Shown here: in pieces, positions 1-64,000 of the stretch
Position numbering within the stretch: position 1 is the stretch's first letter
Layout of the letters: each line of letters starts with the position of its first letter
DNA from: Psilocybe cubensis
Lineage: Eukaryota
Length of the DNA stretch: 64,000 nucleotides
Assembly: GCA_017499595.2 (NCBI GenBank)
Contig: CM039004.1
Span: 806,001-870,000, forward strand
Direction of reading: 5' to 3'
Made by a program: the position numbers and the translations under genes
The notes under the pieces: model-generated
Databases searched by the model: none
Told to the model about the DNA's origin: nothing
Seen by the model: the letters and a program-made list of their open reading frames with translations, nothing else

Positions 1-131
1 CGACATCGTACGCACACCAACAACCCACACCTCCATCATCTTCGCAGCTCAGAGCTACGCACCGAAATAACGATACCACTTCAAACTTCACTTGAATCTT
101 GACCTTGACCTTGATTTTGACTTTAATTACG

Positions 132-1499
132 ATGCCAGCCGACCGCCGCGAACCACACAGCGCCAGCCCCCGCAAAGCTCAAACTAACGCAAGACTTCAC
201 CCCACATCTCCAGTATCTCCCGCACCACTCGCCTACCTCGCCGCCAAACACAACGCCCCCGCGAACCAGCGCTCAAAGGGCTTTCGCCCTGCGCGCGTTA
301 TCGCGCCTCCCGTTACCGTCGAGGGAGAGCGTGATGGCTTGGGAGGTGCGGACGCAGAGGGTGAGTGGGATGGGGATGGGGAGGGGAGGGGGAGTGGGGA
401 TGAAGGATATGCGAGAGGAGGAGGAGGGGGCAGAAGAAGAGGGGGAGCAGGGGAGAGCGACTCGGACTCGGACTCAGATGTGGAGAGTGTGAATGAGATC
501 GACGCGTTTGAGACAGAGACGGAGGAAGTTGACTATCTACAGCAGCACAATGAAGAGGATGAGGAGGAAGCAAGAGACATGCACGATTCAGAATCAAAAG
601 CCCGATATGAGCATGAACCCGCCAGTCCTCCCGCCGCCGCCGCCGCAGCAGCAGCAGCAGCACCTCGACAAGGGACGCAGTCCAACACGACACCCAAACC
701 CATCAAGTTCCGGCCCTTACGCATCCTCGCACGGCCCACAACGCCCGAGCCCAACCCACATACTGAAGAGCGGGGGTCCTCTGACTCTGGTTCGTCTCAC
801 GAGGACTCCTATGAGGATGACGAGGACGAAGACGACTATTCGGACTACGAAGGCAGCGAACGGAGAAGGAGGAGGAGGCGCTTGGACTCGGACTCGGACT
901 CGGAAGTGTCCAGCGTGAATGAGGCGGAGGCGTGGGAGACGGATGATGTCGATGAGCAGTGGGAGTTGGAGTTGGAGTATGAGGCCATGGAGAGGGCCTA
1001 TTATGCTGAGATGGCTGAGATGGAGTGGGAGATGGAAAGGGAGATGGAAAGGGAGATGGAAATCCCTCCAGAAGAACCAGAACCAGAGCTAGCGTCGAAC
1101 CTCGGAGACGACGACGACGACGACGACGACACAGCGCGTCTCGCAGAGGTAGAAGCAAAAATCGACGCGCTGTTGAAAGAAAGAAACGCGATTCTAGCCG
1201 CGCGCGCCCGGGACGGAAAGAAGAAGAAGCAGGCGCCTAACACTTCCCCTGTCCCTGGCCCTAATCCTATCCTTATCTTTACTCTGGGGCCTGCACCTAC
1301 ACCTACACCTGCACCCGTACAGATACCCGTACGGACACCCAAAACGCCTACACCTACGGACCCCACCAACACCAACACCGACAAGGACACGGACCCCGCC
1401 GCGCTGGACGTCAAAGCCGAAAAATGGGTCGCGTATCACGCAACGCTGGTGCAGAAATACGGGGATCAGTATCCCGGTTCGTACTCCTCTCTCCTCTAA
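132..1499 (+). CDS. Acidic low-complexity hypothetical protein with two copies of an S-D-S..V....E.(D/E)(D/E)VD motif
   Basis: Single long ORF (first ATG 132); D/E/S-rich; short coiled-coil-like segment (ARLAEVEAKIDALLKERN); motif shared with ORFs at 3431 and 6600. Confidence 0.65.
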   Translation: MPADRREPHSASPRKAQTNARLHPTSPVSPAPLAYLAAKHNAPANQRSKGFRPARVIAPPVTVEGERDGLGGADAEGEWDGDGEGRGSGDEGYARGGGGGRRRGGAGESDSDSDSDVESVNEIDAFETETEEVDYLQQHNEEDEEEARDMHDSESKARYEHEPASPPAAAAAAAAAAPRQGTQSNTTPKPIKFRPLRILARPTTPEPNPHTEERGSSDSGSSHEDSYEDDEDEDDYSDYEGSERRRRRRRLDSDSDSEVSSVNEAEAWETDDVDEQWELELEYEAMERAYYAEMAEMEWEMEREMEREMEIPPEEPEPELASNLGDDDDDDDDTARLAEVEAKIDALLKERNAILAARARDGKKKKQAPNTSPVPGPNPILIFTLGPAPTPTPAPVQIPVRTPKTPTPTDPTNTNTDKDTDPAALDVKAEKWVAYHATLVQKYGDQYPGSYSSLL

Positions 1500-3430
1500 G
1501 GTCTCTTTCTCCTTCTTGCGTATATGAAAACCTCTGTCTGTCCATGTACTTATCGCCTTACCATTTATATTTCCCTCTTACCAGCAAGCAAGAGCGAGAA
1601 CAAGATCCACCAGATCCTGCGCTACTTCGACAAGTGAGTGACTTTCCTCCAAACACACACAGAGCATCGATCATGGTTCATGGTTCACCTCCTTCCCGTC
1701 CTGCTTAATCTGACCAACTTCCAACCTCGTCAGCATGACAGAGTACGGACCATGCAGTACAACTTCAACGCGTCTTGAGCGGTGGGAGCGGGCGCGGGAT
1801 ATAGGGTTGAATCCTCCGATGGAGGTACGTACGTCTGTCTGTCTTGTGTCCAGTGTCCAGAGCCCACTCCACTTTGCACTTTCCATCGCGCGGTTGCTGA
1901 CTGGATCGGAATAACAGATCTTCGAGATCCTCAACACAGTACAGGGAAAAACGGACGAGAGATATGCTATGTCCGTGTTCAACCTGAAAGCCAAAGCGAA
2001 TGTTACAGAATTCAGAGGGGAATATTAGGGTGATTGGACTTTCAATTTGGGAATTTGGAGTCTTGAGCTTGCAGTCTTGGACGTTGGAGGTATTTAATTT
2101 AAGGTTATGTCATGTTTGTGTCGCGCTGGACGCGTGTTCTGCTTTTCTTTTCCTTTTCGTTCCGTGATGTACTATTGAATGTGAATCGCGATTACTAGCC
2201 GCTACGAGTAGTAGAGCAATCTTTCGGAGAACTCGGAGAATTCTGAAGATCCCACGACATAGCAGACTAGCAGCAGTCAAGCCAAGCCAAGTCAACGCCA
2301 GCATCAAAAAGGGGTATACTCCAAGAAGAAGAGGTCGCGCAGATTCACACTGCATACTCGTGGCAGTTTCAACTATAGAGAGCGGGATGGTCGGGATGTG
2401 GGTGACACCAGCACCGGCACTCAAGATGCGAGTAGCGGGTACGGGAGAACGACAGATTCCGCAATCGCTCTCTATGCGGAACTGGCAATTAACAATGAGC
2501 GGGGAGCAATGGGCGGGCAGCGGGGAGTATGCTCTGAGGTCTGGTTTTCTGGGGTCAAGTTCAAGTTCGAATTCAAGTCACGGCGGACGTGCGGCATCTG
2601 AGTTGTAGGATGGATCATGGATAGTCTCGAGTAACAGGAGACTTTGCAATTGGGAGGGATATAATGATTTAATGGACGCTGAAACTCGCCAACTGCTCAT
2701 AGAGCATCAGCCGAGCATTGACAGGCTCCAGACGTGGAGTCCAAGCCCATATCCAGAAAATTGGAGCAGAGATTCGATTTTGATTTTCTCAGATCCGACG
2801 TGTTTTTGGTGCTCAGGCAGCAGCTGGACGACATGCACGGTCCAAGTCAAGTCCAGGTATCAATGAGATCGAGTGGGCATCTGAGATAGTGAGGCACTCG
2901 ATAGATAGAGAAAAAGTGTGTTGTGGTCGAGTGGGCGGTCAATAGGATCAAACATTGTCGTGGGTGAGAGCAAAGGGTGGGCAAGACTGCAAAGTAGACG
3001 TCACAGCAAAATTGCTGCAAAGTGGCAAAGTGCAAACAAACAAACAAACAACATCTGTACGTAAGCGAAGCGGCGCGTTTGATTGGCTGGATCGGAGATG
3101 TTGTGTTTGTTTGTTTCTGCTTGGTTCTAATTTGGTTCCCACTTAACTCTTGCTTTCAACTCGAAGTCCAGGTATACCCTTGCCAGCGTATTTGCCTTGT
3201 CCATTTGTTCGCCTTTGCCTTTGAAAGATGAAATGCGAAAGATATTCCAATTTACAATCACAGCGAAGAAGAACGTCAACATCACCGTCATCAAGTTCTC
3301 ACTTACTACACCTCAAACGGCGCAAAGATTATTGTAGGTTGCCTGCCTCATGTCATAAAACCAGCATCACACTGACCCTCTTTCGGGATCCACAGAGTCA
3401 GCAAGCATTGAAGTCATTGATACAAGCCGC

Positions 3431-3658
3431 ATGCCTGACCCTCAGTTAGCGGATACTGAAGTTCCAGATGCTTTTGGTGCACCCTTATCCCGTTCTATTT
3501 CATGCGACTCGAGCGTCTTGACTTTGACCGATTTGAACACCAATTTTGAGGAGGACGATGTTGATGAGCAATGTGAGGCAGAGATTACACGCACTGCTAG
3601 GCCTACTAACAATGAGGTGGTGGCCGCAGCCTTGGCCGCGACCACTGCATTGACTTAG
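3431..3658 (+). CDS. Small acidic protein (EEDDVDEQ motif family); may have an upstream exon
   Basis: SISCDSSVLTLTDLNTNFEEDDVDEQCEA aligns with the 6600 ORF; true start uncertain. Confidence 0.55.
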   Translation: MPDPQLADTEVPDAFGAPLSRSISCDSSVLTLTDLNTNFEEDDVDEQCEAEITRTARPTNNEVVAAALAATTALT

Positions 3659-4372
3659 ACTACACTCGTATTTACTTTTTTTAGAAAGATCAGTGGGGAT
3701 TTTTTTTTCTTTGTAACATTTCTGTAGTAAGAAAGGAGGAATAGTGCATGTACTTTCCCTTCAGTAGTCGGCGTTAGAGAAACCGATGACGCCTCCAGGA
3801 TTGTATCCCAAAGTGTAATATAATGATGTAGTCGCGTGATAGCCATACATCATCGCAATGCAGTAATCTATCGTCATTGACTTCCTTTGGTTCTTATTTG
3901 TGCTGAACGATGACTGTAGCAAATTACGTCCAGAAAATCTATCAAAGACGCCTTGCGTAGAAGCTAGAAGTGGCTATACCCGTTCTGTATTTGATATTTC
4001 TCAAGCTATTCAATTCCAATTTTATTGCTATAACGTTTGAATATACTTGCAGAGTATAATAATACAATTACTAGAGTGACTCCTGACAAGCCAAGTATGA
4101 CACATCGAGTTGAGCAATGTGATAATGGCCTTGACAAATCATCTAGAATGATAATGACATTGACAAATCAGGATAGTAAACGACATTATTGAGTTATTCT
4201 ACAAAAGCTCAAGCAAAGCCCACGACTGTAAACACCTCATCGAGAATATGAGCAACGAGAAACGTTTAACCTCGTGTCGATAAACATGCCATTCAAACAT
4301 ACCAATAACAACGAAAGGAGTGAAAGAATTATATTACACACGAGAAATTAGTCACAATGCCCATCCCAAATA

Positions 4373-5349
4373 CAGTTGAGGACAATCAAAGACATCAATT
4401 TTTTTGCACGAATTATGTAGACTATGACAAACATGTAGGGTGCCTAGAAACTGTTTAAATAGGTAATACTACGTCTAATTAAACGATTTGCACGAGCAGA
4501 TTTTTCAGATTCAACTTTTTTGGAAAAAATTTCTCAAAAAATTTGGCGGTGGTCAAAAAAATTCGCTAAATTCTCGAAAAATTCATTTTTGGATAGCTTT
4601 TGATATTCTGGGTTCGCGCCTGAAATATCGAAAAAATTTATCGAGCCATTCCCCTTAAATAAATTCGGCAAGATGCCACCTAACGGCAGACCACCCAAGC
4701 AAATGAGGAACATTTCCGGCCTAACACGATAACTTTCTCAATCTTCTTTCTCTCAAGGCCATGAATGCATTTTGAGTGAAAATTCCATTGGAAATTGAAC
4801 CCTGTAGAACTGGCAAGCTATTATACTTTTTAGCTATGGCTACTCCTATTCATAAACTATGTCTATAGTGCTGGGGATGACTGTGCAATACTGCTGTTGT
4901 GAAGTTGAAAAAAAGACATTTCAAGAAGCAGCTAGGATACAGAATCTGAGGGAAAAAAAAACATCTTGAAGCACTTCCAAAGCATGTTCCACCAATAATA
5001 TTTGTTGTTTCATCAATTCCTCCTGGCACTTTACGGGTGCTTATCTTGATTTGACGGCGAGTACAGCGGTGTGGGCAGTGAGAAAGCAAAAGTAGGCCAG
5101 CCGATTTTGCAGCGAGTAATTCGTGGTAAAATTTGGAGTCGCCGAGCTGCCCGGCACCAAGTAACATGACTATATTTTGAAATTTTTTGGCCAAAAAATT
5201 TGGCGGTGGTCAAAACCTCGTGGGAATTTTACGAAAAGTGTGTTTTTAGACGCTATTTGACTGTCCGAGTTCGAATCCGTCGTTAGTTTTTGCCAGAAAA
5301 TTCGCGTTCCTGAGATACGAAAATTGATGTCTTTGATTGTCCTCAACTA
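4373..5349 (+). mobile_element. Internally deleted, non-autonomous Tc1/mariner-superfamily DNA transposon
   Basis: 30-bp TIRs CAGTTGAGGACAATCAAAGACATCAATTTT (4373-4402 / 5320-5349, 29/30); TA on both flanks; decayed transposase-like pieces MPPNGRPPKQMRNISGL (~4673), KFHWKLNPVE (~4780), AVWAVRKQK (~5070). Confidence 0.85.
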
Positions 5350-5772
5350 TACAACATTCTTAGGTAATTATAGGTGGGGAGAGCCTTACTTACAGCAAGG
5401 CGACGTAGGTCGATGGGGATTGCCGATCTCCCCGACATTCTCGGGAGTTGCTATTCAATACAAGGTGCTAAGATCCAAATTATTTACGAAAAGCAGACCC
5501 AAATGAACCACAACAAACCATATCATGGCTGTGTATATAAATGACTAGGGGCCCAATAATCTCGTCTCATACGGTCTCCCATTATCATGATTTGGTATTT
5601 ACTCAGACGAAGTCGAGTGTTGACCAAAGATTAACAATGACCACAGTCAATTCAGACTAGCTCAAAATACTAATATTACCATCAAATACACTACAAGGAA
5701 CCCTGCCATTGGCAGTGGGGATACTGCTCCCCAGGGAACGACCTCCACTAGCTGGATCCAGACGCGGCTATT

Positions 5773-6565
5773 AGGGGAGGTCAGAGTGGACGATTCGGAG
5801 GCGATTCAGCGACACGATTCAGAGACGATTCTGGTCATCAAAAGCGTGGGAAGACGCTGAATCGCCTCAGAACGTGAATCGCCGAATCGCTGAATCGTCT
5901 CTGAATCGTCGAAGCGGCTCCAGAGCCGCTTCGACGATTCAGAGACGATTCAACAGCTTGATTCTACTCAGCAGAATCGAGCAGTATTTAATTTATTAAT
6001 TATTTTCAATTTACCTAATTGTATATTTGATCTTGACATGATCAAGATTTTTCTCCATCATCGTGAGGGCTGGTGTGATACACAGACTCTTTCTGTGAGG
6101 CTCTCACTATGGCCGCCAAAAATTCGAGCCGTACAACTCGTTCAGCATCGTCAAAATCGCTCAGCAAGACCACGTTACCCAAGAAACCTACCAAAACACA
6201 GGCCAAAAAAGCAAAATCTACACGGCGGGCCAAACAGAAGGAGGCTGAGGTGCTTGTAGAGTCATCGGATGGAGAATCGGATTGTTCTGAGATAGAGAAC
6301 GAGGCAGAAGGAGAGGATCTATCCAAATGCTCGATTGAGTGCGTACAAAACCTTCTCTCAAACTACTTTTAAACAACTTTTATTATCAGTTGGCACAAAG
6401 ACCATCCGTGAATCGCCTACTGAATTGAAGGTGAATCAAAGTTTTGAAATGGGGGGGTCAGAGTGAATCGCGCTTCGGAAGCAAATTTCTGCGTCAGAAT
6501 CGGTCTTGAATCCTGACCTGAATCGTTCGCAAATCGCCTCCGAATCGTCCACTCTGACCTCCCCT
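5773..6565. mobile_element. MITE / non-autonomous TIR element (~0.8 kb)
   Basis: Perfect 35-bp inverted repeat TAGGGGAGGTCAGAGTGGACGATTCGGAGGCGATT (5772-5806 vs 6532-6566); ATT (or TA) target duplication; many subterminal GATTC/GAATC repeats; internal K-rich then acidic ORF 6109-6372. Confidence 0.9.
5891..5952. repeat. Perfect hairpin, 30-bp arms with 2-nt loop, inside the MITE
   Basis: TGAATCGTCTCTGAATCGTCGAAGCGGCTC-CA-GAGCCGCTTCGACGATTCAGAGACGATTCA. Confidence 0.95.
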
Positions 6566-6599
6566 ATTGTTCGTTCGGATTCCAGGCACTCAAACTGCA

Positions 6600-6872
6600 A
6601 TGCTTGTCATAGACCGCACACCTGCGCTCATGATAGAGGGTGCAGCGAGCTCTGGGAAATCTAATTCCGAGCAATCCACACGCTCAGACGTCTCCCGATG
6701 CTCCAGCGCTTATAGCAATATCTCGAGCGACTCGACCGTTTCGACCATGCATGATATGATCGACCAGTTCGAGGAAGACGACGTCGACGAACAAATGGAG
6801 GCCATGGCGCGCGAGCACGCGGGGATGTCGGGAGACGGAGAAGGCATGGGTGCAATGGGAGTTGATAATTGA
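6600..6872 (+). CDS. Small acidic protein (EEDDVDEQ motif family), probably the 3' part of a MITE-interrupted gene
   Basis: NISSDSTVSTMHDMIDQFEEDDVDEQMEA; frame stays open back to 5624 when the MITE is removed. Confidence 0.55.
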   Translation: MLVIDRTPALMIEGAASSGKSNSEQSTRSDVSRCSSAYSNISSDSTVSTMHDMIDQFEEDDVDEQMEAMAREHAGMSGDGEGMGAMGVDN

Positions 6873-8431
6873 GTTCACAGAGAAAGAGGGTCTCTGGTTT
6901 GAAGTCAGCGGTATGCTGCCCTCCGGTTTTGTGCCCATTGCTCCGGGGATGATAGTCTCTCTCTTAGATGCATTGGCAAATTGAACTATTCTCGACGACG
7001 ACACAGGCAAATTTAAAGCGCTCTGTATGCATTAAACGGACCCGGGAAACTAAATAAACTAGACGCGATATCTGAAATGTATATAGAGATAGAATCAACC
7101 TGTATCCTGATCAAGGAGGCAGTATATTTTTAAGACGAGATGTATACAGTGTCGCAATAAAGTTTCTTTGTATACGATGTGAAGGTTTATTGACTTCAAG
7201 TATGAGTTAAGTCATCAAAGGCTGCGTTCAAGGTGTATTTAGACTTTGGAATTAAATGCACTACTCCTTAAATCGGCACACCACCGTGCCCCACTGGATA
7301 TATGACCTCAATGGTCGTAGAAAAGCAACAGGCCAACGAAAACGAGTTCGTGACCGAGTCCGCCATCTCAAAAAATTGAACTCACGAATGCTTTTTTCCT
7401 TCTCCCAACATTCTCCTAACCCAACGAGCTAGTATCTTAAGCAGTATTGATGTACCGATTGGGATCTCTCATGCTCTCAGCTGATTACCAAATCGTCGGA
7501 ACATTATCGCGACTCACGCGTCACGGTCAAACTACGCGTGACGACGAAGAAAAATGTCAATGAAACCGCCTCTGTTCTGTTATACCACAGCGCTTCCCCT
7601 CCAGATTCCAGACCCTGTTTTTTTCTCTCATCAAACGGAAAGCAGTCATCAGGTTTAGATTCGCCTGGAATATTGCCTCCGGACACGTAGCCGACAAGAA
7701 GGGATGATGGTGCTATGGAAGCAGGAGCAAAGGATGCCCAACCAACTCACTCCTCTCAGACATGACCCCAGCCACATTTTGAAGAACACGACGTCGAAGT
7801 TTAGCGGGGACGGAAGATGATATGTCATGAGATTTTCATTGATGCTGGGAAAACAGTAGGTATTCCTACTTACATTGTACGTATAGCCTCGTTCAAACGC
7901 TTCTAGCAAAGATTACTGACATCGTTTTAATGGGACCCACAACTTAAGTCTTAAAGAACCTATTACATGCTGCATTATGGCCTGCTATGACTCCTCAACT
8001 GCACGTTTCGAGGTAAGGTTCGATCGCGCTTTTCCTGAAAGGCTGTTAATTTCTTTGGCACGTAACATTTGTATAGGGGTTCGGCTGCCAGTAATGTGCG
8101 AAATTACATGCGCGAATTGCATGTCGTGGCAATGGACAACATATCATCTATACAAGCGATAAGACAAACCAAGCTATTCCGAAATGTGGTTGCTTCGTCG
8201 ATTGCGTTCTAGTAACACCACTCACTACCTCCGGCAAATACTTCAGGATGTTGTTCCGGCTCGAGATCTCCGACAACATGCCGCTGCCATACGACGCCAG
8301 ATGAAATGACCAGGCGCTTAGGGTTATAACCGCAATTCTTTCAGCATGTCAGGATATACTTGGGAACAACGTGCCTACGTATATATATCGCAGCAAACAG
8401 ATTCTATCATGACTCACGACTGAGGCCAGAC

Positions 8432-10131
8432 ATGGACATTACAACCCCTGAGATGCGACGCCGTCCTGATACTTCGCTCTCGACAGAGACGCAGATCAAA
8501 GTGGAGCCAAGCCGCTATAGCAATGTCGCTCAATTGCCTGTCACAACACTGCCAGGTCGCCCTGTATCCCCGACTCAGACCGGCCCTCATGAAGAGGGAT
8601 CGACCAAGGAAGCCTATTCTGCCAACATGCATCAGCGTCGACTTATCAAATACTGGATCCTCTCCTCCATTGCATTCTGCATCATAATGCCTTTGTTATC
8701 CATTCTTCTCGGCTTTTTCTTGCACACGAAAGGTCTCAGCTACACCTCTCCAGCGGGAAGCTTTGGAGGAAGGAATCTGTCGATCAGCGCGTATCTTATT
8801 TCAGCAGACCCTACATCATCGGTGATAACTTTCGATTGGGGTGTGGACACCGACACATGCATTCTAGAGTCAAAGACCGTTGGTGAATGTACCGACGTGA
8901 ATATTTTTTTTGACAAGTAAGCTTTCTACCTCCACAAAACAACTCGCAATATTGTCTGAATGTTTGGGAATAATTAGCAACCTTTTGGACAATTCTGACG
9001 ACAACAACAATGGCGTGCCTAGCACTGACGTTCCCTCCACGCCCCTGTTCCGTTTCAACGCTACTGCCTTTTCGTCGGATTTTAGAGCCAACACTCCTAC
9101 CTTCCGAACCAATATACGTTTATTTCAAAAAGGCACCCCTCGCCGCTTGTCCCTAGTAAACTACCCATTTGATACGTGAGCACCTTTTTATATTCCTCAA
9201 CAAGTGATACTTACGTGTTTCTATTCCCAAATAATAGCTACGCTGCCACCGTCTTCATGTATGCACAAGACAGCAACAATAAACCAGTCAATCTCCATCT
9301 CGACATTGTGGGAGGTACTGCCGTGTAAGTACCATCATCAACAAGATGCATCTATACTAATGGCGACATCACATCCAGTGGTTTCTCGGTGTCGCTGCTA
9401 ACTTCGAACCAGCCAAACTCTGGGCTGGAATCGGAGGTTATTAACACAGTAATCAACGTTCAGAGAGGTTCTTTGATTATTGCGTTCTGTGTGATTATCA
9501 CCATTGCAATTTGTCAGCTATATACCTTTTTTAAACCGGAATACTTGCACTCATACTCATGTTTCTGCTATTTCAGGGATTATCACATTGGCATTATTCC
9601 TTCTTTCGTTCACCGCCGTCGTCTTTGGTTTCCGCCAGCGTACAGAGGTCTTAATCATTCCTGTTGCCACTGTGTTTGCCTTCACCCAGTTGCGTGGCAG
9701 TATGCCAGGTGCCCCACCCGGATTTGGTGTGTCCTGCAATCGTTAAGACCTCCAACGTGTAACTTACCACCCATATAGGCGATGTTCTCGGTTGGTACCC
9801 GCTTGCCGGGCTTTACTTGAAAATTTTAATGTGCTAACGGCGGGTTTACTGCAGACTTTGTCGGCCTACTACCTTGCCTCGGAATTCTCAGCTTCTCAGT
9901 AAGAAAGTTTCTGTCTGGCCTCAAAGCAAAATTTGATTGTCTTTATAGTGCGCTTTGACACTGGGAGCGCTGTTAATCACAGACCCCACAGAAAAAGAAG
10001 TGTTAACGTGGGATATGGTTAAGCGTACGTACTACACCCTGTTGATAATGTCATTGTCTCTAAAAGGTTCAACAGCGGAAATTTTGCCTGCTCTGGGGAT
10101 CAAGAGGAGACTTGCCAGTCAACTAGCATAG
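8432..10131 (+). CDS. DUF4436-like multi-pass membrane protein (spliced)
   Basis: N-terminal TM, NYPFD motif, C-terminal TMs with IPVATVFAFTQLRGSMPGAPPGFG and DFVGLLPCL; several short GT-AG introns. Confidence 0.7.
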
Positions 10132-10459
10132 TTGGATGGAGGTTGTTGTACATAGGGAATTGACTCGGGAAAGTTCTGGTATTCAACGTCACATCATGTT
10201 TGGAGTGTATGCATGCAATTCCTGCAACGAAGACTTTCTCGAAAACCAATTGATTTCAATGAATCATTACCTGATTGATGTTTTTGAGGATCAATGAGGC
10301 TTGAGGGGAGTGGCCCCTTCTGCTGACTTGTATTTGAAAACTGGTATGTGCAATATATTTTTTTGTCCTTATGGACAATGTCACCAGTTACTCGATTTAG
10401 TTCAAATCTTTACCGCACGCCGCCTATTACCATCGCGGACAAACCTATTCTCCTCGATT

Positions 10460-11641
10460 TTACTGTGTGGGGAGGGAGCCCACATCCACTGCTGGGATCT
10501 GTCCAGTAGCTGGCCGACTGAAGGTCGCGTTGAGGGGCACATAATCTGAGAAGAAGCCCCCATTACGAAGGTAGAAACGGCCATTTTCGACTCCTCCAGC
10601 GTAGTCCATGCGTTGCGCGTTGTTTGCAGTGGCATCTCCGGTGTAGTATCCAGTTGTGAGCTCTGTCCAGGTTCCGTTTAGATTGCGACCCCACTGGTTA
10701 CCGTACAGAGCACGCCGGCCCGTATAACCCTTGGTGTCAATGAAATTCTCAAGGAAAGAATGGGTACCGGACTGATATGCGGTAGTGGCCGGACGCTTCC
10801 AGGTGGCAATGTAGCGCCAGGTATTTAGCTCTGGGGCGAAGAACCAAGCAGAGTACAGAGTGCTTCCAGCGCCATCGGGACGAATACGGGTGATGAATTT
10901 GTAAGTGTTACCGGCGATCCAATTGAATACGAGATATGTTTGACCACCACTTCCTTCATGATCAAAGCTGTTGTCGACGACTCCCGCGCCCTTGCTGACG
11001 AGCGTAGTCTTCTGTCCATTGTCCGCGTCCCATACAGAGAAGAGGACCCATCGGTCATTCTCGCGGACCTGGATGCCTGAATATCCTCCATCAAATCCCG
11101 CGGCCATGAAGTACGAGCCGACGACGTCTTGACCGACTGGAACTGTCACTTCGTTGTAGAAGTAGTCGTTGTTGGGTGGGATAGTGTAGTTCATATGGAC
11201 TGATGGTCCGCGACGCGACCAGTAAAAATTGGCGGGGTCGTTGGCAAAATTGGTTGCCGAAGAAGTAGTGATGCTCAGGCCCGACACATCGCCAAAGTAT
11301 CCTCCGTCCTTGGTCACTCCTTGAAGGTCGACCTTCACGTATCCAGGAGCAGCTACGCTAACAGTCCCTACAGGATACGTCTTAGGAGTCGTTCCGGATA
11401 GCTGAACGTTGAACGCTGTCCCGTTGATGGTGACTTTGACGGTACTGTTGTTACTGCCCGCCAGATACGCGTTTAATCCGACTGTAACTGCGCCTGCAGA
11501 AGCCATACGGAAGTACGCGCTGGTGATGGTGCTTGCGCTGTTCCAGTTGGCCAGGCCGTTGTCGTTGATGACTTCGCTTGCGCCTGTCGCAGCGGTGGTA
11601 ATGAAGGCATTGCCTGCAAATGCTACTGTTTTCGTTGACAT
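10460..11641 (-). CDS. Intronless DUF5077 + DUF3472-like beta-rich protein of bacterial type
   Basis: Uninterrupted ORF from ATG 11641; motifs FYWSRRGPSVH, FYNEVTVP.GQD..GSYFMA.GF.GGY.GIQ, VLFSVWD, EGSGGQ, HSFLENF, RMDYAGG. Confidence 0.8.
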   Translation of the reverse strand: MSTKTVAFAGNAFITTAATGASEVINDNGLANWNSASTITSAYFRMASAGAVTVGLNAYLAGSNNSTVKVTINGTAFNVQLSGTTPKTYPVGTVSVAAPGYVKVDLQGVTKDGGYFGDVSGLSITTSSATNFANDPANFYWSRRGPSVHMNYTIPPNNDYFYNEVTVPVGQDVVGSYFMAAGFDGGYSGIQVRENDRWVLFSVWDADNGQKTTLVSKGAGVVDNSFDHEGSGGQTYLVFNWIAGNTYKFITRIRPDGAGSTLYSAWFFAPELNTWRYIATWKRPATTAYQSGTHSFLENFIDTKGYTGRRALYGNQWGRNLNGTWTELTTGYYTGDATANNAQRMDYAGGVENGRFYLRNGGFFSDYVPLNATFSRPATGQIPAVDVGSLPTQ

Positions 11642-11695
11642 TGTGAAACTGTTGAGAGGTAGGAGCTGTTTTTTGAGCGCGTTCAAGCAGTGTAC

Positions 11696-11701
11696 TTTAT
11701 A
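11696..11701 (-). promoter_or_regulatory. TATA box of the DUF3472-like gene
   Basis: TATAAA on minus strand ~55 nt upstream of ATG 11641. Confidence 0.55.
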
Positions 11702-12836
11702 CTCGCTACAGAGGCGATGGGAGAACTGGTTGTTCCATTAACATCTACCTCTACACAACGGAGAATGCTCTCCAGACATCTCATCGCTTCCGTCCTAACA
11801 GCCACTTCACCTGTCGGACTTGACACAGAACCAACTGTGAATTTCTTGACATCTCCGTTTCGCTCTGTAACCCCAGGAAGAACCCTTTGCCCTTTAATGT
11901 AATGACACCTGCAAGAAAACCATAATGTTCTGTCTTTCTGTAATGAAACTCACCTATTCAGGCCTGTAACCCCACGACTTGACGTGCTTCAATGCTGACT
12001 CCAGCGATTCCTCAATATTTTCCAGAACATACTTGCTGTCAAATCCGGATCCTGAACCACGGAAGACATTGAACCCCTGACTGGCAAAAGAACAAACCGC
12101 CAGCAAGAAGCTTCGGTTGACGGTAAAGTCTTCTGTCCGTGAACCCGGGTAGTTTAAGTTGCTGAAATATTGAATGTAGAACTTCAGACCATAAATGTTG
12201 TTCGGATGCCTGTTGAACGAAGTTAAACCGCCCAAAGGTCACTACTTGTGAAATATACCCATACTGTTGTTTTTACTGCAGTGAGAGCCTACACATAAGT
12301 GACTGTATCGACAACGGAATGGTGGCCATTTTGACACGCGTAAATAACTGCTGTTGATACAGGACGATCTTGCACATCTACATGATTTCTGGCACTATTA
12401 AGAGCTGCCTCGCCAACTCCCCGCCGTAATCATGTAGATATGAAAATATACATACTGTAACTGAGGTAAAATCAGGCTGTCTCCAGGTCAGGGAGAAAGG
12501 ATATTTGCCGCAAATAAAATGCGTATAGAAGTTATTTGCCTGCGGTTTACGGTTGTCATGCTGTATTTTCTATCAGTCCAAGTCGCCATCCGGCACTTGT
12601 TTGCTGGCTGGTGCTCCGTACTTGCTTACGATTCTTTTTACCCTTCATATTATTATTATATAATCGTGGGAACTTGATATGGTACGTATGGGATTCTAGG
12701 GCACCTATTTCAATTTTTAGTCGCCATCCGAAATGTACCTGACAAAGGAATGACTATGGAGGCTGTACGACACTTGTGCCTGGCAAGTTCAAGTTCTATC
12801 TAGCAGTGTTGCTCTGCCATTCATGAAGGTGAGAAT

Positions 12837-15216
12837 ATGCGAAGCTCATCTCCCCATCCTTTCCGGCAAACGCCCACAGAATCCTCCCGACGCCCTGTTC
12901 GACATTCGCTCGTTGGGGGCCCATGGCCATGGCTCAACATCGATGACGGTCAGGCGCTTACATCAGAATTGGGCAAGCTGACCCACAAGTGGTTCCTACA
13001 GAGTTCAACACCAAGACACTTGACCGATCGCAACCCTTGATTACTCCAGGATGCAATCACGAGAGCTGTGGGGGATGTTATATGACTTATCCCGATCCTG
13101 ACACCCATCCATGGGGACCGAAGCAGAGGTTGTCAAGTGGTATGGACGAGAAAGTGCTCAAACGTGATGACGACTCTGCGTGTATTATTCACGGTCTTCA
13201 TGTAGTATCACCAGGCAGGCCCTTTGTTCAGAGCAATGTCCCGATTGTTGCGAACATTGGCCAGGAAGGGATTGTATGGGATCAATTACTCAATTCTAAG
13301 GTGCTAGATTCGAATTTTTTCCGTATAAACCACGTCCATCTTGACTGACCATCCCTCTTCCAGAATTCTGAGACAGTGGAAGTGCATATAATGTTGGTTC
13401 ACAACCTATCGTGGCCAATTTTGCAAATGCTCGGTCGCATGTTAGTCTCAAAAAGTTTCTAACACATGAATCGTAGTGTTAACCTGCCACTAAATTAAGA
13501 TACAACATACATCCTTTATTTTGGACTTCCTCTTTTAATCACATACCATCTTGCTCTCAAGAATCTCATGAAACATACAGTGCCGAGTGTAAGGACGAAG
13601 AACCGTTGTCTTTGGACATTGAAACTAACATTCAAAAAACATTTTTAACAGCAATAAGTATGACACTGCCATTTCCCTTACCCGCTATTGAGTCAATGGA
13701 TTCAGAACTGTCGCAAAATAATAAAGGCAAGTATAATTTGACAAGTTTCAACCGCCCATTGCTTACTGTCACTACTGATTTGCAAATTGAAAGATTGGAC
13801 AATTGAAGTCTTAGCCGTTCATTTAGTACGGCAAATTGACGGTCCAGGAAGTACAATGGTAGTACACATCCCCCAAAACGAAGGTATTTGCTCGGCATCT
13901 TCTTTAAAGCAAGCGTTTCTTGCGTTGGGTAAGCGCCTTACATCCCTCAGGCCTCGTCTGTGTTTGCCCGAAATGGCTGAGCATCGTTCCCCAAGGCCGC
14001 AATAATCGTTGTCAAGAAACGTGGAACAGGTCTTCTGAGCCAGTGTTGGTATTACTCTGGCTGCAATGGTTTGTCCTGCAATGCTGGGACAATGAATTGC
14101 AGCGTATCCAAATTCGTATCAATGCTATGGCATGTCGAGATATTTCTTCCATTTTGTGAAACTTAATTTCTCTATTGCAGGAAACAGACGCAGAACTTTT
14201 GATGGAATATACCGATCACAAAGCTCGCTCTGTAGGAGACGTCGTCGCATGCACAAATTTCCTGCTCGAGAATGAGCCATTCCTAAAAACTGTCAAAGAA
14301 TATATTGAAATTATACAAAACTGGGGCATCTATTGCGGCATCTCCAAGAAGGCTTTCTATGCTGAATGTCAACATACTATCATGGAAGCAGACCGACTCC
14401 TTCGCCAAATTCGATACCAGATAGCGAGTCTCAGAAACCTCAGTCAATTGGTTTGTGATTTGCTTTGTGCTATGCCTGGTACCTTGCTTGATAGCACCAT
14501 TTTAATTTCAGATTCATGTGCGATTAAAAATACTCAAAGCTCAAGGCCATAAAGAGAAGCTTACGCAGGTAGTCATCGTCGATGGTGAGTGGCTTATAAA
14601 TCGGAAAAACGGCCATACCGAAATGTGTCCAATAGGATCAATGCATGTTCTCCTCTCGTCTTTTCTGATGATATATCTTCCTCTTCTCTTTGCAGCGGTA
14701 TGTGATATTTCACCTCTCAACCCATTTGCATGTTTATCTGTGACTGTTTAGATGTTATTCGGCATGAATATTGAAGAATTGGTACCAGGAACCCGACTAT
14801 CCCTCAAACACTACGTCACTGTTGTCGTTCCAGTCACAGTGATAACAGTAATATGTATCATCACGATGGAATATAGATCGAAACGGCTAGGAAGAGCAGA
14901 CATATACCCCGACCTCGAGTCCGAACTGCAAGACAGCGATGCCCAAGCAACAGACGACGCTGAAATAACCCCCCTTGATGTGAACCAGCAGATTGCCGAG
15001 GATGTGGAGTTTGACAATAACCTGATTCACGCCATTCGTCCTCCCAGTGCCGCCCATAACACCTTTGAACCGCTAATCAATAGACCTTCGGATATAGAAA
15101 TGATGCCCACTGGACGAGAAAGCAATGGGGCGCGAGGGCACGACTTCATGTTCGGCCACCCCCCTGACCATTGGTCCACAACGCCAAGTGGTGATGACAT
15201 GGGCAGCGGCAGATAG
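12837..15216 (+). CDS. CorA-like membrane protein, divergent fungal type (spliced)
   Basis: Two C-terminal TMs with YLPLLFAA-MLFGMN signature; helical region upstream; multiple introns. Confidence 0.65.
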
Positions 15217-15407
15217 CTCGCGAAAGGTTTGTAAGGCATTCTGCGGTTTGTTTCCAAATCGTGAAATGGGGGTATATTTTGATGTGCGTTGGTCATTTGT
15301 TTCTTTCATCTGCATCCTATAGTCAGAAAATACATCGTTAATTTATTGTTGAATGAGCTTACTTATTATATCCTGTTTACACATACTAATATACTATTGT
15401 CGCCACC

Positions 15408-17427
15408 TCAAGAGGAATATAAATTGGCAGCGCTATAGCTTCCAGACCGAGACTCATCTAAAAGGTACCCAAGGAATGACGACTGCAATCCAAAGACAAG
15501 ATCATCCTTGACATCGAAGAGATATGGCAATGCATCAAGAGCATGCGCAACATAGTCCCGGTGTGCCTGGGTTGTCAGTTTCTGTTGGAGCATATCCACT
15601 GTCAGCGGCGTGTCGAATGACTGCTTGTCATCGCCTCGGGGAGAGAGTAGCACATTGATGATAGTTCTGATCGTAGGCGTCGATCGGAGTATCTGCTCGT
15701 GCAATTCATCTAGTGGTGCATATGCCTTAACACTGGGGAGGCCGTGTTCGCGAGCCTCGTCGCTGTGCCTTGCTGCGAGGACATAGTTTGTCGGGGTCGT
15801 TTCTTTTTCATAAACTGTCATCCGACAATATAGTGAATTTTAAATATTCATGACATATTTTTCAACACTCACTGCCATTTTTCTGTATTCGCTTAACATA
15901 GCCAGAGGCGAGTGATCTGTGGGCGAGTCCAACGTCTGTGAAGAAAGGGCCTGACCGATTTCGATCCAGAAGAAAATCGGACAGCGACGCGTGAAGCAGC
16001 TTCACTGGCTTGTCCCTGCCGTGGAGACTAACCAGACATAATAAGTACCCCAAGACATGTTCGACATGACCTTTGGGGAAGGAAAGAAGATCCTCTAGAT
16101 TGGCAGGAGTTGTAAAAACGCCAAGTTCGTCTCCGTCGACTCGGGGAATAACCAGGACATCAAAAATAGCTTTGATAGATTGCCTGTGTGCCAAATGAGT
16201 ATTCCTGAAGATATAGTCGTAGAGATCATCCAATAGAGCATATGGTCGATCCGTTGTGTCAATAGCAGACAGACCAAGAATAACCTTCAGACATTCGTCA
16301 GGCCTCAGGTGGTCGGACTTTATATACTTGATGACCGTAGCAGGGTATATGAAACCAGAGGAAGATTTAAGGACGAGCTTTTCGATATCGGCTGTCGATG
16401 GCCAACTCTCCGGGAGATAGGCAGCCAATTTATGATTTGATCGAATATGTTCAAATTCTTTGGTAAGGAAAGTGAGAACATCACTATCAGCCTCAGAGTC
16501 TTCTCCTAGGTTCTTGTGGGTGTAGTTAATGGTGTTGAAGATCTCGTGTCTTAATGTTGATAAAATGTGCGCTTCTGGGCGGCTTGCTATGATGATTCGG
16601 AAAGGCATGCGAAGCTGTTGCACAGCATAGGCGACAACCATTAAGATATCGCATTGAATTTCGGGATCATCGCATTCGTCCAATCCATCGATCACCATCA
16701 ACCGTGGCTGAACCCGCGAAGGAAAGAGAAGGTTGCTGATATTGTATCTCCACGATTTGGACAATGCGTTTATGGGGTCAACAATCAGCAGCTGCATCTT
16801 GACCTTGTTAGAGAGCGAGAAGACGCCTGGATTTTTCTTCAGATTTTTGGCCAAGTAGGTTCGAACGGGCGGAAAGTTCATGGCGAGCTGGTACGCCAGA
16901 GTCGCGATGAGCAGTCTCCCGTTGTTTCTCCCGGGGTACGTCCGTGAAAAGAAAAAGCTGCCTGCGTGGTTGTCTTTCTCTTTGAGCAGAAGTGCGATCT
17001 GCTGGCCCAAGGCGGACTTGCCCACTCCAGCTGGACCGTGCAGCCATAGTAAAGACGAGGACGAGGATGAACTCCCAGCCTCAACCCAGTTAGACAATGC
17101 ATCTATGATTCCCAACCGGGTGTCTGGATCGCATTTTGGTGCGTCGAAGCGCTCCTCCGAGTCGAGGAGACCAGCCAGGGCACTTTGGTTGAGAAGAAGA
17201 CCTACAACGTCTACAAAGGGTCGGACTGTTGAGTATCGATAAATGCGATTCCATGAACTAGGGCACTCACCATCTCGATGAATTTTTCGCGGCGGGGTGT
17301 AGCGGTTTCGTTCAACTGATCTGTGGTTATGGTTATGGCTATGGTTGTGGGTGACGGTAACCGGTTGGTGCGCTGTGAAATTGCCTCCAGTTACAAGGAC
17401 GTTGCTGGAATTCTTGAACATAGACAT
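15408..17427 (-). CDS. NACHT-domain NLR-like protein without obvious C-terminal sensor repeats
   Basis: APKCDPDTR, Walker A WLHGPAGVGKS, FFFSR, Walker B MVIDGLDEC, IIASRPE, GFIYPATVIKYI, LDDLY, LLHASLSDFLLDRNRSG. Confidence 0.92.
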
Positions 17428-17507
17428 CTGCGCAAGAAACCGAATGGACGGAATGGGCAAATACTAGAACACAGGAGGGAGTAGGAAGAGGGCTATACCA
17501 TCAGCCA

Positions 17508-17513
17508 TTTATA
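17508..17513 (-). promoter_or_regulatory. TATA box of NACHT gene
   Basis: TATAAA on minus strand ~80 nt upstream of ATG 17427. Confidence 0.45.
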
Positions 17514-18300
17514 TGGTTTTGATATTTAAAGGCCTTCTGAATAGCACTGCTTGACAGGCCGCACGGCGTAGGCGCCGTGCCTTAAATTTTCCGCATTGTC
17601 GATATTCATTGACCATTGCAATTGTGCTAGATAATGTGATCGATGCATGAGTATGATTGGATTCTGATGTTATTCTTTCATCATGGATATGTTCTATGAA
17701 CCAGGAAAGAAAGGAAGATGGAGTTGGGATGACATTGAGCTGGCCTTTTGGAAAAAAATGTCCACAGCCCAGTCACGCACACGGCAATTGCATTGCCTGG
17801 GAATTTTGGACAAACCCGGCGGCGGCGCACTCACTTCCTCTCGACTTTGTCTGTCTGTTCCAGTCTCTATTCCTTCGTCGGTTCTTGCCCCTCGTTTACG
17901 ACAGCTTTGGGTATTCATTCTGTGTATGTTACGCAGTGAAGACCGGGAAGAACGACGGCGACCTGGCGATTCGGGATAAGAGTTGGCTTTTGCAGGATTG
18001 AAAAAGTTGCAAGTTGGTTTTCTATCGAGTCGTTTTTCTAGGATTAAGATTAGGTGAGTATACTTGATATAAGTGAGCTCAATTCTTAGTATACTGAAAT
18101 ATCTCTTCGTATCTTGGATCTATAGTCAATTGTTAGCCCACTGGGTGGACTATCTTCTCGAGACCCCATACCTTTCACGTTCGAATTCAAGACGTGATAT
18201 TAAGGTCTCTTGCTGTTGCATACCCATCCGATACCTCCTCGGAAGAGGTCCACCAAACTACTATCCTTTGCATCGATAACCCAAGTTCACCACCACCACT

Positions 18301-19623
18301 ATGCACCGAAATATCCCTAATTCTATTCCATTACGCCGACATCCTCATGTTTTGCTAAACTATTGTATTCATACGCGAAGGGTTCACTCAAGCCCTCGAA
18401 ATGCGACATTCACCTCCTTTTTCTTCCATAATGCTCAATGGATGCAGTCAAACGCGACGCCATCACCCAAAAGTAGAAGTCTACGAGCTAATATAGCAGA
18501 ACTAGCCCACCGACCTCTAGTTCTGCCCACAGCTTCCGATGCATCAGCCAGCGGGAAAAGCGCCTTGGCTGCATTCAAGGAAGTGGAAAAGCCAACGGGG
18601 ATCAAATTGCTCAAGGTGTACAACCAACTTGCGAAATCTAATCTCACAATTTTGGTCGTGCTCACCTCGATGTCGGGTGTTGCTTTATCCCCCTTTCCTG
18701 CGACGATACCGGTACTGCTAGCGACGGCACTCGGCACCGTGCTCTGCTCGGCCTCTGCGAACACGCTGAACCAGCTGCAGGAGGTGCCGTTTGACGCGCA
18801 GATGGCGCGGACCAGGATGCGCCCGTTCGTGCGGAGGGCGATTACACCTCTGCACGGCCTCGGGTTCGCAATCACCACCGGAATTGCGGGGCCAGCGATT
18901 CTGTGGGGCATGACGAATGCGACGACGGCGTGTCTAGGGCTCGCGAACATTGTGCTGTACGCCGGAGGATATACCTGGCTGAAGCGCAGGAGCATCGCGA
19001 ACACCTGGGTTGGCGCGGTGGTCGGTGGTATTCCACCTCTGATGGGATGGACCGCATGCGGCGGGCGCCTGTTGCCTGAAACGTGGACACTGGAGTCGCT
19101 ACCGCTGTTCCTGCCCCCGTTTATCGCAGACGCGGCGTCCATGCCCGTGCCAGTAGCCGATCTGACAACGCTGGACAACCCGTTGGCGCCGTTCGCGTTC
19201 TTTATGTTCCTGTTCAGCTGGCAGTTCTTCCACTTCATGCCGCTGTCGCACATCGTGCGGCACTCGTACGCGCAGGCGGGGTACCATATGCTGGCGGTAT
19301 TTGACCAGCGGAAGAACGCGCTCGTCGCACTGCGACACACACTGCTGCTGGTGCCAGTGTGCAGCGTGCTGTTCCCAATATCGGGGCTGACGACATGGTG
19401 GTTTGCGGCGACAACACTGGTGCCGAACGCGATATGTGCGCGCGGGGCATGGCGGTTCTGGCAAAAGGGCGGGGAGAAGGAGGCGCGGGTTCTCTTTCAG
19501 CAGAGTCTATGGTACCTGCCTGTAGTGATGGGCCTGATGATGTTCCACAAGCAGGGCATGTCGTGGCTTGAATGGCTCGGAATAGTCGATAAGGAGGAAA
19601 ACATAAACACTGTAGAGACTTGA
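18301..19623 (+). CDS. COX10: Protoheme IX farnesyltransferase (heme O synthase), mitochondrial
   Basis: SANTLNQ..EVPFDAQMARTRMRP, YTWLKR.SIANTWVGAVVGGIPPLMGW, WQF.HF, Y.QAGY.ML; basic N-terminal presequence. Confidence 0.95.
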   Translation: MHRNIPNSIPLRRHPHVLLNYCIHTRRVHSSPRNATFTSFFFHNAQWMQSNATPSPKSRSLRANIAELAHRPLVLPTASDASASGKSALAAFKEVEKPTGIKLLKVYNQLAKSNLTILVVLTSMSGVALSPFPATIPVLLATALGTVLCSASANTLNQLQEVPFDAQMARTRMRPFVRRAITPLHGLGFAITTGIAGPAILWGMTNATTACLGLANIVLYAGGYTWLKRRSIANTWVGAVVGGIPPLMGWTACGGRLLPETWTLESLPLFLPPFIADAASMPVPVADLTTLDNPLAPFAFFMFLFSWQFFHFMPLSHIVRHSYAQAGYHMLAVFDQRKNALVALRHTLLLVPVCSVLFPISGLTTWWFAATTLVPNAICARGAWRFWQKGGEKEARVLFQQSLWYLPVVMGLMMFHKQGMSWLEWLGIVDKEENINTVET

Positions 19624-19864
19624 TAGAAACTGAATAGAAATCAGAAAAGGAAGAAATAAAGTCACGTGGGCTTGGCGACAACTGGATGTTTCGGCTAATT
19701 TGATATTTTCCCAGGACTCGCCCTTGTTCCTCTCCTCTCTCCTCTCCACTTCTCCCCGCTCTGCTGTCCCGACGGACGCTCACATTCTTTACTCACCACC
19801 CTCTTTCGTAATTCGCCTGCTTTTTCGAAAAATACACGCGCAAAATATCTAGCAAAAACATATC

Positions 19865-21469
19865 ATGACTATGCATCAGGTTCAACAACGAAATCACGCT
19901 CATCGTATGCTGCAGCTCCGCCAGGACCCGCCCAACACCACCGACCCCAACGGACACAACGATATCCCTGGTGGTGGTAATGGCGGTGGCCCCAGTGGTG
20001 GTGTTGGCGGCGGAGGAAACGAGCCTCCCCTTTCGCACTCGAGTTCCAGCTCGGTCGCAGGGCCCACCTCGTTATGTATGTTTTTCTTGTTGATCCATTG
20101 ATATTCTCTTATGCTTAGCCATATTGCGCAGCTTCCTCTAGGTCCTTGCCTGTACAGCCCTCGTCTACCGTCAGGCCATCGTCCTCGACCTCCAGACCCG
20201 TGTCGTCTTCGACCACCCCGTCCTCGACTGTCAGGCCGACGTCTTCCAGCTCGTCCTCGTCCTCGTCGTCAAGCTCTTCTTCGTCCTCATCATCTTCGTC
20301 CTCGAGGAGCTCTTCATCGTCTTCGTCGTCCAGCTCGTCTAGCATTGTAAGTATCTATCACCGGTTTTACTCCTTTCCGTGTTTGACTTGATACCGGCAC
20401 TATTAGACCAGGACTCCCGCTCTCCTCGCAACGAGTTCCACTCCCACCAATTTGGGGGCTACCAGCTTTTTCCGCAGTGTCACTCCGACCAACATTGACG
20501 GTGCTGGCTCTACCATCACTGCTGATCCTGTTACCGCTTCTGACGCCAAGAAGAGCTCCGGAGGAGCTATTGCGGGTGGAGTCATTGGTGGTCTCCTTGG
20601 TCTTGGTCTTTTGGCATTTATCATTTTGACCATGATTGTAAGTTATATTATTCTTTGTTTAATTCGCGCACAACATTTATGGTTCAACTTTTTCAACCTT
20701 ATAGCGTCGTCACCAACGTGCTCGCCGTCACGCCCGAGCCCGCCGTCACGAATCCGATTTTGGCACTTTCAACCGCGCGGCGTTTGTTAAAGAGAAGGAG
20801 CCTGAAGTCGTACCCGACATGGTTGAGCAGCGCGGCCACAACGTCGCCCCTTCGCTTTCTGGCGAAGCCGTCGCAAACATGGCCACGCCACCATCTCAAT
20901 TGGCTGCTGCAAGCGCCGCTGCCACGGCTGCTGCTGCCGCGCCCGCTGCACCTCTCCAGGAACGCCCCAAGTATGTGTATGGTGCCCCCGTCGCTGGCCA
21001 GGATTCCGCCGAAGAACAAGCCAAGGAAGCTGCCAATGGTGGCGCGTACAGTGTTGACCCCCAGGCTCAGACTGCTTACAATGCTGAAGCATACGGATCT
21101 TATGCTAAGTACGATGACGCCGGCGCCGGTGTTGTTGGCGGTGTTGCTCCGGGTGCTGTGTACCAGGACGCTCAGCGTGAATATCAAGGACAACAGGGAT
21201 ACTATGATCAGAGCCAATACCAACAAGGATACTACGACCAGAGCCAGCATCAACAATACTATGATCAGAGCACCGGGCAATACTATGACCAGTCTCAGTA
21301 TGTTGTCGATGGACAGTACAGCCAACAGCAACAGCAATACGATTATACTCAGCAGCACTCTCAGTACGCGGCCGCTCAACCTGCGTACCCTGAGCAAACT
21401 GCTACTTACCAGCCCCCGCACCCATATGCGACTAGGCCGGCTGGTAATGAGGCGTATGGTGGAATGTAA
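19865..21469 (+). CDS. Single-pass membrane protein with Ser/Thr-rich ectodomain and Tyr/Gln-rich tail (Mid2/Wsc-like architecture, spliced)
   Basis: Poly-Ser exon 20146-20347; TM GAIAGGVIGGLLGLGLLAFII followed by basic residues; YYDQS repeats in last exon. Confidence 0.7.
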
Positions 21470-23104
21470 AGCATTAGGAAGATGTCTTATTAGGAGGGGG
21501 GATAGAGGATGCTTTTTGATCCCTTTTGCAAAATTTTAGAGGTGAAACGAGTTCAGGGTCTAGTTGAAGGGCACGTCGTTTTGCGTGCCTTCCTTGCCAC
21601 CTCGACTTGGAGTAACGAGAAGGATCAAAAGTTGCGTTATACCACAAGTCTATCCTGCGCCTTCTGCCATCTTTCTTCCACTTTTTTCTCCGTCCAAACT
21701 GCCTTTAAACATCTTATTTATTTATTCATACACGTTGACCTTGACACTTCCGCCCTACCCCACCCCCTGAATGGTTATATTCATGATTCTGTTTTTACTT
21801 TTTTTTTACACGTCTGTATAATTTCTTCCGTTCTACGTATAAGCGGCCTTTACTCCTCGACCCCTGTGAACTTTTTTCCCCATCCCCACTTTACTCTTTG
21901 CCACCTATCATCCCTCCTACCACCCTACCTACCTTTCTATTGACGCTTGCCTGCTTGGTCGATCCGGATACCATCGTGTACCCTCACATGTACACACGCA
22001 CCCATGCCTCGCCCTCGCCCTCGCCCTCGCCGTCATACATACCATGTTTCTTAGTCTCTTGGGCGGTGGTCTTGGTCTGGTATCAACCTCGCTCCCATTA
22101 TCTCCCAAACTCCCCATCCTTGTCACAATTTACCCCTTTTCTCTTCCTCCCGCATACCCATCCATCTCCATTACTCCCCGACTACCATCCCCGGAACCCC
22201 TTTCCTTCTGGTACGCATACCGCTGGCGCCGCCTCTGTCTCTATTACTTGTAATGCTTTGCATGCTCCATGTGCCACCATCCCATGTCATTGTATTACAG
22301 TTATATAAGAGTACGACAGTTGTCTTCCTCCTTATCTTTTTTTGATTTGTGCCTTGCGGACGTACCTGTCCGCTCTTTGTTTTGTGATCGCCATCGTGAA
22401 TTTTATTTTTTTTTTTGTTATATCCTTGCCCTCTTGCCCTTTACCCCAACCTTTTCTTTTTCTTCATCATCTTCTTCTTTCTACTTCTTTTTCATCCTCA
22501 ACTGTTTTTTTTTGTGTTCGTCTTTTTTGTGTGTTGAGTAAAAATTCAATTGTTTATATTGAGATATGTGTGTCTGGTATTGGTACTGCTGGTACCTGCT
22601 CTTTCGTTCGAAATATGTCTTTTCTGTGTCTTTAAGAGTTTGTTAATATGCATACCCTGTCGTCTTTTCTTATCCTCTTATCAATGAGTGATTTAACCTC
22701 TTCTAAGTAAGTATGATCGTTTTTGTTACGGTTAATGTATGTGTTCGTAGTGCTTCTCGAGTTTATGATATCGTTTCGACATCTGAGAGTCGCGTTGCCT
22801 CAAAGTACTGAATATAACACTCTGATTATCTTTCAATCTCTCCAACTTCAAGTTTGACATACCGATGATGTAACTGTGTATGTAGATAAACTTGCACTGG
22901 GCTCTGACAGAGGCCCCGAGTAGCAGACGACGTTTTGAGTGATCTTGACGTTTACTGTTCATCTGTTCATCTTGATAGTTTGATCCAATACTTCAAACAA
23001 ACTGTCTTATCCGTCGTATCCGTACTTCGTCATGAGAAGAATGATATCTTCGACAGTTGCATCATCATCATGATTCAGTGAATGTCAGGAAGGAATTCTT
23101 CGTA

Positions 23105-24392
23105 CATCAGCAAAAGTGCTCGGATCCCCAAATGCCTTGACAAGGCATTTGGAGGCGTCCAAAGGCCCCAATGCCCGAAAGGCATTGTGCGGTTCGTAAC
23201 GAGAGACTCCGAAGACTGAAAGGCTTCGAATTATTTATTCCAAGCAAATGATTTAGGTAGTACTAAATATAGCCAAATCATTTGGTTAAAATTTGAGTGT
23301 CCGTAACATTTAGGCAACATTTGGGAGTCCCAAAAACATTTGGCAAACATTTGCCAGTGTTTAAATGTTTTACACAGTTCACATGGTTCATTATTTAGTG
23401 GATCCCTCAGATTATCATAGCAAGTAAAAAGAACTTGTTGCATTAAGAAAACTTATACTACAACATGACTCCAAAAGGTACAGAGAAGCGAGAAAGTGGT
23501 TAAATAACAAAATGATGCTGAGACGATGTCATCAATAGATGGTACCCATGAATTATAGGAGCTACTTTGGTCGCATAATGTAAGCAAGGTGTGTGTGCAG
23601 AAGTGCGCATATACTCACCTAAAAGTTTGGGAACTAGTGAATGATTATATACCAAGCCGGATATCCAGTAGATCTAAGGCAGAAGGAGAACGGTCTACGG
23701 AAAGGCAGATACATGGTCAGTTGAGGATGATCTAATCAGAAAGGAAGTGGCAGAATTACCTGTGAGTTAGATTCAGCTATGATATACGAAGACTTAGAGT
23801 TGAAAAGTCCAAGCCCAAGTCCCACCAAGCGTCGCCGGAGTAGTGAACATGAGAGTATGTGGAAAGAAAGAAACGGGGGTTGAAAGAGATTATTATGCAC
23901 AAACAAACAAATATTTGATCTCCGATTCACTCCGATTCACGCTGATCGCATTGTGACTTCGTTGACAGTCGAGAAATTGTACAGACCGGGTGACCAACTG
24001 TACAGAATTCTAATTAGAACTAATGTGGCTGTATAGCCAGTAAATTTTGGTGTGGATGAATTATTTCATCAGCATTTGAAAGTCCTGTAAACATTTCTCA
24101 TAACCGAAGTGTAAAACCAAATGTTTTGTGACCTCTTTTAATTTTGTTAAATGATTCCTTCAAGGTTGCACAGTGTACAAATTTTTTTTTGTAAATTGTA
24201 GTTACTAGAAATTATTTGGTGCTTGTTTTGTGATTCAAAAATGTTTGTGGGGCCTCCAAATGACCACCAAATGATTTGAGTGTTCCCAAATGTTGCCCAA
24301 ATGTTTTGCGTGACATTACTGTGTCACGTAAAACATTGGCATGCCTTATAAGGCTCCCAAGGCATTTGGGGGTCTGGTCACTTTTGCTGATG
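23105..24392. mobile_element. Non-autonomous TIR DNA element (~1.3 kb)
   Basis: 35-bp TIRs CATCAGCAAAAGTG...CCCCAAATGCCTTG (23105-23139 / 24358-24392, 31/35); TA on both flanks; subterminal CAAATG/CATTTG repeats; AT-rich with no long ORF. Confidence 0.85.
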
Positions 24393-24488
24393 TAACACTC
24401 TACCAGTATACGCTTTTCCTGTACGTTTGACTTCAATATACATTCGTTCTCGGCGTGTTACGTAACTATAATACCACAAACTGTACAA

Positions 24489-24573
24489 GCATTAATGGGG
24501 TAGTGGTAACCTGGGTCGTTGCCATTCGAGTGATAAGCTCGACCCGCCGGGGGTTCGATTCCCCCTTAATGCA
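24489..24573 (+). tRNA. tRNA-Gly (anticodon GCC) with 14-nt intron
   Basis: Acceptor stem GCATTAA/TTAATGC+A; D-loop AGTGGTA; anticodon stem GGTCG/CGACC with GCC at 24521-24523; intron 24525-24538; T-loop GGTTCGATTCC; mature length 71 nt. Confidence 0.95.
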
Positions 24574-24911
24574 TATATTAATTCATTCAAAAGCAATGAA
24601 AAAGATCTTTTTGGCAAGCTTGGACGCACCATATGCATTTTGAATGCGTAAACTAGTTTTATACTTATAGACAGAGATGCCCAATACTTACGTCGAAAGT
24701 TCTTGTTGGAATCGGCGAAAATAATGTTTTGTTTTTAACTGAAAGAATAGCTGAGTAATGATGAAATCTGACGACGAAAGCAAGACGAAAGAACAATTAA
24801 AACGAAAGCAATGCGAAAACAGCAGAAAACTGGTCCATCATGGAGATTCTGTACTATCATAATGTGACCCGAGAGAGGGCGGGGTATTACAAAATGCAGG
24901 TATCATGAGCA

Positions 24912-26785
24912 TCATGACTCTGTTGACATTGACGGAATTGTCGCTTTGCGTATGTCATCGAGAGCTTCATGCCGAACCTGTGCGAATGCTGCAATGAGGG
25001 TGTCTACATCGTGCCACCATTCTGTGTCCGCCCGTGTTGACAAATTGTGGACTAACCATCCTGGCTTGAGATGTGGGAAGCAATGTTCGATGAATCTGGC
25101 TACCGCTATGGTCATTTCTAGCGTATCCGTCTCGGAGTTGAATCGATTAGTCGTGACTTTGTGGATTGAAAGTCGCTCGATCTTGCTCGAGCGATGGACG
25201 ATTCGCTGCCTGAGTGAGTTTAGCACCTCAGGAGGATGTGTTATTGTGTCCAATGGAAGAGTCAGGTTTTTTAATGCAGGGCAACTTTCTGCGAGCGTCA
25301 GGAGGCTGCAAAAGGAGGGGCTGTTGCCCTCTATGGATGAAGGCAAAGAAAGCGTACGCAAGTTGCGCCAATTATTGCCTAGACAGAATTCTTCGATATG
25401 TCGGTCGGTGATTGGTAGAGATACACCTGTCATTCCGAAGAAGACGAGGTTATTGCATCGAATGAGAGGACGCAATGTATTCTCTCCAAGGAGAATGGAT
25501 CTTCCGGTCCCCATGTTAACGTCGAAAACCTGAAGCGCCGGTGCTATTGTGGCTATACGTTCTATGGAAGCCTGAAGTGCTAAGGCCGTATCGCTAAACA
25601 TTCCCTGTGTAGCCAATCCCATGCTGGCAGGCGTGTGCTGTAGTATGTTCGTACATTGCGCAAGTTTGACGGTTGTAAGTGAACGGGTTGGATTGAGCAT
25701 ACGAAGGATTTTGGATGTTTCCACTGGGTCGCCAGTTAATTGTAAATCCTGTAGACTTGGAAAATATAAAGTGCTGTCCCCAACGGATACATTGGCGACA
25801 TCAACTATTGCCGAGTGACTGAGGTTTATGAGCAAATGAGTGAGGTCTGGTAAATTGGTGCAGTCGCGAAAAAACGAAGAAGGGACGTCTGATGCTGGGA
25901 TAAAGGTGGCATTGAGAACCTGAAGTCTTGAGAATTTTGGTATGCAGCGCAGAATTTCAAATGAGAGTCTGCCAGATAGAATAAGTTCCTGGACAGCGGT
26001 CGCTTTGGGGGCCAAGGTGGACAAAAGGGATTCCGTAAAGACCTCTGTGGTGGTATTGATACCTCCAAGTATTAGGTTCGTAAGGGAAAGACCGTGTATG
26101 AGAAAAAGAGGCGCCAAGAGGTTGTCAGTCCCCCTGTGAAAGGATGGTGGCAAGTTGGGAATATACAAAGTCTTAAGCGCCGGGAAAAGAGTTAAATCTT
26201 TCTCAGCCATCATTCGCATGATGAAATGGCTCGAGTAGCTATCCTGAAAAGATTCCAGGAATAGGTATTGGATTTTGCAAGTATATAATTTAAGTCGATC
26301 TATGTGGATGGGGAGGACCGCCCCGTTAATCGTCTGAGAAATCAATATCGTGCCCTTCTTCAGTTGTAATAACAACTCACATACACATCGCCGAACGGTG
26401 CTTTCTCAAAGGTTGGGAGTATACTGAAAATGGGAATGAGAGATGTCATCATCCTCCATAAAAGCCCCGAAGCAGGGGCAACGAAGGATCGGGCTGTCAA
26501 ACACGCGAAAAACAATGCCTTGCGTGTGGAAATATCAATATCCCATATCCCATCTCCCCAAAACGCCTCTGGGTCGAAGAACGAAAGGATCAGTTCTATA
26601 ATGTCTTCATTCTGAAAGACACTGGAAGAGCTGAGTGGTAATTTTTGACGTTGAGGATGCGGACAAAACCAGTTAGATTGGCTGGGGGATTTTGATTACC
26701 GTAGAACTTCGAATACACACCTGTTCGGGTGCAGTACTTCAGTGGTTTTATTATGACGGCGCCTAGTACCAGAAGTCTCAGGCAT
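24912..26785 (-). CDS. F-box-like / LRR (RNI-like) protein (spliced)
   Basis: In-frame splice from MPETSG.. to VFQNEDIIELILSF..LLWR (degenerate F-box-like); repeated FPxLxxLxL / LxxLxL motifs in 24912-26375. Confidence 0.7.
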
Positions 26786-27593
26786 GCTGCGAAAAGGGAT
26801 CGTTGAAGGCTGTCGAAGATTGAGAGACGTTGTGCAGTGTACGATTTGGTCACAATCGGATCATCAGCTAGCTGTTTTTACTGCCTCGAGGTTAAATTAC
26901 CTCAAGGCGGGAACCTGTCTAACCTTATCAGACAGTGTTGAGCAGAGGAATTTTACCACAGCATTGTCAATTGTGATGTGCATAAACGAGGTATATACCA
27001 ATAGTCGCTTTTATCATGACGAATTCTTTGCTTTCATTGCACTGCGAAGACTCATTGTCGCTATGAATCGGTGTCAGGTTGAATCGGTATCCGAGCCTTA
27101 AGTATGCATCCCCAATCAGGTTTTTTTAGCTCACAGAGATGATATCATCTTCCAGAGCCTGTCACCACTTTGTCGTAGCGAAAAGATTTTCCTCAGCATG
27201 GCCGTTCATATAGTACTGACAACGGTGAAACAGCTGGATTGATTATTTTCTTCGCCAATGCCGATAGAATGTATGGAGATGATGATGGTTGCTCTAGAGT
27301 CACGTCTAAGAGAAAGTCTGAGCAATCTTCTCTACTCCAGGTTTCTTGATAGATCGCCACGGCTGGGAGTCGTAGTATGATGGTTGCTGAGTGCAAGTTT
27401 AGACCGTTCAGCTCGAACTTGAAGCCGGCTTTCGGTTACTTATCCACCCGTCGAGTGATCAACTGACCGCTTTGACCAACTGCATATGGCTCTTTGAAAT
27501 GCACTCTCATCTTGTTATAGTCATGTTTGTTGACATATCTAAGCCGGAAACGTATGACGAGTTTACCGTTCTTGTTTCCTGCAAGCTTGAGAA

Positions 27594-29877
27594 ATGCGCA
27601 TTGAAGAGGGATTCCACCCAGTGAGTACATAGTTATGGTTTTTGTTATTTCTTCAACTAGGATTGATTTTGGTTCGGGATCCCTTAATTCGTAGACACCA
27701 TTCACAGAGGATAATGCATATACCGCGGATCCCGTTCTCCCAAGCTTATTAAAGCGTGTGTTGCCCAGAAGGTAACCCCTATCAAGGACATCTCGCAGAG
27801 TATACCTTATTGACTCGGGAGTTCAATCTGTTATAGTGTGTTCAAAGAGGTTGTGCCGGACCTAGAGCGCTGTGGTCATGAGGTCGTAACCTGTATGTTG
27901 TCTATGACGATCCTCAAAGTTGAACGTAGCCGCTGACCTCAGGCTGCGCGTGCGATGCGATGGGGTAAGCCCTGCGGACGCTGAGCGACAGCGGCAAGGT
28001 CTTCCCCCCTAAACTGCTCCAGTACGATCAGTGGGGACGCCGTATCGATGACCTACAAACTAGTGAAGGCTGGCGCGAGCTCAAAGCCATCTCTCAGCGA
28101 GAAGGGATCCCAGGCATTTTTTACGAGCGCAAATTTGGAGAACACAGTCGTGTGTACGGATTTGCTAAGATGATGGTTATGGTCGGCGATTCTAACGAAG
28201 TACGTCAAGAGATACTTCAGATCTTGATACTGAGAGTTTACCATGTAATTTGTGTTTGTAGATTTTCTGTCCGATGAGTATGACGGATGGTACTGCAAGA
28301 GTGATCGAACTTCTTGGTTCACCAGAAATGAAACGAGATATCCTTCCCCGTCTCATAAGGTACGACATACGCAACGTTGGACGAAAGTAATGATCATAAC
28401 CGACCGTCCCTTTAGCCGTGATCCCGCACACGCGTTTACTTCCGGGCAATGGATGACTGAAGTGGGTCGTTATGCTGGAATCTCATCTTTAGGTTCTAAA
28501 TTTCTTTTCAGCGTCCAGGAGGCTCAGATATCTCGCTCACAGAGACAAAGGCTATTTCTACAGGACAGGCATCCATTTACGGTCCCAAATACACTCTAGA
28601 CGGTGTTAAATGGTTCTCGAGTGCCACCGACAGCGAAGTTTCAGTCGCTCTGGCTAGAACGGGTTCGCAGCAAGACGGCTCAAGGGGACTGTCCCTGTTC
28701 CTCGTCCCCCTCCGACTGCCTCTGCTTCGAACCCCATCTGACCCTGTACCATCTCCCATCAGCAACAACATCCTTGTCCACCGCCTCAAGAATAAAGTCG
28801 GCACACACATCTTACCCACCGCAGAACTCTCACTGGAATCCACAGAAGGATACCTCATAGGCGAATTGGGAAAAGGTGTCAAGAACATTTCGCCAGTGCT
28901 CAATATCACGCGTCTGTGGTCTGCAACCGCGTCGATAGGAAACCTCCGCAAATGTCTCGCTATCGCCACTTCCTACGCGAAAGTACGCGCCATTCACAGC
29001 GGGACGGTGTTGTTGATAGATACCCCTATCCACGTCGAACAATTGGCCTCTGTCAACATCCTGTATCGTGCGTTGACGCACTTGACGTTTGGCGTTGTGG
29101 GCTTGTTGGGGAAAGTGGAAAGTGGGGGTGCGACGCCGGACGAGGAGCGCAGATTGCGGATGTTGACGCCGGTGGCGAAGGCGTATGCTGCGGAGAAGGC
29201 GTGTGCGGGTATGGAGGAAGCTATGGCTGCTATGGGAGGTGCTGGCTATATGGAAGAGAATGGGATTGGGCGATCGATCAGGGATGCTTTGGTGGAGAAG
29301 TATGGTCCTTTTCATTTCATGAAGTTTATCACTCATGATATATGATTTCGTAGGATCTGGGAAGGAACTATTGTTGTGTTGGCGCTTGACCTCGTTCGAG
29401 TCGCACAAGATAAAGCTTGCATGCAGGCCTTCGTCACTGTCAGTGTATTTCATTTCATACTATATTCAATGTTGCTGAATCCTGGGTTAGTGGTCGAACG
29501 GTATCTTCAAGTCGTGTCCTTCAGATTTTGCAAAACAAATTTCTTCAGAAATGAGAATTCTCCAAGAAGCCATTCACGAATTTGCACCATCTTACAATAA
29601 GCCTATGAAACCTCTCGTCCCGCGACCTGCCATCATGCTTGCTGGGGCGATAACCTCCAGCATATATCTCTTGGAACATGCGATCTGGTCGTATAAGAAT
29701 TCGGAGCCTTCAAGTACCCTGGACATGGAAGTGTTCAAAAGATGGGTAGTCGATAGCGGTTTAGAAGCGAATGTCCAGTCGCTCAAGAGATCCAAAGCGG
29801 ACACTGGAGAAAGGGTGAAGATCAATTCGTCGTTGGTGTTCGGTGTCGGTGCACAGAAGGAACAGGCGAAACTGTAA
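27594..29877 (+). CDS. AidB-like acyl-CoA dehydrogenase (spliced)
   Basis: QYDQWGRRIDDLQTSEGW, SGQWMTE, KWFSSATD, HRLKNKVGT..LPTAEL, LNITRL, LTPVAK, MGGAGYMEENGIGR.IRD, IWEGT. Confidence 0.9.
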
Positions 29878-29950
29878 TTCCCCGAGACATGAGCACTATA
29901 ATACATGTTATATCTTACAATTTGAATGTCCCATTTGTACCCCACATTTC

Positions 29951-30776
29951 CTATGATGCCGTGTAGGGAACAATATGACACCTGTCGAAGAGAAACTCAG
30001 CGATGGAAAGGGAGATAAAGGTGCTTGGACTCACCCGAGTGTACCTCTTCCACCCCAGTTCTTCCTAGGTGTAAGAGTCAAAGCTTTGGTTACATTATCT
30101 CGTGAAACCAGTATGCGAATTGCGCGCTACAGGCCATTTTTATGTGTTAGCAAACGTCAAGGAGCATATCAAAGGTCTGCCTCACATTCTCGCTCGCTGC
30201 CACGAGCTCGGCTATAGGTTGCAGAGAGCTCGACTGGAACGAGTTGTGATCAAGCCCTCCAAACTTGAGCACCAGATCTCCGCGCTGCAAGGCCTAAATG
30301 GCAAGGCAAGTTGTTTTCCAACTGTCAGATACGGCACCGTGTTCGTCACATAAGAAAATGCTCACTGCCTCAGCGGATGGGCTCCCAGGTGCAACAGCTT
30401 CGACCCTCGCAAACGGCTTCGTAGGCACAGCACTACTACTCGCCACACCATTCCGCAAGCTCGGGCTCGGCACAGAAGGGTCGTACACCTTCTCCAGCGC
30501 CCCCGCAATCTCATCCATCAGCGCTCTCAAATCGTTCCGCAGCTCAATAACCCGCTTGCGCGCGGTACGCACAACCCACAGGTCAATGTCCGCGCGCGGG
30601 AAGCCCTCTGCGTCGACGAGGGGTGTGTCCATTGTGACATTGTTGGATTTGAGGATGTCGATTTGTTCTTGCAGTTCGCTTTCGATTTCGTCTTTGCGCG
30701 CCATTAGAGCGCGTGCGTGGTCTGCTGGAGATGGAGATGGAGATGGAGATGTGGCTTCGGGTGGGTTGGATGACAT
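29951..30776 (-). CDS. NAS2: 26S proteasome assembly chaperone Nas2/PSMD9 (spliced)
   Basis: PLVDAEGFPRADID..VRTAR..IELRND; PDZ start PFARVEAVAPGSPSAEA; C-terminal WGGRGTLGCHIVP. Confidence 0.92.
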
Positions 30777-31072
30777 GGTGTTGAAGATATTAGATTCAGG
30801 TATGTAGAAGATGGATTTGAAGATGTATTCATTTGGCGGAGACGGAGTCAGTGTCACTAAACGATCGCCGATCGACGACGTAATCGTTGTTTGATGCACC
30901 CAACACAACCAAATAAGAAGCCCCTATTTAACTTTACACAACAGACGCTCATTCAATACTCGGCGGCAAGAGTACCAAAAACGCGTTAAACCAAGGCATA
31001 GCTCTTGTTATATAGTAATATTTACTTTCAGAGTAGCAACGTCGGAATTTCCAAAACAGTGGCTATTCAGTA

Positions 31073-32584
31073 TCAGAAACAAGCGGGATTATAATCCCCC
31101 TCCAGCGCCTCAACATCACACTCAAAATCCAACACAAGCTCAACCCGCTCTCTCCCTTTACACCCAACAAACTGCGCCTCCAAATACCTCCTCGTCTCCT
31201 CCTCAAAATCCTTGCTACTAAAATCCGCGCGGTACACAACCGTCACCATAAACGTAACATACACCTTCACCACACAGAGCGCAGGGTACACGTCTACGCT
31301 CGCCAGCGCCTCGTCGATCGCGCGCCATGCGGGGTGGGCGACGCGGATGGCGCCGGCGGCTGCGATTGTCAGGTACAGATGCACCTCTGCAAGCGAGCGC
31401 ATGGGGTTTTGCGCGTTGAGGAGTTGCGCGAGGGGTTCGATGTTTTGTACGGGGATGGTGTTGGGGGATGATTGGAGCTGCGATTGGGTCACGGCGAATA
31501 CTTCGAGGTTCGGGATGGAGCTTATGTCTGGTATTTCAAAGTGCAATGGGCCTAAGCGGTAATGGTAAGTGAAACAAGTGTTAAAATAAGTCTTTGCACA
31601 TGAATTGGAAGCGACAGAAAGACACTACATACCTGAAAATTCGAGTCCGAGCATCTTCAACGATCCGCCGCACAATCTCAGTAGGTTCGAAGATACAGTT
31701 GGGGGAACGTTTCCTGCAAGTGACCCGACACAGAGAGTTTTTAGTCCTTTGACAGATGCGCAAGCCGCGGTGTCAGGGAGCCGGTGAAGGCAGTTCGTAT
31801 CGAGGTACTCGATCTGCGGGTATTCCATAGACAAAGTATGGTTAAGGTCAGGCACGCTCGACGCGTCGGCCTGGTAGGACCATGCCGGGGGGATCACTAT
31901 GTTTTTATCGAGGTTCCAAGTGAGACTTGTCACCTTGGAGCCTCTGAAGAGCTCGTAAGGGAGATAGATAAAGTTCCTCACATCCAGCCAAGCCAGGTAG
32001 GGTGATTGGAGGAGATTTTGGAAGGCAAGGCGGAAGTGGGACGAGAGGTTGGTCCAATCGACGCCCTTTGTGATGATCCACCAGCCGCCTGACGAGTCGT
32101 CGGAGTCTACAGCCAGCGTGAGCTTTTCGATGCCGTACCCGTCCCCGTGGAGCTGGTGGAGGAAGAGCGCGACATTCTCGTCGTTGATGACGCGCTCGAC
32201 GGAGAACGCGTTCTGCGAGCCGTAGGGGAACCGCGTGTTCTTGCGCACGGCGGTAGAGAATTTCAGCTCGACGTCTTTGATGTACCGGACGAGGTCCAAC
32301 CCCATCCGTGGGGACGTGGGTGAATTTAGGAGCTCGCGTAGGGAAGCGAGGCGGTGGCGGCCTTGTCCGCCAATCAGGGGGAGGGAGATGCGGTTGAAGA
32401 GGTGGACTAGGGCGCGCCGGTGGCAGTCTGTGGACGTTGCGTGGAAAGAGAGTAGGGATTTCCGGTGTGCTCTTGCATCGGATTGTGTGGGGGATGTAAA
32501 GGCTAGTTCAGCGGTTGCGTCGATGATGGCGTCGGTGATTTCGACGGGGAATGGGCGCAGCTTGGAGCCTCCTTCTGAAGCCAT
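31073..32584 (-). CDS. Agaricomycete F-box-like hypothetical protein (2 exons)
   Basis: N-terminal FPVEITDAIID..LFNRISL pattern; two long exons separated by a short intron. Confidence 0.6.
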
Positions 32585-33841
32585 GATAATGATATATACT
32601 ACTGAGGAGCGCTGGTTTTTAGATTATTATCCAAGACATTGAGATTGTATGACTGATTCAGTGGAATTCCTCCCGCGAGACATTGGAGTATTAGATTGCG
32701 TGTCCAAATCAAGTTGTTAAATCTGGTGAAGATAGACTTTGCATTTGACTATCTAATGCAAAGTGTTGATGTGGACGTCAGAGCAGAGATATTAATAGAT
32801 TCCATCTCCGTCAATCTCCGCTTGAACCTCCCCCGATGGGCGAAGTCATCCTGACTCACTTCCGCGCACTGTAATTAGCTGGGATACACCACCCAGTGGT
32901 ACGGAAGTTGTATCCCCTTGGGTATCACACCCATAAGTGAGCAAAACCATGGTCCATCCTGCTTTGCGCTGATTGTCTTTTGGTGGTACGCCACTGGTAA
33001 TCGAATGGTCACACCATACTCACCTCAAGCCAAAAAGTTCCGATCTTTTTCTCCCTGGCAGAAGCTCCAACATCTATGTATACCTTTATCAACGTGTTAA
33101 CAGCGCCCGGATGCATACGGCATGTGCATTGTGTGCAAACATGCCCAGGGCGCGATGTTGACATAGATGATCTTCCAATCCAGATATTGATCATGTTGTT
33201 CTTGGAGCCTTTGAAGTGATGAGGCTCTTGTCAAGGTATCGAAACAACATTTGGATCCCTATGTGTGCTTGAGCCTTGTTATCATAAAGCCATTCGGAAT
33301 TGATCACCTCAAAAAACTCCCACAGAAACGGAGTCACACATCTGACAAACGGAAGAAATCTCGGCTACCACCTGGACCATTGACACAAACGGCATAAACA
33401 CATCGATTATCCCAGGCCATCCTGACACACACTGTGCACAACACAATCACCAATCACCGTGCCGCTGCCTCGAGGTTGCTGTGTGGCTTCGAAATGTAAA
33501 CGTCTTTCACGCGTTTACCTCGCTGAGAATTCAGGTAACGGTTAAAGAAGGTATGGGAATTCCGCAGAAAAGCGGTATATCTTCTATTATCACTCAACGT
33601 AAACGCCCAATCTCACGTTCTTCTTCTCTCTCTCTCTCCTTGATCTCTTCTTGATCTCTCTACTAGCCAGTCTCGTAACACTCCCGAATCAGTGTATTCT
33701 AGACTTTACTTGGATTTGACTTGACTTGATTCTACATAACCTCAACCCCAACCCCAACCTCAACCTCATCTACACCACACACACACACACACACACCACC
33801 CACACCACCCACAACCCTCACCCCCCAACACCAAAGCCCCA

Positions 33842-36800
33842 ATGGTAAAACGCCCCAAATCCCCCGAAATCCGCGAAGAAGCGCGGTACTTCACCGTCTA
33901 CCAGCCGTACCCACTGCACGCGAACTGGATCATGGAGGAGGACCAGAAGAAGTGCGCGATGTGGGTCGCGGAGTGTATTGGTGTGAATCACTTGTGGGCG
34001 ATACATTATAAGCCGAAGGTGAGCTGCGCGTTGTGGTTTTTGTGGGTGGGTGGATGGATGGATGGATGTTAATGCCACCACCACCCGACGGCGCCACTGC
34101 CGCCCATCCACCCCACCCAACCCCACCCAACCCAACATCGCCCATCCAACAGTGAACTAACCTTCTTCTCCCCTCCTTATCCCAACAGGCTCGCGGCATG
34201 ATCCTCCTCGAAGTCTCCCGCAAATTCACCGACCACGGGCGCCTTCTAGGCGAGCACCGCTGGTCATCCACACTCACCTCGCCCGACCCGCTCGAAGCAC
34301 GCGCTGCGACGAAGGTATTTCACAGCTTTTATACGACGGGGCGGGACGCGCAGAAGGATGGGTGGAAGGCGATTGCGATTCCGAATGTGTGGTTTAAGGA
34401 TTGGGTCCCGGGCAATGGGTGTGTGGCTTTCTTCCTTGAATGAGATTGGGATTGGGATTGGGATTGGGATTGGAGCTGATTGGAGTGTTTTATAGGTTAT
34501 TCGTCCGCCCGTATCCAGCTACACATTGGTGTGCGGTCCCAGTTGAAGACAGAACCAACAAGCCCATGTGCAGACCACTCCCATCGGAGCAGAAGCCGCC
34601 CCCGCCACGGTCTAAAGGACAAGGTGCGTCTTTGCGTCTTTGCGTCTTTGCGTTGTTGCGTTTTTTTTGCGTCCCCCCACTCTTCTCTTCTCTTCTCTTC
34701 TCGTCTCGAGCGATATCTGACTCTTCCTCCCTCCCTTATTTCCTTCCGCTGCACTACCCCACTACCCCATACATCTCCATCACAGTCGTCGGTTCCTCGC
34801 AATGGGTCGAAAAACAAGTCGACCCGTCCTCACCTACGCCCGGGCACAGCCAGAACAGCTCCATAGGCGGATCGCCCGTGTCGAGTCATACGTCGCTTCC
34901 TCTCCTTCCCCTTACCGGTGCCCTTGGACCAGGAATAGCAACTGGAATGGGAACTGGAACGGGCACGGGAATGGGAACGGGAACGGGAATGGGAACTGGA
35001 GGTATGTGATATATCCCACCCTGTGGGGCTCTGTAGTTGTTGTTGTTTGCTGATATGATACACTTGTAGGAACTAGCGAAGCTACAGCTAAATTGTCTAT
35101 GGCTACAGCTAAATTTTCTATGGCTACAGCTAAATTTTCTATGGCTACAGCTAAATCGTCTATGGCTACATCTACATCTACAGGTACAGGTACATCTACG
35201 GCTACGCCGGCTCTTGGAGTCGGAGAAGCACCCACAGGACCCACAGGACCTAAACCCACAAACGCGAATGTGCCTACTGCACCACGAGCAATGCGTGCGT
35301 ACCCGTTTTCATTCTCTCCATCTCTCCATCTTCCCATCCTCCTCCTCCTCCTCACTTTCTTCTTAAATCATAAACCTAACAACATATCTTATTTTAAATT
35401 TCCGATTTACAGGCGGCAAACAAACGACGATGACGATGTCCCTCAACGAATTCATCGCAGGGCCTTCGAAGCCCAAGAAAGCAGGATGGAACAACGACAA
35501 GGGCAGCTCAGCGGGTGGGAATAAGAAGTTTTCGTTGAAGGATGCGGAGGCGGATGCGGATGCGCCGCCTGTTAATGCTTGTACGTCTACCCTTTGCTTC
35601 CCAAGACACTTTCTTACTCTCACTTTCTTTCTTTCTTTCTCTCATTCATTCTATTTCGTTCTTTCTCCTTCCCTACCTACTACCTTACCACCAACCAACC
35701 AACCAACCTACCCACCTACACACAGGGTCCAAAAAACTACACATCCCCCCTTCAGAAAAACAAACGATGATTCTGCCTACACCCGCAATATGGACGCTCG
35801 ACGAGACGACGGATTATTCGGGGTGGGATATTCCCATGTCGCCTGCGCCTGCACATGAACGTGAACTTGCACCTGAACCTGAATTTGGACCTGAACTTGG
35901 ACATGGATATGGACCTGATTTCGCGTTGGCGCAGAAGGCAAACGCGAAGGCGAAGGCGAAAGAGGGTTCGACTTGGGCGGGCAAGGCAAAGGCTTCGGCA
36001 TCGACATCGGCATCCGCGGCAAAACCAAAGGCTCAGGCTCATGCTCAAGCAAAGCCGAAGACGACCTCGAATGAGAAAACAAAGGCGAACGCGAACGCGA
36101 AGGCAAAGACGGGTTCGTCAAAGGAGACACGTACACGTGTGTAGCTTTTTTCCCTCTTTTATTGGGTGTATTAGGATAGGAATAACATGTTTTTTCTTTT
36201 TTTTTCTTTTTTTTCTTTGTTCTTTTACCTCTTTGTTGTTGTATGTGGGGTGCGGTGTGGTGCGGTGTGGTGTATGTGTGTTGATTGATATTGGGTGTCG
36301 ATTGTTGGTTGTTGGTCCGTTTGTGGTGGTGGTGTATGGGTGTTTGTTTGGTGTTTTTTGGTGTGATAGGCCCTCAAGCAGAAACAGATCAAGAACCAGA
36401 TTCAGAACCAGATCAAGAACCAGAACCGGAACAAGATCAAGATCGCGATCAAGCTTCTTTGTCTTTGTCACCTTTGTCTCCTCGCTTCTCTCCTCGCGCC
36501 GACACGGATGGAGAGGGAGAGCATCCACACAAGAGCAGGCGGCGGGACAGGGGCAGCAAAGGAAAGGGCAAAGAAAGAGAAAGAGGAGATACATCGGAAA
36601 GAGACGATGTGGATAAGGGGTACAGTCACAGTTACAATCACAATTACACATCAAGGACGCAGTCCAACGCACAGGAGGATGTAGAGATGGCAGACGCACA
36701 AAACGACGACAATGACAACGACAAGGAAAAGGACAAAGGGGAATCAAAAGTAATCTACGTCCCCGAACCAGACCCTACAAACCCAAGCATGTTCACGCCC

Positions 36801-37586
36801 AAAGAGATGCAGCGCGAGCGCGATCGGAATGGCGGGTTGAGGCCGTGGGAGAGGGGAAATATTATGTGGGATGTGGACATGGATTGGGCGGCGTATGTGC
36901 AGGAGAATGGGGGTGGGGGCAGGGGCGTGGGTGGAGGTGAGGGTGGGGGTGGGGGTGGGGATGAGAAGGGGAAGGGTAAGGAGAAAGAGAGGGATAAAGG
37001 GAAAGGCAGGGAGAGAGACAAGTACAAGGAGCGTGATCGTGACAGAGATCGTGACCATGTTCGTGACCGAGAACACGACCGTGACCGTGACAGAGAACGC
37101 GACCGGGACCGCGACAGAGATCGTGACCGCGACCGCAATAGGGATAGAGACCGAGAGCGCGAAAGGGACAAAGACAAAGACAAAGACAAAGCCAGAGCTC
37201 GCGACAAGGATACCGATCGTGACCGCGACCGTGACCGCGACCGCGACCGCGATCGTCATCATAAGGATAAGGATAAGTATAAAGATGGTGAGCGCGACCG
37301 TGATCGAGAGAGGGATAGAGATAGGGGCAAGGACGGGTATAAATCCAGCCATCGGGAACGCGAACGCGAGAGTCGGCGCGATAAAGACAGACATGGAGAG
37401 AAGGAGAGAGATCGTGATAGAGACAGGGATAGAGATAGGGATAGGGATAGGGATAGGGATAGGGAGCGGCGGGATAGAGACAAGGACAGAGACCGCGACA
37501 GAGACCGCGACCGCGACCGTCATCGCAATAAAGACCGCGACCGCGACTACGACCGCGACAGAGACACGCGCGATCGCAATAACGAT

Positions 37587-37624
<38 letters not shown>

Positions 37625-40600
37625 AGACCACGACCACGATCGCGACCAAGACCGCCCCAACCACAACCACAGCCAACAAGATAAAGAGGACCCCTCCAAC
37701 TCCCAATCCCAATTCCCCTCCCAAACCCAAACCCAAACCCAAACCCAAACCCAAACCCACCCCCAAACCCCCTCCAACCACACCAACAAACGCAAATCCG
37801 ACACCAGCTTCGACATCAACGGCGAGCTGCGGTACGACGCCAACGGCAACCCCGACAACTCGCATGAGAGCCGGAAACGGATGAGTCCTGGGCCTGTGCG
37901 CGGGCGTGGGGATGGGCGTGGGCGTGGAGGTGGGGATTGGGGAGGTGGGGATGGTGCTGCGACGTGGGCTTCGTTTGGTGCGTCTGCGTTGGAGGCGCAG
38001 GCACAGTCGCAGTCGCAGGCGGAGCCATCGTTTGGGTCGTCTGCGTCTCCGTTCAAAGCCCCGGCACAAGCAGAGCCAACGATCATATGGGATCTAACAG
38101 CACCTACATCCAACGCCAACGCCTACGGAGCCTCGCCTTGGGCTGACGATCCTGCTCCTTCTCCTGCTCCCGCTCCTGGTTCTGCTTCTGGTCACGGTCA
38201 CGGTCACGGTCACAGCCACGCTCACACCCATAGTGCAACAGCCTCGCCTTGGGCTGACGATCCTTCTCCTGCTCCTGCTCCTGTTCCTACTCCTGGTCCT
38301 GGTCCTGGTCCTGATCCTGGTCCAGCTGACTCAGCCGATATCCCAATGCCCTCTCCATGGGCATCATCCCCAGCCCGTCCTCACAACCGCGCAGAAGAAG
38401 ACGCGAGGGCATGGGGCAGCGGCGGCGGTGCTGATTCATCTAGATCTCGTAATCGCGCAGAAGAAGACGAAAAGGCATGGGGTGGTGGTGGTGGTGGTGT
38501 AGCCGACAGCCAGTGGGCGTCGATCCTAGGCGTAGGCGACTCGACGGCAAACTCATGGAGCGGGTCTGTAGCGGGATCGCCATTCAAATCCGACCGTGGC
38601 GGCGGTAGAGGTAGAGGTAGAGGTAGAGGCGGTAGCATCCACGGCGCTAACAGCAGCATCTACGGTGGCGACCGTGACCACGGCGGTAGCACCATCCGCG
38701 ACCACGGCAGCATCCGTGGCAGCGACCGTGGCGGCGACCGTGGCGGAGGACGTGGCCGCGGCCGCGGGCGCTACAGAGACCCGCACGACACCTACATCCC
38801 CCCTGCCCCATTCGGCAGCGGCGAGCGGCGAAAGCCAGGCGAAGGGCTTGCGCGTGCTGCCAAGTTTGCCGTTGAGTGGGCGCCTAGGAAGAGGAGGGGC
38901 GGCGATGGGGGCGGGAGCGGGGGCGGCAACAAGAACAAGGATAAGGAGAAGGAGGTTGGCGGGTGGGACGGCAACGCCGAAAAACGGCGCAAGGAGATGG
39001 AAGAACGCAAGGCGCAAACCCAGGACGTAGATATGAGCGCTATAAACGACTGGGCCAACCCCTACCCCAACCCCAACCCCAACCAGGGTAAAACCCTCAC
39101 TGGCATCAACGACTGGGCAAACGACGGCATCGACGACGCAAGTGAATGGGCCGACACTGGGGCCGAGGCCGAGTCGGAATCTGGGGCTCATATACGCAAT
39201 TGGGCGAATGCGGTGGTGGATGATGGCAGCGAGTGGGCGGAGCATGATAGGCCACCTTTTGCTTCTGCTCCTCCTTCTGCTGTCGACGAGGAAGAGGAGG
39301 TGGAGGATGTGGATGTGGAGGATGTGAATATGGAAGAAGGCGTCGAAGATCCGCCTGCGTCTGTGGACGACGGATCTGCGTCTGCTTCTGTTTCTGCCTC
39401 CGCTGAAGCTGGGGCTGGAGCTGAGTTCAACGAAGAAGAAGGGGGCGGGGGAGATGATACTGTTGAGGCGGACACAACAGCGCACATGGACGTGGACATG
39501 GACTGGGCCTCCGCGCCTGCACCCGCGCCTACAAAAACCTCTTACGCTTTGCCCGCTTCTTCTTCTTCATTTGCACATATCACCAACACCAAGACGAAGA
39601 AGGACAGAGCAGCCGAGGCAGAGGCAGAATGGGGTCTTCCTCCTCCCGTACCCGACAAAGCCAAATCAAAGAAAGAGGAGAAGAACAAAGCTGTCGAGTA
39701 CGACTGGGCAGGCAACCTAATCGACGTTGACGAGTACATGAAAGAATGGGGCGCCCCTTCTCCTCCTCCTGCTTTTGCGCCGACTATGAAGGAAAAAGGA
39801 GGAGAGAGGAAGGAAAAAGAAAAACAAGTCAAGCTAGACTGGGCAGGAAACCCAATCGGCGGCGATCCAGATGCCGATATGGCGGTGTGGGGTGGTGGTG
39901 GTGGGGTTGAGAGGAAGGACAAGTACAAGCAACAGGAAAAGGAAAAGGACAAGGAAAAGGAAAAAGAAAAAGAAGTCAAGCTAGACTGGGCAGGAAACCC
40001 CATCGGCGGCGATCCAGATGCTGATATGGCGGTGTGGGGTGGTGGGGCAAAGCAAAAGCAAAAAGAGAGAGAAAAAGAAAAAGAGGTCGAGCTAGACTGG
40101 GCAGGAAACCCAATCGGCGGCGATCCAGATGCCGATATGGCTGTTTGGGGTGGTGGTGGTGGAGGGGGGGATGAGTTCGCGTCTTCTTCTTCTTATTCTA
40201 AGACGAACGAGAAGGCGGACAGGAAGGAGTTTAAGAAACCGGACTTCAAGAGGAAGGAGAGTAGGTGGGGTGAGGGTAGGAGTGAAAGCAGGAGGAACGA
40301 GAGCAGGGGTGAGGGTAGGTGGGGTGAGAGTAGGAGTGAAAGTAGGAACGAGAGTAGGAAGGGTGAGAGTAGGTGGGGTGAGAGTAGGAGAGACGATAGT
40401 AGCAGGAGGGATGATAGCAGGAGCAGGAACTACGACACCAGAAGCTACGACAACAAACGGAACGACAGCAGGAACTACGAAAGCAAACGGAACAGCAGCG
40501 GCAAAAACTACGATGGCGATGGCAGGAGCAACCGCGACGATAGCAGGAGCAGGAGCAACGCCTTCAGCAAGAAGGAGAAGAGGGATAAGGGGAGTAAGGG

Positions 40601-43117
40601 GAGTAAGAAATATGAAGGAGGCAAAAGTGACTTTGACTGGGTAGCCAGCCTCAACCTCAACTTCAATCACAATCACAACCATAACGTCAACCACAACGAG
40701 CCCAAGTCTGATAGAGCACCCGTCGAGCTCGATTGGGCTGGTAATCCCATTACCGTCGATCCAGCGGAATGGGGTCTCACTCCAGAAGACGTCGCACCTC
40801 TACCTTCCCCATTCCCTTCGTCAACCAAAGCGAACAAGAAACGCAAGGACGTTCCACCGGACTCGGATTGGGCTGGCAGTTCAGCACATGGCGAGAAGGC
40901 AGAGGCAGAGGCAGAGACGGAGGCAGAGGCGGAGGCGGGCAATGAAGTCGAGTTGGACTGGGCGGGAAATCCTATTGTGCGCGATATCGCTGCTGAGATG
41001 GCCGCGTGGGGGTTGAGCGCTGCTGATTTCGCCGCCCCCTCCTCCTCTACCTCCACCTCCGACGTTGGGAGGGGTGCGGGTGTGTGGAATGTGAATTTGG
41101 ATGTGACGACGGCGGGGGCGGGGGCGGGGGCGGGAAAGTCAGTCAAAGAGGAAGAGCTGATCTGCCCGACGCATAATATTGCGTGTAGGAAGGGGATATG
41201 TAGGGATATGGCGGAGCTTGTGAGGGTTAATCGGAAGCGCCGCGAGCGCGAGATGCGGGAGAGGGGTAGGGAGGGGGGTAGAGAGGGGGGTAGGGAGGGG
41301 GGTAGGGATAGAGAGGGTAGAGAGGGTAGAGAGGGTAGAGACAGGGACAGGGATAGGGACAGGGATAGGGATAGGCAGAAGGATAAGGATAGGAGGGGAG
41401 GAACTTCACGGAGTAAGTTTTTCGAATGATGTGAATGGTATAGTATAGGATGCGTTTCTGACGATTGATGATAGCGCCTTTGCCTTCTCCGTCTAAAAGA
41501 CAACAACAACCATATCGAGCGCCTGAGACTGAGAAGGAAAAGGAGATGGAGATGGAGGTCGAGCTGGACTGGGCGGGTAATCCTGTCAAGGGCGATCCGA
41601 CGGAGTGGGGTCTTACACCTGAGGAAGTCGCGCTTGCACCCACCGCCTCTTCATCCAAACTCAAACAGCCAAAACAGACAGAAGTCGAATTGGACTGGGC
41701 GGGGAATCCTATCAAGGGCGATCCGACGGAGTGGGGGCTTACACCTGAAGAAGTTGCGCCTGCACCCATCGCATCTTCATCCAAACCCAAACCCAAACCC
41801 AAACCCACCAGACAGCCAGAAGTCGAATTGGACTGGGCGGGCAATCCTGTCAAGGGCGATCCTACGGAGTGGGGGCTTACACCTGAGGAAGTGGCGCCTG
41901 CACCCGTCGCATCCTCGTCGAAACCCAAACCCAAACCCAAACCCACCAGACAGCCAGAAGTCGAATTGGACTGGGCGGGCAATCCGGTCAAGGGCGATCC
42001 TACGGAGTGGGGGTTAACGGAGGAGGATGTCGCGCCTTTGCCTTCTACGAAAGGAAAACAAAAGGAGAAGGAGGTCGAGTTGGACTGGGCGGGTAATCCT
42101 GTCAATGATGATCCGTCTGTGTGGGGGTTAACGGAGGAGGATGTAGCGCCTTTGCCTTCTAACAAAGGGAAAGGGAAAGGGAAGCAGAAAACCGTTGAAC
42201 TTGATTGGGCGGGCAATCCTGTCAATGATGATCCGTCTGTGTGGGGTTTGACGGAGGAGGATGTAGCGCCTTTGCCTTCTAATAAAGGGAAAGGCAAGCA
42301 GAAAACCGTTGAACTTGATTGGGCGGGCAATCCTGTCAATGATGATCCGTCGGTGTGGGGTCTCACGGAGGATGATTTGCAAGGAGAAGAAGAAAAAGAG
42401 CCAGAGCTAGATTGGGCAGGCAATCCCACCACCACGACATCCTGGGCATCAATAGCAGGCGCAGGCGCATACAAGTCCCCTGTAGATAATATCACGAGAG
42501 TGGAAGATCTCGTTTGCCCGGTGCATGGGAGGGCGTGTAAGAGGGATGGGTGTCCGGATATGGCGAATTTGACGTGGGAGTTTAATTGGAGGGAGAGGCA
42601 GCGGGTGAAGGCGGCGCAGAGGGAGAGGGAGAGGGAGAGGGAGAGGGAGATGGCGGCGAGGGGTGGTGAGTTTATTTATTTATTTTTGTTTTTTGTTTTT
42701 TTTCTTTTGGACTGTTTGGTTTGGGTGGTTGCTGATGTGTACATGTTTGCTTTGGTTTTGTTTTGTGTAGGATCGCAAGGTCTATGGGGCACTCCAGAAG
42801 CTCCCGCTCCCGCTGCGAAAAGGCGTAGACGAAGGAGTAGGAAAACGGAGCCGAAGCATATTATGAAGCCTATGCTTATGGGCACGATGAGAGGGTTCCA
42901 CACGGACGATTTGAAGAGGGCGAAGGCGGAGAAGGAGGCTAGGAAGTTGATGGAGGAGGCTGAACTTGCTGAGGGTGAGGCTGAAGGTGGAAGTGGAGGT
43001 GAAGCTGAGGGTGAAGATGGAGGTGGAGGTGTTGATAAGAGTCGACTTGAAGATGTTGCGGAGGACGATCGTGAAGGTGCGGATGCGGAAGATGATCGGA
43101 TGGCTGTGGAAGTGTAG
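33842..43117 (+). CDS. Very large, mostly disordered repeat protein: folded N-terminal domain, RD tract, RG segments, 14 DWAGN repeats, two CxxH-x3-C-x4-C modules
   Basis: Exon 1 (MVKRPKS..HYKPK) splices to ARGMILLEV..; the 1714-aa and 550-aa ORFs join in frame via intron 41413-41474; some internal exon boundaries uncertain. Confidence 0.7.
35081..35170 (+). repeat. 21-bp minisatellite x4 (GCTACAGCTAAATTTTCTATG), coding ATAKFSM
   Basis: Directly visible tandem units. Confidence 0.9.
37030..37650 (+). repeat. Hexamer microsatellite tract encoding (RD)n/(DH)n
   Basis: GACCGC/GATAGG/GACCAC iterations. Confidence 0.9.
41555..42430 (+). repeat. Coding tandem array, 8 units (mostly ~110-130 bp) of VELDWAGNPV..DP..WGLT
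   Basis: Units visible at both DNA and protein level. Confidence 0.95.
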
Positions 43118-43428
43118 AAGGTATTGTTGTGAGTCTTCATATACCCTATGAAATGGCCGCGACATTGGCACGGCGTATGTTGCTGTTATCTTGTATTATT
43201 TTATGTTGCTATATCCCCGGAAGCGCCTCTTCTCTGTCTGCCTCATTCTGGAAATGAGCTCCGAGGCGAGGTTGCGCTAGATTTGTAGTACTATGCTTCC
43301 ATCCGCTATCATCACGCTATCATGAAGATATATGCTGTATCTACTATTTAGAATGTTTACGAAAATGCTATGAGGTTCATCATACTATACATCTGTATGC
43401 TTTATTTTATATAAACCCAGAACTTATA

Positions 43429-43518
43429 ACGCGACGCCGCTGAACACCTACACGCGACGCGTTTTGATAACTATCATGTGACCGATAACAAAGAACGATC
43501 ACATGATACACGCGACGC
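43429..43518 (+). promoter_or_regulatory. Cluster of MCB-like elements (3x ACGCGACGC, including one ACGCGT)
   Basis: At 43429, 43452 and 43510, 100-190 nt upstream of the ADIP-like gene. Confidence 0.5.
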
Positions 43519-43618
43519 CAAACACGAACGAACATGCAGACGATCTCAAGTTGACTCCTCCTCAAAGAGACCAAACTCCTCCCTCTTCTCCCTTCTCAGC
43601 CGTCCCTCTCTTTCGGCT

Positions 43619-46600
43619 ATGACAGAGACCCCCAAGAAATTTGTACACTGGCAGTTCGCCTCCCCCTCTCTGTCGAACCTGAATTCGCCTTTCTTCAACA
43701 CAACCAATACCAGTGCTTCGTCCGTAGACTCAACATCCAGTCTAGAATTCATAAACTCGCAGCTCGTCGCTCATGGATATGTACCCTCCCCCGGACTGTC
43801 GCTGGAGGGGATATCGAATGAGAGCTGCGATAGGGTTGTTAAGTGTTTGTTGGCGCTGCTCAGTCAACGTATGGTGCGTCTTCGTCCTTGGGTCTTGGGT
43901 CTTGGGCCACTGGTATACTGGGCTATTTTTTGTTGGGTTGGCTAATGGTTTATGCCTGTGTAGGAGGATATGTCGCGCACGGAAGAGCTGACTGCGAAAG
44001 TGCGTACGGTCACGTACGATTACGAGCGGATGGTATCTATGCATCGCAAAGCGAAGGAAGAGAGTGCGAACGCCGAGAGAGAGATGAACATGCACAAATC
44101 GCGGTTAACGTACGTCCACATCCATTCCAGCCCACCCACCGACTCTGAAAAGCTGAAAAACAAACAAATATGACTGGTTTCTTTTTCTTTGCTTGCTTTT
44201 TTGCTTGCTTGCTTGCTTTCGTAGTGCAACACTCAAAACTCTACAATCAACCGAAACAGCACACAAGCAAACTTCCGCGGAACTGCAGCGTACACGGACG
44301 GTGCTGCAGGGCGTACGCGCGACGCACGTTGCAGAGTTGAAGAAGAAGGAAAAGGAGGTCGAGAGGATCCTCGACAAGTGGCAGAAGATCTCCGACGCCC
44401 AGGCAAAGCTCACCGCTGCGCCAAGTGGGATTGTGCGGTGTTTGAACGCTGCTGTTGTCGAAGGAAGTGAGGTTTTTGGGAAAGGACAGGGATACCTTGA
44501 GATAGCATTGGAGCAAGCTGAACAGGCTCGATCGAGTCTCAGCGACGACAACTTGTTTTTGAGAAAGGTTCTTGTGAGGGCGGTCAATGAGCTGCAGTCC
44601 ATCATCCACCACGCAAGATGTCTAATTGCAGGAGATCACCACAACCTAGAAGAAGTACGTTCGTTCTCCTCCTTGCTCCTATCGTATATTTGGCTTTTGA
44701 TTGACCGTATTGGACAGCCTACCCCTCTCACTATGACCGCAGTCTTTCCTGTTGCTCCCCCCCACGCCGTTAACGACCGCCTCAACGCGATCTTCAAACA
44801 GCTACGCGAGAGTATCTCTTCAATCGCTGAAATATCGACCAAAGCTCCTGAAATCACCGCTCAGATTCCCGTGGGCGAAGTAGAGCGCCTTCAGGGAATT
44901 ATCACTGCGCTCAAAGATGAACTAGGTTCGTCTCATTTCACTCATTACATCTTATATATCAAAAAATCAAAAAATTCGACTCATTTGATATTTCCTTCCA
45001 TGATATTTCCTTCCACCTTCCCAGCTCTCACCAAAAAACACTCAACAGCCCAACCATCCGCCACACAAGCGATGTTCGATAAATTCGCCCAGGACCACCG
45101 GGTCGTCAGTGGTGAGATAGGGGAGATGAGCATAGAACTGATGTCCGCGCCTCTGCAAGATGAGGCGAAGGAAAGACTCGATGCGCTGAGGAAGGAGCTG
45201 GATGAGGAGAGGAGGAGGTTTACGGATGCGGCTGTTAAGTTTGGGAAGGAGAAGGCTGCGCTTGAGGTACGGATTGACCACGCTTCTATTTCTATGCTCG
45301 TTCTGACTGTTGGATTGTTGACCCATTCAATTTACATTTTTTTTGCTTTTTTAGGCTGAGAGGTTCAAATTCCACGAAGAAAAACGCTCCTGGCAAGTCG
45401 CACAGATGCTCGCAGAACTACCACCCACCCCCCTCCCCACCCACCCCACCCACTCTCCCTCTCCCACCAACCATCCCACCAAAACAAAGGCTCCGACCTG
45501 CTTCTCACCCAAAAAATCGCCGGCCCACAAAGCGGCGTCGTTCAAGTCGCCTAGAAAATCGCCGGCGAGAAAGGTGCCGGTTGGCAAGGCAGGTAGTGGG
45601 CGCAAAGCGCATCGGGTGTCTCGAAGGCCTTCAGCGTCGCCCAATGCAGTTGCGGGCGCGGTTAGATATGAGACGGAGTATATGCCGCCTCTCCCTGCGC
45701 TGTCGCTGCCGCCGATGGGCCCCATAGCGCCCCCGCTAACGAGCTCGCTTCTCCCTACGTCATTCGTGCTCCCTCCTCCGTCTCCTCGCGCATCTTTACC
45801 TACCAATCCCGCTCTGCCTCTCCCCACCACCACCGCCTCCTCCTCTGCCAACTCGCCGCCAGAAAGTACAACACCCGACAGCGACCACTCGTCCTCATTA
45901 CCACCTCAACACCGAAGCACAACCCCGCCCGGAAGCGACGACTCCAATAACTCCTCCTCACCACCACCACCACCCCCGCTACCCCAATCCTCCTCCTCCT
46001 CGTCGAATCTACAAATCCCAGCAACACCGCACCACCCCTTCCCCGTCGCCAAACCCTTCGCACTACGCATGATCCACGCATACTCACCCGCCAAACCGAG
46101 CCCGCTAAGTCGGATTCTTATGCTTGGCGATTCGCCGCTTACACCTGCACCTGCACACGCACCTGCTATGAGCTTGGATGAGTTGGCTTCGCCCACAGCC
46201 GGTTCGGGGTTAGGTTCGGGTTCGGGTTCGGGTTCGGGTTCTGCACCTCTCGACACTGTAGCTGAAGCTGAAGCTGAAGGAGCGGAAGATCATGGATATA
46301 GACATGGAAATAACGTGCTCTTCCCACCTCCACCTTCGACGACGCACGAGAAGCAGGAAAAGCAGATATCATTAGCCGCAGAACTAGGCGTCGAATCTCC
46401 ACCCGACACACCGCTTCAAGAGCGCAACGTGCCTGAGCCCCCTGCTCTAGCACCTGTACAAACGAGGGAAAGGGTTTTCTTCCCATTCCCTGATCCGAAT
46501 GGGAATGGGAATGGGAATGGGAATGGGAAGAGGGGCGGGTACACCGGTGCTGAGAAGGGGAAATCTAAGGCGAAAGCCAACGCAAAAGCTAACGCTAAGG

Positions 46601-47037
46601 CTAAAGCTGACGCTGATCATCCTCCCGCTGGATCGCGTGGCACTCGCAGTTCAGCTGTAGGCGAGAAAGAGAACGCTAATTCACGACGAGAGAAAGCTAG
46701 CTCGGCCCCAGGAAGCGGAGGAGGCGGAGGTGTTGGCGTTGGAGGAGGAGGGGCGAAATCAGGGAAAATATCTCCTCTACCACCACCACCACCACCGCCC
46801 GGTACCACCTCAACAGCTCGGAAAGTCTCGCCTACAGGCGGGCCAACGGTGAAAACGTCCATCAAGGCGGTGGTCAAAGCCTCAACGACGACGACGACGA
46901 CAGCATCGTCTGTCACTATGAATCGACCCAAGATAACGACTAAACCGCCTGGACCTCCAACTGCTGGAACAGGTCCAAGACGCGTGCCCATTAACAGCGC
47001 GGACGCTCCTCCGATTGGAAAAGGCTGGAAAGGGTAG
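43619..47037 (+). CDS. Afadin/alpha-actinin-binding (ADIP/Msd1-like) coiled-coil protein with Pro/Ser-rich tail (spliced)
   Basis: SSLEFINSQLVAHGY..GLSL..VVKCLLALL.QR, long coiled coil with ELKKKEKEVERI, RRFTDAAVKFGKEKAALEAER; many SP/TP sites. Confidence 0.75.
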
Positions 47038-47259
47038 TTTTCTTTTTTTTCGTTTCTCAATGATTTTTACATTACCCTTGGTCGGTTTTCTCTTCTCGCG
47101 TTCGTTTTTTTTTTTTTATCTTTGGAAATTGCCCACAACTACCTTTTCTTTCCTTTCATTGTCATGTTTTGTTGTTCACGATTACATTATTTCCTCTTGT
47201 AAAATATAACCGTTTTCCATCTCTTCCTTTCTGTACTTATATATTCTACTCTGTTGTTC

Positions 47260-49900
<2,641 letters not shown>

Positions 49901-52900
49901 GTCAGTCGGTAAATATCTATATCTTCACGCGTATGGATATCGTCAACCAGTCGTGCCCGCGATGTGAAAAGAAAAGGCTGTCTAGAGCTAGAGAAACGTT
50001 TGCAGGTCGATGGGAGAAGTTTCTGGGTCTTCCACACTAGACACCTCTGATTCTTTATATCATGCACGGCTTTCCGTCCGATAGTCATCAAGAACACCGC
50101 ACACTCTGGCAGATACCCATTAAGATAACACTTTCCGCCTTGGAAGTTGATACCCTGCGCGATATCACGTCGATATATAAGCCCCAGTCCTTTCACAGAA
50201 AGTAATTAACCAGGATCACGCACATTTACCCAACTGATCGACCAAACGCGGGAGAGTGTCGCCCACGGCATCCATTTAGCCGGTCTTCGAAAATGTAAAG
50301 AATGCCATGTATAGGCAGGCAAAACGTGAGACTGTCAAGGGAAATGCATTGTGTATGGAACCGCGAGTAAGCGCATGGGAATATTATGAGATAGCTCTTT
50401 TGCTTCTAAATGGTGATGGCGGCCCTCGTGGCTTGGGAATATGTAACATGGCCAAACTTGGGAAAATGTCGCTCACGCTGTTCCAGCCTGCTTTGAAAGT
50501 GGGTTTGATTGAAGAGTTAACCTTTGAATTAAGGTTTGAACTTCCTAAGGCATTTTCCAGGCTGCAGTCGTAGAAGTCCGATGAACACCATGAGAAGAGT
50601 GTACTCCATGATACCGATGCAACAAAAAACTCACATATTCAATAATCCAACGTATCAAAACTATCTTGAACATCCAGAGTGTGCATAAAACAGGAACGGG
50701 AGACGCTATAATGAAGAGGTTATTTTTACGAAAATTATAATGCGATGAAAACCAACACCTAAAACTCACGGATGACGTATTTCTGAACCAATCACTGGCA
50801 AGGTATTTCCTAAATCCTCCCCATCATTCTATCTGGTGCTGGCGATCGGTAGATAGCAAATAGGATATGTGCGAGAGAAACACCTAATAAGTCAGCGACA
50901 AACACGCATATATTAACAAAATTCGCGATCTAATCACCTCATAGAATAATATCGGGAGAAACCCCTGTGAACTATCCCAACGTTGGCGTTATAAGACCGC
51001 TTGGGAAAGAGATTTGGCGTGGAAGCGCCTATATTGGTTAAAGTCGAGGAAGATGCACCTGTATCGCATTCGACGGCACCGCAGATTGCTTGAGTTTCGA
51101 GGCCTTCATAGGACTCATACGTGACAGAAACGTGTCCATCTACCTCTGGAGGGAGTCTGGAATCACTCGCGGAATAGCCAAGCACTCGCGAGTCGCGCAC
51201 CATATTGTCTCGGACACGTGTATGGCGATATACAGGCGACATACCGTCCCGCCTCAGCCTCCGCTTCCTTGGTTAGCCTCAGTTAGTGCTTCGTTTCTCG
51301 CTGATCTTCGACGTCTTATTTTTCATGTTCCCGGGGGAGTTATGTGTGTAATATTTGAGTTGTTTTGGACATTTTTTGCTCCTTCGTCTGTAGCTTCAAC
51401 CTTCATGGTCACTTCTTGTCACCTGCATCAGGGCTGGAGGGCAGAAAATATACTAGTACTGTGCGACTAGGCTACCGCAGGCGGGCCAGTGATCTGTTTG
51501 AATCCATATTCGATGACTGTTTGCCGTTTGGTGAGAGAGCACGCAAGAGGTTCTTGGAGATCCGTTGGAATCCTGGTATCCCATTGGTATCCTTCCTCGT
51601 TGTCATAATAGTTCGAAGGATCGTTTGGCTTTGACGCGTGAGTCGCGACAAGGTTCCGTTTTAGTACAAACAGTGATCGCGGAAGTGATCGTTGATCGCC
51701 CCAATTGGTATATGTAACCCCTATACCCCACACAAGCTCACAACTACTGCAACCAAATACTGGATGTTCCGAGATTGCTCGTCCAACGACATGGCGAGTT
51801 TCTAAATCTCGGCCCAAGATAAGCAGCAGTTTGCTTACCTGGTTAAATCAACCTCAACTCAATGAGCTCAATACAATTAAAATTTCAAGAGAAAGATGAA
51901 GGCATTCCATTCGAAATGCTGGGCGGTAACGAACTCTCGTGGTCAAAGAGCCGTTGTTTATTATTTGCGTATTGAGGTCATCTTTGAGGTCATCCATAAG
52001 TGTGGTTAGGTGTGGAGAGAAATATGTTCAAGTCCCATATTTCAATACACCTTGAACGTCGCCTTTTGCGACTTGAACATGCAGGTCGAAAAGACAATAC
52101 CCGAATCAAGGGGCACAAATATGAAGGGCAAAATACCATCGTCTTTATCCTGCCTTCAGCCTTCTTGATACTTAGCCTAAAAGTTTGGTTTGAAGTTGGT
52201 TTGAACAAGGTTTGAATGATCAGTCATTTGGCCATGATAGCCGACTGTGATTTCAAGGTCCGATGATGACCCGAAATCACGCTTGAGCCTCTTAGTAAGC
52301 CTTCCTTGACCCTTTTTCTCCCTTCATGTTTCCAGTCTTCACTAGGATCCATATGAAAGTTACCGCTCTGCGGTGATTCCGAATTTAAGAGGCCCATAGG
52401 CTTCTTGAAAGAGCACACTGCATTTGTCGACAAACCTGATTCGAACCTACGAACGACATTTACCTGACGTTCAACATGGTCACCATCTACTATGGCCCAT
52501 CTGGCCCATCGTCAACTCTAATCTTTTTCGCAGCATGACATCGTATTTATAACATTTATGCTATAGGTCGACCCAGAAACTTGGACAAACCTCATGGATG
52601 TCTTCTACCTCAGATCAAAAGATTAGACCAACATGTTGATTTTGGTTGATTCTGGTGGAACCTCAAATCGCGTATACCGATGAAAATTTTTCGAATTGAT
52701 AATCGTAAGTAAAATAAATCCACATCATCAAATTTATTTTAGATAGCCAGGACCTATTGGCTTACAATCATTTGCAATTTCTTCAATTCCAACTCTTGGA
52801 GACTCCAGGATTTACTACGATCAGACCAAACCCTACCAAAACCCTGGGAACGTTGGTGCGTATACAATCGTTTAAGCATTCTCAGCTCTTCTTCGATCTT

Positions 52901-54203
52901 GCTCGAGCTTAACACTCAGGCTGCTATATTCAAAGCGTGTCTTATTCCGCAGTGAGATCTATCAAGAATAAGAATAACGTTGTGATGTCGAACTAGCTAC
53001 TTTAGTTATATAGTCTTGTATAGGCCATTTATCCCATCGTTCGAATGATAGGAGAAGGAGACAGATTTGTGAAGAAGTACTTTCGTTGTCAGGTAGGACA
53101 ATTTTGGCTCAATCCAGAAAAGTGTTGAGCTCGTACTTGAAAGGTATCATTTTTTTTGTGGAGGCGATCTACATACTAGCCGAGGCGTAATTACAACCAC
53201 AAGACACCGCAAGACGATCCCCCTAATGTGGTACAGGTGCTTGGGAGGGGCATAACTTGGGAGTCCAGATCCATCGATAACCTGCTTTAATATAGAGACG
53301 CCCTAACTATTAAAGAGTAACAATCATTAAGTGATATCTGATCTAAGTGGTGGGATATTACATAGCGTGTGCGTTTGATCATGACCCTCACCAATCACGA
53401 TTCTGTTTTTCATTTTTCTTTCGAATCCTTTCCTTTAAACCAAGCTTGGAAAGTCAAAAATCCTTCTTGAACCCTTTGAAGCCTGGCCATATGCGTTTAG
53501 AACGATCCAAAGTACCCATGTTATCATGTCCTCTGCCAAACTTGCTCATACTCATTTCTTACGCCTTTTCATTGCTTTTCAGAGCTTTGCACTCCCGTTC
53601 ATCAGTATTACCGAATCAGTGGCGTGGATCACGAATAATGGCTCGTGTGTCTATTCTGGATGCCAATTTGATGAAATGGTTACCACTTTGCGGGCCGATT
53701 GACACTGACATTGTTCTCAACGTCGAATGTCCATCTAAAATAAGCACCACATACAGGACTGGCACCTATCTGCACCGTGTTTCACCTTTGGCCCACGTAT
53801 CCAACCATATAGTGTCATGAAGTGGTAAGATATGTCACTGATTGGCACACAGGGACTTCCTCATAATGAATATGAAGGCATGTGCATGGGGAAAGGACGG
53901 TCATGAGGTGATCAAGCTTCGAGCACATCCCGAGTCCTTATAACTCCGGTCGCACAGGATAACGACTTCCGTCGCTTGGGCTTGTCTCTTGTGCTCACGA
54001 GACAGTTGACGACGACCATCCTCTCTCCAAGGCAATAGATTACAGGCTCCCTAGTTAATTCTATTCCTTTCCTTGGTTCTCTTACAGCACCTTGTTGTGT
54101 CTTTTTCCCCACAACATTACACTTGCCTCTTTCCTATTTTCTCCCTCCTCATCGCCTGGTCAGGAGACTTCATTCTGGCGCGCCGATTGACATCATTCCC
54201 TGG

Positions 54204-55257
54204 ATGCTGACCTTTGGGCATTCAGGGCGCATCTCTGACCCTATCCTGGCGACATGGAATGTCTTTCCTCGATTTCTTCTTCTCCTGCTGGTTCTGAACG
54301 TTGCACGGCCTGCGTTATCTCAAGAACTGCAAAACCTCTCTATACCACTTACATCGCCACAAATCATCTATACCCCTTTTCTCTGCAATGCGACTACCGT
54401 GTCTAATAACCCGCAGGGATGCGCTGGGGCATGGTAAATATTTTGGGACTCTGCATCATGCTACTACACGTTTTACTTACTTCAAATTTCAGGCAACTTT
54501 CTAATTCTACAGATCCCGCTTCCACTGTGGTCTCTACATTTGGGCCAGCAAGTGTATCTTCCAACATAATACCTCAACTATTTTTTCAATTCAGCGGTAT
54601 AAACTATTTCGTTCATCGGGGTGACGACGTTGGTATTGAATAGTCTTTTTTGCCAGCCTTCTCACTCGGCATTACAACACTCCCTTCATCTAACGCAACT
54701 GTAAACGTAACCATGTCATCAAATGGCATCGTTGTGTCCTCACTTTTCAACTCGTCATTGGGTTCCCTTGCGGTCATAAATCTCCCGGATAACAGTATTT
54801 CTCAATTCACCATTAATTTCATTCCCTCTTCGACGCCTACACGGTTCGATCTGCAATCTCTCGTCATAGCAGTCCCAGCAGACGCGTTCGTATTCCCATT
54901 TTTACTTCAAGCAAAACTTATTTTAAAACTGATTAATTTTGTTCACAATCAAGTGTAATCACATCTTTCCTGCCATCTCAATCATTACCACCTTCGATAG
55001 CTTTGCCGACATTCAGCACCACAGCAAGCAGTACATCCGCGTCAGCAAGCCCAACGACGTCAACTTTTACGGCGCACTCGAATAAAAAGATGATTGCTCA
55101 AGCTGTAGGTTTGACAGTAGGCTTGGGTCTGGGCCTTACGGCCGTTGCTGTCATGGCATTCTATTACTGGCGGCGACGTCGGCGTCAGCACGACGCGGTA
55201 TCTATGCAAGACGCACGCTCTGGCTGGACAGGCGAACGGCCTCGCAGGTTTCCGTAA
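54204..55257 (+). CDS. Secreted single-pass membrane protein of unknown function (spliced)
   Basis: Hydrophobic signal-like segment, S/T-rich stalk, TM AVGLTVGLGLGLTAVAVMAFYYW followed by RRRRR. Confidence 0.65.
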
Positions 55258-55810
55258 CAATTTCCATTCACCTCATGTCGGCTTTTACAATGGTTTTCAA
55301 AAAATCTGGAATCACTACACATACCTTATCAAGAATATTTCTGTACTAATTTACACAAGAAACGATACGTTTTCACCTCTTCGTGCAACGGTGCTCTGTC
55401 TGTAATTCTGTCTGTATGGCATAGGAATCCGTCCTTCATGCAATATTGGCAGTGGGCTCTTTCCTTTCGGCGTCTTCCGTTCTTTCCTAATCACAGAGCC
55501 TGCATCTGACAGAGAAATATATATAGGCGAGTGTCACAGCGAAGGAGGGCTTCTTGACATATGCTGACCAGTCGCCATTAAAAAACACCACCATCAAAAA
55601 CTGAGTAATCATACCCCAGAAGCGTCTACACAACACATAAAGTGTCATGATTCATATTCAACGAGTGCTTTGGGACGGACGATGCTTGCAATCTGAATAT
55701 CTTATTTAAGTAGATCATCAACATCCTTGAGCTGGAGTTTTGGATTATCGGTCGTTAATGCGGTACACATTTCCCAACAAATTCCAGTACCAACCCTTAC
55801 ACTACCCTTT

Positions 55811-57380
55811 TTACGAACAAAATCGGGATGAAGATGAGATGTTGTAGTACTGTCGTTAAAAAAGATCACGAAAAAGTCAGCTGCGGACGGCATCATCACA
55901 ATCGAATAGGAAAACGTACGGTGCCATGAGCGTCATCGAGCCCTTGCGAGGGGATAGAGTCCGAGCAGGTGGGGTCTTCGCCGTCTGCCGCACATTTCTT
56001 TGTCGTCGCTGGAGATGCAGGGTCAGGAGACTGGAAGTATTCGATACCTACAAGTATGTACGCAGATAACAGTCAGTAATTTCTTCGGTTTAAAATAAGA
56101 TGCAATTCCGTTGAGCGTACCATGGTGTCGGTAGCCGAGGATCCGGGGAATCAAGGTCGGAACTCTGTAGCCGTTCATTCGTTCATTAATTAGACTTGCA
56201 GATACATGTAGTTACATACCCATCGGTAGTATGAACAGCTGCATGAAGAAGAGTATCAGTATCATGAATTGCCACTTGTCGGACCAACGTACATCGGAAT
56301 GCCTGGTCTCCGAACTGCGAATTAATGAAGGCAGCCCCGATGGGGTTAAAAGTTCGGGGCTAATAGCTCGAAGTTCAGAAAATAGATCCAGTTAAGGGAA
56401 CCTGTTGAACATACTTGGCCATACGTGAACATCCTTACATTGCTAGTCAATGAGATAAAATCAGCAAATGACTGTTTGTTAGAACGAAAGGAAGGAGCCT
56501 CGCCTGTTAGGGAAGTTTTGTTGTAGGGATATCCCGGCTAAACTGGATAACGCTCCTCCGAGAGAATGGCCGGTAGAAACGAGGGAGTACCCTGGATGGG
56601 CAGAAAGCTCAGCTTGGACTGTCGAGATAACTAGGTGCGCCACAGAGTTCCATCTGGCGTCGGAAAACAATAGAGAGAGAAAGGAAGACATATGTCGGCG
56701 TCTTTGATCAAAGGCATGTATGCGAAAGACTTACGCTATCAAGAAACCACTGTGAGCAAGGGAACCCACTGTGGTGCAGAAAAGGAGTTAAGCGGTCAAC
56801 GAGGCTTTTCTGGAGCGTTTCTTAATATTAGGGTACGTACACGGAGCATCCACACCAGGCGACAAAAATGGTGACAATAAAATATTAATGTCCGTTAAAG
56901 CGTCGGTAAACGATTCACTATGCCATGTATTAACATAAAATATGTACATAAAAATTGTGGTTCTTGACGCACCTTCCCCGAAGAGAAACAACAATTTCTT
57001 TCCTATTGTCGTCTCGGGCAACGAACCCTTGTGTGTCGGTTACTTTTTGGCTGAACTGCAGGACCAACGAGTTGCCGTTGGGTTTAGGGCAGGAATCTGC
57101 GTACGCTGAGGCGGCATCTGCGCATAGCAATAAACATATGAGTTCTATACATTGGCATGTGAGAGGAACGGAGGGACGAACATTGGAAGTAAAACGCAAG
57201 ATCATTGAACAGGTCTGTATCGTCCAACAGCTTTTAGAACAAGCATCATGACAGAAAATAACTCCAATGCACACCTTGGCTAATATCGCGCCTCGCAATA
57301 AAGTTTTCGCCGTTGAGAGGACTGGCAACGGCTGACAGTACCAGAGAAGTGAGGGAGACTAGAGGAACAAAGACGCGCAT
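55811..57380 (-). CDS. Secreted class 3 lipase (spliced)
   Basis: Signal peptide, DTQGFVARDD..KEIVVSLRG, TGHSLGGAL, TYGQ, GYRH.GIEY, GEDPTCSDS, AHGTYY. Confidence 0.92.
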
Positions 57381-58140
57381 GATGCTCTGTAAGGCGACAG
57401 TCTCTTCGTCTTTACTGACCACAGGGGAAGAACTTGTAAAAGTCCCTTGACCCATAACAGTGAAGTGTCGGGATACTTATACGCGGAGGTGTATATTAAC
57501 ATGGGAAACCAAGCCTCGGGTACATCAATTAGGTGGGGTGTGTTTGACGCAAAAGAGACGGCTTGGAAGTGCATGTGAGCGTAAATCGTTAATAATTCCC
57601 ATTGTGCATCATAGCGAATGAACACGACATACGCATTTCAATAAATTCATTAAACTGGTTTCGTTACATCTTCCGCTCCTCGTGAGAAGTGTTTTCTTCA
57701 AGGAGATTTCAAAAGCTGAGAAAGTGGACAAGGGTCAAGTCAACTTGTGATCCGCTGCTGTAGAGGCCATATGATACAGAGAATTCAATGTTAAAGGTGA
57801 GGTGGCCAAGGCAAATTTGTCATAGGATTTTTGACGTCCCATTGTATGGGACCTAATAGTGAGAGAATAGCACGTCGAGCAGAGAAGTCGATGACGACAT
57901 GGAATCACGCAGGATCGTCGCTTGAAAACACGACCGAGCTGAATGAAAGAAACCATAACGTCAGCAGACTGAGATAGGGAGTCCATTTAATTGACAGCAG
58001 CCGTAAGCTGCAACACTGCTTCAAGTTCAAGAAAAGGAAGCTTCGAGCCCTCTAAACGGTTAACCTGAGAAGTCCCTAGGAAATTCTATAAAAAAGGTAT
58101 GAAGCTACGTACAAAAAAGACCTGGTATTAAAATAATAAT

Positions 58141-59393
58141 TTATTCCGATTTTTGTTTTGCAGGGTATGCAGTCCATCGCCCAAGTAGATGGTTCGCTCT
58201 GACGATGAGCAAGTCACGCAGCATCTGCACTGAAGCGGTGACGACGTTCAGCTTGCTCCCAGCAACTTCGTGCCACTCAATAGGAACTTCGGCGACTGGT
58301 ATACGGAGCTGCTTGGCCAGAAGCAAGAGCTCGACGTCGAAGATCCAAGTCGGAAGGTGCTGAGCCGGAAATATCTGCTGCGCTGCTGAACGGGAGAACA
58401 ACTTGAAACCACACTGCGTGTCGCGGATATGGCCAACGCCGACTATTCGGAGGATTGTATGCAGTCCGTACATGAGAATGTTACGAAGCAGGGAACGCTA
58501 TTTGGCGGGGAAAAAAGTCAGAAAGCATGCCCCCCAAATCAAAAAGATTGTAAAGCATAAAGCCACCCACTTTTACAACGGCTTCTGATTTGACGAGATG
58601 CGCCCTGCTACCAACGACAACACCAGGGCCGTTATCCGGCGCAATTTTATCCATCGCCTTCCACAGCTCTTCCAAATCCTGAATCCGGCTCGCACCATCC
58701 GCATCCGCCATCAACAAGCGCTCTCCGCCAGCATATAGCATCCCGTGCCTCACCGCGCCGCCCTTGCCGATGTTCTTTTCCAGAGTGACCACCTTGATAT
58801 TTGCTTGCGGATACTTCTTCGCGAGCTCTAACGCGGTCACCGAGGTCCCGTCGCTCGACCCGTCGTCGACCACAAGGATTTCATATGTCCGTTTGTGCTC
58901 CAGACCAGCTGAAACGGAGGCAAGATGCTGTATCGTGTCCTGCATCATCGCGGGCAGACGCTCGGTCTCGTTGAATGCGGGCACGACAATGGTCAAGTCG
59001 ACTGTGCTCGGATCGGCGAGGCGGGTCAGCGGAAGAGGCTTCTTGGGAGATGCATTCGAAAGGTATTTTTTCTCCGAGTCGTGGGTGATTATCGGTGGTG
59101 GCGACCAAAGGACAAGAAGTGTATACAGCTGGTAGATAGAGATAAGTCAATCCAATCAAGTTACGTGTAGCAAAAGTAAGAGAATGATTGTTCAGTCCAG
59201 GGTATGTATACCCCGACCCAAGTTTGTCGTCCTGGTCATGGCGTACAACCCTCGTAAAGGGGGCGACCCGCAACTCGAAGAACAAGGATGAAGGGTTGTC
59301 ATCATTCAAACGCGTATTCTCAGTGAAACTCACCGACGCTATGCCTCCCGAGAGGAGGATGACCGCGCCGTAGACCAGAGACGACTGATCCAT
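58141..59393 (-). CDS. ALG5: Dolichyl-phosphate beta-glucosyltransferase (spliced)
   Basis: IVVPAFNE..RL, EILVVDDGSSDGT, N.GKGGAVRHG, LMADADGAS, GSRAHL, DTQCGFKLF, W.FDVELL, W.EV.GSKL. Confidence 0.95.
59188..59310 (-). ncRNA. Candidate intronic box C/D snoRNA in ALG5 intron 1
   Basis: Box C ATGATGA (59305-59299), box D CTGA (59195-59192), internal stems, in an oversized 205-nt intron (59129-59333). Confidence 0.5.
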
Positions 59394-59989
59394 AACGGCA
59401 CTTCCTGGGCTAAACTACAAAGTACCAACGCGCTGCAGAGAGAGTGATCGCGAGAGACGAGTGGCCAACTCTGGTAGTTATAGCATATACAAAAGAGCGA
59501 CTAGAACGGTGGGTATCTATCTTACACCGCAGAGTGGGAGACGGCGAGGAGTGAGAGGGCTGTAAGCCTGACACGACGGCATGTGTCTAATATTGTGTGG
59601 TTAAGCACAGCCGTGCGAATTTATTGCAATGAAATACGTGGTTAAGTTTCCGGACTCCATACACCGGATATAAAAACATGACAATGAAGCACTGTAAACG
59701 TCGTGAATATTCGTGATGAACGCGCCTTCGAAAAGGATAGCACAGTATGAAAGTGAGTAAGAGCTAAGTAGTATCTGGGTTGCACATAATACAGAACAGT
59801 GAGTCGAGGATAGCACCGACAAAATACTGAGAGCAAAAGGAAACATGAAAGGGAGGGCAGAGGGAAAACAATAAAGGACCTATATGTTATACCACTAGTA
59901 GTAGAGACTTATAGACCTCACGCAAGTCAGTAAATACTCTGCAAACGTTCACGCGCCACTGTGAATCCCTCGGCTGTAGCAGCAAATAA

Positions 59990-62294
59990 TCAGGAGGGGA
60001 TGTTGGCGTTGATTTCTTCGAGGAGGTCGGCAGCAATTTTAGCATTCGAAACCTGCCAAAATGAAATATTGAGCATACAAACCACTGAATAAGCAACCAA
60101 AATCGCACCTTTAGATTGTATGTAGTTGCGTTTCCGTTTTCGATAGCGCTGAAACGAATATATCTAGGATCCTGCGCAAGACTGCAGCGCATTCCGGGGA
60201 ATAGGGTGATATTCAATAGCAAAGTGTGCACTGCATCTTTTCTCATGACTGGCAAAATCCATATCAACAAGGTCTGAAAGGCAACTATAAAAGAAACACT
60301 CACTCAAGCGAGCTCCCGTTCCGTCAACAACTTTGACATTTAATTTTAAAAGGCCAGTGCCTCTTTCCTTCCACGAGTTTTCATGCAAAGAGAATAATTT
60401 ACCGCGAACTTGATGCAGAGTCTCTTCTTCCTCTTCTCCAGTCATAACTATATAAGAATTGCCATGAGTTCAAGAATTCATAACAAAGACAGGGAGAAAA
60501 CAAACCGTCTTGCTCTTCCAGTTGAACTTTATTATCTTCATCCCACTTTCCCTCTTCAGCGCCATTTTTGCTGGCGCGCAACCTCTCTCCAAAGGTAGTA
60601 GCACCGCCATCTTCCTGCTCTTCCTCATCCCCATCATCTGATCCCTTTCCAGAATCTCCGCTGCCACCGAAGATACCAGCAGAACCGGTCCTCTCCAACG
60701 AGCTCCGCCCAGACCCATCCGGCGAGCCCGCCCGTGCCTTCTTCTGCAAAGGCAGCCCAAATCCATGGCTCGGACCCGCATAAGACGCAAACGGATTAGG
60801 ATTTGAATTCAGCGCCGATGAGGTTTTATGAGGCGTTGAGAGGGCATTGGCGCCTAACTTGGACACGGAGCCGAGAACAGGCGAATGGGAGCGCGCAGCG
60901 GCACTCGCGAATGGCGATGACGAAGAGGCAAAGGCCTCGAAGCCCGTGCGTTTAGCTGGTGTGGCTGTAGATACAGCTGATAGGGATGGCACAGCGGAGG
61001 CGACAGCCGAGGAAGAAGTTTGTCCGAAAGTGGAGGTGGATTCAATAGCCGGTGTCGACATTGTTGATGTTGCCGGGCTACTAGAAGCTGGGGGTGTGTT
61101 CGTGCCTTTCCCAGACACAAACAGATTCTGCCCTTTCACAGACGCAAAAGGAGAGCTTGTAGACGCGTATGCCATAAAACCACTCTGTATAGCATAGAAA
61201 AGTCAGATAGAGTCAAAAGAGTCAGAAGATTCTAAAAAAAGATTCATGTACACAGCACTGACCTTCTTGGGTACTTTGGGAGACGGTGGCGACGGCCTGG
61301 GAGGTGATGGAGGGGGAGTGGGGCGCTTACTCTCCCTAGGGTTATCATCCTTGTCAGATTCGTCCCTAGGACGTTTCAGAGGTTCGGAGACATGATTTGT
61401 GCTTTCTCCATTTTCTGGGGGCCCATGACTGGTACCGCGCTCGAGGAATTTGCGCTTCAGCCCCTTGTCGTTATTCTCGGTGGAGCCTGCGCTGAGGTGA
61501 TTAGACTCCTGGGAAGACGGGGCCTCGGTGGCCATTGTCGCATCCTGGCTCTTCACATCCTGGACTGACTGTGACAGCGCCGAGTCTTCAGGAGTCTTCG
61601 GTGGCGAGTCCTCTTCCGCAATTTCAATATCCTGATCAATGGATTGCTGACTAGCAACCTGGGCCGCATGTTCCTGCCGGCTCGACAGCTTGGGCGCAAC
61701 CACATCGATATCGGCGTCGAGCTCGACATCCTTCTCCGACGCATTGAGCTTTTTGTTTTTCCAGTTGATATCCTCAACGCCCCGGGATATTTGTCGGACC
61801 TTGCGCTTCATCTCTTGACGCGGCGATGCGAGTGCAGCGGGTGTGGGGGGTGATCCAGATCCAGAGCCGGAGCCACCGTCTTCCTCCTCTTCAGTGGGAT
61901 CCAAATGTCGCCTGTTCTTCTTTAGAGGGATGGCTGTGTCTTTTCTTCCGCGGAGCAGAGGATCGGTATCCTGCGAGAATTAATCAGGTCAGGCGTTCAA
62001 CTCGAACACAGCATAAACTGCAACATGAGGCCACTCACATTCGTCGCTGACGGTGTTGTCACCGGTTCAACAGACACTTCCCTCTCTCGCTTTCTCGACA
62101 GCTTGAGCTCTACCAACGATGCAGATAAAGGGTAGATAGAACGAGAGTTGAGCGGAAACCCTGATAAAGTAGACGAATAAGTAAGACAGACCTGACTCTA
62201 TCGCGTCCGCCGACGGTGGAGACCTTGGAGGGGTGAGTGTGTTGTTAGGTGGGGTGGTGGTCTGGGGGATGTCGCCCTCTGGCAAGTCTGACAT
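59990..62294 (-). CDS. RanBP1-domain protein (Yrb2/RanBP3-like, spliced)
   Basis: TGEEEEETLHQVRGKLF..WKERGTGLLKLN..ARLVMRKD; NLS-like LKRK/LKRPR; dispersed Phe motifs (GFEAF, NPFASY). Confidence 0.85.
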
Positions 62295-62784
62295 GATGAT
62301 GGAAGAGTTTGGGATAAAGTCAAGGGGCACTCCCAACCATTTACCCTCGCACTCGGCTAAATCCGACAATGAGTCCCTTCAACGGCACTCTTTATATTGC
62401 TTCCTTTAACGCATAAACAATAGTCGCGACCATTGAATAGTATACATTTTGGAATCCCGTGTGTAAGTAAAATGTACAGAAAGCCTATGTAAGAAAACGA
62501 AAAGCAGACAGAGAAGAAAAAATGCACAAGATGAAGATGCCATGATAAATAACTATCTAAAATATGTATATAATTTGCCTGTAGTGTGAAAAGCGAATGT
62601 GTACGAAGTTGTATCATCAGATACCCTCCCATTAAAATAAAAAAAGGATCAGGAGGGAGCAAAAAAAGACGTTTACCCATGGATGAGATGACCAGACGAG
62701 CGTTATTTCGTTTGCTAACCACATAAACCCCGTAATTTTCGTATAGCATCAGATAGAAGAGAGCCCCATGAGTCCATGCCAAGA

Positions 62785-64000
62785 TTATGGCGTTTTTCCC
62801 TCTTGAACACCTCTTCGTTTTTCATCAGCAAGAACTAATATGTCTCTGAGACTCCGTTCCAGAACTGGTTTCGTTAGTACACTACACATCCCGGTCAGCT
62901 GTCATAAAACATCAGAAATGAGATGGAAAGGCATACCGATCAACACCAGCCTCCAAATACTCCTCCTGATCTATATAAATAAAGAAGTATACATGAGCAT
63001 TCACGTTCAAAGATAAGCTATCGCAACATTCATGCGAAATTGACGCACCAGAAAGTAGCGCATTTCCTGCAACAGGAACGATCACAAGGTATGAGCACAA
63101 GACCCTCGCCAGAATCAAAGCCAAAAAACTGACCTGTAACCCCAACGATAAAATCAGTCCTCCCCAACTCCCTCATCTTCTCCACCACCTTCAGCCCAGA
63201 CATAACAGGCATCTGATTATCTAAAAACACAACCGCATATTTTCCCTCATCAAACACAGGCTGTTCCTGCTGCTGTTCTAGAATCGGGCCTGCATTGCCC
63301 GACGCATCGCTCGACGGCGTCGAGCCCAACGCAATTTTCTGCCCCAGAATCATCTCTAGTGCAACCTCGCCATTCTCTGCACACGACACCGTGCAACCTA
63401 GACGCGTCAGGATGCGCTTCATCAGTGTCCGCGTCAGCTGGTCATCGTCCACCACTAGCACAGGCATTCCTGGCTCGATGTTGAGAGCAGTAAATGAAGC
63501 TGACGGACTGCCGCGCATAAAGTTGCTGTCAAACATTTTCAAATTGTTGAATGACTTTGAGTCGCTCGAATGCTGAGAATAGCTCGAACCCGCAGATTCG
63601 GTCGGTAGTGGTTGCTGCCCGTCATTCTCCTCATCCATCGTAAACTTCTTGGGAGATGGCAGCTGGACATATGTCGGTCTCCGTATTGGCTGGATCCTCC
63701 CGCCCCCGCCGCCTTCTGAACTCGAAGGAATGGGTATTGTAAGATTAGGCCGTTCAGACGAACCCTCCGGAGACAAGGGCCGTTGCTTCGGTGTAACGCA
63801 ATCAGACAACTCTTCTGGCGGTTTAGTCGGTACATCCTCAGGTATGGCTGCACTGCTAGAAGCACTCGCTTGCGAAGCGTCCACCGCTATTACACTATCT
63901 TTCGGCCGAGACGCGATTGTCGGGCTGGTCCCACGGCTATAGGCACGCTCCCGCAACACGAGTTCTACACGGCCGCCTACAATAACACAAATGTCATGAG
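62785..64000 (-). CDS. 3' part of a probable hybrid histidine kinase (receiver domain); runs off the window
   Basis: VLVVDDD..TR, AENGEVALE, VVFLDNQMPVMSGL, IVGVTGNAL..DQEEYLEAGVD.VLTKP; kinase domain lies outside the window. Confidence 0.85.

Follow-up and report, generated by a model that had tools for sequence, protein, structure and literature searches.

As a rule POLD4, the fourth subunit of DNA polymerase delta, is regarded as one small protein with a PCNA-binding motif in its N-terminal region. Another accessory subunit of this polymerase, Pol32 of budding yeast, carries in its disordered part an RPA-binding acidic-hydrophobic module with Ser/Thr residues nearby, which can work without the PIP box (PMC13237216). 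The N-terminal domain of RPA70 (RPA70N) is bound by RAD9 through F298, D301, D302, I303 and M307 and by MRE11 through F540, D543, D544, L545 and I548, and such motifs have little sequence homology among themselves (PMC10479964). A further type of protein relevant here, the trans-microProtein, is at most 150 amino acids (aa) long, is homologous to a protein of the same genome that is at least 40 aa longer, and arises by duplication and trimming; the current model pairs it with its parent via a dimer domain (PMC7534434). Our literature searches revealed no link between p12/POLD4 and RPA70N, and nothing on RPA-binding micro-proteins among seven papers listed.

The window analysed, 64,000 nucleotides of the Psilocybe cubensis genome (contig CM039004.1, positions 806,001 to 870,000), contains within its first 7 kb three ORFs on the + strand that share an acidic motif; the first-pass annotation had placed these ORFs, together with a degenerate earlier copy of the motif, correctly. 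It had, however, taken the ORF at 132-1499 for a complete, small and unrelated protein. Instead, this ORF represents the first exon of a POLD4 (PF04081) paralogue with a predicted length of 531 aa, here called POLD4b, and its stop at 1499 falls within the predicted first intron. The predicted gene (132-2028, + strand) consists of exon 1 (132-1476), exon 2 (1585-1633; 86% identity to the ordinary copy over 44 nt), exon 3 (1734-1824) and exon 4 (1918-2028, with the stop codon), the POLD4 domain being at the C-terminus of the product. The junctions were predicted from splice signals and from homology with the upstream copy, and none is present in read contigs; the predicted exons would join into an open frame of 531 aa, and the predicted introns are GT-AG with phases 1, 2 and 0, as predicted for the ordinary POLD4. 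Predicted exon 3 matches PF04081 (37.7 bits, cut-off 25; E 3e-9), a family with exactly two matches in the whole genome, as well as the solved p12 chains 9ekb_D and 6s1m_D (E 2.4e-5 to solved p12). Judged from these features of the sequence, the gene is almost certainly a POLD4 paralogue.

The 448 codons of predicted exon 1 are mostly low-complexity and lack QxxLxF, the N-terminal PIP motif of filamentous fungi, which makes POLD4b a paralogue and not a typical member of the POLD4 type. The end of this exon (1389-1476, +) can be aligned to the ordinary POLD4 and to an outside protein, P0003, with which POLD4b also has in common a helical, coiled-coil-like segment (1140-1211, +). Among the listed differences in other runs (21 of 40 places used, with 337 more besides), 12 of 20 differing exon-1 codons alter the residue, which suggests that the exon is loosely constrained. 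Contigs of runs X1 and X2, which are RNA by guess only but bridge GT-AG introns (for example, 8916-8978), cover 1-263, 487-574 and 913-1476 in the region of exon 1, and one of them stops at the predicted donor. These contigs fill 16 and 12 of 30 bins, with exons 2-4, ORF2 and ORF3 outside, and such incomplete coverage proves nothing.

The block that holds POLD4b is a duplicate, in inverted orientation, of one with the ordinary POLD4, which is 6 kb upstream. The C-terminal residues of the two products are identical at 53 of 99 positions (pS 0.66, pN 0.31), and the gene closing the duplicated block, which begins with the exon at 8432-8916 (+) and whose intron 8916-8978 is the one bridged by a contig of X2, has a twin downstream of the ordinary POLD4 (75% DNA identity over 1,837 columns). 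In a well-supported history, POLD4 and its neighbour were duplicated together as one inverted block. The motifs are split between the copies: the ordinary POLD4 has only QxxLxF, at residue 16, its profile score for the acidic motif being below 0 bits, POLD4b has only the acidic motif with its degenerate copy, and P0003 has both. In this history the ordinary gene retained QxxLxF, and POLD4b preserved the C-terminal domain by which the subunit inserts into Pol delta, without QxxLxF and with the acidic motif twice; further partial duplication at the locus very probably produced ORF2 and ORF3, in which the motif alone was retained.

Within exon 1 the motif occurs as degenerate copy 0 (459-560, +), an internal duplicate of copy 1 with 78% identity over 59 nt, and as copy 1 (885-980, +), with a Ser/Asp stretch, the aromatic residue W268, Asp-Asp-Val at +3 to +5 and Trp at +9. 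Copy 2 lies in ORF2 (3497-3580, +; F39 at position 0) and copy 3 in ORF3 (6720-6803, +; F57 at position 0, Met at +9 and +12). The core DDVDE is found at 942, 3554 and 6777, and in degenerate form at 507, always on the + strand. Alignment shows Glu at +1 and +10, Gln at +8 and an upstream Asp-Ser-x-Val to be invariant. The sequence S/T-x-x-D/E is the consensus of acidophilic kinases, and copies 0 to 3 contain 5, 3, 2 and 1 such predicted sites, respectively. A weak look-alike of the motif at 7775 has a stop directly before it.

The motif is real and more than a product of chance. DDVDEQ has four exact matches in the 46.6-Mb genome, three at this locus and the fourth inside a poly-Asp run; with up to one mismatch, E-x-DDVDEQ has nine matches, the three exact ones being these three ORFs, against two for a reversed-pattern control. 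Looser patterns gave 25 genome matches at up to one mismatch, five of them exact, and no profile score outside the locus exceeded 5.4 bits, whereas the degenerate copy reached 17.8. When the residues of the three ORFs were shuffled, DDVDEQ appeared 6 times in 100,000, 2 in 200,000 and 5 in 200,000, and [FW]E-x-DDVDE never did. By listing, the string DDVDEQ turns up in two papers, one on ankyrin B and one on an Arabidopsis phosphoproteome. The motif blocks of ORF2 and ORF3 are identical at 18 of 28 residues and at 11 of 12 core residues, whereas the flanks show, ungapped, 18% and 29% identity. The codons of the three DDVDEQ copies differ as the first-pass annotation had quoted, and its view that conservation is at the peptide level holds (ORF2 against ORF3, pS 0.78, pN 0.22; Fisher p 3.7e-5), in a test biased by the choice of the block for its similarity. 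In neutral simulations at the block's own distance of 0.32, an 11-of-12 core came about in 1.7% of 20,000 runs, and at a distance of 0.25 in 12%. Selection on the motif as a peptide is likely.

The motif matches no Pfam family above cut-off, in keeping with the earlier failure to recognize a named family; its four-sequence profile has no match among solved structures, and a model of the 45-mer has none in Foldseek. A likeness to the N-terminal helices of the TFIIA large subunit (E 2.2 with a three-sequence profile) was lost with four sequences; PF03153, with 10 genome matches, misses this locus, and the genome's own TFIIA is without the motif core. A motif-profile search of 1.84 billion representative proteins (E<=0.001) returned three, namely ORF2 itself (P0001), P0002 (E 3e-12), a repeat artefact whose nine repeats match profile positions 6-23 only, and P0003, the only outside relative found. 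The motif thus has a narrow distribution. Besides QxxLxF at residue 14 and the motif, P0003, which was found independently and comes from one 3.3-kb contig, carries the coil and a POLD4 end of exon 1. As a genome query it picked up each of the four motif copies as well as the exon-1 end of the ordinary gene (6 of 8 matches), with no other locus at E<1. No homologue of POLD4b exon 1 appeared at E<=0.01 among 8,000 scored, and a search with alignment A3 gave nothing beyond P0003 itself. None of 378 pattern matches in metagenome contigs was confirmed, all five exact ones lacking the Ser-rich half and lying in unrelated frames; ESM Atlas gave no usable feature match for ORF3 or P0003, its structure rows all being below the naming bar.

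ORF2 (3431-3658, +; 75 aa) and ORF3 (6600-6872, +; 90 aa, predicted to be largely disordered, Atlas pLDDT 0.43) are motif-only ORFs in single-copy DNA, DNA searches having revealed no second copy of 2100-4360 or 6570-7800. They are best read as trimmed local duplicates of the POLD4b motif region encoding putative proteins, and their derivation from its motif is very probable on sequence grounds. No longer gene model could be built for either. Their sequences stand letter for letter in databases, where they may be gene calls on the same genome. Two inserted elements lie between them. One (4373-5349), presumably Tc1/mariner-like, has 32-nt terminal inverted repeats and TA on both sides, and DNA runs X3 and X4 lack it (skip of 979); the other (5773-6565), which we take to be PIF/Harbinger-like, has terminal inverted repeats of 35 nt and a target duplication of 3 nt, is missing from the same runs (skip of 796) and stops 34 nt before the ORF3 start. 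A putative TATA-like octamer (5534-5541, +) lies 270 nt before this start in the empty-site allele and 1,066 nt before it in this assembly. A sigma-70 scan, a model not suited to a fungus, gave 12 hits against 9.0 expected, and Rfam had no matches within 1-10000.

As to the partner of the motif, we tentatively prefer RPA70N, at less than even odds. The motif would dock in the basic groove of this domain, aromatic residue first, Asp-Asp-Val next and then a helix, and phosphorylation of the preceding Ser/Thr stretch would possibly strengthen docking. The spacing derived from RAD9 and MRE11 (aromatic at 0, Asp at +3 and +4, aliphatic at +5, hydrophobic at +8 or +9) is present in all four intact copies, which, being mutually related, count once as support; it was singled out after other motif classes (PIP, TFIIA and Pol32 type) had been tried. 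By chance it arises in 0.06-0.4% of shuffles and at one site in 104,289 background residues, and the little homology among RPA70N-binding motifs limits what the match proves. The motif also mixes acidic and hydrophobic side chains over some 20 residues, and low-depth AlphaFold2 models predict a helix at 90-153 of P0003 and at 32-44 of the 45-mer, which starts at +3 or +5 and is preceded by an extended stretch, an arrangement also reported for RAD9. An acidic residue at -1 (D297 in RAD9, D54 in ATRIP) occurs in one of four copies only, Gln occupies +8 throughout, a position that is hydrophobic in ATRIP and MRE11, and +9 is Cys in ORF2. The Pol32-type phi-D/E-x-phi-phi was not found across the copies on inspection of the alignment, only near misses placed differently in each, and for the genome's own Mre11, taken as a positive control, no such spacing came up in three frames of the 1.8 kb read, a sequence interrupted by introns. 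Complex prediction for the 45-aa ORF3 motif with the genome's RPA70N gave 0.01 and 0.02 (mark 0.34) and is no evidence either way, having been run without an alignment, with a tool untried for peptides or disordered chains and with an RPA chain that lacked its last strand because the first-exon frame was read into the intron.

The same history may have involved another partner, in that the motif would dock POLD4b on a different basic surface, which we suppose could be that of histones, a PH-type domain or another replisome protein, and the small ORFs would titrate that partner. All the evidence on history and selection holds for this reading too, and RPA spacing leaves the invariant Glu and Gln residues and the Asp-Ser-x-Val before them unexplained; yet Pfam, the solved-structure profile search and Foldseek point to no other partner, and few background sites fit the RAD9/MRE11 spacing. 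We place this reading on the unlikely side. Alternatively, ORF2 and ORF3 may be decaying or already dead leftovers of POLD4b duplicates that used to be longer, and may have no function now; the motif would then be the capped beginning of the long helix of POLD4b, maintained as long as the genes were complete. In the P0003 model a single helix runs from the Asp-Asp-Val core to residue 153, the TATA-like site and ORF3 are separated by an element that other strains lack, no ORF3 relative of 49-158 aa was found in the homologue search, and removal of a candidate 62-nt intron upstream of ORF2 (3334-3395, +; sequence signals only) brings ATG 3228 into frame but leaves a stop at the junction. This is nevertheless rather unlikely. 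Both frames are open with start and stop, which for ORF2 was preserved in 4-19% of runs under neutral change, their G+C content (0.50 and 0.55) exceeds that of the flanks (0.37-0.45), the motif persists where the flanks cease to align, and neither ORF has the coil or any POLD4 exon nearby. Activity of these putative proteins today is quite conceivable, with a slight leaning against it.

The first-pass annotation had proposed a lineage-specific family of small disordered proteins, the link with POLD4 being in that case a later fusion of one member. The genome's ordinary POLD4 is without the motif, and copies 2 and 3 differ by one residue in spacing from copy 1 and P0003, as an independent family might lead one to expect. 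However, the sole relative from outside is itself an exon 1 of POLD4 type, with QxxLxF besides the motif, and no further member was found in the genome or among the 1.84 billion representatives, which renders such a family very improbable. The narrow distribution stands, with one true relative found; the free-standing family does not, the home of the motif being the N-terminal exon of POLD4b. As for the proposed inhibitors, decoys or docking peptides, the motif looks like a docking motif, and a decoy role could still apply to ORF2 and ORF3 as putative proteins.

If RPA70N is the partner, POLD4b would tether Pol delta to RPA-coated single-stranded DNA and not to PCNA, and ORF2 and ORF3, if made, would compete for the same groove. 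One might then imagine two forms of the fourth subunit, one gripping PCNA and the other gripping RPA by a tandem acidic module, which was spun off twice as free micro-proteins competing for the RPA70N hub and tuning checkpoint signalling or break-induced replication, with a polymorphic transposon perhaps switching one off in some strains; this full scenario is speculative and, as a whole, improbable. Should the motif bind RPA, the link just described for Pol32 would extend to POLD4, with two natural motif-only peptides; should it not, the locus amounts to a lineage-specific duplication of narrow range and its two remnants, and the gain is hardly more than a corrected annotation. Between the two POLD4 copies the split of motifs is clean, with an outside relative having both.

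Compared with known systems, POLD4b resembles the p12/POLD4/Cdm1 type (PF04081), as represented by Chaetomium thermophilum PolD4 (PMC10087552), in its C-terminal domain and long low-complexity N-terminal region; the QxxLxF of that type is also present in the ordinary copy here and in P0003. It differs in being a second copy of about 531 aa, against 208 aa, without QxxLxF and with two acidic motif copies and a coil. With the RPA70N motifs of RAD9, MRE11 and ATRIP (checkpoint recruitment domain type) the POLD4b motif shares a length of about 20 acidic and hydrophobic residues, the RAD9 spacing including a hydrophobic +9, and, in low-depth models, an extended stretch followed by a helix. Unlike them, it has Gln at +8, an acidic -1 in one of four copies and extra invariant residues upstream, and it resides in a subunit of a polymerase as well as in small ORFs that stand alone, its binding being putative. 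The Pol32 module, likewise acidic-hydrophobic with nearby Ser/Thr in an accessory subunit of Pol delta, offers a precedent for RPA binding, although Pol32 corresponds to POLD3 and not POLD4, its phi-D/E-x-phi-phi is missing here and there is no sequence homology. Finally, ORF2 (75 aa) and ORF3 (90 aa), as putative proteins homologous to POLD4b through the motif, fall within the size and homology range of trans-microProteins, but they lack the coil of their parent and would compete for a third protein.

The acidic motif that the first-pass annotation had described in three plus-strand ORFs is real and not a product of chance: the ORFs, their three DDVDEQ cores and a degenerate fourth copy were all found where it had placed them. 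In the 46.6-Mb assembly (21 contigs), DDVDEQ has four exact matches, three at the window locus and the fourth within a poly-Asp run, and the chance of three of four such sites falling within 5.9 kb is approximately 2e-7. A genome-wide pattern search for E-x-DDVDEQ gave nine matches with at most one mismatch; the three exact ones all lie at the window locus. Residue shuffles of the three ORFs regenerated DDVDEQ in 6/100,000, 2/200,000 and 5/200,000 trials. Family, solved-structure and fold searches assigned the motif to no named family, solved sequence or fold.

The part of the earlier interpretation that did not stand is the anatomy. Genes in the window (C7:806001–870000) have many introns, and ORF 132–1499, taken for a whole protein, is instead an exon, with three further predicted exons downstream. 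The predicted exon at 1735–1824 matches PF04081 (DNA polymerase delta subunit 4; 37.7 bits) as well as solved p12 chains. Splicing from a donor after 1476 joins the four exons into a predicted open frame of 531 aa, and two alternative donors tried for exon 1 left no open frame. One contig of an RNA-like run stops at the predicted donor, 1476, but the contigs bridge none of this gene's junctions. By its sequence, the gene at 132–2028 (+), POLD4b, is named a POLD4 paralogue. The genome holds two PF04081 matches, this one and a minus-strand gene 6 kb upstream of the window, the ordinary POLD4, for which 411 aa and the same intron phases (1, 2, 0) are predicted. Of 99 C-terminal residues, 53 are identical between the two genes (pS 0.66, pN 0.31). 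Next after each comes a neighbour gene, and these two neighbours are copies of one another (75% identical DNA across 1,837 columns) on opposite strands; an inverted duplication of the block therefore took place.

Several further features accompany these blocks. In exon 1, a 12-nt repeat (1017–1062) differs in length between runs through in-frame insertions. The space separating the ordinary POLD4 from its neighbour gene contains a perfect palindrome, with arms of 74 nt and a loop of 1 nt (approximately 1480–1628 of L012, the stretch of contig C7 carrying that POLD4; centre C7:797553), to which the duplicate block shows no more than a partial match, near window 7839–7921. Between the two POLD4 copies stand a ubiquitin-like plus WLM-domain gene and a nitronate monooxygenase gene (L012 5007–5860 and 6822–7289); WLM proteases are DNA-repair enzymes, and this neighbourhood may be due to chance. 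Window 7684–7843, covered by contigs of both RNA-like runs and followed by GT-AG joints at 8010–8075, may be the neighbour gene's untranslated leader; it includes, at 7775, a sequence that faintly resembles the motif core and is preceded by a stop codon. Elsewhere in the window, an intronless 393-aa ORF at 10460–11641 (−), unusual in this intron-rich genome, carries DUF5077 (E 8e-39) and DUF3472 (E 6e-91) and is of possible bacterial origin, and very long frames of low complexity (1,714 and 551 aa) at 36285–43117 (+) contain an ELDWAGNP-type repeat that recurs, together with two short clusters of Cys/His. Upstream, a 1,395-codon frame at C7:790439–794623 (+) resembles a retrotransposon polyprotein, and a frame at C7:779479–780189 (+) resembles a tyrosine recombinase; a small gene group at 784.5–788.4 kb of C7 is present in two tandem near-copies.

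PolD4 of filamentous fungi contacts PCNA via QxxLxF, according to PMC10087552. The ordinary POLD4 has QxxLxF at residue 16 and is without the acidic motif; POLD4b has the acidic motif with its degenerate second copy and is without QxxLxF. A QxxLxF site, the pattern of the fungal PolD4 PIP motif, is also seen in a C-terminal exon frame in the 3′ part of the Mre11 gene on contig C13. Searching 1.84 billion representatives with a profile of the three motif copies gave three proteins, namely ORF2 itself, a repeat artefact and an outside relative, P0003 (E 1.6e-8). The latter (246 aa, from a single 3.3-kb Logan contig) looks like exon 1 of a POLD4-type gene continued into its intron, with QxxLxF at 14, the acidic motif at 71–104, a coiled-coil-like segment and the block that ends exon 1. 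Its alignment with POLD4b spans 182 columns (28%, E 2e-11), that with the ordinary POLD4 only the last 26 residues (E 4e-7). As an independent query on the genome, it found each of the four motif copies as well as the end of the ordinary exon 1, and no further locus at E<1. P0003 may be an orthologue of POLD4b, or it may represent the ancestral, unduplicated type; if the second, the two POLD4 genes would have divided an ancestral motif pair between them. No fungal POLD4 duplicate was apparent from the titles of the 14 papers listed on POLD4/Cdm1, fungi and duplication.

ORF2 (3431–3658, +; 75 aa) and ORF3 (6600–6872, +; 90 aa) lie between POLD4b and its neighbour gene, and DNA searches found both to be single-copy in the genome. 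Their likeness is confined to about 28 codons, where 18 residues are identical and the core agrees at 11 of 12 positions; the flanks are 18% and 29% identical. Over this block pS is 0.78 and pN 0.22 (Fisher p 3.7e-5); since the block was chosen for similarity, neutral change was simulated (20,000 runs), and 11/12 core identity arose in 12%, 1.7%, 0.02% and 0% of runs at distances 0.25, 0.32, 0.45 and 0.6. The earlier claim that the motif is conserved as a peptide is therefore likely correct; the case for it is strong if the flanks are saturated homologues and weaker if the block alone was copied.

ORF2 and ORF3 may or may not be active today; the rival reading, that the motif is purely structural and the small ORFs dead, is one we consider unlikely. 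Bearing on it are the surroundings of the ORFs: removal of a candidate intron ahead of ORF2 would put an upstream ATG in frame but leave a stop codon where the exons join, and two inverted-repeat elements between ORF2 and ORF3 (4373–5349 and 5773–6565) are absent from DNA runs X3 and X4. The second contains an 87-codon ORF as well as an internal hairpin of 30 nt; its end lies 34 nt upstream of the ORF3 start, and it stands between ORF3 and a TATA-like site. Depth over both elements is raised 2- to 10-fold in DNA runs, and they therefore belong to multi-copy families.

The make-up of the motif, a Ser/Thr stretch, an aromatic anchor, an acidic core and then a modelled helix, points to a module that would dock in a basic groove. 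RPA70N, whose groove is described in general terms in PMC4337903, is a tentative candidate for the partner, by analogy. It is contacted by F298, D301, D302, I303 and M307 of RAD9, by F540, D543, D544, L545 and I548 of MRE11 and by F55, L60 and L63 of ATRIP (PMC10479964). The spacing aromatic 0, Asp +3, Asp +4, aliphatic +5, hydrophobic +9 occurs in all four intact motif copies, which are mutually related and were matched after the fact; it arises in 0.06–0.4% of shuffles, and a background of 104,289 residues contains it once. Several points speak against RPA70N: an acidic −1 residue is present in just one of four copies, +8 is Gln, this genome's Mre11, in a read broken by introns, has no site of matching spacing, and RPA70N-binding motifs in general have little sequence in common, as PMC10479964 describes them. 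A different partner is a likewise doubtful reading, slightly less probable than RPA70N. With RPA70N as partner, the POLD4b motif would dock in its groove as RAD9/MRE11-type motifs do. The whole arrangement, PCNA-gripping and RPA-gripping POLD4 forms plus two free RPA competitors, seems rather improbable; for the motif, POLD4b, ORF2 and ORF3 alike, binding and function are what we infer. The literature yielded no paper uniting p12, POLD4, RPA and RPA70N, nor, by title, any on RPA among the 3 and 7 papers listed on microProteins.

Within the POLD4 family, POLD4b is a variant paralogue rather than a typical member, because it has no PIP motif. On our reading the acidic motif may act in the manner of a RAD9/MRE11-type RPA-binding motif. 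Pol32 has a module of this kind, phosphorylation-activated and capable of working without a PIP box (PMC13237216); its pattern is absent from the motif copies, which also speaks against RPA70N. ORF2 and ORF3 resemble trans-microProteins, as outlined in PMC7534434, in size and origin, but differ from them in lacking the parent's coil, so that, instead of pairing with POLD4b, they would act as competitors for a third protein.
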